A stretch of 64,000 nucleotides of DNA from Octopus vulgaris (lineage: Eukaryota), in contig OX597826.1 in NCBI GenBank assembly GCA_951406725.2, positions 49,910,001 through 49,974,000 of the forward strand, written 5' to 3'. A program made the translations under genes and the position numbers. A model generated the notes under the pieces. That model was not told where the DNA came from. It searched no databases and saw nothing but the letters and a program-made list of their open reading frames with translations. Shown here in pieces: positions 1-64,000 of this stretch; position 1 is the stretch's first letter, and each line of letters starts with the position of its first letter.

Positions 1-601
1 TATACTTAGTAAAACGGTATCAAGTAATTTTCACAAAGACTTTTAAATATATATTAATATATATACATATTTTTTGTAAACAAACTTATAGGCGTTTCGT
101 GTGTTGGTAATCTAAGGAAAAATAAAAGAACTCGCAAACGCAGCGAAGACAGCTCAGAAAATTCGGGTAAATACCCTTTAGATGACTGAGACAAGTAGTA
201 AGCAGATTTCCACGAGGAAGCGGACCCTGAACTTCTCAAATTCCGAAAGAGCACTCTGAACGTTAAGAGACAGATTCTCTCTTTTATAATGCTAAATAAT
301 AATTTTCTTATTATTATTATATATATATATATATTTCGTTTTTTGGATTTGGTTTGCAAGATTCTTTATATGAGTTCGTGTGTTGAAGCATATTCTGTTG
401 TGTCTGGGGAGAGTCATTCTCTTTTAGTGCCTTATTATTTAACACACTCACCGGTAAGCGGAAATGGGTCAGAGTGCTCGGTTCAACGGACAGAGTCAAG
501 ACTATTGAAAAGGTTGCAAGACGCAACGAAGATTTTAGAAAATAAAAATAAGAAATAAGTGGAAATAAGTGGTCTTTTGAAATAGAGGTACAACAGAAAC
601 A

Positions 602-836
602 AAGGCAGTGAGCTGGCAGAAACGTTAGCACGCCAGGCGAAATGCGTAGTCGTATTTCGTCTGCCGTTACGTTCTGAGTTCAAATTCTGCCGAGGTCGAC
701 TTTGCCTTTCATCCTTTCGGGGTCGATAAATTAAGTACCAGTTACGCACTGGGGTCGATGTAATCGACTTAATCCGTTTATCTGTCCTTGTTTGTCCCCT
801 CTGTATTTAGCCCCTTGTGGGTAGTAAAGAAATAGA
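602..836 (+). mobile_element. tRNA-derived SINE (Meta-domain-like, abundant octopus-type family), full length
   Basis: Box A-like TGGCAGAAACG and box B GAGTTCAAATTC; central CTTTGCCTTTCATCCTTTCGGGGTCGATAAATTAAGTACC domain; 13-bp TSD TACAACAGAAACA at 589-601 and 837-849; many other copies in the window. Confidence 0.9.
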
Positions 837-849
837 TACAACAGAAACA

Positions 850-1029
850 GGAAGAAAGAGTGAGAGAAAGTTGTAGTGGAAGAATATAGTAGGGTTCGCC
901 ACTACCTCCTGCCGGAACCTCAGAGAGATTTAGGTATTTTGGTTCAATAAACAATCAAAACGCCCGGTCTGAGAATCGAAACCGCGATCCTATGACTGCG
1001 AATACGCTGCCCTAACCACTGGGCCATTG
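850..1029 (-). mobile_element. tRNA-derived SINE (different family), interrupted by the 602-836 SINE
   Basis: Minus-strand head TGGCCCAGTGGTTAGGGCAGCG...GGTTTCGATTCTC with boxes A and B, followed by a non-tRNA body. Confidence 0.7.
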
Positions 1030-1400
1030 TCCGAGGTGTTACGCAGAAGGACTGAACACAGAACCATGTGATTGGGAAGTAAGCTTCTTACCACACAGCC
1101 ATGCCTATACTTGATATATAAAATTTGTACACCACTATAAATAATCTACACACACACACATATGTTATGTAGACATGATTATAAACAGAACATTATTCTA
1201 AACCTTGTTATTCATTTAAAACACGAGTTATGGTAAACTTCATCTACTTTCTACTGTTGCTGAAGGCCATACTGGAGCATCGCTCTACATACATTGATGT
1301 CTTGTATTGTCAAGAAAAATACCAAAAATACCTACAGCGGATTTGAACACCGTACTCCTGATTTTTAATCCACTATCTTCCATTTTATCTACTCTCTCTC

Positions 1401-1437
<37 letters not shown>

Positions 1438-1750
1438 TTCTAGCTCGCTAGCTCGCTCTCTCGTCCTCCTTCTCTCTCCACTTCTCGCTATCTCTCTCTC
1501 CCTCTCTACCTCTCTTCCCCTCCTCTGTTCCTGAGCACATATACGAATAGATATATACGTATACACACAGACATAAATACGCACATATAGACGCACATAT
1601 ATTTACATATCCTTATATATGTGTATTTATGTATGTCTGTATAATATATATAAATACACATACGCATATGTATGTACATATGTAAACATACACACATATT
1701 CAAATACGCATATATACTTATAAATGTATATATCTACACACCCTCACTGA

Positions 1751-1781
<31 letters not shown>

Positions 1782-2002
1782 TACATATATGAATGTATTT
1801 ATGCGTACGCGTATTCTTTGTTACTATGTTAAATAGTAAATCACCTGATAAAACAAGTTGCTAATCCCAGAGATTAAAGATTTATCGCTATCCATTTTAT
1901 CAGATATATACACTCACACACAAGGAAGGCCATCCTTCAGAATGTTTTCTCTTTGTTTCACTGGCATAAACCTTATATCTTATGCATACTTTCACACACA
2001 CG

Positions 2003-2045
<43 letters not shown>

Positions 2046-2312
2046 TTGTGTGCGTGTGTGTGTTTATGACAGACACTCTACCATTGGATCAAGAACCTTT
2101 CGAATATCTTTGTCTATTTTGGAGACTTTTTTTTTTTGCTAGCAAGAATTGTATGCTTGTTGACGTCATAAGAATTTTATAAACTTCCGGGAGAACGTGC
2201 AGTAATTCTTTTTTGGGAATCATGAGGTTGTAAAAATGTGTACGCGAAAAGCTCTTATGAGTAAAAAAAAAATTTGTATGTGAAAAACTCTAATGAGTAG
2301 AAAACGTCGAAG

Positions 2313-2379
2313 GCTGTCCGTGCGAGCCGAACCCACATCGCCTGGAGACTTTATAGGCGCTCTACCATTGGACCAAAGC
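2313..2379 (-). pseudogene. tRNA-like sequence within a ~284-bp tandem unit
   Basis: GGTCCAATGGTAGAGC D-arm/box A, CGCCT/AGGCG stem and GGGTTCGGCTC T-arm/box B; the anticodon loop is 11 nt, so it is not a functional tRNA. Confidence 0.55.
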
Positions 2380-3104
2380 AACACCTCGAAGTTATCTGTC
2401 CATTTTAGTAACTTTATTTTTACCAGTGAGAAATATATATTTTTGACAGCATAAAAAAAAATTTTATAAACATATTTATGGGAGATGTAGGTTGGGATTC
2501 CTCAATCATCGCTTTGTTCGTCACAGCAGAACAGTTTCTGACTGATGAGACATAACATGTCGAAACACAGGTGACAGAGAATCACCTGTGCTTATGAGTC
2601 GAGTATGTTACGAACACATAGTCGTAAACAAGAAGCGGCAACAGTGGCAACTGGCGTATTCACGTTTGAATCTGCCAGAATGTATCAAGAATAAATATGG
2701 CAAACAACATTTAGAATCTTGCTATTCACCGTAACGATATCAATTTCTCTCTCTCTTTCCCTTTCTCTCTCTCTCTCTCTCTCTTTCCCTCTCTAGCTAT
2801 CTATCTATTTATATATCTATCTTTCTCTGCCTGTCTGTTTGTCTGTTTCTCTCTCTCTTTCTAACAGACGCTGAGGACGGGTAACCATTCAGAAACTCGA
2901 GTCTGTGTGTATCACGTAAGGCTAGAGTTGGGAGCGATGACCACTCCTAACAAAAACTAATCGGACGCAGAATGTGTGTCGTTAGCCAGTTGGAGGAGAT
3001 GTCTTCTGGGGCTATAAACGTCAGTAGCACTGTCCTGTATAGGACGCTACACTTAGGTGGCAAATATATGTTACGGTTCCGCACAGAGGTTTAATAAATA
3101 TATA

Positions 3105-3512
3105 TTCTTTTATTCTTTTATTTGTTTGAGTCATTTGACAGCGGTCATGCTTCAGCACCACCTGTAGTCGCCCAAATCGATACCAGGACTTATCCTTTGT
3201 AAGCCTAGTACTTATTCTATCGGTTCTTTTACTGAATCGTTAAGTTACGAGAACGTAAAGACACGAACATCAATGTCAAGAGATGGTGGGGTGACAAACA
3301 CAGACACACAAACACACACACACACACATATATATGTGTGTGTGTGTGTGTGTATACGACGAGCTTCTGTCAGTTTTCGTCTATCAAAACCAATCACAAT
3401 GCTTTGGTTAGCCCGAGGTTATAGTAGAAGACACTTGCCCAAGGTGCTACGCAGTGGGTCTCAACCCGAAACCGTGTGGTTGGCTAGCAAGTTACTTGCC
3501 ATACAGTCACTC
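3105..3512 (-). mobile_element. CORE-type SINE with internal microsatellite (octopus OR2-like)
   Basis: Reverse complement of the family seen at 55685-56108 (GGCACCTTGGGCAAGTGTCTTCT core; GCTCCAGCATGGCCGCAGTCAAATGACTGAAAC-like tail). Confidence 0.85.
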
Positions 3513-3563
3513 CGGTATATACTGTCACTTATGTATATAGGTATATATACATTTATGTATATA

Positions 3564-3613
<50 letters not shown>

Positions 3614-4060
3614 TACATAAATGTATATATATGTATATATATACGTATGTATATATATATATATATATGTATATATATGTATGTATATACATATATATAT
3701 ATATACAATATATATATATACAACGTGTACAATAACAAAAAATACGAAGTTCGAGTACATGGAAAATGAACTATTTTTTCGAACTACAAAAGATACAAAA
3801 AGAGAAAACAAGACAAACAACATAAAGAATGACCCTTCATCAGGTGTTGGCTGTTTTACTACTCTTGTGTTTCGAGCATTTAACAACAATATACGCTTTC
3901 GATAAAACAGTTGTCCCGCAAAGCAAATTAATAAAATTTGTGATTTTGCGGAGGGTCAAAATAGGTAACACAAACGGGACAGTATATATGTATGTATGTA
4001 TTTATGTATGTATGTATGTATGTATGTATGTATGTATGTATGTATGTATGTATGTATGTG

Positions 4061-4164
<104 letters not shown>

Positions 4165-5427
4165 CAGACAGATAAATAGACAGATGTATATATATGTATA
4201 TACACACATCAGTGAGAGCTAAGTATGTTCTGTATAGAAAACGCAGAGTTGTGCCCAAAATTCTTGCCTTGTTGAAACAGATGTCGAGATAAGACGTTAC
4301 ATATTTTAGATATTTTTTCTTTAATTTTATTTTTATTCTTTAATTTTGTGCTCCATCTAAATATATTATCAAGTCTAATTGAATTAATTTACCACACTAC
4401 CTCTCTGGTATGTATGTATGTATGTATGTATGTATGTATGTATGTATGTATGTATGTATGTACGTACAGACATATACATATATTATTTTTATGCGTTGTC
4501 ATAATAGGAGCGACAACCAGTTGTTAGAGCTCTATCTATACATTTATACATACATCATGCATATGTATATATATCTTTGGAATGTCTTTGACCGTATGTC
4601 TGTTCATTTAGGGTTGACCTATGCCTATACAACACCACTACCAACAACAACACCTGTGTATCTCCGCAACCCCACCCCCACAGAGAAACTCAGATACAAC
4701 GGATCTCTCGTTTGATTCACCCCCGCCGCCACCCTCACAGATTTAACCACCCTTCATGCTTCGATACACTTCAGTAGCACAGTTGGTACCAATACCTATA
4801 AACTAATCACTTACATGTGATATCTCTCGCGCCTCCCCCCCCCCCCACACACACACACACAAACACGTACACATATACACACATGCACACATACACACTC
4901 ACACGCACATATAGTCATACATATCCACGTACATATACATACTCACAAGCGCACACAAACGCAACTACATCACAAATATACTGTACTTACAATATACTTA
5001 CGGGTTTGCTTCGTACCCCCTTTTTTATCGACACCAGTACGCAAACACAGATACACACACACACACATAAATACATACACACATACATTTTCATAACTCC
5101 CACCCCCTCATACGAACACCTTCCTCTATTATACACACTTGTTTGCTCTCGGTTTTTTTTCAAACTCATGACCCACGATAGTATACTCACTCCTTCCCCT
5201 CCCCCCTCTACGTAGGCTTTACACCACACAGCCTCTCGCAAATCTCTCCTACACCGACAGCCCACCCCACGTCTAGAAATACCCTACCCTTTAAAACTTT
5301 TACCTCCCCACGCAGCCCCTACTTCCTGCCAAGTGAACAAATCTCAAAGACAAAGAAATATTTCAACTTTAACGGCTTTTTCGATTTCCTCTTTCAGACA
5401 TTTCCTTCCCCTTCTTTCCATTTTTAT

Positions 5428-5476
<49 letters not shown>

Positions 5477-5919
5477 CACACACACATGCACACATACACA
5501 CACGCACATATATATATATATATATATATACTACAGAGAGGGACGGGGTTCTTCGTCCCTGGGACTACTAAGGCCGGTTACCCGGTTTCCATGGCATATA
5601 AGTAACAGGGGCCTAAAGATTTCTTGAACGGAAGGCTGGTCCCTTGCAGCGTTCAAGACCAGTAATTTTAGAAGAAAGAACAAGTTGATTACATCAACCC
5701 TTGTATTTGACCGGACCTCTATTTTATCGATCTTGAAGAGATGAAAGGCAAAGTTGATCCCGGCGAAATTTGTACTCATAAAGGCAAGAGCTGGAAGAAA
5801 CACCGTTGAGGATTTTATCCGGCATGTTAATAATTCTGTAAAGTCCTCGAAGAAGGTTCTGTAAAGTCCTCAGTGAAATATGAGAGGTCAATTGAGAAAG
5901 CAGTGCTTGTCATCGCCAC

Positions 5920-6187
5920 TTCAACAGCCACGATGATGCGAGTTCCAGTTAATCGTATTCGGAAAATTAATGTGCATGTGGCTGAGCACTCCATAGACAC
6001 GAGTGCTCTTAATGTAGTGCTCAGGGAGATTAAGCGTGACACTAGGTGTGACTTTACTTTCAGCTGAGTGGAGTGGAACAATATGAAATAAAGTGTCTCG
6101 CTCAAGGACACAACTGCTCCCGGGTATCGAACTTATGACTTTTCGATCGTGAGTCCAACAGCCCAGCCACTAAGCCACGCGCCTTCA
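5920..6187 (-). mobile_element. tRNA/CORE SINE, same family as 45206-45533
   Basis: Minus-strand head GAAGGCGCGTGGCTTAGTGG...GTTCGATACC and TGTGTCCTTGAGCGAGACACTTT core. Confidence 0.85.
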
Positions 6188-8652
6188 TCCAGTGGAGGTA
6201 ACAAGCAAGGAAAAGAGTAAGGATTTTCGAGAGAAAAATCCCATTTTTTACGCAAAATTTAAGGAAGCTACTCGAAAACACACCACCGGTGTAGTGAATG
6301 GAGGAAGCTTGATCTGCAATGTCTGTTGTATAAGACATTGCATCTCGGTATAACGTATTTATTCGGAATAAAAATTCATTACTGAATATACTCCGGTTAA
6401 ATTTACTATTTAAAAATAGAATTAAATCTTTATAAGAATTTATCAAGTAGTTGGTGTGAAAAACCTCATAAGAGAAAAATCCATCAATTTTTCTCTTAAA
6501 TATATCTATTTATATTATATAGAGGGCATTACTATACATATATGTCACGCGCTAGGAGGGACACTTAAAGTAAAAACTACTAAAATAAGTAAACACGTTA
6601 TACCGAGATGCAATTCGTAAAAGCCCGCCATTTACATAGATGTATAAAGGATGAACATTTCTATATGCTACGTTGGATACATTGGTTGTTCGTCTGGTAT
6701 GTTGATTTTTGTTCATTCATTATAAATCTTGAATTATGCGTGCACTGACGATTAAAAAGTGCATTTCTGCACTAATTATGAAATCATGTGAATTGTAGCT
6801 GAATTCTGTTTTTAAGTGGCTAGCTTCGAGAGTTGCATTTCCTCGCTTTCAGTACGAATTGGGCGAAATTAAATACGATTAAGTGTGCCAGTAATTTCAA
6901 AGACAGACGAGCTTTGTCACTATGACCCGATGATCCAGCCTCAGGATTACGTTGGAATACTCAGAGACTTTCTGTACAAGACACCTGATGAAAGCTGGAG
7001 GTGAATAATCATTATTGAAACGGGCGGAGGATGCATTACTTTTTGCTCTGTGTATAGAGTGGGTGCCTGGCTATGCTTATTTGGCTCCGTAAGTAGTTGC
7101 CTGTGTGTAACTATGTGTGAGGCTGTACGTTTGCATGTTTGTAGCTGTGCGTGTAATGTGTATATGAAAAGCATTATGAGGCCATGTGTGACTATGTATA
7201 TGTGTGTATTTGTGCGTATATATATGTGTGTGTTTGTGTGTATATGTATATTTGTGTGTACGTGTGTGTATGTATGTAGGCATGTGTGTGTGTGTATATG
7301 TATATTTGTGTGTACGTGTGTGTATGTATGTAGGCTTGTGTGTGTGTGTCCATGTGCGCGCGCCCGTGTGTTTGGATGAGGAAGGATGTAGCTTGGCCAG
7401 ATTTCGCTTCATAATGACGAGGTTCTGTGTTCAATCCTACAGCAAGGCATCTTGTCTCTTACACCATTATTTTCACGTCGATCCAAGCCTTGCAAGGAAG
7501 CACGAATTTATGGAAACTGTGTTGAAGACCGTTTGATAGAGAAAATCCGTAATTTAAAAGCTCTAGCCTCGTCACACAGCGTCATGCTGATTCTGTTGAA
7601 TAATTACTTTATGGTGTCACATGACCTAGTGAAATGTACACCCACTTAATAGATTAATTCAAGGATCAGGTTGTTCAATTAATCGAATCGAACAACTTGA
7701 ACAGTCATCGAAGTCATCGTCGACGCCGACGGAGGTCCATTTACCATTTTTACTATGAGTATTTGTTTGTGATTATATTTGACAGTCATACATGCTTTAG
7801 ATGAAGACACGTTGGGATGTGAGACCACGTGATATAACATTGAAAGATCGGTCGATGACCAGAAAAAGGAAAAGGAGAGTTTAGGGGGAAACGTGTTTTG
7901 CGATCCGGTTTCAATTCTTTGTTGCAATTATTTCACTTCAGTTACGTCACTGGTGACCTTGATATGACAACAAACAAAACGACACCCAAGACAGAATTAC
8001 CGTTTTGCTTTGACCCAGCCACACTCCTTCCTCTGTTTCAGAATGAATCTGGTTCAAGCAATGAGAAACCATTCTAGTGCACCCTTCCGTGAGACATGAG
8101 CAGATCATAACAAACTAGGAGCGAAAGCGGAAGTTCTGCAAAACACAAAAGAAAAGTGGTTTTGATGTGGTTGTATATTGTTTTATAACGGAAAGCATAT
8201 ACGCACGCACACACATGCATACACACACACACATATACATACACACGCGCGCTCGCGTACACACATTCACATACATACGTACATATATGCACACATACAT
8301 ACACGTTTGTGGAGGTGTATACGCGTATATTGCAAATATATGTGCGTGAGTGCATCTATTTCTATGAATGTATGTGTTAGTATTCACTCAAACACATATG
8401 CGCGCACGTAATAAGTCATTACGTAGATTTCTATACTCTTTTATTCTTTCATTCTTTGGTTCAGTCATTTGACTGCAGCCATGCTGGAGCACCGTTTTTA
8501 GTCGAACAAATTGACCCCAGGAGCCATTCTTATCGGTCTCTTTTGTCGAACCGCTAAGTTACGGGGACGTGAACGCACCAACATCGATTGTCAAGTAATG
8601 GTGGGGGGAACAAACACAGACATACAAACACATACATACATACATACATACA

Positions 8653-8772
<120 letters not shown>

Positions 8773-9210
8773 TGAGTGTATTTTTACCTTGTTAACAATT
8801 AACACGGAAAAATAAATAAATACCATTTATTCTTTTGAATAGTATCAGTGGAATTTTCGAAACATGTGTAGAAAATAAAAATACTTGTTTAAACCTGCGT
8901 TAACTCCATTTTTTATTCATATATATATATATATAATAGTGGGATACGGAAATAGGTTTTAGTGGGAACATAGGCTTTAGAATGAGCATATGTTTGCATA
9001 TGTATACCCATAGTTAAATATAGGTAATATACTGGTAGTGTAATGGATACTTCTATCCTTTAGACGGTTATTGTAACCTCTAACTCAACTAACATTATAT
9101 ATATATATATATATATTTGTATGTATGTATGTATGCATGTATACATACATATGTATACATAGACACACATATATATATATATATATACATACATACATAC
9201 ATACACACAC

Positions 9211-9305
<95 letters not shown>

Positions 9306-10017
9306 AGAAGAAATGAGGTACTCAGAAAATCGGATGGTTTATATTTACAGATATTTATTTGTATATTACATTTTTTATACATCATATAACTTAGATCATG
9401 TATTAGCGCTTTCTCCCATTCTAGTGGGGTTTTCAAATCAAACTAAGTTCCTGGGTGAAAAGTTTTGACCATTTTATAGTGGTATTGAGTTTGTAGTGGT
9501 GGGGAGGAATATAAGACAGTACAAGAGGGTGATGGATGAGGAGAAAGTGAGAGAGAGCATGTGTGTGTGTGTGTGTGTGTTTGTATTTGGAATGAGTGCT
9601 AAAGAAAAAGAGGGGAAGGGAGAGAGAAGAAGAAAAGAATTTTTTTGCTCTATATATACATGTACATATACATAGATACACGCATATTTGCGTGTGTATG
9701 CTTGTGTCTTTGTGTTTGTGTTTGCCCTCACTACCGCTTGATGATCAATGTTGGTTTGTTTACGTCCTCTTAACTAGCAAAAGTGACCGATAGAATAAAT
9801 ATCAGGCTTTAAAAATAAATTAGTACTGGGGTTGATTTGATCGGCTATAACCCATCACGGTGCGCCCGCATGGTCGCAGTCCAATGACTAAAACCAGTAA
9901 ACACACAGATAAAAGATGAAAGAAGTTTCGTCTCTGAAATCTCAAGAAATATCAGAGCAGGACGGAAAGCATTTACCTCAATTAAAGAAATGTTAAAAGC
10001 CAACCTGGTCAAGAACC

Positions 10018-10390
10018 TGAAGCTTTCTTCCCAACCACATGGTTCCGGGTTCAGTCCCACTGCATGGCACCTTGGTCTTCTACTATAGCCTCGGTTCAAC
10101 TAAAGCCTTGTGACTGGATTTGGTTGATGGAAACTGAAAGAAATGCGTCATGTATATGTATATCTATTTATGTGGGTGTATCTTTGTTTCCGCGTTTGTT
10201 CCTCCCCCCAACCACCACCATCGCTTGAAAACCGGCGTTGGTGTGTTTACGTTCACGCGGCAAAACTGCCCTATAGAGTACTAGGCTTACAAAGAATAAG
10301 TCTTGGGGTCTAATTCTTCAACTAAAAGCCCCTTTAAGATGGTGCTCTAGCATGGCCGCAGTCAAGTGACTGAAACAAGTAGAAAAATAA
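10018..10390 (+). mobile_element. CORE-type SINE (OR2-like)
   Basis: Colinear with 55685-56108. Further partial copies at about 1030-1105, 8438-8640, 9690-9910, 34600-34800, 35427-35590, 38505-38645, 39255-39460 and 40015-40165. Confidence 0.85.
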
Positions 10391-10448
10391 ATTCCAGTCA
10401 ATGACGCTTGCAAATTAAATATAGACACTTTATGTATAATTCGAAATC

Positions 10449-10516
<68 letters not shown>

Positions 10517-11087
10517 CATACATACATACGTATGTATACTTATACCTCTGTGAGTTTGTATACATCTTTTATGTTTTACTTGATCCAGTCATTGGACTGT
10601 GGCCATGCTGGGGCACTGCCTGGAAGAATTTTTAGTCGAATGAATCGACCCCAGTACTTGATTTTGTAAAGCATGGCACTCATCCCAGGGGACGGGAAAG
10701 TCGATTACAACGGCCCTAGTATTTGACGGGTACTTATTTTATCGACCCTGAAAGTATAAATGGCAAAATCTACTTTGGCGGAATTTCAACTCCGAATGTA
10801 AAAAGACAGATGGAATGCGTTGAAGCATTTTTGTCCGACGTGATAAATATTCAGCCGGCTCGTCGCCTTATAATAGATGGCACGCACACACACACACACA
10901 CACACATGCACACGCATACACACAGTGTACATACATATATATATGTATGCATGTGTGTGTGTATGTATCTATGTACATATATATAAATGGAAAATCTCAA
11001 AATCACTTATCTTACACTGATAATTCATAGTCGTCTGATATATTTGTATACATACATACACACACACATTCATACATGCATTTATGC

Positions 11088-11159
<72 letters not shown>

Positions 11160-11553
11160 CATGTATTGATAATTGATATATATATATGTGTGTGTGTGTG
11201 TGTGTATGTGTGTAAGTATAAGCATATGTATGAATATGTATATATATATATATATATATTTACATGTATGTGTGTGTGCATTTATAAGATATATATATAT
11301 ACAGGGTTTTATCAGGTGTTTTGTATATACACACATATATGAGTGTGTGCCTTTGTGGGTGTGCGTATGTATCAAATAACTGATAATATCTACTGATCTA
11401 AATATACATAAACATAGATACACACGCACACATATATACACATACATATATATATTGACACACACACACACACATATATATATAAATATATACATGTATA
11501 CGCATATATGTATGTGTATATATATACATATATATATATATACATATATATAC

Positions 11554-11694
<141 letters not shown>

Positions 11695-12047
11695 ATGATT
11701 CAGAAATACAGAAATAGATTGAGCAGTAGAGAGTACATCGTGCACTCCCCCACTGTCACACTGTTATAGTACGCCCCAGCCATATGATTAGACACTGCAT
11801 ATTTGCTGAGCATTCAACAGTTGAGGGTGGGGTTGGATAGATCTGGAGATATGGATCACTGAACGGCAACCAGTCATTCGGTTGAGTAAGTCCATGGCCA
11901 TATGTCAGTTCTGTCTATTTCTGTTCACCAATTTTCAGTAAACACGTTTTGCCTCTTTGAATGTCAATCTAAATTTGTCAGTGGTGCGCCTAGCTTATCA
12001 AAATTTGATTTTTCCTTAAAATATGTCAATTTTCTTTTTCTTTTTAG

Positions 12048-12157
12048 TATGATGCTGAAGGTAGGAATGTAAAAGTTCTGTTCAATGATGAGGCATACAT
12101 TGCTCAAAGTGTCATCATCACGTATTTTGGGGGAAAAGCGGAAATATCCGGAAAATT
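12048..12157 (+). CDS. Candidate isolated internal exon (YDAEGRNVKVLFNDEAYIAQSVIITYFGGKAEISGK)
   Basis: Polypyrimidine acceptor TTTCTTTTTCTTTTTAG, 110-nt open frame of complex sequence and GTAAGT donor; no homologue recognised. Confidence 0.3.
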
Positions 12158-13029
12158 GTAAGTTTTGTGGTGATGGTCATAGCAGGATTTATTTGATAGC
12201 ATTGCTTTCACAGGAAGATATCTACAATAGTATTTAAAATTACTTTATATCATTAAGGCATTGTGTCTTTCACATCAGTTTATTTTAAAGATAATTTTAA
12301 AATGACTTGGAACTACACAAAAAATGTCAAAAATATAATTGTAAACAAAGTTTATATAATATTATATACAAGAATTATAAAGACCACACCCTTAGATCTT
12401 CAACAATTACAAACACCCAAAATTTGAAGAACGCGAAGATGATATGCGTGAAATTGAATGAGGGAATTGATGGATTGATTGGTATCGCAGGAAATTCTAG
12501 AAGAACACTAGAGTCTGACTGGTCCTGAGATTAGTTGTGTTGTTGAGCAATAATTCGCAGAAACGCATGATAGAGATGTTGATAAAGGGCTTCGTTATCG
12601 TGAAGATGGAGATGCATGTCAACACCTTTTTCGGTGTCATATTATAAGCATGCTGGATGCCATTCTGAGTATAAAGAATCTGTTTGAGGAAACCAGCGTA
12701 GATGTGGTAACATTAGACAATCATTTGCACAGTAATGAGTTTGGTGTGGCCCCAGTCCGTGTTATAGAATCCAGAGACAAGTACAACATAACTGGATGGC
12801 TGTTGCGCGGTCGGCAGCAGCGACGAGAGCGGCACGTTAGCAGGGCCGATGAAGTTAAAATGCAAGGGGGCCCGGCCGCGGCTTACGAATTTCGAGGATC
12901 GCAAATGGAATCCCGTTCAAAGCGATACCAAAAATGAAATTATCTTTTAAGGTACAAGTCAAGAAAAATAATCGATCGTTTTCTAATAGACAGAAATTTC
13001 ATTAGAAGGCACCACTGATTAAAAAATGT

Positions 13030-13264
13030 ACGGTACATCAAGCAGCATACAGACTTGTTCAACTGGATTACCACGGTGAGAATTTGAAGGAATTTTTTCC
13101 GTCCGAAATCTTCCCCGTATCTAGAAAACAAATTTCACAACTTGCAAAATAAACAGCGATGCCACTTGAAGTAACTGCTAGCTCTCACTGCACACGCAAC
13201 CGTGTGCTGCCATCTGTTGACGCGCTACAGGACTAGTCCAGGAACTTTTTGATACCACCGCATA
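13030..13264. mobile_element. Mariner-type terminal fragment
   Basis: Ends in GTCCAGGAACTTTTTGATACCACCGCATA, resembling a mariner TIR and the TIR at 18748-18775. Confidence 0.5.
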
Positions 13265-13980
13265 CCTGCTCCCCCCTCTCTCTTCTGAGGAGGCTCCCAA
13301 TTTCTTTACTTTGACCAAAATTGTTAACATCCTAGCATGCATTGCATAAACTAGTTCAACCAGCGATTTGATTGAAGATGCAGAATTAGTGGCACCAGGA
13401 GCTCTAGAGAGTTAGTAGCACCAGAGAAGTAATAACACGAGAGAGATAATTGTTACACAGAGTTAGCGGTACCAGAGAAGTAATGGTTCTAGGAAGTTAG
13501 TAGATCACATAATTTTTACGTTTATCATTATTGATGGTGGAGGACTGATACACACACATTCTTGAGTAGCTGTCAAGGGATTTCTTTTTTGATAGTTCGA
13601 GAAAATTTTCTATCCAAGAATCCAGCATGATTTAAAATAGTAAGAGCAGATATTGTAGAATCAGTAACACATGTTGTGAACCAAAGGTGGCATAATGGAT
13701 AAATGAGAAACTAATAGTAGCAAAGTCCTTGGAAACTGCCATAATTTTTTTGTAAATGCTGATGTCAGCGTGTGAGTTTCTATGCCTTTCGATAAAACTT
13801 ATAAAAGTACAATCCCAAAGGGTGCAAATTACTCGAATCTAAGGGCCCAATACCAATCCATGCATACTGTGGTTATGCATGCAAGGGTACCAGTGCATTG
13901 TTTTCTTTGGGGGTCTATAAGGTTGTTATGACGGACCTGTATCAAATGTTCAAGAAAGATTGTAAGAAAATCAATGGCAA

Positions 13981-14040
<60 letters not shown>

Positions 14041-14210
14041 TATAAGCTATATATATATATATATAGCTTATACCTACTGACTCAAAGGTAAGCTACTGAT
14101 TGCTGGTCCTCTCCAAACTGGACGTTTGTGCGAGATCGTAGTGGCTTATAAACTGGAACACTCAGACCGCTTGCCTATTATTTTGGGTTAACTTGACCTA
14201 AACTTCCTCA

Positions 14211-14272
<62 letters not shown>

Positions 14273-14512
14273 CATGCACATGCATACATACATAGATACA
14301 CGCACTCACATACAGAAACATAACACACACACACCTCTATAAATATATATATATACATATACATGTGTATATTTCAGTGTGTGTGTGAGTGTGCATGCGA
14401 CTTATGTATGTATAAATGTATGTGTATATATACGTAGGTGTAAACAAGTGAATACTTGTCTGTGCGTGTATGTTTCAGAGATATCCTGTTTATTAATTAA
14501 TACTCATACATG

Positions 14513-15190
14513 GCGGTGGGTTGGCAGGATCGTTAGTACATCAGGCAAAATGCTTAACGGCATTTCCTCCATCTTTACGTCCTGAGTTTAAATTCCGCCG
14601 ACCCGAGGCTTTGCCTTTCATCCTTTCGTTGTCGAAAAAATAAATACCTATTTCTTTACTACCCACAAGGGGCTAAACACAGAGAGGACAAACAAGGACA
14701 GACAAACGGATTAAGTCGATTATATCGACCCCAGTACGTAACTGGTACTTATTTAATCGACCCCAAAAGGATGAAAGGCAAAGTCGACCTCGGCGGAATT
14801 TGAACTCAGAACGCAACGGCAGACGAAATACGGCTACGCATTTCGCCCGGCGTGCTAACGTTTCTGCCAGCTCGCAGTGGAGCGCTGAGGTCGATGTAAT
14901 CGACTTACCCTCCTCCCTCGTGATTGCTGGCCTTGTGCCAAAATTTGAAACCACTATTTAAGGCATACACAAAAGTGCGTGCTGGTTGGATCGTTAGCAC
15001 TCCAGACAAAATACGTAGCGGCATTTCTTCCGGTTTTACTTTCTGAGTTCAAATTCCTCTGAGGTCAACTTTGCCTTTCATTCTTTCAAGGTCGATGAAA
15101 TAAATACCATTTGAGTACTGGGGTCGATGCAATCGACTAGCTCCTCCCTCGAAATATCAGGCCTTGTGCCTGCTGTAGGAAAGTATTATT
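14513..15190. mobile_element. Nested cluster of Meta-like SINEs (plus copy interrupted by a minus copy at 14647-14873, then another plus copy)
   Basis: Direct sequence match to the 602-836 family in both orientations. Confidence 0.85.
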
Positions 15191-15522
15191 TAATACACAA
15201 ATATAGTGAGACATAGAGAGAAAGAAAAGGAAAAAGTACATTTGTTTTTCTGTGTGTGTGTGTATGTGTGCCAAGAACACATCACTTATATTCGCTGCAT
15301 ATAGAGACAGTACGTATCTGCACGTGCGTGTGTGCGGGGGTTGTATGTATGTCTGTACGTATTCGTGTGTGTGTGTGTGTGTGAGTACGTAATATGAAGT
15401 TAGACGTTGAGAATGAAACAGGAAGTCGTTGTCCAGCGACGTCAGACCCCGCCCTGATTAAATATCTCAAAACAACAAACATTGGTCACAATTAACATCA
15501 AAAACAAAACTACAAACATTAT

Positions 15523-15535
15523 ACTGCTGCTGCTG

Positions 15536-15577
<42 letters not shown>

Positions 15578-15624
15578 TTGCCACTACTACTACTACCACT
15601 GCTACTAATCCTGCAACTGCTAGA

Positions 15625-15661
<37 letters not shown>

Positions 15662-15700
15662 TTTCCATCACCATCACCACCACCACCGCCGCCGCCGCCG

Positions 15701-15733
<33 letters not shown>

Positions 15734-15865
15734 TTTCCATCACCGTGATGGTGATCACCACCACCACCACCACCGCCGCCGCCGCCGCCGCCGCCGCCGC
15801 TACTACTACTGCTACTACTACTACTATTTCTATCACTATCACCACCACCACCGCCGCCGCCGCCG

Positions 15866-15913
<48 letters not shown>

Positions 15914-16415
15914 TTTCCATCACCTACTACTACTACTACTACTACTACCAAGCTCTCTACTACCATTTCTACCGCTACTTCATAAATCAGGCTCTCATAG
16001 ACCCTCCTCTTTTACATTCATTCTCTCTCTCTTTCTCGGCTCCGCCTCCTCTCCATCCTCGTTATCATCATCCTCATCATCACTGCATTTATAGTCCTTC
16101 ATCTTTCTTTTTCCATTTTTTTTCTAATCTTCCTCATCATCCTCAGTTTTCTTTTTATCTTCTTTGCTTTTTCTTTCTTCTCTTCCTTCCTCTTTCTGCT
16201 TCCTCCCTTTCTTCTTCTTCTTCTTCTTCTTCTTCTTCTTCTTCTTCTTCTTCTTCTTCTTCTTCTTCTTCTCCCACACACACCAGTATCATCGCCGCCA
16301 CCACTGCTACTACTTCTACTACTACACTACCACCACCACCACCACTACAACTGCTACTACAGCGGCCGCTGCTGCTGAGACTACTACTGCTATTAGTATT
16401 ACTACTACTACTACG
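15523..16415. repeat. Compound trinucleotide repeat (CTA/CAC/CGC/CTT) with a higher-order unit
   Basis: Visible repeat runs with a recurring linker CTATTTCCATCACC. Confidence 0.95.
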
Positions 16416-16515
16416 TTTTCTTTTTTCCTCTAAATAGTTTTTGTTGTTGAAGCTGTAGTATTTCTGTTGATTTATTATACATGCAGACATACATATATAC
16501 ATACATTTATATATG

Positions 16516-16575
<60 letters not shown>

Positions 16576-16593
16576 TAAATATGTATACATTGC

Positions 16594-16711
<118 letters not shown>

Positions 16712-17138
16712 GCAATGTATACATACTTGCATACATACGCATACACACGTGTACACACATACGTAAACAGGTGTACATGTAAACATACATTACTACATAT
16801 ACAAACATATAGGCATACATACACACACACACATACGCGTATATATATATATACACGCGTATACATATATATAAATATACATAATTTTTGTTATTACATT
16901 TTGTTGTTTTTGTTGAATTTTTAATATTTTGTTGTAGTTGTTATTATTGTGCTACACATGTTTGTGACTATTTTGTATTGTTGTTTATAGTATTTGTTGT
17001 TTATAGTTGTTCTTGGTAATGCTTTTGTTGTTGTAGTTTTTTTGTTTTGTTGCTGCTGCCCCCGCCGCTGCTGTTATTGCTGCTGCTGTAACTGCTTTTG
17101 TGGTCGTTGTTATTGTTATTATTGTTATTGTTGGAAGG

Positions 17139-17765
17139 AGGCGAGCTGGCAGAAACGTTAGCACGCCGGGCGAAATGCATAGCGGTATTTCGTCTGTCTT
17201 TATGTTCTGAGTTCAAATTCCACCGAGGTCGACTTTGTCTTTCATCCTTTCGAGGTCCATAAATTAAGTACCAGTTACGCACTGGGGTCGATGTAATCGA
17301 CTTAATCCGTTTGTCTGTCCTTGTTTGTCCCCTCTGTGTTTAGCCCCTTGTGGGTAGTAAAGAAATAGGTATTTCGTCCGCCGCTACGTTCTGAGTTCAA
17401 ATTCCGCTGAGGACGACTTTGCCTTTCATCCTTTCGAAGTCGATTAAATAGGTACCAGTTACGCATTGGGATCGATGTAATCGATTTAATCCCTTTGTCT
17501 GTCCTTGTTTGTCCCTCCTATGTTTAGCCTCTTGTGGGCAATAAAAAAATAAGAATCGTTAGCACGCCGGGCGAAATGCTTAGCGCTATTTCCTTTGTAC
17601 TTCCGTTCTGAGTTCAAATTTCGCCGAGGTTGACTTTGCCTTTCATCCTTGCGTGGTCGATAAATTAAGTACCAGTTGCGTACTGGGATCGATCTAATCG
17701 TCTGGCCCTCTCCCCCAAAATTTCAAGCCTTTGTGCCTATAGTAGAAAGGATTAATATTATTGTT
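17139..17765 (+). mobile_element. Tandem trimer of Meta-like SINE units
   Basis: Three consecutive box B plus Meta-like domains; the second and third units are 5'-truncated. Confidence 0.85.
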
Positions 17766-18161
17766 GGAGTTCAATATACGTCTTGTTTTCGCTACTCTTA
17801 GCCTTGTACTAGCTTCCAGGTTGTGGCCATGCTGGATTACACATGTACATATTGTTGACGTTTTACATATCTATTGGTTTCAAATTTTGGCACAAGGCCA
17901 ACAGTTTCGGGGATGGAGATAAGTCGATTACAATGATCTTAGTGCCCAGCTGGTACTTATTTTATCGACCCCTAAATGATGAAAGACAAAGTTGACCCCG
18001 GTGGAATTCGAACTCAAAAAGGAAGGACGGATGAAACGCCGCTAAACATTTTGCCCGGCGTGCTAACGATTCTGCCGTCTATACACGTCTCCCCCACCAT
18101 TTTCCCCCTTTCTCTCTCCCTCTCTGTCTCCGTCTCTCTGTCTTTCTCAGAAGGATGCCTA

Positions 18162-18773
18162 CGAGGGAGTGCTCAAAAGTTCTTGGCTTTAATGGTGACG
18201 CGAAAGGCCTGACTGGAAACCCAACCTTTCGAGTTTTTTTACACGGTTTACAAAAACTGAAGGACCACTGCAATAACTGTGTGAATCTGAGAGGAGAATA
18301 TCTTTATATATAAAAGTCAAGTTGGTGTCTGTCTCCTACGATTTAGATTCCTAACTACTCCCACATTTTGCGGTGCAGTTTAACCAAAACCGGGTATCTT
18401 ATAGTCGTGATTCATATCGAGCCCTTCTGGGTATTAGCGCGCGTCTACGATGAGTCTACGATTTAAAAAAAAATTTACCATCATTTTTTTCCCTTTTAAT
18501 GAATTTTTTTCGCTATTATATAAGGGAAGTAACTCTCTAAAGATGTCTACGATGAGTCAACGATTTAAAAAAAATTTGCCATCATATTTTTCCATTTTTA
18601 ATGCATGTTTTGCTATTTTTTGGCTATAACTCTCTAAAAATGCTTATATAGTTATTTCCCTTACAAACCCGAGCAACGCCGGGCGATACTGCTAGTGTTC
18701 AATAAAATCATAATTAAATGATCCTCCTGTATTTTCTTTTACTCAAATCCAGGAACTTTTCAGCAGGTTCTCG
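18162..18773 (+). mobile_element. Internally deleted mariner element (host of a nested Helitron)
   Basis: TA-flanked TIRs CGAGGGAGTGCTCAAAAGTTCTTGG / CCAGGAACTTTTCAGCAGGTTCTCG; removing the insert restores the transposase C-terminus KLKDHCNNCVNLRGEYVQ*. Confidence 0.8.
18301..18695 (+). mobile_element. Non-autonomous Helitron
   Basis: Starts TC, ends CTAG, inserted between A and T with no TSD; subterminal hairpin CCCGAGCAACGCCGGG at 18668-18683. Confidence 0.85.
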
Positions 18774-19311
18774 TATATATGCGGTGTACGTTAGTGCTCT
18801 TCAAATATTTTTTAACTATCCCCATCTTACTTTTCTAACATCTTCTCCTTGCTGCAATTCACCAAATTAAATCCACAAATCTACCACAGGTACTTATCCA
18901 TATATATGCGCACACAAATTAAACTGCAACCTCAGGCTGAAAGTGCAAAGACTGACTCTATCGCATGTATGGAAATACAATTTTAGGTATTTATTAAAAA
19001 ATTATACTTCGCTTATTGTTTATAATTTACATGCATAAGCGCAGTATACTTGGGTTCATTTATTTATATACTTATTTATTCACACTTCGAAGTCTACTAT
19101 TACAGTTGATGTCGTCGTTATTATTGTCATTATCGCTGATGTCGTGATTAAGGTTTATGGTTTATAATAAAATTACATTTAGAGACTACAATGATTTATC
19201 AAAAAGAAAGACAATTTTTTTTTTATCAAAGAGCCTTTTGCTTTTAAAGAGAGGGAGAGATCCTATCACATTCACAGCCATACGCCAACTCACCCACCTG
19301 CTCAGGTTTGA

Positions 19312-19531
19312 CCCTTTCGTTACTGTATTTCTGTTGAGATGCTCTGTGTTTCTTCCAATTACTTTAAGTATAACAAAGAATTTAGTAAAATAACTTTGTT
19401 ATCATTCAGCTATCGTTAGGAACGTAAATTGTAATTAAGGTTTGGTGGAAGATTTTAATTCAAAACTTATGAAAACAAGACATTTGTATTCAAAGCCAGA
19501 GTTGGTTTCAGCCGGGTTGGTAATGAAAGGG
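19312..19531. mobile_element. piggyBac-like MITE
   Basis: TIRs CCCTTTCGTTAC / GTAATGAAAGGG, flanked by TTGA (degenerate) and TTAA. Confidence 0.65.
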
Positions 19532-20051
19532 TTAATGACATGTAGTTACTCAGCCGAACACTTACATTTGTGCCACTAGTCCTATATTTCCTGATAAACA
19601 GTTAATGCTTAATCATATTATGTCTACTTAAGAAGGGCGACGGATCGGTGGCCACGTTAAATCGGTGAGCAAAATATCCCACGCTATATGCTCAAGCTCT
19701 TAATATTCTAAATTCAAATCCTGTCGAGGTCAGCTTTCTGTTCCATCACTCCAGGGTCGATAAAATAAAGTCCCCGTCAATTACTGTGTTCGATGGTATC
19801 GTCAAGCCTCTCTTCTCAAAATTTGGGACTTTGTGCCTAAATCATAAACTATTACTATTAATATTATTATTGTTATTATTATTGTTAGTATGACGGACAA
19901 AATGCTTAGCGGCATTTCGTCCGTCTCTACGTTCTGAGTTCAAATTCCTCTGAGGTCGACTCTGCCTTTGTAATCAATGTATCCCCTCTCCCAAAATTTT
20001 GGCCCAAAATTGTGCCAAAATTTGAAACCATCATTATCATCATCATCATCA

Positions 20052-20104
<53 letters not shown>

Positions 20105-20163
20105 GTTATTATTATTATTATTGTTGTTGTTGTTGTTATTATTATTATTATTATTAATATTAT

Positions 20164-20720
20164 TGAATGAGAGAGCAGTGCATGCCATCAAAGTGACACT
20201 GGGGTAAAATATACGAAGACCAGTATACCCATCATGACTACCCATCTGATAATGATACACCGGGCCCATGCATCACAACCATATTTGTGCGACATGGTGA
20301 TCTCATATCAAATGAAACAGCACATGGCCTTGCAGGTGGAGCCCAGTTAGAATTTTTCTTCTGGTGGAGTAGCCTATCCCGCTCAAAAGGTCTCTGAATA
20401 AGGATTGTTTAAGGATGTTGAACGAACCATCCTTGTTTCCAAAGGTGAATTACCCAAATCTCTAAGAATTCCTTTCAACACACGGTTATGATGCTCCCCC
20501 ACTACTTCTGCTCGTGATCAGAGATGCACATATCGTCAGCCACTAAGGGACATGGTCAACTGGTTAAGGTCATACAACTGACAAGTAAATCTATGGTATT
20601 GAGCAGAATATTTGCTGTAGCCCATGTTTTATACCAAAACAAAACAATGTAAATGATAATACTTCCAATCAGTTAAGATCAGCAGCCAAGAGAGCCACTG
20701 CCTGGTACTGCATCGGGGCA
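20164..20720 (-). mobile_element. 557-bp non-coding element embedded in (TAA)n, copy 1
   Basis: Highly similar along its length to 62497-63053, with the same two ends; (ATT)n on both sides. Confidence 0.85.
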
Positions 20721-20733
20721 TCTATTATTATTA

Positions 20734-20767
<34 letters not shown>

Positions 20768-20966
20768 GGTTATTATTATTATTATTTGTAGTAAGAAGGT
20801 TGGCTACAAAATCGTTAGCACACCGGTTTGCCTTTCAGCCTTTTGGAGTCGATAAAAGAAGTACCGGTTCAATACTGTGGTCCATGTATTCGACTTATCC
20901 CCCTCCCTCCAAATTTGAATCTGTGTGTCTTTGTGCTTATAGTAGAAAGGGTTATCATCATTGTTT

Positions 20967-21062
<96 letters not shown>

Positions 21063-21931
21063 AGAGGAGGAGGAAGAAGAAGAAGAGGAGGAGGAGGAGG
21101 AGGGGGAGGGGGAGGGGGAGGGGAGGGGAGAGGAGGAGGAGGGGGGAGGAGGAACGATTTTGCCTTTCATGCTTTCGCGGTCAATAAAATAAAGAAAAAA
21201 ATCAAGTACTAGAGTCGAAGATAGATATTGCTGGCTTTATACCAAAATCTTCTCATCATCATCATCATCATCATCATTGTTTTTGTTATCATTATTGTAG
21301 TTGTTACAATTATCATTATTGCTAGTGTTGTTATCGTTGTTGTTCTAGTTTTCGTATTCATTATCATTATTGTTATTCTTATTATCATTGTTGTTGTTGC
21401 TGCTGCTGCTGCTGTTTTGTTTTTTTGTTGTTATTGTTGTTGTTGTTTAACGAAAACGTAAAGACTATAAAGGCATTGCATCCATCGCATTCTTCATGAT
21501 TAATCCGTCTGTCGAGTTAGGTTAGTTTTAGTTTAGTTAGCAGCGAAGCATGAAACAATACTCGGAAAAAAAAGACAAGGTGTGAGCTGTAAGCCACCTT
21601 ATGTTGTCAAATCCGTAACGACTTACTGCTGCCTAGACAAATGCATACTTAAAACAAAACACAGAGGGAGAGAACGCGATAAAGAAAGGCAGATATTTAC
21701 ATAACTTTTAGCTCCGTCTGTGTCTCAGCTAAGCAACAATAGTGCGCTGTAATAATAACATATGTAAAACAAGAGAGCGAGATCATAGCAAATATCATTT
21801 TACGTAGCACTTACGCACACCGACACACCGCATAAACATCAAATTATGGAGCATAAACATACACAGGTGCATATATGAGATGCATTGCGAGTATATATTT
21901 GCACAAGCACGCACATAAACACACTCACACA

Positions 21932-22042
<111 letters not shown>

Positions 22043-22379
22043 ATATATATATAGATAGGTATATAGTGACATATATATATATAGATACATATGAAATATA
22101 TATGTTTGTGCAAATGTAAATGTATATATACGTATGTAATTATATATATGTGCATGCATACATATTCACACACACACGTGTGTGTATGTTTGTATGTGTG
22201 TATATGTAAATATATATGTGTGTGTGAGTGTGTGTATGTATGTATAGGGCATGTCGACTGTTACATTGCTATATATACATATGTATATGTGTACCAGTAG
22301 TCTATATATGTATAGAATGTATGTTGTGTATATATATATAGGGAGGAAAATATAAACAAAATCAGAATGTATGAGATGA

Positions 22380-22414
<35 letters not shown>

Positions 22415-22469
22415 TGTATGTATGTATGCATGTATGTATGTATGTATGTATGTATATGTATATGTATAT

Positions 22470-22672
22470 ATAGTCAATCCAAACAAGAACAAGCAAGAAA
22501 GACAACAACGCGAGGACGTGGAACAAGTACTGTGTTATTGGACGCTTAGGAAAGGAAAGAAAATAAAGGGGATTTCACGTTTCGAGCGGAGCTCTTCGTC
22601 TGAAATATAGAAAAAGTCCAAAGAAGGAAAGACGGAGAAAGAAAATCACCAACGGTACACACGCGGTCACAT
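22470..22672 (-). mobile_element. PLE pseudo-LTR with minimal hammerhead-like motif
   Basis: Lies 3' of the PLE RT/EN fragments on the same strand and ends at a TA-rich microsatellite; copies at 39800-40002, 58318-58468 and partial 53640-53730. Confidence 0.7.
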
Positions 22673-22939
22673 ATTGAAATGGCCGGAAGAGAATGGGTGA
22701 AGAAAAAGTGCTTTCTAAGACAGGAGAGTGCAAGAGAAGGGGGTATGAGTGTGTATGTGTGGGTATGTGCGTGCGTGCAGATCTGTGTGTTTGTGTGTAA
22801 TGATAGCATTGTATGTGCGTATGTTTGTGTGTGGTTGTGGCTGTTTATGTATGTACGTGTTAGGACGTTGTGTCGCTTGATATCGTAGGAAGAATCTATA
22901 GCAATATTTTTGGTAGGAGTGGCTGTCTGTTGTGTGTCT

Positions 22940-23880
22940 CCCTTCACATGTGCGTAGGAGAATGGTCAGTAGAAAAGTGTTTAACTGGTAGTTTGAAGTA
23001 TGTGTGTGTGCGTGTGTGTCTGTGTGTGCGTGTGTGTGTATGTATGTGTGTGTACGTATGTGTATGTGTGTGTGCGTTAGGTTTGGGCAAGAGTTGAGGG
23101 GCATCCTCGATGCATGAACAGACGGGCAAGGTACTAAGACTGGGGCTCAAAATGCTGGTGCCTGCTGCACAAGCGTCTGAGGTGAAGGAACTGGGTGTAG
23201 GGGATGGCCCGTTTGGTGTGGAAAGGATGGGAGGAGGAGAAGTTGAGGTAGAGGTGGGAATCTGTGGGTTTGAAGAAGGCGGAAGTGGTGAGAGAGTGGG
23301 AGGGATGGTCAATGGTAAGAGAGATATAAAGGAAGTTAACCGAGATAGTAGAAGTGAATTGGAGAGAAGGGTGGAAGTTAGTGAGGAAAGAGATGAAGTG
23401 GCACAGTTATTCACGGGAGAGGAAGGTGGCACCTATACAGTCTTCTATGTAGCGACCGTACAGCTCTGGGGGTCGACCTAGAGAATTGGGAGAATGCTTG
23501 GGCCTCAATGTGACCAACAAATAGGTTGGCGAAATTGGGGCCCATTCTCGTTCCCATTGCGACCCCAGACATTGTTATTAGGTTTCGCCGGCAAACGTAA
23601 AGCAGTTGAGGGTGAGGACGGTCGAGGAAGTATTGGAGGGCTAAGAGATCGTTGTTGTGGGGAATCACCGTGTATAGGGATTTCATGTCCAAGGTGAAGA
23701 GGAGGTGTGAGGGGCCGAGAGGGAAGGAAAAGGAATTGAAGAGACGAAGGGCGCGATTAGTCTTGTGTATGTGGGATGGAAGGGCAGCAACTAAAGGGAA
23801 CAGGATAAGATCAAGGTATTTGGAAATGAGTTTTGTGGGGCAATTACAAGCAGAAACAATAGGGCGGCCAGGGCGTGTGG
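22940..23880 (-). pseudogene. Penelope-like (Neptune-type) reverse transcriptase plus GIY-YIG C-terminal remnant
   Basis: Frameshifted motifs PGRPIVSACNCPTKLISKYLD, DMKSLYTVIPH, GVAMGTRMGPNFANLFVGHIE, YGRYIEDCIG (YIDD), LRRLCS and LPVKHFSTDHSPTHM. Confidence 0.9.
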
Positions 23881-25229
23881 GTGTGTGCGTGTGTGTGTGT
23901 ATGCATAAAAGGTGTCCATGATGTGTATTCCAGTTGTTCTATCAACCCAACTGCCAACTCATTTAATTTCAGAACACATGATATTACTGAGGTTTCCACA
24001 GACTCTTAATCTTCAGGCGAAATCAGTGTAATAACATGTTTGATAAAACTGGCTCTTTGAATACTGGTATAATCCTTGTGCCGGGCTTGTATGATTTTGG
24101 TCCGTTCAATTCTATTCAGAAGTGTCACAGTTGACCAAGCGATTTTATCATTGTTAATATCATAACCCTTTAATCTCCAGATATGTTCAGAAATGAGGAG
24201 TTTTCTAGGTGTCTGAATGTATAGATATGTAGATGAAACCTTTCGGGAGGGAGGGATTTTCAGTGAGTCCTATAAAACTTATTGTCTTGCTAGTATGTGT
24301 ATTAGTGTAAAAAGCAAACACACACACACACACACACACATACACACACACACATACACAAACATACACACAAGCACACACACAAGCACACACAAACACA
24401 CACACACAAATGTACACACGTTCGATAAGCTAATATTTTGTAACGACACAATTTGTTCAGAATGCAGTTATTAGGGTTTTGAAAATTACGTAAACAAAAG
24501 TTTTGCGTGCTTGTATTGGACGTTTTTTCTTTTTTGTTTATCTTATTTATGGAAGCATCCAAGTTTTTGGTGTCACCGTAGCTTACTAATGCTACTCCAA
24601 CAGCGATCTTATGATATCAATAGTCATCGGGGGAATATTTAGTTGACGAAAAATCCTCGTAACATTTAAACGAACAATTAAAACATATGGAGGATTATAC
24701 CATATAATAATTTTCGTTACCTATTTTAACATTTTCAGTACTCGTTCTTGTTATTGTACGAACTTCAGGCGATATATCTAGCAATAGTTTATTTCCTACA
24801 TAATGAATACGCCATGCTCTGAAAAGTGGTCGTATATTGAAAAAAACGTTCAGTGACTTATCAACATTAAAATTTCAAAAATAGCTACTTCTCTTACTTC
24901 TTTGTGATTTTCACACATGATACCCAAGACGGGAAATAGTTGTTTTTGTATATAAATAATTGTTCTACATATGATAACTGAATAGATGAATGTGAGATAT
25001 ATTCTCACGTTCGTTTTTCTTAATACAATTTTTTTGACAGCGAATCAAATATGACTAATCATATTATGGATGTATTTACAAACATTGTTTCTTATACATT
25101 GTTACGCTACTTCCTTACTTCAGTCTACCGAATAATCAGCGACGTTATACTCAGAGTAACGAATTAAACATTGTCAGCTTCTAAGACGATGCAATATATA
25201 AAAGCCTCTCTATTTTTAGGGAGGCGGTG

Positions 25230-25397
25230 GGGCAGTCGATTATATCGACCCCAGTACGCAACGATACTTAATTTATCGACCGCGAAAGGATGAAAGGCAA
25301 AGTCGACCTCGGCGGAATTTGAACTCAGAACGTAGCGGCAGACGAAATACGGCTACGCATTTCGCCCGGAGTGCTAACGTTTCTGCCAGCTCACCGC
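25230..25397 (-). mobile_element. Meta-like SINE
   Basis: Reverse complement of the 602-836 family. Other copies at about 5670-5835, 10690-10870, 17876-18075, 19635-20030, 20790-20955, 31105-31280, 33505-33660, 42940-43080, 62090-62280 and 63378-63480. Confidence 0.85.
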
Positions 25398-25425
25398 TTT
25401 CTTAAGTATATCAATATTAAATTCA

Positions 25426-25466
<41 letters not shown>

Positions 25467-25605
25467 TCATATATAAATATATATATATATACATACATAT
25501 AAAAAAAAAATATATATATATACATACATATAAAAAAAAAATATATATATATATATATATACATACATATATAAATATATATATATATATACATAGATAC
25601 ATATT

Positions 25606-25699
<94 letters not shown>

Positions 25700-26409
25700 A
25701 ACTTAATTTGAGACCGCGACCTGATCACTGACAAAATTCCGTGTTGCATCTGTGTGTGTGTGGATAGACATCACATGTATGTTCAAACGTACAAGTGTAT
25801 ATATACACATATACACCGCTGCTATCATGTCATACACGTTGCACACGTAGAATCCAACAGCCATGAAGGAAAACGGGAAGGTTGTTAGAGTGCAACTGAC
25901 GTAAAATAACACACACACACACTGACATACACACACTCACACACACACACCTACAATTACAAATACACATAGACCCATAATACACACATATGCACACAAA
26001 CACACATACACACACACATACATACATATATAAATATATTTATATTTATATATATATATACACTCACACACACACACAATTACAAATACACTACAATTAC
26101 AAATACACATAGACACATAATACACACATAATACACACACAAACACACACATGCACAATCACACACACACGCACACCTACAGTTTTACACATACACACTC
26201 ACGCATTCACACGCACATACAGTAACAAACTCACTCACATACAGACATACACTCATTCCCATACACAGACATACACTCATATACACTGACACACACACAC
26301 ACACACATACACAAACTTCCTATTTTGGTGCCTTTAGCTTTGTTAGTTAGCTCATCTGTTATTAATAACGGGACCAGGCATCAAAACATGGAACTGTACT
26401 GCTGTACCA

Positions 26410-26464
<55 letters not shown>

Positions 26465-26623
26465 CCTCACTCTCTTTCTATCTCCCTATCTAACTATCTA
26501 TCTATCCCTTTCTTCTCTTTCCCTATCTCCGCTTTTCACTCTCTCCCCCCTCTCTCACTCGCCATTTATCTATCTATCTCCTCCTCTCTCTTCACCCTCT
26601 CTGAATATATTTATGTGTATGTG

Positions 26624-26660
<37 letters not shown>

Positions 26661-27601
26661 ATGTGTGTGTGTGTGTGTGTGGATTATTGGTGATTTTGTT
26701 TCCTCCGTCTTCCTTTTCTCTTGGACTTTCCTCTGTCTCCTGTTTCTAAAAAAAAACGGTGCTGTAGCTTTTCTATGAGTGAAAATCTCTTTATAGACAC
26801 GTTGTGTTAGAAACGCAATATATATTGCGTGGCGGGCCGAACATCGTCCCAGCAGTAACTCACGAGAACATCAAACGCGTTTCGATCTTCTTCTCAGGCC
26901 TTGTCAGTAACGTGTATGCCTGGTCGTCACATGCCTAATGAAGTTTTATACCCTCCAATATATAGCGAACAGTGAATAATATATTCATTTATATCGCCGA
27001 AAGCTTACCGGCTAAAATAAACTTGGTGTACGCAATTGAAAGCGTGTTAAATTAAATAGATGTCAGTATACAGACGGCTATAGACCTAGTTTTTTTAATC
27101 TTTTATTTTATTTATAACGCTTTCACCATAATCAGTCTAAATGCTTCCACGAGTTCCGGTAGCTTTTTCTTTTTCTAAGAAATACTAATTTGGAATTTAT
27201 TAAAGAAAAAGAAATTCAACATGGTTAAATTTAAATCATTTTAGTAATCGACTAATGAACAAGGATGCAGGAACAGGGAAGTGGTTAATTACATGGATCT
27301 GGGATTGGTCTTACTGCGTGACATCATAGAGGAGTGTTTTCTATCTTAGCTTCGAATCAACCCAAGACAATTCAGACTTGATGTAGACGGAAACTATGTG
27401 AAGGCACGGTGATTGTTGTTGGGTAGTCAGCGTAATTCTTCATCTAGTTAAACACTACCACCTGATGCTTTTAACCACGCGTTCTTTATTGAACTGATTG
27501 CTTTGGTCCTTCCCTGTATTTTCTAACAAATCTCAGAGATTCTTCAAAGACAAAAAAAAAATACCATCAGGGTCTCTCACCTTGCCTTCTGACAAAGCGA
27601 T

Positions 27602-27760
27602 TTAACACTTTAGCATTCAGATTATTCTGTCAAAAGTGATGCTTATTTATCCACATTATTTTAAGATAATCACGCATTATCTCATAGCTCCAAGATTTTG
27701 ATGATGTGATTGGTAGAAAATTTGGGTTAGATGTGGTCAGTTTAAACACTAAAGGGTTAA
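27602..27760. mobile_element. piggyBac-like MITE
   Basis: TTAA-CACTTTAG ... CTAAAGGG-TTAA termini. Confidence 0.55.
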
Positions 27761-28554
27761 AAAAAATTCGTGTTGGTGGCTTCAACAACAGTTTGTGTAT
27801 ATCTACATGTGATTACGACCCGTTCCTTCTTGGAGATAGTTACCGCCATAGAAATAATATTTAAAAGTTAAAAAACAAATTTATCTAAATTGTATGATAT
27901 AAATTTGATTTCTCTCAAAGTTGATTTCTCTCAAAGAACGTCACGACGAAGGCATGGAAACGGTACTAAGCTTCCAATTCTTATCGAGTTCGTCGGGTTG
28001 GTGTGATATAGCTACATAGCCTTGAGCCCCGCTGATTGGATAAAGTCCCTATGATGCTGTGAGATATGCAAATCAGCTGCACGAACATATGTTAACGATT
28101 GTGAAAATGCATCTTACTACACACACGCAGCTACATGCATGTGTATGTGAGTGCGTATATATGTGTGTGTGTCTGTGAGTATGTGTATGTGTGTCTGTGA
28201 GTGTGTGTGTGTGTGTGTGTGTGTACTATATAGGTATATTCATGCGTATGTATGTACGCATATGTGTATATGTATATGCGTATGTCTAGATATGCAAGCA
28301 CATATGTGTGTGTGTGTGTGTGTTTCTACATGTATACGTATAAATATATATAGTTATATAGTTATGCATATATGTATGTATATATGTATGTGTGTGTGTT
28401 TTCTGTAATTTGAGATGCAATAATTGTGACTCAACGTTTCTTAACGAAGAGATCTACAGACAAAGTCCTTTATAAGTAATCATTAATCTACTTAACAGAT
28501 TCTTTGCAACAAACACGTGTTGAGCACTCCTGTTTCAGCCTTAACGAATTTGCA

Positions 28555-28640
<86 letters not shown>

Positions 28641-29846
28641 AGTGTGTGAGAGATAAGTAAGAAAAGAGGGAGAGAAAGAGAGATTGTATGAGTATAAGTG
28701 CAGCGCGTGCATAGTCAAGTTAAACAATATATGAATACGAATATTCTGTATATAATACGCATTATATTAATATATACGTACATACATGCATACATTCGTA
28801 CTGATACTCGCGAGCACACGCACACACATAAGAACACTCATATGGTGTGCCAAAAGATATACGTACACTGATACAACAAATTTAAGATATATCACAATAC
28901 AACAGATATATCATTAGTATCATCATCATCATCATTGATATTTTCATTATTATCATTATTATTATCATCGTCATTATTACTACTAATAATAATAGTAATG
29001 ATAATACTATTAGCACCTTTCAAACGATCTTTCATGTGATGATATGTTTTTTTTAAATCCAATTCTCTCTCCTTTCGTTTCTTTACACAAAAACCTTTTT
29101 TTCCGAAATTATTTTTAAAATTGAAAAAGTATAAATTTCTTTTTCTCTTTCTTCTTCTTTTTTGTTGCTGTTGTTGTTGTTGCTGCTGCTTCTAAAGACA
29201 GAGATATTCAACCAGCAATCATCACTGCCAATGCCAGCTGTTTCAAGTTTTATCTGCTTAGAGAATATTCTATTACAAAACCGGTTAGATAATTAAATCC
29301 TTCTTGTTGATAGTTAAGAATCATGAAAGTATATTTTGAATGTTAAATCCAAATTTATCTAAAGTCTATGATATATTTTTTTTCTCCCAAAGAATGTAAC
29401 GATGAAGCCAGGGAAATAGAAATAAGCTCAAAATACTTATCAAATTTGTTTCTGATTCCTCATGATATTTAAAAGAGGTGGAAAGAAGAGGCGGAATCAT
29501 TTAATACCAAAATAAAAATGCAGGAATTTCAGGCTCCATAACTGTTCAATGATTCTTCATAATCATTGTCTGTCTATTCATAATTTGCAGGAACACGAGT
29601 ATTTTGGTAAGATGACGTCTTTTGAGATCGAACTCCTTCCGATCATAATAATCCGGACCATAACTGAAAGAACTCTAACTCATTGAATATCTGAAAGCAA
29701 CGCTTGAAGGTTTCGTTTTCGTGCTCTATGTAGGGTAAATCAACACCGTTGAGCCCCATTCTTCTACAAAATATATCCACGGAGGTGTAATTTGTTACTA
29801 ACATTGCATCTTAATGAAACACCTGTCAATTCATCAATACGCATGT

Positions 29847-29904
<58 letters not shown>

Positions 29905-30030
29905 GGGGCGGTAGTAGTGGTGGTGGTGGTGGTGGTGGTGGTGGTGGTGGTGGTGGTGGTGGTGGTGGCGGCGGCGGCGGTGCTGCTGCTGCTGCTGGTC
30001 ATCGTCGTGGCAATGATAGTCGTGTTGCTA

Positions 30031-30245
30031 GGCGGCGGTGAGCTGGCAGAAACGTTAGCACGCCGGGCGAAATAGGTAGCGGTATTTCGTTTGCCGCTGC
30101 GTTCTGAGTTCAAATTCCGCCGAGGTCGACTTTGTCTTTCATCCCTTCGGGGTCGATAAACTAAGTACCAGTTGTGTACTAAAGTCGATCTAATCGACTG
30201 GTCCCCTCCCCCAAAATTTCGGGCCTTGTGCCAAGAAAAGAAAAG
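30031..30245 (+). mobile_element. Meta-like SINE, full length, alternative tail
   Basis: Family match; 16-bp TSD GATAGTCGTGTTGCTA at 30015-30030 and 30246-30261. Confidence 0.92.
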
Positions 30246-31338
30246 GATAGTCGTGTTGCTATTGGTATTGTTTATTTTTTGATGATTATGGTGATTACTG
30301 TATGTTGGTGGAGGCGGTGATGGTTGTATTATTTTTGGTGGTGATGATGATGGTTATGGCAGTCCTCTTTGCCGTTGTCTTCCTGATTGTAGTACTCGAG
30401 AACGCATTGTTGTGGCGGTACTATTCTTGGTGGTTGTAGTTATGTTCAAATTGTGAAGGAAAGAGCCCTAGTCGTTCAAATTCTATTTTCGTCCCTTTTT
30501 TATGTTTGTCTAGGTATAGTGTGCTTAGGCCTATTTAATACAACTTTAATACAACGTATCCTTCATTATATAAAAAGATACAGTGATTTGAAGGAGATTT
30601 GGTTGTCACTTCTGGCATGTTGAGTGACCATTTAAAGGTTCTCTCATTACCTTTACTCAGTACACATGTTGTTTATTAAGTTAAACTGTAGCTCAACTCA
30701 ACTGATACATTCATGAGTCAACTAACTCTGCCACATAAACATGCGAGCAGTGATAATGAGGTAATTGTAGCAAATATTTACACCGATAAGATGGCATAAT
30801 ATCGACTTGTCTAACTGGGAATCTAACACATTTGCATATGGAAATGAACAGGGTAGCAGAGTGATAGAAAACTATCTTTGTGGGCCAAAACACTACACTA
30901 GGACAAGCTGAACTATCATGTATCATTGTGTTGATAATTAGTTGTTAATAATTAAACTAGCAAATTGTTAAATCATGATATTTGGGAGGGGTTTTCGAGA
31001 TTCCACTAAAATTTCGATCGTTGTTTCTCAACTATTTTTGCACCTCCACTCACTTTGATGCGCCCCAAAATAGGTGTGTGTCACCATGATCGGGCAAAGC
31101 ATATACCTATTTCTTTACTACCCACAAAGGGCTAAACACAGAGAGGACAAACAAGGACAGACAAACGGATTAAGTCGATTATATCGATCCCAATGCGTAA
31201 CTGAATTTGAACTCAGAACATAACGGCGGACGGAATACGGCTAACCATTTCGCCCGGTCTGCTAACGCTTCTACCAGCTCGCGGGCAAAGCATATACCAC
31301 TCACTCATACATACATATATACGCACACGCACACACAT

Positions 31339-31376
<38 letters not shown>

Positions 31377-31895
31377 CTTGTTCTGCTATGTCAGAGGACT
31401 TGCAACGACGATTATCCTCCACACTTCTCTTAACAAGGAGAAGGATCCTGTCATAGGGCCCCGATCATCCTGGACGTTGTGATGTAGGTTCGTTCTCCCT
31501 CTCTGGTGAATTGCCTAATCAGTCTATTTACTGTAGAAAGCAGGATCCCAAGGATTTCTCCGATTTTATGCTATGCCCCCCTCCCTTGAAATTGACCCAC
31601 AATATATTATATATAGGCTCTTTGAAATTCAGACAGTTCTGAAGGTTCTTTTGTAAAGGGTACGATTAAAGAGTCACATCTAGAATCTGAAGCATAAAAA
31701 TATCAATTAATAAAAAAACATAAACCTTTACAAATTAGAATAAATATAAAACGATGTTTTATGGGGTGTCTATTTACTTCTGTCATATGTGTGCGTATGT
31801 GTACATATATATATATATATATGTATACACACACACACGCACACGTATGAGTGTGTATGTATATAATTGTACATATGTTTATATATGGATAGGTG

Positions 31896-31938
<43 letters not shown>

Positions 31939-32110
31939 TCGAGAGTGTGCATTAATGTGATACACTTTACCAGATATTTTTGACTCAGCCTTCTGATCAA
32001 CACTTCCACTCCTATACCCGTAGTGTGTTATAACCGTATTATCCCAAAAGAGATAGGCGAGGCAGTAATTAATATGGGTCGTATAATATTGGTTTTGTGA
32101 TTATATATGC

Positions 32111-32142
<32 letters not shown>

Positions 32143-32171
32143 ATATATATGTGTTATCTTACCGTTTTTAT

Positions 32172-32208
<37 letters not shown>

Positions 32209-32281
32209 TATATGCCCACACATAAACAACCAGGGTGTGCGTTGCGCTACATGGATGTATCAAGGGTTGAACAGACAACAT

Positions 32282-32313
<32 letters not shown>

Positions 32314-32944
32314 TCTGTTTCTCCACTCCTCTGTTCCTTCCTTCTCTCTTTCTCTCTCTCTCTCTCTCTTTCTCTGTATCCTATTCTTTCTCTATATATA
32401 TTCTTCCTCTACCCTTCCACGTGACCGGTGTTCAGTGAAGGTGCTGTTGTCCTTTGACCAAACTGGTCATGCTGGTCTGGGTTCCTGATGCGTCCATTAG
32501 GACTTACTCCATTTCACCCTGCGCTACTGCACTTAGTTCGTTTGATAGCTGCAAATCGTTTTCTGTTGTATTTGTGGTGTTTGTATAATTATTATTATTA
32601 TTTTTCCTCTGTTGTATATATCCGTAAGGCTTCGTGCTGTTATATATGCATAATTCTTCGTCTGTTGTATTTATATAATGTCTTGTTTGTTTCTGCTTCG
32701 GTATATATTCGCTAGCTTTTTCTCAGTAGCTTAATAACAGCACTGGCACCTCCAGAATTGAGTGGTCTCAATGATAATGGCGCGAAATCACGATGATATT
32801 TTGGTTCATTGACTTACAAGAAAAATTCAACTGCGAATATTCCGTGTACCGTGTCTAGTCTCCCGTTTGCTCTGCTTCCGTCTAACTTTTTCTTTGTTCT
32901 GTTCTCTCTGTTTAACCCTTCATATATATATGTGTGTGTGTGTC

Positions 32945-32995
<51 letters not shown>

Positions 32996-33219
32996 TTTTG
33001 TGTGTATATATATATATATATTCACTCAAAAGCAGTCTTAATTGAAACATTATTGCAAATTTATTTGATTGTTAGTTACACCCCATTCTGAAGTAATCCA
33101 CGCCCCCACCAAAATATTTCCACACCCCGACTTCTGAAACATTGATTTAGGTTATCAAAGAATCGCTACCGGATGTTGTGACATCTGAAAATAACTTTTC
33201 CTTTCTCTCCTCTCTCTTC

Positions 33220-33251
<32 letters not shown>

Positions 33252-34159
33252 TTATATATATATATCTTCTTTTCTCTCTCTTGGTCTCTCATTTTTCTCT
33301 ATCTTATTCTCTCTCTCTCTCTCTCTCTCTCTCTTCCCTTATCTATCTCTTTCACACACACTCTTTATCTTTCTTTGATAAGATAGGATGGGTATGACTG
33401 GAACGACAATGGCAACCTTGAAGATGAACAACAACATCATCACCATCTTCATCATCATCATCGTCATCATCATCAATAACAACAACAACAATAACTTTTT
33501 CTACTATAGGTACACAATGCTTGAAATTAGTGGGGAGAAAGGGGCAAGTCGTTTACCAAGAACCCAGTGTTCGACACTGAAACGGTGGGGAGCAAAATCG
33601 ACCCCAGCAGAATTTGAACTCAGAACGTAAAGCCGAAACAAATACCTCTAAGCATTCTGCTCCATAACAACAACGGCCACAATTTCTATAAATTAGCTGA
33701 GAGACTCCGACGCGTTCTTAAACAGAAATAGGGGGTCCTTTTCGCAGGTCGCTTGTTGGCAAACCCTTCCTCGGCGTTCTCTTAAAACCCCGCCAGTCAG
33801 CTGATATAACGCCCCCTAAAATAGCAACGTTAAGGTCCATGCCAGTTCAACCTTGGCATTTCCTCAAGATAAAGCCAGTCACAACTGAATTAAGTTTGTC
33901 AAATCCTTTGCCAACTGATATTCCTTCGACGAGAAAGAACCAAATTATAAACTCACGTGAGGTCACTGCGTGCGTTACACTCCCTCCCCCACCGTCAGCA
34001 CGACCACCGCCAAAAACAACCTAACTTCCTTAATATATTTCTGATTTCTGATTAGCTAGCATATGAGAGCTTACTCTTGTACTTTCTCTCTCACTCTCAC
34101 TCTCTTACAACCTATCTATCAATCTGTCCATCTACACACACACACACACATACATACAT

Positions 34160-34209
<50 letters not shown>

Positions 34210-34326
34210 ACTCTCACTCCATTTTCATTTCTTTTTTTCTGTAACTTTCTCTCAACCTCTTCGCCTCATCCTCTCCTGCTCCGATACCATATATATATAT
34301 ATATATATATATATCACTCTCACTCC

Positions 34327-34425
<99 letters not shown>

Positions 34426-34428
34426 ATG

Positions 34429-34471
<43 letters not shown>

Positions 34472-34534
34472 ATACATATGTGTATGTATGTTTTCTTATG
34501 CCGACTGTCAGTGAATGTATGTACGTATAATACG

Positions 34535-34576
<42 letters not shown>

Positions 34577-34822
34577 TGCGTGTGTGTGTGTGTGTGTGTG
34601 TGTATGTTTGTGTCATTGTACCTGTGCTTGTCTCCACACCGTCGCTTGACAACCGATCTTGGTGTGTTTATGTCCCCGTAACTTAGCGGTTCTGCAAAAT
34701 AAGTACCAAACTTACAAAGAATAAGTCCTGTGGTCGATTTTTTCGACTAAAAGGTGATGCTCCAGCATTGTCATAGTCAAGTGACTGAAAGAAATAAAAG
34801 AATATATATATATGCATGTATT

Positions 34823-35426
34823 TACCGGATGCGATGGGTAAAATCTCACCACGCTTATTGCCTGCTTCAGATTTTGTCCACTACACAGTATAGTAGGGGC
34901 AGTTGGGCACCGACTGTGAGAAAAACAGCACCATGACGCAGTTCACTCTGCCAGGAATTTAGTAGCGACATTCTGTACTGCTTGGTATTCGCACCGGAAG
35001 CTCCAATACGAACATGTACCGAGAGTGATAAAAATCAAACATGCATTCAATGGTGTTCGGGGTGATCGCTAGTGATGACGACATTACGCCTCCATTCATC
35101 TTCCCATACGGCCTCAGACTCAACACGGAGGCCTACATCATGTGGCTGGAGGAGGTAGTGCCGCCCTGAGTTAAGATGGTGGATGCTGGGAGACCCTGTG
35201 TCTCGCAACAGGACACTGCACCGTTGCCACACAAGCAGGAGAACCTAGCCATGGCTGTCAGACAATTTCTGCGACCACATCACCCTTAACAACTGGACAC
35301 TTAACTCCCCACATTGAAACCCTCTTGATTATTATTGTGGGGCGCAGTTGAGCGAGAGACCAACAAAACTCCTTGTAACACAAAAGATGACTCAAGGCAA
35401 GGATTATGGCAGCATCCACCAACTTA
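34823..35426 (+). pseudogene. DD37D (maT-type) Tc1/mariner transposase fragment
   Basis: Degenerate translation MVFGVIASDDDITPPFIF...QQDTAP/CHTSRRT*PWL...NSPH*NPLDYY/WGAVE, with 37 residues between QQD and PLD; truncated by a SINE at 35427. Confidence 0.8.
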
Positions 35427-35846
35427 TGCTGGTGTGTTTACGTCCCCGTAACTTAGCAGTTTGGCAAAAGAGACCGATAGAATAAGTACTAGGCTTACAA
35501 AGAATAAATCCTGGGGTCAATTTGTCGACTAAAGGCGGTGCTCCAGCATGGCCACAGTCAAATGACTGAAACAAGAAAAAGAGTAAAAGAGAGTAAAGAG
35601 TATCTATATATATATATATACACACACTCACATACGTGCATGCATCGACTATCAGTATAAGACAAAAACATGGCATCAGCACAGCTGTGAAATGGTTAAA
35701 GGTCGTGTAAATTATGGTCCTTAGTATGGAGAATCATTGCGAAAGTACGTAAGATACATACGTACATACATGTGTATATATATATAAATGTGTGCGTGTC
35801 TGTGTATGTTTATATGTATGTATATATACATATATGTGTGTGTGTG

Positions 35847-35908
<62 letters not shown>

Positions 35909-35917
35909 CATACGTAT

Positions 35918-35949
<32 letters not shown>

Positions 35950-35970
35950 GTATATATATATATACATATG

Positions 35971-36049
<79 letters not shown>

Positions 36050-36728
36050 TAGATAGATACATACATAAATACATACATACATACAAACATATATACATAC
36101 ATACATACATACATAAACACATACATGATACATACATATATATATGTATATGTACGTGCGTGTATACATATGCGTGCGTATGTGTATATATGTATGTATG
36201 TGTGTGTATGTATGTATATATATACGTGTGTGTGTATGTATATATATATATGTATGTATATGTATGTATATATGTGTGTGTGTGTATGTATGTATATATG
36301 AAGAGGGACAAGAGTGTGATGTAAAGTGTGTTGAGGAAGCACTACACAGATTAATGATAAGAGAGTGTATATAAATAGATGGGAAATAGCAACGATAAAA
36401 ATATTGCGGATAAGAGGATAAGATTAAAGTGTGGGACGATTTAGCATGTGGTAACAGTATTGGTGTTAGTACTGGTGGTTGCACTGTAATTGGTGGAAAC
36501 ATGTGATAGTAGTTGTGGGGTGTTTTGTTGCGGTGGCGATGGTTGTACAGGACCTGTAGGGATGGCTGCGGCGGCGATCGTGGTAAAAGTGGTTGTTGTG
36601 GTCTTGGTGGTGGTGGTGGTGGTGCTGGTAGTGGTGGTGGTGGTGGTGGTGGTGGTGGTAGTGATGATGATGCTAGTGGTACGGAATCTGGCTATGATTG
36701 AAATGATGGTGGTATATTGCTATCTGAA

Positions 36729-36784
<56 letters not shown>

Positions 36785-36909
36785 GGCGTAAACACATAAA
36801 TGTGAAACAAGGTGGAAAAAAGAGTACTCAAATACCAGTGGTAGAGTAATATGCTTTATTTAAAGCAGCAGAAAATTCAAAAAAAAAAAATTCTGCTGCT
36901 TTAAATAAA

Positions 36910-36971
<62 letters not shown>

Positions 36972-36979
<8 letters not shown>

Positions 36980-37600
36980 TTAATAAGGGTGAGAGAATTA
37001 GATACTAATTTAATAGCATATCTATTCAACACCAAGTGACCATTCAACACATAGTGACCATTCTCTTATATTTATTTTTGCATAAAATGTTATAATATAT
37101 TATAAAATATTATAATAATCCAGGTTTCTCGAGGCACTGGGCCACTTGGTGTAGAATAGATATGCTATTAAATTAGTATCTAATTCTCTCACCCTTATTA
37201 ATTAATTATGATTATGCTACATTTATTTCTAAATGTAGTATTTGTTTCCGTGAAAGTTTGGCGCGCTGTTGGTAAGGGCATTTGAATTATAACGTCGGAT
37301 GTAATCAATTGAACCACACGTGTATTTATCGTTATGGTAAAATCTGGCGTGTGATAGTTTTGGCTGAGGAGCTACAAGTGGGTTTTTTGTAAGTAAAATT
37401 ACATTTAATTCATTAATAGCGAAACAATTGTCCCAAAATAATCTGTATTTTTGTTATTTTTTATTTGCCCTGTTCGTGTGAGCTAACAATCGTACTGACT
37501 TTCATAGGAAACATGTATTTTTGTGGTTGAAACCTTTTGGATTTTCTAGTGCTAGAATGAGCCACATAGTGACCATTCTCTTATATTTATTTTTATATTT
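36972..37600. mobile_element. (TA)n-flanked fold-back element with PLE-pLTR-like architecture
   Basis: 70-bp inverted repeat (36972-37041 / 37140-37209, 2 mismatches) plus a 32-bp direct repeat starting at 37048 and 37563. Confidence 0.6.
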
Positions 37601-37603
37601 TTA

Positions 37604-37750
<147 letters not shown>

Positions 37751-37763
37751 ACATACATATATA

Positions 37764-37999
37764 CAGGGTTGGCCAAAGGTCACCTGACCATAAATCAAAA
37801 CCATTTAATTCCAAAATTTTTGTATATTTAACAACTGCATGAATTTAATAAAAGCATCTAAATATGAATAAAACATCATGAAAATTGTTCAAACTGAAGT
37901 CTTTCTTGAGCGACGCATTTTTCCATTCGAGTCAATACAGAATTACAGATAGTATTTATGGAATTTTCATTTACTGTCAGGTGACTTTGGACCAGCATG
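37764..37999. mobile_element. Tc1/mariner-type MITE
   Basis: TIRs CAGGGTTGGCCAAAGGTCACCTGAC / GTCAGGTGACTTTGGACCAGCATG with TA on the left; one end repeated at about 52493-52537. Confidence 0.7.
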
Positions 38000-39456
38000 T
38001 GTGTATGTGTATCTATGTATGTATGTATGTATCTATCTATCTATCTATATATGTGCTGAGGTGTGTGGGACCACGCTTTAGTCTCCTATACTTTCCAGCT
38101 TTACTCCGACTCAGAATAGTAACACCTGTTAGGTTCCTTGCTATGGGTTAATTAGCATGTAAACCACTGGGAGTGAAGGACCCCTAGTCCTGGTTAGAAC
38201 TTCCATCTAAGAAAAGATAAGCTCGTTTATCAAAAAAAAAAAAATGAAATGTTGGTTTATGGTCGTCTCAACCTCCGTTGTGCCACTGGTTTTATAGCTG
38301 ATTGCGCTGAAAAGAGGGATCAATGTTGTGCAAAACTTTATCCATTCAAAACAAATTCGCGCATAAGAACTTCTTGGTTTCTCGAAATGTTTGCATGAAC
38401 TTTCTAAGATTAAGAAGTGGTTGTACTCGATCACGAGTATGTTTATGTATATGCAAACTGATAAATATTCATACACACACAAGAGTGTGTGTGTGTGTGT
38501 GTGTGCAGGCGTGGCTGTATAGTAAGAAGTTTGCTTCTCAACGCCGTGGTTCCGTGTTCAGTCCCACTGCGTGGAGACTTTGGTAAGTGTCTTCTGCTAT
38601 AGCCCCAGGCCGGTCAAAGTTTTATTAGTGGATTTGGTAGACGGAAGGATCTATATCAAGCACAGTGTTAAGTGGCTTGACGGTCTTACTGTGTTGGTTT
38701 TGTCTGCTCTTTCCATGTCCAACACCCTTTAAGGAATTTTGGACTCAGTAGACAGTTATGTTCATGGAACAGTTTTTCGTTTTAATACAAACTGTTCTGA
38801 AAACTTTTTCTTCCATTGTAACGCAATATATCTTTGACTTGTTTTAGTTATTGGACAGCAATCTGATTAGGGAGACCAGGAGTAATTATTTGTGGAGGCC
38901 ACTTTCCCGCTTCTGTCGATAACGCTGAGTAGATTTCACCGCCATATCTTCAATTACCCACCAAAAGTGAAACCGAAAGATGGAAAAGCAAATAATGACT
39001 CCCACTCTAAAACGGTTGATGGCACTCTGCTTCAAAATATTTAGCTGGGATGACTGGATGTGATTGAGGAAGATCTCCAGAGACTCAATATCCTCTGTGT
39101 TGGCTATGTGTGCTCCATCCATGCCCAACATTCTTAAAGGAATGTGAGGGTCGGCAGACAGTCCTGCTGATCGAACAAATTTTCGTTTTAATACATACTG
39201 TTCGGACAACTTTTTTCTTCTACTGTAACGCAATATATCTTTCATAATTTATTTTTTGCTTGCTTCAGTCAATGGACTTGCAGCCATACTGGGGCACCGC
39301 CTTAAAGGGTTTCGTCGGAAAAATCCACCCCAGTACTTATTTTTTGTAAAGCCTGGTACTTAAACAATAGATATCTTTTGCCGGACCGCTAATGTTACGG
39401 GGACGTAAAACAAACCAACACCGATTGTCAAGCGGTAGTGGCAGAGAAAAACAAAT

Positions 39457-39487
<31 letters not shown>

Positions 39488-39680
39488 TGTGGCTAGCTAC
39501 ACCAATGACTGAATAGAAAGAGAATTAGCGAACAGGCGATGTTACCGGATGCCTGTTGCTGATGAAACACATGACACACTGAAATCACGCGATAAAACAG
39601 TTCCACCGCCCGTGCCCCACATTTTCCCAACTAATACCGATATTATATAGCTGAAGGATTAAAATTAATCATAGGACTAA

Positions 39681-39800
<120 letters not shown>

Positions 39801-40232
39801 ATAGTTAATCCAAACAAGAAAGCATAAAAGAAAACACAACAACGCGAGGACGTGGAACAAATATAGTATTATTGGACGCTCAGGAAAGAAGGAGGGTTTA
39901 ACGTTTCGAGCGGAGCTCTTCGTCGGAAACATAGGAGAAGGAAAGATCCAGAGAAGGGAAGACAGAGGAAAAAATATCGCCAACGGTACACACGAGGTCA
40001 CATGAGTTTTTTCTTTTCAGTTTTCGGCTACCAAATAGTCACAAGGATTTAGTCGGCCTGGGGCTAAAGTAGAAGACACTTGTTCAAGTTACAACGTAGT
40101 GGATATGAACCAGGAACAATATGACTGGGAAGCAAACCCTTTACCATACAGCCACACCTGCGCAAATGAGTGTGTGTGTGTGTGTGTGTGTCTGTGTCTG
40201 TGTGTGTGTCTGTCTGACTGTCTGTGTCTGTG

Positions 40233-40281
<49 letters not shown>

Positions 40282-40586
40282 ATAATAGTAAATATTAGGG
40301 AATAAATCTAAATTTACAGGGAAAAAATAGTGGTTTTGTCTCGAATTAATATTATATATATATATATATATATATTATATATGTGTGTGTGTGTATAAAC
40401 ATGCATTTATACATATATACATGTATATGCATACACTTATATATACATGGATGCATAAATACACAGACACACATATACACATACATATATAATTATATAC
40501 ATACACACACACACACTCATACATGTATATATACATGCAATCATTCATTCCATTTCATTTCAAATATATAAGTAGAAATACACACC

Positions 40587-40634
<48 letters not shown>

Positions 40635-41231
40635 CCACTGACAAATGTAGAAATATGTATATATATATATATATATGTGTGTGTGTTTGTGTGTCTTTGT
40701 ATTTATGTATACATATCCGTTTTCGGCCATTATCTGTTAATTTATCTTGAATCTCTACTCCCTTTCTTACTACCACTAACACGATTATCACCGTTTCTTT
40801 CTAATTCCCATCGCTATTCCTCCTCCTCTTTCTGCTTCCCCTCCCACCCTTATTTACTCATGTTTCTCTTTATTCCCCCCTCCCACTCTTACCCTTTTCT
40901 TTCTCTTTATTCCCCCCTCCCACTCTTACTCTTTTCTTTCTCCTCCCCTCATTTAGATTCACTTTCCCATTCTCTCAATCACTCTCTTCACTTAATTTTT
41001 ACTTCCCCACACCCATGGTTAGTATACATACATGCGTATATACATATGTGTGTGTGTGTGTGTGAGAGTGTATGTATATATGCAGGTATGTAAAGGCATG
41101 TATGTGTGAATGCATTTATGTGTGTATATGTATGGGTATGTACTTATAGTATGTAAGCTTGTATAAATTGTAAATTTTCATATGTACGTGTGCGTGTGTG
41201 TGTGTGTGTGTATGTGTGTGTATGTGTGTGT

Positions 41232-41300
<69 letters not shown>

Positions 41301-41369
41301 CGCGAAGTCACTGTGAGGTCTTTCGTGAGTGCTACTGTAACAGTAGCACATGGACTCTGATACAACTTG

Positions 41370-41920
41370 TTGCATGATCGGGTTATCAGCGACTAAACTG
41401 GCACCTTCACTAGGCTTGCCAGGTGAGGAGGATTGTTAGAAACCCAGCAGGACTAAAAAAAACAAGACCTGTCAAAAGGACGGATGAACCTAGTATAAGT
41501 TCATCGATTGTCTAACAATAACACGAGTCCTCAGGAGTCTTAGGTTGCTGTCCGGCGTGCTAGAAAGCTACTAGGAGTGAAGCACCCCTCAACTATTTTT
41601 AAAGCATGTCTCTAGAAGAAAGTCACTGTGATATAAAACCAGATATGCAGGTGATGGCATTGAACATTTTGGAGATCTTTTGCTTGCACATGAAATCATG
41701 GTATCCCCTCATTCTTGAACCTTCGACTCATATTTGCATTGGATATCTTGTCCCAGCTTGCCTCTGGATCATGTCAGTAGGGTGGAGAGAGCATGTGATG
41801 TGCTGTGCAAGCCTTATTGGAACTCAAATTTTAGGTTGTGCAACCGCCGGCGAGCTATCTGATGCCCGAGCAAGTGAAGGGGGCGCCACGGACGCGTACT
41901 CGACTGAAGCCAATTACTGG
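41370..41920 (+). mobile_element. Probable LINE (RTE-like) 5' region fragment
   Basis: GC-richer segment with AAGACCTGTCAAAAGGACGGATGAAC, resembling recalled RTE 5' UTRs; no protein motif found. Confidence 0.3.
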
Positions 41921-42178
41921 TGCAATAACTTCATGTTCATAGTAATCGCGTAAGCGCGCATGTCCATGCATACACATGCGCGCCCGCACACCCACGTACG
42001 CGCATGTGTATATATGGTCATGCGCGCTTACGTGATTACTATGAACATTTTTACTCCCTTAGCTTTACTCCTACCCCTTAGCGATCATTGTAATAGCTCT
42101 TTTGCCTTAATAACGGTCATGACACAGTAATTTCCCTTTGTTTAACGGTCATTTTCATAGCATTTTTTTCGATAGCCC

Positions 42179-42239
42179 GATAACTGAAGAGATGCCGGCG
42201 TGGGTTTCCACCCCGACATCCGAAATTCGGAGTTTTATC
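42179..42239 (+). ncRNA. Type I hammerhead-like motif (extra C before GAAA)
   Basis: GATAA-CTGAAGA-GATGCCGG...CCGACATC-C-GAAA-TTCGGAG-TT-TTATC. Confidence 0.6.
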
Positions 42240-42397
42240 ATGGGTACCGAATAATTGTCAAATATTATATTTACAGATAAATTCCTCTATTTACATAAGA
42301 TCGAGGTCTCTTTCATTCTTTTGTTGTCTTGCCATTTCTATCACATATATGTATGTGTGTATATATATATATACATTTATGTGTGTGTGTGTGTGTG

Positions 42398-42471
<74 letters not shown>

Positions 42472-42718
42472 TATATAAAGGTTGATAGTAACTTCAAAGT
42501 TTCAGAGTTTGCTCGTCTTCGTGAAGCAGTCTGATGAAGGGAAGACACTCAAACCGAAAAGTCACCGCAAGCAAACCGGAAAGTCAACTCATGTAAATTT
42601 GGGGTTAAAAAGCCCTTTGCATGGGAAAAGTCGAAAGCTGCTCGTTGACTCGAATCCACACCTCCTGTAAACATGAATTCTGATGTCAAAGCATGTTTAT
42701 GTTCTTCTCCTTCAAATA

Positions 42719-42799
<81 letters not shown>

Positions 42800-43231
42800 A
42801 CACGCACTCTCCCTGCCTCTCTCCTCCCATCTGCCTCTCACTCTCTTTACTCTGTCGTCCCCCCTTCATTTCTTTTGTTACCCATCTTTTTTTTCTTTTT
42901 CATTCACATCTGATAATCGAAGATGCATTAGGCGAATGTAAATCAACCCGTGCTTGTCTGATACTTTATTTTATCGACCCCGGGATAATAAAAAGGGCAA
43001 GCTGGTCTCGACGTGATTTGAGCTCAGAACGTAAAAAGCCTTACGTATCTGCTAGGTGTTTTGTTCGATGCGCTAAGTTCGGTCCCCCCCTCTCTTTCTC
43101 TCTCTCTCTCCTGCTCTCTCCCCTTCTCTCTCTCGCACTCACTCTTTCCTTCCTACTCTCCTTTTCTTCCTTTCTTTCTTCCTCCATCTCTCTCTCTCTC
43201 TATCTATCTATCTCTCTCGTTCGCTTCCTCC

Positions 43232-43289
<58 letters not shown>

Positions 43290-44224
43290 CTGTTCTCTCC
43301 CTTCACTTCTTCCTTACTCCCTATATATCACAAATTCTCCGGGTATCTAGCAATACCTTCCTTTTAAAATCTCTCATTTTCACCCTTACTTTCTTCATTC
43401 CTTAGTTTCTCTTCTCCCTCCACTATCCTCTTTCTCCCCTCCCCCACCTCTTTCTGTGTTTCCTCTCTTCTCTTTCTGCCTCTGCCTCCTCCTCTCTAAC
43501 TCTCATTTAACCTCCATTTCTCTCATTCATTCCCTCTACCACTCGCATGTCTTTTCTCTCTCTTTCTTTGGTTGTCTCTTTCTCTCAAAATCACGGTTTT
43601 TTCTCCTTTCCCTCTTTCTCTCGCTTACAAATCCTTAAACAGCCTTCTCGTTCTTTCTCTCTATCTCTTTATATTTTCTCCCCTTCTCTCTATCTCTCTC
43701 CTCCCCTCTCTCTTCCCCTCGCTCTCTCTCCATCTCTCTTTCTCTCTCACTCTCTCTCTCTCTCTCTCTTTTTAGCCACCTCTACTTAGCACTTTTACCT
43801 TTTCCATTTTCTCCATCTTTCTTATGCATTTCCTCTCTCTTTCTCTCACTTAACAACTCTCTTTTCTCTCTCTGTCTCTCTTTCCCTCTCTCTCTCTCTC
43901 TCATTCTCTGTCCGTCTATATCCCTCTCTCCGCATCATCATTCTCTAATGATGTTTTCTCTAGAGAGATTACACCGCCATATTTCTTCATATTCCTACTC
44001 CACCCTCTCCAGTGAAAACACACACTCCTACAAACACACACAAACACACACACACTCGTGTCGTCTGCCGTACAATCAACCAAAGATGTATAAAAACCAA
44101 ACAGTGATGTCGACTGGTTTATCTTCCATGGAGCAATTCAAACGCTTTATGCTAATATTTTGATAAGGAAAGCCGGAAAAAACTACCGCAAAATGACAGC
44201 AGCAGCAGCAGCAGCAGTAGTGGC

Positions 44225-44294
<70 letters not shown>

Positions 44295-44389
44295 TGAAAA
44301 AATGCTTAATAAATGTAAAGTAGTGGGATTGATGACAAGTTAGAGGAGAACGGGTAGAGATGGTAGAGTGAATGGGTGTAGGGGAGTGA

Positions 44390-44465
<76 letters not shown>

Positions 44466-44944
44466 AAAAAGAAAGAAGGAAAGGTACAAAGAAAATGAAT
44501 GGAAGAGTAAGTAAATGAAAGCAGTAAGGACATAAGGAAGGAAAGAAGGAATAATTCTAGGAAAACAAAACAGGTAAAAGAAAAGAGTTAAAAGTATAAA
44601 TATGAAAAGGTAAACCGATAGTGGTGGGTGGGTGGGGGCGCTTTAATAGATTGAATAGATGAACGGTAGATTGGTTTAGGTAGGTAGGTATGGGAAGATG
44701 GTAGGAAGGAGGGAAGGAGAGAAGGAGCGATGTTGGAGGTTAGTAGGTTAGTATTGGTACGTAGGTAGGTAAATAGGTTGATAGGTATTGTTGGTCGATA
44801 CACAGATTACGTAAATAGACATATATGGGTGTGTATGCATAATATAAGTACATGTGTATGTATGTATGTATGTATGTATGTATGTATGTATGTATGTATG
44901 TATGTATGTATGTATGTATGCATATGTCTCTTCTATTTTTTAAT

Positions 44945-45842
44945 TATTATAAATCTTCCACTGAGGAAGGGGCCGATTTCCTACAAAGGTACAAGGCTCC
45001 ATCTTTGGGATGTAGTCAACAGAAACAAATTCACATTTAGAACTTGAGAAAAGTCTTGCATATTTTTACTGTTCCACTCACAGATTGCACTTCTAATGTA
45101 CGAATCAGCCGGTCGATTTCTCTTTCTGAAAATCCCAGTTTATACAGATTCTCCTTTAAGCATTTACTAACAAAACCTAGTTCTCCACTTATTATTGGTA
45201 TGAATGAAGGCGCGTGGCTTAGTGGTTAGGGCATTCGGCTCATGATCGTAAGGTTGTGAGTTCGATTCCCGGCGACGCGTTGTGTCCTTGAGCAAGACAC
45301 TTTATTTCACGTTGCTCCAGTCCACTCAGCTGGCAAAAATGAGTTGTACTTGTATTTCAAAGGGTCAGCCTTGTCACTCTCTGTGTCACGCTGATTATCC
45401 CCGAGAACTACGTTAAGGGTACACGTGTCTGTGGAATGCTCAGCCATTTGCACGTTAATTTCACGAGCAAGCTGTTCCGTTGATCGTATCAGCTGGGACC
45501 CTCGTCGTCGTAACCGGCGGAGTCTTTTTTTTAGGTATGAATATGAATTCATAAACTGAATATAGTAACTGGAGGTTTCGAAGCAGTTGTCCATAGACAT
45601 CCTCTTTTTCTTTGATTTTCAGAGATATTTACATCTGCGGACAGCTGACCTCTATGATAGTACATACCTTTGCCCCTCTGTCCCAAACAACAACATCCGG
45701 GCTGTTATGTCTAAATTTGACAGAAGCTTTGATGGGAATATTCCACCAATATTCCTTGAGTTGGTGTTTATGAATGTATTCCACACCAGAAGGATTTTCT
45801 AGACTTATTCCAGGACAGTCGTTTTTGCGGATGGCATGTATC
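44945..45842 (-). pseudogene. 3' fragment of an RLE-type (R4-like) non-LTR retrotransposon, split by a SINE
   Basis: EYWWNIPIK..RHNSPDVVVWD..CTIIEVSCP/DVNI..KIKEKEDVYGQLLRNL..FIPIISGELG..GTVKICKTFLKF* (PD-(D/E)xK endonuclease), followed by a short 3' UTR. Confidence 0.85.
45206..45533 (+). mobile_element. tRNA/CORE SINE, full length
   Basis: Box A TGGCTTAGTGG, box B GTTCGATTCC and CORE-like TGTGTCCTTGAGCAAGACACT; 9-bp TSD GGTATGAAT at 45197-45205 and 45534-45542. Confidence 0.92.
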
Positions 45843-46084
45843 TCTGTCAGTCTGTCTGTCTGTCTGTCTGTATGTAATGTATGTATGTATGTAATGTATG
45901 TATGTATGTATGTATTGACGTCATAAAGATTTTACGAACTTTCGATAGAACGTAAAATAATTCTACAGCTATAATGAATATTATGAAAATATTGGATTTT
46001 TCTATCCAAAAAAGGGTTTTACACTTCAGTATTTACATGCTATTCTCTATAATTCAAGATCCACCATTCCTAACAAGAATTATT

Positions 46085-46143
<59 letters not shown>

Positions 46144-46275
46144 ATATATTATATTATATATCATATATATATGTACGTATGTGTATAAGTATGTGTGGAT
46201 GTGTATATGTGTGTATATAAGTGTGTGTGTACATCTCTCTGTCGGTCTCTCTCTCTCTCTCTTTCTCTCACTCTT

Positions 46276-46306
<31 letters not shown>

Positions 46307-46556
46307 ATACGGACACACACACACTCATATATATATATATATATATATACGTATATATATATAATTTTACTCGCTTCATCCAGGAGGTGGAAGATCTTCA
46401 GAACACCCATATTTCCCAAGCGCTCCCTCAATTAAGTGAGCCTAGGACAACCGTGGGACAAAATCCCCTCTGTTATAGATTTCTGTTTTTTTGTTTTGTT
46501 TTTTTTTGGGGGGGGGGGTTGTAACAGATGTATTTGTTTGAACCCCCATTTAAGTA

Positions 46557-46851
46557 CAGGTAAACCCAACTATCCGAATATGGATGGCTCAAAACGTCTT
46601 ATAATCCGCATTAGTTTATAAATAGTTGCTTCAAATTCCTGCGGCCGCCAAACTAGTTTTTTGGTGGCCCTGTTTCATAAGAACTTGCAGGGTAAAATAT
46701 AAATAAACTTAACTGCTACCTGTATTTAATTTGATTATTTAAGTAAATTTAATGCTTATTTAATTTTGAGGTAACCAACTCTGGTTCGGAAAAATCAATA
46801 ATCCAGAATGGTTTTGAGACCAAAGATTCCGAGAAGTCGAAGTTGAACCTG
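46557..46851. mobile_element. Possible old pogo/Tigger-like MITE
   Basis: TA-CAGGT...ACCTG-TA termini with weak further inverted similarity. Confidence 0.35.
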
Positions 46852-46986
46852 TACTAACTAGGGAGAAAGAAAGAAAGAAAGAAAGAAAGAGGTAGGTAAG
46901 CAAATAGATAGATAGATAGATAGATAGAGGGAGAGAGAAGAGAGAAAGGAAGGAAGAAAGAAAGAGGCAGGTAGGTGGGTAAGCAA

Positions 46987-47067
<81 letters not shown>

Positions 47068-47114
47068 TAAATAGATAGACAGACAGACAGACGGACAGAC
47101 CGACAGACATCCAA

Positions 47115-47196
<82 letters not shown>

Positions 47197-47435
47197 GGAT
47201 AATAAACAGATAGAGTGATACAAAACAGATACAGTAGCAAAAGAAAGAGGAAGTTGTAAATGCTATAATGAGGCCAGTTGAAGGGCAAAGGTGAACCCCA
47301 ATTTGTCATTAAATAACAACAGGCAACAGTAAATAATAGAAAATCCAGATTTTAAATAGAATTTCCAGATCTTCTTTGTGAAAAGCAGCTTACAGCAATA
47401 GATGGGGATTGGAGGTTGTTTATATGGGTGTCCCC

Positions 47436-47479
<44 letters not shown>

Positions 47480-47559
47480 CTCTCGCTCTCTCTCTCTCTA
47501 TGTTAGATATATATATAAGAAGGTTGCAGGTGGGATCAATGGTGTTTCTAATCAATGTG

Positions 47560-47572
47560 ATTGCGGAGTTGC

Positions 47573-47609
<37 letters not shown>

Positions 47610-48250
47610 ATTGTTGTTGTTGCTGCTGTTGTTGTTGTTGTTGTTGTTGCTGTTGTTCTTGTTCTGATAGATAGTTGTTTTAAAATAGCTGTGATGATGA
47701 TGATGATGATGGCGACGACGACGATGATGATGGTGACAACGACGACGATGATGATGATGATGATGATGGTGACAACGACGATGACGATGGTGACGATGGT
47801 GACGATGATGATCATCATCATAATAGAGAGCCAAAGAGAGAGAGAGAGAGAAAGCCCATCATCGTAATGGTGGTGATGGTCTTGATGGTGAAGGCATGAT
47901 GGTAGAAATAGCGGTGGCGGCGGCGGTGGTGGTGGTGGTGGTGGTGGTGGTAGCGGCAGCGGCGGTGGTGGTGGTGGTGGTGGTGGTGGTGGTGGTGGTG
48001 GTGGTGGTGGTGGTGGTGATGGTGATGGTGATGGTGGAGATGGTTGTGTCTGCAATGTCTGCAATGGTCAAATGTTCTTATTGCTTCTGATTTCGTTTTT
48101 GCTGCTCTTAGTTGATAATGCTGACGGTGATGGTATGATATCGGTGATGTCTGTGGTGGTGGCGACGGCGGCGGCGGTGGTGATGGTGGTGGTGGTGGTG
48201 GTGGTGGTGGTTCTGCTGCTGCTGCTGCTGGTCGTCATCGTATGATGCTG
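47560..48250. repeat. Compound trinucleotide repeats (GTT, GAT, GGT, GGC)
   Basis: Visible repeat runs. Confidence 0.95.
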
Positions 48251-48519
48251 CTAGTGATGGTCGCCGTTGTGGTCCGTGATCGTAGTAATCTTGTAGTAGT
48301 TTTGGAGATAATGTTACTGCTAGTGGTGGTGATGACCAGATTAGCTTTTGTAGAATTGAGTGGTGGTGGTAGTGGTATAGGGGAGGTGGTGGGGTCGTAT
48401 CTGGTTAGATGATGATGGAGCTAGTGTTCTCTGTCTAAAACGGTAGATTATTTATTTTTTTGCATTTTGTTTTGGTTTGTTTTGTTTTTCTTAGTGAGTC
48501 TGGAAAAAGAGGTAGAGCT

Positions 48520-48740
48520 AATGACCTTTGCAAGGCCCTGCGAGACACAAATCTTACAGGAAACCCTTGAACAAGGGACACGATTCTAGTTGGGTGGTGT
48601 TCAGGGAAGAAGGAATTGGACGTTACTGTTACAGCAGGCCTGGGAGAATATGATGTACAACAAGTGTGGCGAGAGATGAAGAGATGGTGCCCCAGGACCA
48701 TAGTTATGTTTAAACAGTTGTAGATGAACACCGTCTCGAA
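48520..48740 (+). mobile_element. Possible RTE LINE 3' fragment
   Basis: Degenerate LGGVQGRR...DVQQVWREM resembles the RTE C-terminus (LGKIEGRR...DREAWR). Confidence 0.35.
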
Positions 48741-48756
48741 AAATTTTTGTCTCTCG

Positions 48757-48865
48757 GCCGTTTTTACCGAACCACTAAGTTACCGGAACGTAAATACACC
48801 AGCACCGGTTGTCAAGCGATGGCAGGGGACAAACACTGACACAAAGACACACACACACCCTCACG

Positions 48866-48918
<53 letters not shown>

Positions 48919-49096
48919 GTGTGTGTGTATACGACGGGATTTTTTTCAAGTTTCCGTCGATCAAAGCCACTAACAAGAATTTGGTCGGCCTGAGGCTGTA
49001 ATAGAAGATACTTGTCCACGGTGTCACGCAGTGGGACTGAAACTAGAACCATATGGCCGAAAGCAAACTTCTTACCACACAGCCACATCTGCGCCT
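48757..49096 (-). mobile_element. CORE-type SINE (OR2-like)
   Basis: Family match; further minus copies at 54295-54705 and 55190-55553. Confidence 0.85.
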
Positions 49097-49125
49097 ATGT
49101 ACACACGCGCGCGCGCACATATATG

Positions 49126-49484
49126 ATCCGAAATATACAGTATTATATGTCTATCACGACTGATCTTAGCAATCACTTTCGCTCTTAGAATATAACGGAG
49201 TGTTAGGTAACAATCCGATTATATAACTTTAAGCTCATCAGAGTTAACCGATATGGAAAAGAATATGGCGACCGCTCTCTATTGTCAGAGGTGAATGGAC
49301 CTAAAAGGTATCCGAAATGCACAGTATTTTATGTCCATTACGGTGAATCTTAATCGGTTTCGCGCTAGGATTACAACGGTGTGTTAGGTAGCTATCTGAT
49401 TATGTAACTTTACACTCATTAGAGTTCGCCGGTGTGGAAAAGAATATTGCAACTACTCTCTTCTGTTGGAAGTGAATGAACCCA

Positions 49485-49487
<3 letters not shown>
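49126..49487 (-). repeat. Two diverged 184-nt tandem units, each with a hammerhead fold (retrozyme-like)
   Basis: ATCCGAAAT anchors at 49126 and 49310; colinear units; ends at (TA)n. Confidence 0.8.
49157..49250 (-). ncRNA. Type I hammerhead ribozyme with long stem II
   Basis: CGGTTAACT-CTGATGA-GC[long hairpin]GC-GAAA-GTGATTGC-TA-AGATCAGTCG. Confidence 0.7.
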
Positions 49488-49555
<68 letters not shown>

Positions 49556-49821
49556 TGCTGTTGACACCACCGGATTGAATGGTACTGTCCAGGTGTCGAA
49601 ACCACAATGATATCCGTGGGACAGCTGATGATGTAGGTATGTTGGATTGTTGGTATGGCTGTGGAATAATATTATACCACATCCTTTTGATATATATATA
49701 TAGAGAGAGAGACAGAGAGAGAGACAGAGAGACATACATACATACATACATACATACATACATACATACATACATACATACATACATACATACATACATA
49801 CATACATACATAGGTATTGTT

Positions 49822-50050
49822 GTAGACCGGTTTAACTTTCGCTGGCGTCTCCGACATTTCAACATCACCAGGGCCGAATTCTCGGTGCTTTGATGTCTCC
49901 GATGCCATCAAGACATTATCATCGAACCGACCGACAAAGATGGAAATGTGGTAGTATAGCGTGCAGACCTTTTTAATGCTGAAGACTTCAAGACGTCTCC
50001 TTCTATCGCCCTGTAACCTCCAACACTACGTCACAAAGACTTTTCAATGA
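49822..50050 (+). pseudogene. PLE (Neptune-like) RT N-terminal fragment
   Basis: NITRAEFSVL*CLRCHQDIIIEPTDKDGNVVV*RADLF matches the PLE motif DIVIKPADKGGAVVVW. Confidence 0.75.
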
Positions 50051-50263
50051 CTTTCCCATTCCTCTCGAGTGTCAGACAAATACACCTGCTTGTATAAGTT
50101 TAATACTTGGAAAGAATGGCCTGAGTTCTTCGACAGAAAGGATTGAGAGGGAAAAAAGGATTGAGAAAGGAGAGGGAAGAAAAAATGGAGAGAGAACGAA
50201 AAAGGGTGGAGAGAGTAAAAATGTGCAGGGATTAACGGTTTAACATGATGATGATGATGATGA

Positions 50264-50356
<93 letters not shown>

Positions 50357-50402
50357 ATATATATACACATATATATACATATATATACATATATATATAT
50401 AC

Positions 50403-50448
<46 letters not shown>

Positions 50449-50609
50449 GCATATATGGGTACAGGACATCACCAACGGTGCAAATAACATGAAATACGTA
50501 AACAAACGAGTTAAATACATAAACAAGGAAGAAAATTGGAAAACAGGACGAGTAAACACAGAGAAAGGACCCTTCATCAGTTGTCGACTGTCATTCTACT
50601 CCTCATTTC

Positions 50610-50682
<73 letters not shown>

Positions 50683-51375
50683 GGAAAGTAACTGAAAGGG
50701 GGTGAGTGAGGGAGAGAGTGTGATGATAGTTAAAATTGATTACTTTTCCATTATTTGAAATTGTTACTGCTTTCGCAAATTTAATCTTTTTCTGATGCGT
50801 TAAAGAGTCAATGAGGATCGAAACTGCTCGAAACGTTCTTCCTGGTGGCATAAGCATTTGAGTAAGAATACTGGGTCTGTTTAGTGAACTGCTGGCTTAA
50901 CGGTCCAGAATGCAAGTTTTTCACCAAATTCTCTTTGATATATTGGCAGCGGTGAAAAGAGAAAAGATATAGAGTAACTGTGAGAAATAATAGAATTATA
51001 TTCTTGCTTCTCCTCCCTATACACACACACACATACACACGCGAGTGCACACACACACACACACAATCACAGACAAATTCCGACAAACTCACACAAGTAC
51101 ACATAAGAACATATACGTACGCTAGCATTTACTTTCGCACACACACGTATATGTACACACCCTGATGCACACACCCTGTTGTAAACAACACGATACACAC
51201 TCATCACCTTCCAGCATCGTTTCAACAGTTGATAAAGAACAAAGGGTTTGGCTTTCTTCAATCCATGATAAATACAGACAAGTACATAGGCATACGCACA
51301 CACACACACATATATATATACTTACAGGCGTGTATATATATATATGTGTGTGTGTGTATATGTATGCATATATGC

Positions 51376-51428
<53 letters not shown>

Positions 51429-51492
51429 GACACACACACATATCCATATATATTTATATGCACAAACGCATATATATGTGTATGTGCGTGTG

Positions 51493-51624
<132 letters not shown>

Positions 51625-51771
51625 AGTTCATAGTATTTCTGTTTTTGTAGACCTCTGGCAACAGATGAAATGAGTTTGTGAGTTCCCTCCTCATTATCAT
51701 TTTTAGTGAATTGCACCAGTCTGAGATGTGTCGGAGTCTATTTCTAGCTAAGGAGATGCATAGAAGGTGCT

Positions 51772-52032
51772 TGTAAAGACATGAACATGACATACATAGG
51801 GCAGACATCTAGGAGTATTGCCGAACGAATAAATGAACACTTGAGACAATATGACGACAAAAAACAGTCCTCTATACTCTACCAACATGCCAAGGACTAA
51901 CATGGAGACAACCTGGGTCAACTTGATATCAGGATTTTATCCAAGTACCCAAAGCACCCAACGCTCAGATAAATACATGAGTACGTCCTCATAAGTGAGA
52001 TATCACCAGTACTAAATAGGAAATATATGTAG
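51772..52032 (+). pseudogene. PLE-type GIY-YIG endonuclease fragment
   Basis: Single frame with stops: [26 protein letters not shown]...LYQHAKD*H...LR*IHEYVLISEISPVLNRK. Confidence 0.8.
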
Positions 52033-52450
52033 TAGATATCATACCCTCATACCCACATATAGAGTAGAATAGTTAGTGGGCTGTTATGTAGATAGATGTA
52101 TGTATCTATGAGTGTGGGTGGGTGTATACATTATATATGTATATGCACAAGTATATAGGCATATGGATATGAATATAAGCAGATAGACATACAGAAGGAT
52201 AGGTACATAGATTATATGAACAGACAAGCGCACATACACACACATACACAAATGAAGACTGAAACACATCACCATATATACACACACACACTTCACACAA
52301 GGATACATATGGAGACACACGTCCACACATATGGAGATACACATACATACATACATACATACATACAAACACAGTACATAGTCGCAAAAACACATACACA
52401 GACACACTCAGACATGCACACACAAGCAGACAAAGGTATACACACACACA

Positions 52451-52497
<47 letters not shown>

Positions 52498-52785
52498 TGA
52501 CCCAAAGTCACCCGACAGTAAATGGAAATTCCATAAAGGTTGCAAGACAACAGAAATTTTAGAAAAAATGAATAAGTAAATGAGTGGAAATTTTACCAGC
52601 GAGTGTGTTAAATTATAAGGCACTAAAAAGAGAATGACTCTCCCCAGACACAACAGAATATGCTTCAACACACGAACTCATATAAAATATCTTGCAAACC
52701 AAATCCCAAAACTAAATATATATTTCATCAGTTGTCGTCTGTCTATCTACTCCTCATTTCGAGCAAACAATATATGTATATATAC

Positions 52786-52868
<83 letters not shown>

Positions 52869-53215
52869 TATATTATATTTGTATATAATATAACAATGTA
52901 CACGCGCTTACATAGATATATTAATATATTTTATCATGGGTATAACAAAATATGTTTACATTTGTTTACCTTATAGTTATTCTCTTTCATCCACAAATCC
53001 TCATGCTCGCTCATTCATATACACTCACATATATTTTTGTGTATATGTATTTGAGTGTTTCAGTATGTGTGTGGATGTATGTTAAGTGTACACGTGTGTA
53101 GTAGCTACAAGCAACTATCCCCTCTGTGGTTAAGAATATGATTAAGCGATCACTGATGAAGCAGTAAATGGTTTTGAAGCTACTCACATCATCTTTCGTT
53201 CCTCTGACATATATG

Positions 53216-53314
<99 letters not shown>

Positions 53315-53553
53315 AATATGGGAAATATATGTTGATAAGGAAATGAACCTTAAGATTCTAATCCAGAAAAGTAGTCCATAATTAATCCGAGGACTGTGTG
53401 ATTTCGTTGTTTTTCTTCTTTGTTTTGCCATATGAGTTACAAATATTGTTGTCTGTGGAGACTTATTTTTGTAGTAAAAGGAAATAGTAGTCTTTTGGCT
53501 GCTATTTCTAATATTTTCGGTATGTGGTTTAAACAACTTGTTGCAAAAAAACC

Positions 53554-53637
<84 letters not shown>

Positions 53638-54824
53638 TCTTCCATTTTCCTGAGCGCCTAATAATAATAATACTGTAATTGTTCCACGTGTTGTTGTTTT
53701 TTTCTGTTTTCCCGTTTGGATTAACCTATATATATATATATATATATATGGGTTATTTTGGTTATCGCATTTACAGTCTTAAGTCTATAAATATAGAAAA
53801 TTATTATTAGTTAATTTAAACAATAATTTTTTTTATATACCAACTAATTTAAACAGATAAAAGAGTTGTTGTATTGAAGATGTAATTGTTTATATATTTT
53901 TTTTTACAGTTATACGTAGGTGAAGACTTAGATACTTAATTTATATACATTCATATACATCTATATACACGTATATCTTTGACATGAAAAGGTTTCAGTT
54001 ATCATATGTTTGAGATGTAATAAAGTGAATTTCGATGGTTGTAGATTGCACTTACTTGATTGTATCATCCGTTAAAGTGATTTTGTTGTTTTAATTGTAA
54101 TTGATGTATGATTGAATAGTTAACACTCACGCTCATAACACAAATATTTAAATTAAATTTTACAATCCAGCCGTCCTTTCACAGGAAATATCGTCTTTTT
54201 TCTAAACTATGATCTCGAAGTGAATTTGTATATAATGGAACTGATTATGTATATCAGAAAAAATATAATTCGAAGCAATTTGTTATTTTTCTTATATTCT
54301 TGTATTTGTTTAAGTCAATTGACTGAGACCAGGCTAGAACACAGCCTTTTAGTCGAAGAAATCGACCCCAGGATTTATTCTTTGTAAGCCTAATAGTTAT
54401 TCTATTGCTCTCTTTTGCCCAACCGCTAAGTTACGGAGACATAAGCATGCCAGCATCGGTTGTCAAGTAATGGTGGGGAGACAAACAGACATACAAACAT
54501 GTATATATATATATATATACATACATACTTACATATATATATATATATATATATACGACGGGCCTTTTTCAGTTTCCGTCCACCTAATCTACTCACAAGA
54601 CTTTGGTCAGCCTAAAGCTGTAGTAGAAGACACTTGCCCAAGGTGCCACGCATTGGGAAAACCATGTAGTTGAGAAGCAAGCTTTTTACTATATATAGTG
54701 ATGCCTATATATATATACATACATATATATTTATGTGTGTATTTATGTATGTATGTATGTATGTATGTATGTATGTATGTATGTATGTATGTATGTATGT
54801 ATGTATGTATTTATGTATGTATTA

Positions 54825-55185
54825 ATAGTAATGGTATGACAACAAAAGAATGAATGAGACCTCGATATTATGTAAATAGACGAATATATCTGTAATATAT
54901 GTAGCAATTTTTCGGTTACCATAATAAAACTCCGAGTTTAGGATGTCGGAGCGGAAATCTGCTCGGGTTTTTTCTCTTTATTTAACGGTCATTCTTAATA
55001 GCGCTTTTGTTTGTCTTAATAACGGCCATTTACATCGTAATTTCCCTTTGTTTAACGGTCATTTTCATAGCATTTTTTCATTGTCTTAATAACTGACGAA
55101 ATGCCGGAGCAGATTTCAGCCCCGACATCCGAAACTAGGAGTTTTATTATGGCAACCGAATAATTGTCACATATATTATATTTAT
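54825..55185. mobile_element. Inverted partial plus forward copy of the hammerhead-bearing element also at 42080-42345
   Basis: 54825-54967 is the reverse complement of the element 3' half; the forward copy carries TAATAA-CTGACGA...C-GAAA-CTAGGAG-TT-TTATTA at 55087-55149. Confidence 0.7.
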
Positions 55186-55552
55186 ATATATATTCTTTTA
55201 TTCTTTCACTTGTTTCAGTCATTTGACAGCGGCCATGCTGAAGCATTGCCTTAAGTTCAACAATCGACACCAAGACTTATTCTTTGTAATAGCTATTCTA
55301 TCGGTCCCTTATGCCGAACCACTAAGTTACAGGGATGTAAGCACACCAACATGGTGGGGGAGAAACACAGACACACAAACAAACATACGACGGGTTTACT
55401 TTTCCGTGTCCGTCTACCAAATCCACTCACAAGGTTTTGGTTGGCGCAAGACTATAGTAGAAAACAATTGTCCAAGGCGCCACGCAGTGGGACGGAATCC
55501 AGAATCAGGTACTTAGGAAGCAAACTTCCTACCAAGCAGCCACTCTTGTGCC

Positions 55553-55641
<89 letters not shown>

Positions 55642-55684
55642 GCACATGTGTACATAGAAAGACAGACAGACAGATATATAGATA

Positions 55685-55846
55685 GGCGCAGGAATGGCTG
55701 TGTGGTAAATAGCTTGCTTACCAACTACATGGTTCTGGGTTCAGTCTCACTGCGTGGCACCTTGGGCAAGTGTCTTCTACTGTAGCCTTGGGCCGACCAA
55801 AGCCTTTTGAGTGAATTTGGTAGACAGAAAATGGAACAAGCCCGTC

Positions 55847-55933
<87 letters not shown>

Positions 55934-56108
55934 TGTATGTATGTATGTATGTATGTACGTATGCGTGTGTATATGTTTGTGTGTCTGTGTTTGTCCCCAC
56001 AACATCACTTGACAACCGATGCTGGTGTGTTTACGTCCCCCGTAATTTAGCGGTTCGGCAAAAGAGACCAATAGAATACTAGACTTACAAAGAATAAGCT
56101 CTAGGTCA
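55685..56108 (+). mobile_element. CORE-type SINE (OR2-like) with expanded internal (TA)n/(TATG)n
   Basis: Head GGCGCAGGAATGGCTGTGTGGTAA, GGTTCAGTC box B-like, GGCACCTTGGGCAAGTG core and internal microsatellite. Confidence 0.88.
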
Positions 56109-56607
56109 AATACACACATGCACACACATACACAACAATAACACACACACGCACACACATACACAACAAAAGCACACACACACAGGTAATCGTTCCGTAA
56201 GTCAGGGATGACATTGAAATAAACATGCGAGAAGCCTTTGAAGACAGAAGACAGAAGGATGAATAACCCGGCAGAAAAAATGAATTGAGCTCAAAACAGA
56301 GAATACGATTGGTTAAAATTCGAAGAATTAAACTACGTAAAAGTTACAAAATACATTTTTCTCAAAAAAACTAATTGAAATTAACGTTTTCTTTTGACAC
56401 ATTCTACCAGTATACGACGTTTCAAATTATTTAGTTAAGTAGAAAATTCTGTCCATCTTTTAGAAAAGATGCCTAAATGCGGTGCTGCAGCATGGTCGCA
56501 GTCAAATGACTGAAACAAATGAATGAATAAAAGAAAGAATAGATATGTAAATATATAAACACAAACACGTGTTTGTACATGTGTGTGTGTGTGTGTGTGC
56601 GCCTGTG

Positions 56608-56638
<31 letters not shown>

Positions 56639-56715
56639 TTGTGTGTGTGCATGTATGTTTGTGTGCGTACACGTGCACGCACACACATAATTGTACGTTT
56701 GTGTGCTACTTGTAG

Positions 56716-56791
56716 TGAAAGAAAAAGAAAGACAAAGAGAAAGAAAGAAAGAAAAAGAAAGAAAGAAAGAAAGAAAGTAAAAAAAGAAAGT

Positions 56792-56875
<84 letters not shown>

Positions 56876-56901
56876 AATGAAGAAAGAAAGAAAGAAAGGA
56901 A

Positions 56902-56967
<66 letters not shown>

Positions 56968-56975
56968 GGAAAGGA
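56716..56975. repeat. (GAAA)n microsatellite; representative of dozens of long (TA)n, (TG)n, (TATG)n, (AGAT)n, (CT)n and (ATT)n tracts
   Basis: Direct observation, e.g. (TA)n 11500-11693, (TG)n 37643-37748, (ATT)n 57630-57750, (AGAT)n 4060-4165. Confidence 0.98.
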
Positions 56976-57176
56976 AAAACGCAAGTAAAACACAAAGAAT
57001 GTGGAACTATCAACAACCATTAAACCTGTTGCCTTGGAAATTGATAACTTTTGTCGGTAAGCTGTATTTTGGTTGAAGTCAGTGAGTGCGATATTGGCGG
57101 GAAGCTGAGCTAGTAGGATCGGCCGACAGTTAACCCTAAGGCTTGGAAACAGACGCACTCTCCCCGCTCCTCCTCC

Positions 57177-57235
<59 letters not shown>

Positions 57236-57629
57236 TCTCTTTCTTGTGTTCTAAGTTTACATTTACCGGAACTACACTTGGTGAATAGCGGAGAGGGAAT
57301 TACGTACAAGAATGCCACGTTTAAAGATAATCGCTCGAAGCCAACATTGGCATTGGATGCGGTGCTTTGTTTGGTCGCTTTTAATCTACGTAACCAGTCT
57401 AAGAATTTTTTTTCCCAGCATGCAACAATAAATCTGTGGGTTTTTTATTTCTTGACGTAATAAATTATATATATTTCTTATTAATTTATGAATTTCGTCA
57501 ATAAATTCTTCTCGTTAATTTGGGTTTTTTTTAAACAAAGAATTTCTTCTTTATATTCTTCAAATATATTTCTTAATCATCGTCATCATCATCATCATCA
57601 TCATCGTTGTCGTTGTTGTTTTGGATTTA

Positions 57630-57751
<122 letters not shown>

Positions 57752-57840
57752 CACCATCATTATTATTTCTGACTAATCGGAAAAGGAGCGTCACAACGTC
57801 AACGACTTTATTTATCAAGCAATCCATAATCACGTAATCA

Positions 57841-57901
<61 letters not shown>

Positions 57902-57934
57902 CTGTATCTCTCCGTCTCCTTCTTTATATCGTAC

Positions 57935-57991
<57 letters not shown>

Positions 57992-58259
57992 AATAAATAA
58001 ATAAAACATATGCATATATACATACATATATGTACGTACCTACCTCTACATGTATATATACATGTATATATGGGTACAGGACAGCAAAAAAACGTCGAAC
58101 ACAATGAGAAACGAAAACATAAACACAAAACCGAGGAAATGGACATTTTTTTTTAAACAACGAAAAAAATAGAGTACGGACATACAAACAAGGAAAATTC
58201 CCCTTCTTCAGTCGCCTTAATTTCATCTACTCCACGTTTCGAAGGTCAGGCGACCTTCG

Positions 58260-58322
<63 letters not shown>

Positions 58323-58981
58323 TATCCAAATAAGAAAACAGAAAAACAGAAAAAAAGAGAAAAAAAAATACAGCAACGCAGGACGTGGAACAATTAAAGT
58401 ATTATTGACGCTCAGGAAAGAAGGGAAGGAGGGTTTAACGTTTCGAGCGGAGCTCTTCGTCGGAAACAAGTATATATATATATGTATGTATATGTATGTA
58501 TGCATGCTCACAGTAAAATGAATGAAAGAGGCAAAAGAATAAAAGAACAGAATACATTAATATGCATTCTATTATACATATAATAGACTACATATATGTG
58601 TGTGTGTGTATATACACGTATGCATATATGTATATATGTGCGTTCCGTGTTTTTTCCGTCCTTGTTTTCGTATACATTCGATGCTTTCATGCAAGGAATC
58701 TTATGCTCTTAGCTCAGTTTTTCCTTGCAGCTGGCCAGATTGGAGCAATCTCGAGTATAACCAGCCGAAATTGCAAAGATAATCTGGAACTCGACAGGGG
58801 AAAGAAAATTCTGAATGACCCGTCCTTGTTTTCTTTGTATTGTCTATCTGGATGTTTTGTTGTCCTTTTCATGTATAACTTGACTGTCTGGATGCTTTGC
58901 GTTCGTGTCCCATTTTGTATTTTTCACATATAAAATATATACATACGTATATGTATATATATATATACATATATACATATA

Positions 58982-59068
<87 letters not shown>

Positions 59069-59252
59069 ATTAGGGCTTAGTAAAATAAATTACTTTGCCA
59101 CATACTGAACTTAGTAGAAATAGCAGCCAAAAAAAAATTTTTTCTTAGCATTTCTACTACTTAAAGAAAATTTCTCTCAGATAATGTTTACTCCAGACAG
59201 CTCACGAAGGTTTGGAGGTAAATACAGAAAAATATCACAAGTACATAGATCG

Positions 59253-59315
59253 TTTGAGTACGTCAACGTTTCAAGATTAGCCAAATAAAATCAGCATTTC
59301 TTTCGTCAGCTCAAA
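59253..59315 (-). ncRNA. Intact type I hammerhead ribozyme
   Basis: TTTGAG-CTGACGA-AAGA[..]TCTT-GAAA-CG-TTGA-CG-TA-CTCAAA: all core nucleotides present and three paired stems. Confidence 0.85.
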
Positions 59316-59447
59316 ATTTCTTAATTTGGATTTATTTTACTAAGCCCTAATTATATAATGTAATATTTTGAATTCGCCTTAAATGGTCCTTTTACATACT
59401 GAACACTTGGTGAAATTGATTAATTAATTAATTTTACCCTCAATTGT

Positions 59448-59508
<61 letters not shown>

Positions 59509-60155
59509 TATATACCTAAATACACATATACTGTATTCCGTTATGTACCCTAGTATTTCCTAAAAAAAAACTTCTTTCTGTATAGACAATATCAAATTAT
59601 TTATTTGTAAACAACAATTGTAAATGTATATGTTTGTGAGAGAAAGATTAAAGAGTATACGTGGATGTTTTTACCTGAATGTGTGCATGCACATATACAC
59701 AAGCATATATATCATACACCCATGTGTTGAATAACCGCATCATTCTGTGTGTGTGCGTGTGTATGTGTGTTTGCATTATATCATATTATATTATATATAT
59801 ATATATATCGCATACACACAAACACACACATACACACTCATACAAACACACGTACACGCGTATATACACACATACATACATACATACATACATACATACA
59901 TACATACATACATACATACATACATACACACATACATACTCACATACAAATTAGGAGAGAAAGAATAACAGCTTTGATTGGCCGCCAGTAACATGAAGTT
60001 GGATATCAAAACAAAGAAAGATTAATACGAAATACAGTACAAGAGAAATTCTTGATTTATCAAAATTGATTTCGTTCAGAGGGGTAGTAAAGAAACACCT
60101 AGCGGCGAATGTAACCGGCGCCAATTGAGAAGGAGAGAAAATCTCAAGTAATCTC

Positions 60156-61425
60156 TTGAGTCACCCGATAAATAATGCAGTTTTTTCAGTTGCAGGAACT
60201 AAAAGTCGGAGAGAGACAGGATAAACTACCTGCATCAATTTGCTATAAAAAGAGGTAGTAATTTTACCTTCTCCTTATTCTTAGTGCAAATTTTGAAGAG
60301 TGCAGTTCGATTTTAACAGATATTTTTTTCAAAGCTATAATGGAAGTAACGAAGGAGCATATTCGACATATTTTGCTTTATAAGTTCAATAAAGGCAACA
60401 ACGCAACGGAAAGTGCGAGGAATATTAATGCAGTATATAGGGATCAGACAATAAACGTAATCCAGTGTCTTCCAGAAATTCCGAGCCGGAAACTACAGCC
60501 TAGAAGACGAGCCTCATCCTGGAAGGTGTGTAGAGATCGACGAGGACGTTCTGCAAATCTTGGTGGTACAAAATTCCATCGTGACTGTTAAGGAACTAGC
60601 AGAGAAGCTTGGCTTTGGTCATTCAACTATTCGACACCTGGAAAAGTCAGCAGACTGGGTCAGTGGGTACCTCACAAACTTTCCGAGTCTAATCATGCGC
60701 AGAGAGTGAATGTGTGCTATTCTTTGCTGTCATGTCTCATGAATGAACCCTTTTTGGATGGAATAGTGACTAGTAACGAGAAAAGGGCTCTCTATAAAAA
60801 TATCAAGTGCCGAAGATATTGGGTAAGGAAAGGAGAAGCACAGGCACACCAGGCCAAAGAAGGTCTTCACCCACGTAAGGTGTTGTTCTTTATTTGGTGG
60901 GACATGAAAGGTTTAGTCCACTTTGAACTTTTAAACTCAAACCAAACGATAACAAAGAGATCTACTGCGAGCATCTTTAGCGGCCTAAGTCAGCGCTAGA
61001 AGAAAAACGACTATCTTTGATTTCAAGACGAAAGGTGGTCTTCCATCAGGATTAATGCTCGGCCACATCCAGCTAGGATGACATTCCAAAGGTTGGAGCA
61101 GTTTAAATTGGAAACGATACACCACCCACCATATTCGCCGGACATTACCCCATCTGAATATCTTTTATTCCGTCCATAGTCTTCAAAATCATTTGGACAG
61201 GAAAATATGAATTCTGTTGACGAGGTTAGAACAGAAGTGGAGGACTATTTTCCGTCATGGACAAGTGAATTTTGGAAGAGGAGGCCATGCAATTCTACCG
61301 GATAGACGGAAGGGCATTGTAGAAAATGAAGGAGAGTATATTTTAGATTAAAAAAGAACTTTATCCTAATTTTGAAAAATAAAAGAAGTATTAAAAAAAA
61401 CCGCATTACTTATGGGATGACTCAA
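60156..61425 (+). mobile_element. Full-length decayed mariner (DD34D) transposon; transposase pseudogene 60340 to about 61351
   Basis: About 30-bp TIRs TTGAGTCACCCGATAAATAATGCAG / CCGCATTACTTATGGGATGACTCAA with TA on the right; MEVTKEHIRHILLYKF, WVPHKL, FLDGIVTSNEK, HPRKV, HQD/ARPH, HPPYSPDITPSEY and GEYILD*; several frameshifts. Confidence 0.95.
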
Positions 61426-61569
61426 TACAATCAAATTTTTCAATCAACATGCTTCGACGAGGAGACAATCGGAATGGTTCTTTTTTTTTCTCTCTCTCTG
61501 AAGACAAAATTAGAAATATATTATCATCATCCTTATTCATTATTAACGAAGCTATTAATAATTTAACAA

Positions 61570-61740
61570 TAAGTCTCGATTCCAATATTCTCCAGTCTCT
61601 CGGCAGTTTCGTTGTTGTGTCTGGTGCACCAACTGCCACAGAGAATTGTCACCTTAATTTTCTATTATCTCTTCATCTTAAGTCTTGATATTTCTCAATT
61701 TTCTTAATTACTCTGGTATCTATTTGCTATTATCCACCAT
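61570..61740 (-). pseudogene. Old R4-type RLE LINE fragment
   Basis: DTRVIKKIEKYQDL...VAVGAPDT...LENIGIE resembles EKIEKYQDL...VVVGALGT. Confidence 0.55.
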
Positions 61741-62425
61741 CGCAGCCACTAATACGAAGTCAAACCTCTTTTCTTATGAAACAGAAACAGAAACCACGTC
61801 ACAAAGGACAACACACACTAGTCTGAAAGTAATAATGAAAGGCTTAACGTACCAAGAAAGGAAGGAGGAAGAAGATTGCTAAACGCAGGAGATACCATCA
61901 AGTAATGCGAAACCGGGTTTGAAAAGCTTACGTACATAGTGAAGAAAGAATAATGTCTGTGGTTAGAAATATCAAAAAAGTTATCGAAACTAGAATTCAG
62001 GAAGAGAAAAAAGAACATCAAAAAAAATAGTTGGAAAGAAGAAATAACATGGTCAATTATTATTATTGTTATTCTTCTTTGTATTGAGCCGGCGGGCTGA
62101 CAGAATCGTAAGCACGCCACACAAAATCCTGAGAAACACTACTTCTGAGTTCAAATTTCGCTGAAGTCGACTTTGCCTTTTATCCTTACGAGATAAATAA
62201 AGTCCCAGTTTAACACTGGGGCCGATATATTGACAAACCCCTTTTCTCAAAATTTCAGGCCTTGTGGCTATAATAAAATGAATTATTATTATTATTTTGT
62301 TAGTCTTGTTTACACGTAAAACCCTCACAACAAACTCACACACATACATACACATTCTTTTGTTTTGTCCTGTACTGTCCATAATGTTTTCCTTAATGTA
62401 AACTCTTATGGTTAATAAAGGAGTC

Positions 62426-62496
<71 letters not shown>

Positions 62497-62497
<1 letters not shown>

Positions 62498-63053
62498 GAG
62501 TGAGGGAGCAGTGCATGCCATCAAAGTGACACTGGGGTAAAATATACGAAGCCCAATATACCCATCATGACTACCCGTCTGATAAGGGTACACCAGGCAC
62601 ATGCATCACAACCATATGTGCGCGACATTGATGATATCATATCAAGATAAACAGCACATGACCTTGCAGGTGGGGCCCAGTTAGAATTTTCTTCAGGTTG
62701 AGTAGCCCATACCGCTCAAACGGTCCCTGAATAAGGGTTGTTTAAGGATGTTGAAAGAACCACCCATGTTTCCAGAGGTGAACTATTCAAACCCCAAATA
62801 ATCCCTCTCAACACATGGCTATGATGCTCCCCCACTACTTCTGCTCGTGATCAGAGATGCACATATCGTCAGCCACTAAGGGACATGCTCAACTGGTTAA
62901 GGTCAAATAACTGACAAGCAAATCTGTGGTATTGAGCAGAATATTTGCTGTAGCCCATCTTTTATACCAAGACAAAACAATGTACATGATAACACTTCCA
63001 ATGAGATAAGATCAGAAACCATGAGAGCTACTGTCTGGTACTGCATCAGGGCA
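62497..63053 (-). mobile_element. 557-bp non-coding element embedded in (TAA)n, copy 2
   Basis: Same length and ends as 20164-20720; (ATT)n on both sides. Confidence 0.85.
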
Positions 63054-63062
63054 GTTATTATG

Positions 63063-63112
<50 letters not shown>

Positions 63113-63125
63113 CGTTATTATTATT

Positions 63126-63346
63126 CCTTCGTAATACAGTGTAGGTAAAAATGCACCGGAGTCTTTAGTCATCTGTCAAGTCACAACAAGGACCTCAGAC
63201 AAATAATACTTTCGTTAAGATATGCGCCGTGCCCAACAAGGCTGCTTTTTGTAAGACATCAATCTTCCATGGGATTTCCAGCTACCTTAAGAAGTCTTGA
63301 AGTTTCAATGGGATTGAGCCCAACGCACCGATCATCACTAGTATCT
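63126..63346 (-). pseudogene. R4/Dong-like LINE 3' end in (TAA)n
   Basis: MIGALGSIPLKLQDFLR*LEIPWKIDVLQKAALLGTAHILTKVLFV*, then a short 3' UTR running into (TAA)n. Confidence 0.85.
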
Positions 63347-63732
63347 TATTATTATTATTGTTGTTGTTGTTGTTATGGCGAGCTGGCAGAATCGTCAGCA
63401 CCTTGGACAAAATACTTAACGGCATTTCGTTTTGCTTTATGTTCTGAGCTCAAATTCCGCCGAAAACGACTTTGTCACCACCCCCCTTTCTCTGTTCCTT
63501 ACACAGACATATGTTTGCATGTACGTTTAAGTGTAGATATGTACGGATAGACGGATAGAGGGAGGGGGAAGTGATCGATTTGCGGGGCACTATGAAAGGA
63601 AACAAGAACGGGGGTGGGGTCAATCGATTAGATCTCTCCCATAAAGCTTCAGGTCTTGTGCCTACGCAAAACACTCACTTATATATACACACACATTCTT
63701 TGTGGTTAATAAAGAAACCATTATTATTATTA

Positions 63733-63775
<43 letters not shown>

Positions 63776-64000
63776 GTTATTATTGCGGAAATCTTATACA
63801 TTTGTTTATTGAAGTATTGTAGTATGATTTATTTGACATTTCAGGAACAGGTGAAAATAGATTTGAGCTAAACATCTGAATTAAGTGTCCAGGTGCTACT
63901 ACAGGTGTTGTAATAATGTTACGGCATTGATAGTCGTGTTCTTCTATATTTCAACAAAGCTTTATTTTGTTACACTTGATCAATCAACAGGGCTGTTAGA

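What the first reader, a model, noticed from the sequence alone, without database searches (positions are those of the whole stretch)
49126..49487. 184-nt tandem retrozyme-like dimer with covarying hammerhead stems
Two diverged units each fold on the minus strand into a type I hammerhead with an unusually long stem II, and the UA sites are exactly 184 nt apart. Stems differ in sequence but keep pairing: stem I CGGTTAACT/AG(A)TCAGTCG versus CGGCGAACT/AG(A)TTCACCG, and stem II base GCT/AGC versus GTG/CGC. Unit 1 has an intact CUGAUGA; unit 2 has CUAAUGA and is probably dead. Known: tandem hammerhead repeats of a few hundred nt yield monomeric circular RNAs in other metazoans. Inference: remnant of a cephalopod circRNA retrozyme family.
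Basis: partly seen in the sequence, partly recalled or inferred. Interest (0 to 1): 0.8.

Follow-up and report, generated by a model that had tools for sequence, protein, structure and literature searches.

The report
Two joined hammerhead retroelement tail ends
Two decayed end-pieces of an abundant animal repeat, each with a hammerhead-ribozyme motif and an unusually long side arm, sit head-to-tail here; they likely come from two separately evolved ribozyme lineages joined by a Penelope-type retrotransposon enzyme, rather than from a family of 184-base RNA circles.

Summary
The dimer and both hammerhead cores are real. The units are 76.5% alike and the predicted cut sites lie 184 nt apart. 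Unit 1 passes a type I descriptor that 2 of 200 shuffled windows pass. Unit 2 carries G5A and a broken stem III. Hundreds of related contigs lie in each of four DNA runs, and stems I, II and III vary with their pairing kept, so the ribozyme was under selection.

The 184-nt period does not look like a family trait. Relatives that match the unit's 5' part continue for 100-200 nt into a shared, different sequence. Relatives appear to end 41 nt past the cut, in simple repeats. In one DNA run, the only contig of 34 that bridges the junction is this locus itself. The two units differ by double transversions that keep pairs, which suggests separate lineages.

Best reading: two 5'-truncated 3' ends of a longer, TA-targeting, Penelope-mobilised hammerhead element (Hydra-type end or longer retrozyme), joined head-to-tail. 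No cleavage or circle is shown. New member of a known kind.

The parts
49100..49125 (.). simple-repeat flank (CA/CG/TA) at the element's 3' end
   Evidence: sequence; some relatives also match to 49119-49120, i.e. have TA-like flanks at the same point (table 8)
49126..49166 (-). unit 1 tail, 41 nt after the predicted cut: 3' strand of stem I, then a 10-pair hairpin ending 2 nt from the element end
49167..49180 (-). unit 1 GAAA, stem III (AGUGAUUGCU, self-complementary with G-U pairs) and H17 = A at 49167 (predicted cut)
   Evidence: (self-duplex 10 of 10 pairs, -7.2 kcal/mol)
49181..49234 (-). unit 1 stem II, 54 nt, long interrupted hairpin
   Evidence: z -4.0, 1 of 500 shuffles; the deepest-covered part among relatives
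49235..49250 (-). unit 1 5' strand of stem I and intact core CUGAUGA
49251..49306 (-). unit 1 upstream part; relatives leave it at 49293-49300 into a shared longer sequence
   Evidence: table 7
49307..49309 (-). 3-nt linker at the head-to-tail junction (6-9 nt at 49301-49309 do not match the listed relatives)
49310..49350 (-). unit 2 tail, 41 nt, same hairpin as unit 1
   Evidence: (z -2.6, 4 of 200 shuffles)
49351..49361 (-). unit 2 GAAA, stem III with a 3-nt deletion (polymorphic), H17 = A at 49351
   Evidence: (table 4)
49362..49415 (-). unit 2 stem II, 54 nt, decayed
49416..49431 (-). unit 2 5' strand of stem I and core CUAAUGA (G5A, predicted inactive)
   Evidence: relatives mostly G at 49420
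49432..49487 (-). unit 2 upstream part, ending within a few nt of the same point as unit 1
49488..49552 (.). (TA)n microsatellite, likely the insertion target

Best explanation
The locus is a head-to-tail pair of hammerhead-bearing pieces of an abundant repeat family, likely the 5'-truncated 3' ends of a longer element from two separately evolved lineages, likely joined in a TA microsatellite by a Penelope-like reverse transcriptase/endonuclease. SHOWN: both hammerhead anatomies; many relatives; relatives that run on upstream; pair-keeping changes in stems I, II, III and the tail hairpin. INFERRED steps: (1) In the parent element the ribozyme sits 41 nt before the 3' end. Its short, self-complementary stem III would let two copies cleave as a dimer. 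(2) A Penelope-type enzyme nicks (TA)n and starts copying at the foot of the tail hairpin, which fixes the 3' end at 49126 and 49310. (3) Copying stopped about 140 nt upstream of the cut. A second RNA of a sister lineage was then added, by a template jump in the same event or by a later insertion at the first copy's end. (4) Both pieces have decayed since; unit 2 is likely dead and unit 1 may keep weak activity. On this reading 184 nt is the length of the truncated piece plus linker, not a family monomer. Whether the parent is an autonomous Hydra-type element or a longer non-coding retrozyme is open.
For: Family: 705, 824, 150 and 885 contigs laid at 80% or more in runs X1-X4. Summed depth peaks at 67,559, 82,605, 1,031 and 96,256 against 25-30 for the locus's own contigs; this suggests thousands of relatives but is not a copy number. 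Longer parent: in X2, 12 of 34 laid contigs are listed as leaving the head at 49293-49300 into related upstream sequence, median loose length 105-201 nt; the one listed contig that bridges the junction is the locus itself, with 0 differences, and depth at 49302-49305 equals its depth (15 of 27 loose ends shown). Fixed 3' end: depth rises about five-fold across 49126 in X1, X2 and X4; listed pieces begin at 49119-49126; tail relatives end in simple repeats. Ten of 24 Hydra-clade families that I tabulated from Craig et al. end 30-50 nt past their cut (36 nt in Hydra-1_Obim); nearly all Hydra families are listed with (TA)n preference and have short palindromic stems III. Six of 10 listed joints are opposite-strand, as expected for inverted Penelope insertions. 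Separate lineages: 2 double-transversion pairs in 17 between the units (P 0.0006 under a neutral model; 0.024 for any double change), plus a G-C/C-G swap in stem III against the relatives' majority. Tail hairpin: 10 of 10 pairs kept in both units, one changed on both sides. A Penelope-like enzyme nicks AT-rich DNA, also in its own pLTR, and starts inside a stem-loop of the RNA (PMC11167929, passages).
Against: Both units stop within a few nt of the same upstream point and share 4 of 6 bases beyond where the listed relatives leave. At 4 of the 13 positions I took where unit 1 departs from the majority, both units share the minority base. This fits common descent from a short tandem unit, and my reading needs an unexplained fixed stop. 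No TA remnant or target duplication separates the units. No relative was listed that ends at 49300-49306. Contigs show presence, not absence; old siblings of this decayed locus could fall below the 80% threshold; many rows were not shown (42 of 82 differences, 432 loose ends). No reading frame was linked to the family. 14 of the 24 Hydra families have longer tails. My search for template jumping in Penelope-like elements with hammerheads found 0 papers, so that step is recalled from other retroelements. The circle between the two cuts folds better than shuffles (z -2.6).
Confidence: 0.55

Rival explanations
1. An old, minor short-unit retrozyme: an internal deletion of the longer family made a roughly 184-nt unit (or a 368-nt two-ribozyme unit) that was mobile for a time. 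Tandem transcripts were cut at each hammerhead and closed into circles, and this locus is one of few survivors.
For: The array is almost exactly two units. The units share their upstream break point and minority bases. The 184-nt circle folds at -39.5 kcal/mol, 59% paired, z -2.6 (1 of 200 shuffles), and its rejoined stem I keeps 8 of 9 pairs. The size lies within the 170-400 nt of animal retrozymes (PMC7229834). Li et al. propose that retrozymes arise from Penelope ends by local tandem amplification (10.64898/2026.07.22.740005, Discussion).
Against: Units copied from one circle would start identical, so double-transversion differences are unexpected. The two stems III would mispair at 15.2-16.2 in a mixed dimer (read from the sequences and the relatives' majority), so they do not look co-evolved. 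Listed relatives continue into other sequence rather than into a tail. The fold z-score owes much to stem II alone.
Confidence: 0.27
2. One truncated insertion was duplicated locally (slippage or unequal exchange beside the microsatellite), and the copies then diverged by decay, with patches of gene conversion from other family members.
For: It explains identical boundaries, shared minority bases and a unique junction without a special mechanism. 27 of 39 differences are transitions.
Against: Neutral decay rarely gives two double-transversion pairs (P 0.0006; the model ignores CpG effects and the stem I bulge was placed by eye). Unit 2 equals the majority at 9 of 13 positions where unit 1 departs, and unit 1's departures include pair-keeping swaps on both strands of stems II and III, so conversion tracts must be added ad hoc.
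Confidence: 0.14
3. The hammerhead likeness is chance in an ordinary decayed repeat.
For: No Rfam match; the hammerhead is not the predicted lowest-energy fold.
Against: Descriptor passed by 2 of 200 shuffled windows; relatives restore G5 and show three pair types at the third pair of stem II; a perfect stem III palindrome in a relative.
Confidence: 0.02

Closest known systems
Type I hammerheads at the 3' ends of Hydra-clade Penelope-like elements, incl. Hydra-1_Obim of Octopus bimaculoides (Craig et al. 2021, PMC8557442; passages, File S1 Hydra sheet and File S2 read)
   Same: Type I core, short palindromic stem III, (TA)n target, element end a few tens of nt past the cut (36 nt in Hydra-1_Obim, 41 here), inverted truncated copies.
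   Different: Stem II is 54 nt against 10-24 nt in the 26 Hydra rows (counted by hand); about 50 nt is already listed for Selaginella PLE-X1. The hammerhead sequence differs from Hydra-1_Obim. No RT/GIY-YIG frame was linked to this family.
Metazoan non-LTR retrozymes of coral, mussel and axolotl (Cervera and de la Pena 2020, PMC7229834; abstract and two of six parts of the text read, supplement unreadable) and vertebrate retrozymes derived from Penelope ends (Li et al. 2026, 10.64898/2026.07.22.740005; abstract, most of Results, Discussion)
   Same: Non-coding, GC under 50% (38%), type I hammerheads in direct tandem at a spacing in the 170-400 nt range, dimer-type stem III.
   Different: The two units are 76% alike with lineage-level swaps rather than near-identical; the period was not seen in relatives; no circle or cleavage is shown; stem II is much longer than the canonical 4 bp.
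[quoted passage not shown]
   Same: G10.1-C11.1, larger helix II, palindromic helix III, predicted dimer activity, many consensus families with covariation within one genome, mostly single truncated copies.
   Different: Full 9-pair stem I with a bulge and a 54-nt stem II.
Poseidon element PAc of Anolis (Frangieh et al. 2024, PMC11167929; passages)
   Same: Fixed insertion end downstream of the hammerhead at a stem-loop; AT-rich target, own pLTR included.
   Different: Shown in vitro for PAc, only inferred here; in PAc, cleavage was not needed for insertion.

Membership tests
Type I hammerhead ribozyme | Core CUGANGA ... GAAA ... UH with stems I, II, III in type I order | tested here: met
   Unit 1 passes the descriptor. 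Unit 2 has G5A and a broken stem III and fails.
Type I hammerhead ribozyme | Stems kept by compensatory change | tested here: met
   2 of 17 pairs double-changed between units; stem III swap and three pair types in stem II among relatives (the two sides are not linked on single contigs in the table).
Type I hammerhead ribozyme | Site-specific self-cleavage | not testable with these tools
   Contigs show no RNA ends.
Non-LTR retrozyme with a 184-nt monomer | Family organised as tandem repeats with the hammerheads one unit apart | tested here: inconclusive
   Tandem at this locus only; listed relatives continue into other sequence and the one bridging contig of 34 is the locus. Leans against, but contigs cannot show absence.
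Non-LTR retrozyme with a 184-nt monomer | Non-coding unit of 170-400 nt, GC under 50% | tested here: met
   184 nt between cuts, 38% GC; no stop-free frame of 110 codons lies within the units, two frames from the microsatellite side overlap unit 2.
Non-LTR retrozyme with a 184-nt monomer | Highly self-paired circular monomer | tested here: inconclusive
   59% paired, z -2.6, much of it from stem II; the copy is decayed.
Non-LTR retrozyme with a 184-nt monomer | Expressed as linear and circular RNA | not testable with these tools
   Only contigs of runs guessed to be RNA were on offer.
Non-LTR retrozyme with a 184-nt monomer | Many copies of the hammerhead-bearing sequence | tested here: met
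   150-885 related contigs per DNA run.
Hydra-clade or other EN+ Penelope-like element end | Hammerhead near the 3' end with a short fixed tail | tested here: met
   41 nt in both units; relatives begin at 49119-49126; 10 of 24 Hydra families have 30-50 nt.
Hydra-clade or other EN+ Penelope-like element end | Insertion into (TA)n, 5' truncation, inverted copies | tested here: met
   (TA)n flank; opposite-strand joints among relatives. No inverted arm at this locus.
Hydra-clade or other EN+ Penelope-like element end | RT plus C-terminal GIY-YIG reading frame upstream, with clade motifs | not testable with these tools
   No genome held; laid contigs give at most 30 flanking letters.

The most novel reading that the evidence does not exclude
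The locus records a Penelope-type enzyme joining two different ribozyme RNAs end to end (or a two-ribozyme unit that was itself mobile). The sister lineages carry different self-complementary stems III that act as pairing codes, so each cleaves only with its own kind. A 54-nt stem II and a conserved tail hairpin would be the handle and start signal for the enzyme. The chimera could yield a new 184-nt circle, a snapshot of how short retrozymes are born from element ends.
Probability: 0.2. Interest if true: 0.55.

Novelty: new member of a known kind. Interest (0 to 1): 0.3.

Why it matters
As it stands this is one decayed locus of a known association: type I hammerheads at the ends of Penelope-mobilised repeats. 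My searches listed no paper on cephalopod retrozymes (3 papers held the terms, 2 listed; 4 papers, 2 listed) and none with the phrase 'long stem II' (0). A Hydra-type element with a hammerhead is already in print for an octopus, and unread supplements (PMC7229834, the bioRxiv preprint) may list more. Rfam missed both motifs, so long-armed hammerheads are likely under-counted. If the novel case holds, it gives simple bench tests of two open points: whether stem III palindromes make dimer cleavage lineage-specific, and how tandem retrozymes arise from Penelope ends.

Tried and rejected
Genome-wide copy search: not possible, no genome is held; I used public contigs instead. Rfam: no hammerhead match in 49120-49490; the 47-52 kb scan gave mostly microsatellite-driven miRNA hits and no hammerhead family.

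RNA: no RNA holder listed. In three runs guessed to be RNA (3 of 18 offered), 7, 1 and 1 related contigs lay on the junction stretch, none bridging it. These may be DNA, and this is no evidence for or against expression or circles. In X1, X3 and X4 no listed piece bridged the junction, and the depth in that bin is accounted for by tail copies alone; missing cover is not proof of absence.

The three 'skip' joints and the one 'goes back' joint are not deletions or circles: with the letters between counted they come to 181-184, i.e. single-unit relatives switching best match between the units.

Pattern scan: 0 matches in viral contigs. The 9 matches in metagenome contigs show no homology to the units (best E 0.07) and by eye no stem I; rejected as chance. 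Earlier-findings search by sequence: nothing, so I could not tie this family to the roughly 355-nt or 490-nt families noted elsewhere in this genome.

Ligation of two different cut monomers into a mixed circle: disfavoured, because the G-C pair in stem I links unit 2's core to its own tail (in place 8+8 pairs, swapped 8+7); weak. A second 184-bp tandem pair at 17184-17551 is unrelated sequence; the period is a coincidence. snRNA-type promoter: literature searches gave no usable mollusc consensus; left as a lead. Many contigs ending at 49258 are probably an alignment effect of two adjacent mismatches, not a start site.

Full report
Observation. The window is microsatellite-rich animal-type DNA; the organism was not identified. 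The finding is a direct repeat of two units, 49126-49306 and 49310-49487, 76.5% identical (E 1e-33), with no third copy in the window. It lies between a short simple repeat and a (TA)n run. On the minus strand each unit has a type I hammerhead layout: stem I 5' strand, core, 54-nt stem II, GAAA, stem III, UA, stem I 3' strand. The UA ends are 184 nt apart; the cores are 181 apart because unit 2 lacks 3 nt of stem III. Unit 1 passes a descriptor met by 2 of 200 shuffled windows; unit 2 does not. Unit 1's stem II is well folded (z -4.0) and unit 2's is not (z 0.25). In neither unit is the hammerhead the predicted lowest-energy fold. Rfam finds no hammerhead here.

First, unit 1's stem III is self-complementary: two copies pair at 10 of 10 positions (-7.2 kcal/mol). 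Short palindromic helices III go with dimeric cleavage in metazoan hammerheads (PMC4209133; PMC7229834). Second, the 41 nt after each cut fold into the same 10-pair hairpin, ending 2 nt from the unit's end. All 10 pairs are kept in both units, one with both sides changed and two with one side changed. Only unit 2's tail beats shuffles (z -2.6 against 0.5).

Relatives. No genome is held, so I laid public contigs on the locus. Four DNA runs (three of organism A, one of organism B) gave 705, 824, 150 and 885 contigs at 80% or more. Summed depth peaks on stem II at two to three thousand times the depth of the locus's own contigs in X1 and X2; the tool warns that this is no copy number. Among the 40 of 82 differences shown: relatives laid on unit 2 mostly have G at G5 (1408 of 1595, 1577 of 1696, 66 of 71 and 2812 of 2949 depth units). 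The third pair of stem II is G-C in most and A-U in a minority, against U-A in unit 1; the two sides are not linked in the table. Stem III is ACCGAUUGGU in the majority, a C-G/G-C swap against unit 1, and a perfect palindrome in one contig of run X7. One contig each in X1 and X2 carries 3 letters at unit 2's deletion, so the deletion is polymorphic.

Is 184 nt the family's unit? I laid X2 and three RNA-like runs on the junction. In X2, 34 contigs were laid. The one listed as bridging the junction is the locus itself (0 differences), and depth at 49302-49305 equals its depth. Twelve contigs are listed as leaving the head at 49293-49300 into related upstream sequence with median loose lengths of 105-201 nt, and two tail contigs end in a CA-rich repeat (15 of 27 loose ends shown). 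In one search depth rises about five-fold across 49126 in X1, X2 and X4, several pieces begin at 49119-49126, and 6 of 10 joints are opposite-strand. So the relatives that were listed are longer than 184 nt upstream and appear to end 41 nt past the cut. Contigs cannot show absence, and decayed siblings may fall under 80%.

Are the two units copies of one template? They differ at 39 of 176 columns. Two of 17 pairs in stems I and II are double transversions that keep pairing. A neutral two-lineage model gives this with P 0.0006 (0.024 for double changes of any type), and three in 19 pairs with P 7.5e-6 if the stem III swap against the majority is counted (no CpG effect modelled). At 13 positions taken where unit 1 departs from the majority, unit 2 equals the majority at 9 and shares unit 1's base at 4. 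The units therefore look like related but separately selected lineages. Against a simple chimera, both stop at nearly the same upstream point and share 4 of 6 bases beyond where listed relatives leave. I cannot explain that without a fixed stop or common descent.

Mechanism. The anatomy matches the 3' end of endonuclease-positive Penelope-like elements: (TA)n target, 5' truncation, inverted copies and a 30-40 bp tail (PMC8557442). From its supplement I computed that 10 of 24 Hydra-clade families end 30-50 nt past the cut, Hydra-1_Obim at 36 nt (one row mapped at the 5' end and one reverse-strand duplicate left out). [quoted passage not shown] I infer that two such RNAs of sister lineages were copied from the foot of the tail hairpin and joined here, in one event or two (0.55). 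Rivals are an old short-unit retrozyme sub-lineage (0.27), local duplication with conversion (0.14) and chance (0.02). A circle between the two cuts is structurally possible (z -2.6; stem I 8 of 9) but is not shown.

Comparison and novelty. It works like the dimer-type hammerheads of Penelope ends and animal retrozymes. Membership of the 184-nt retrozyme class is unproven and leans negative. Membership of the Hydra clade cannot be tested without the reading frame. Li et al. argue that retrozymes derive from Penelope ends, so the two labels may be close; that text does not mention molluscs. The 54-nt stem II exceeds the 10-24 nt of the Hydra rows but has a precedent of about 50 nt in Selaginella PLE-X1. 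Earlier AI notes on this genome report long-armed hammerheads and longer retrozyme families many times; these are unchecked leads, and sequence look-ups did not link them to this family. Supplements I could not see (PMC7229834; the bioRxiv preprint) may bear on novelty.

Verdict: a real but decayed hammerhead pair from a large family; the 184-nt circle is not supported as a family trait. New member of a known kind, interest 0.3.

Noticed in passing
window 36972-37600, + strand, core at 37364: Complete type I hammerhead with a 50-nt stem II and a perfect stem III palindrome (ACAAUUGU), in a TA-embedded element with a 70-nt inverted arm and a 32-nt direct repeat; typical Penelope-type end, unrelated in sequence to the finding.
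   Followed up: partly
window 59075-59450, - strand, core at 59309: Complete type I hammerhead with a 30-nt stem II and near-palindromic stem III, in a TA-embedded element with an inverted end of about 30 nt seen by eye.
   Followed up: partly
window 2530-2600, + strand: CUGAUGA, short perfect stem II, GAAA and a 9-bp hairpin that lacks the U expected after it; may be one of the non-canonically ordered hammerheads that earlier notes describe.
   Followed up: no
window 49580-49640, + strand: GAAAC precedes CUGAUGA, with a hairpin between and a short enclosing stem; hammerhead-like pieces in unusual order, in a separate insert just right of the (TA)n run.
   Followed up: no
relatives' upstream loose ends, in register about 49309-49324: A roughly 16-nt motif shared by the upstream variants, some 50-65 nt before the start of stem I. 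From memory it resembles an snRNA proximal sequence element; both units here lack it. Earlier notes report such promoters in hammerhead repeats of this genome. Untested.
   Followed up: partly
window 49351-49352: The 3-nt deletion in unit 2's stem III is polymorphic: contigs in runs X1 and X2 carry three more letters.
   Followed up: partly
window 17184-17551: Unrelated tandem pair with period 184, 86% alike, SINE-like by recall.
   Followed up: no
window 48933-49100: A common SINE-like repeat (recognised from memory, not tested) directly left of the finding.
   Followed up: no
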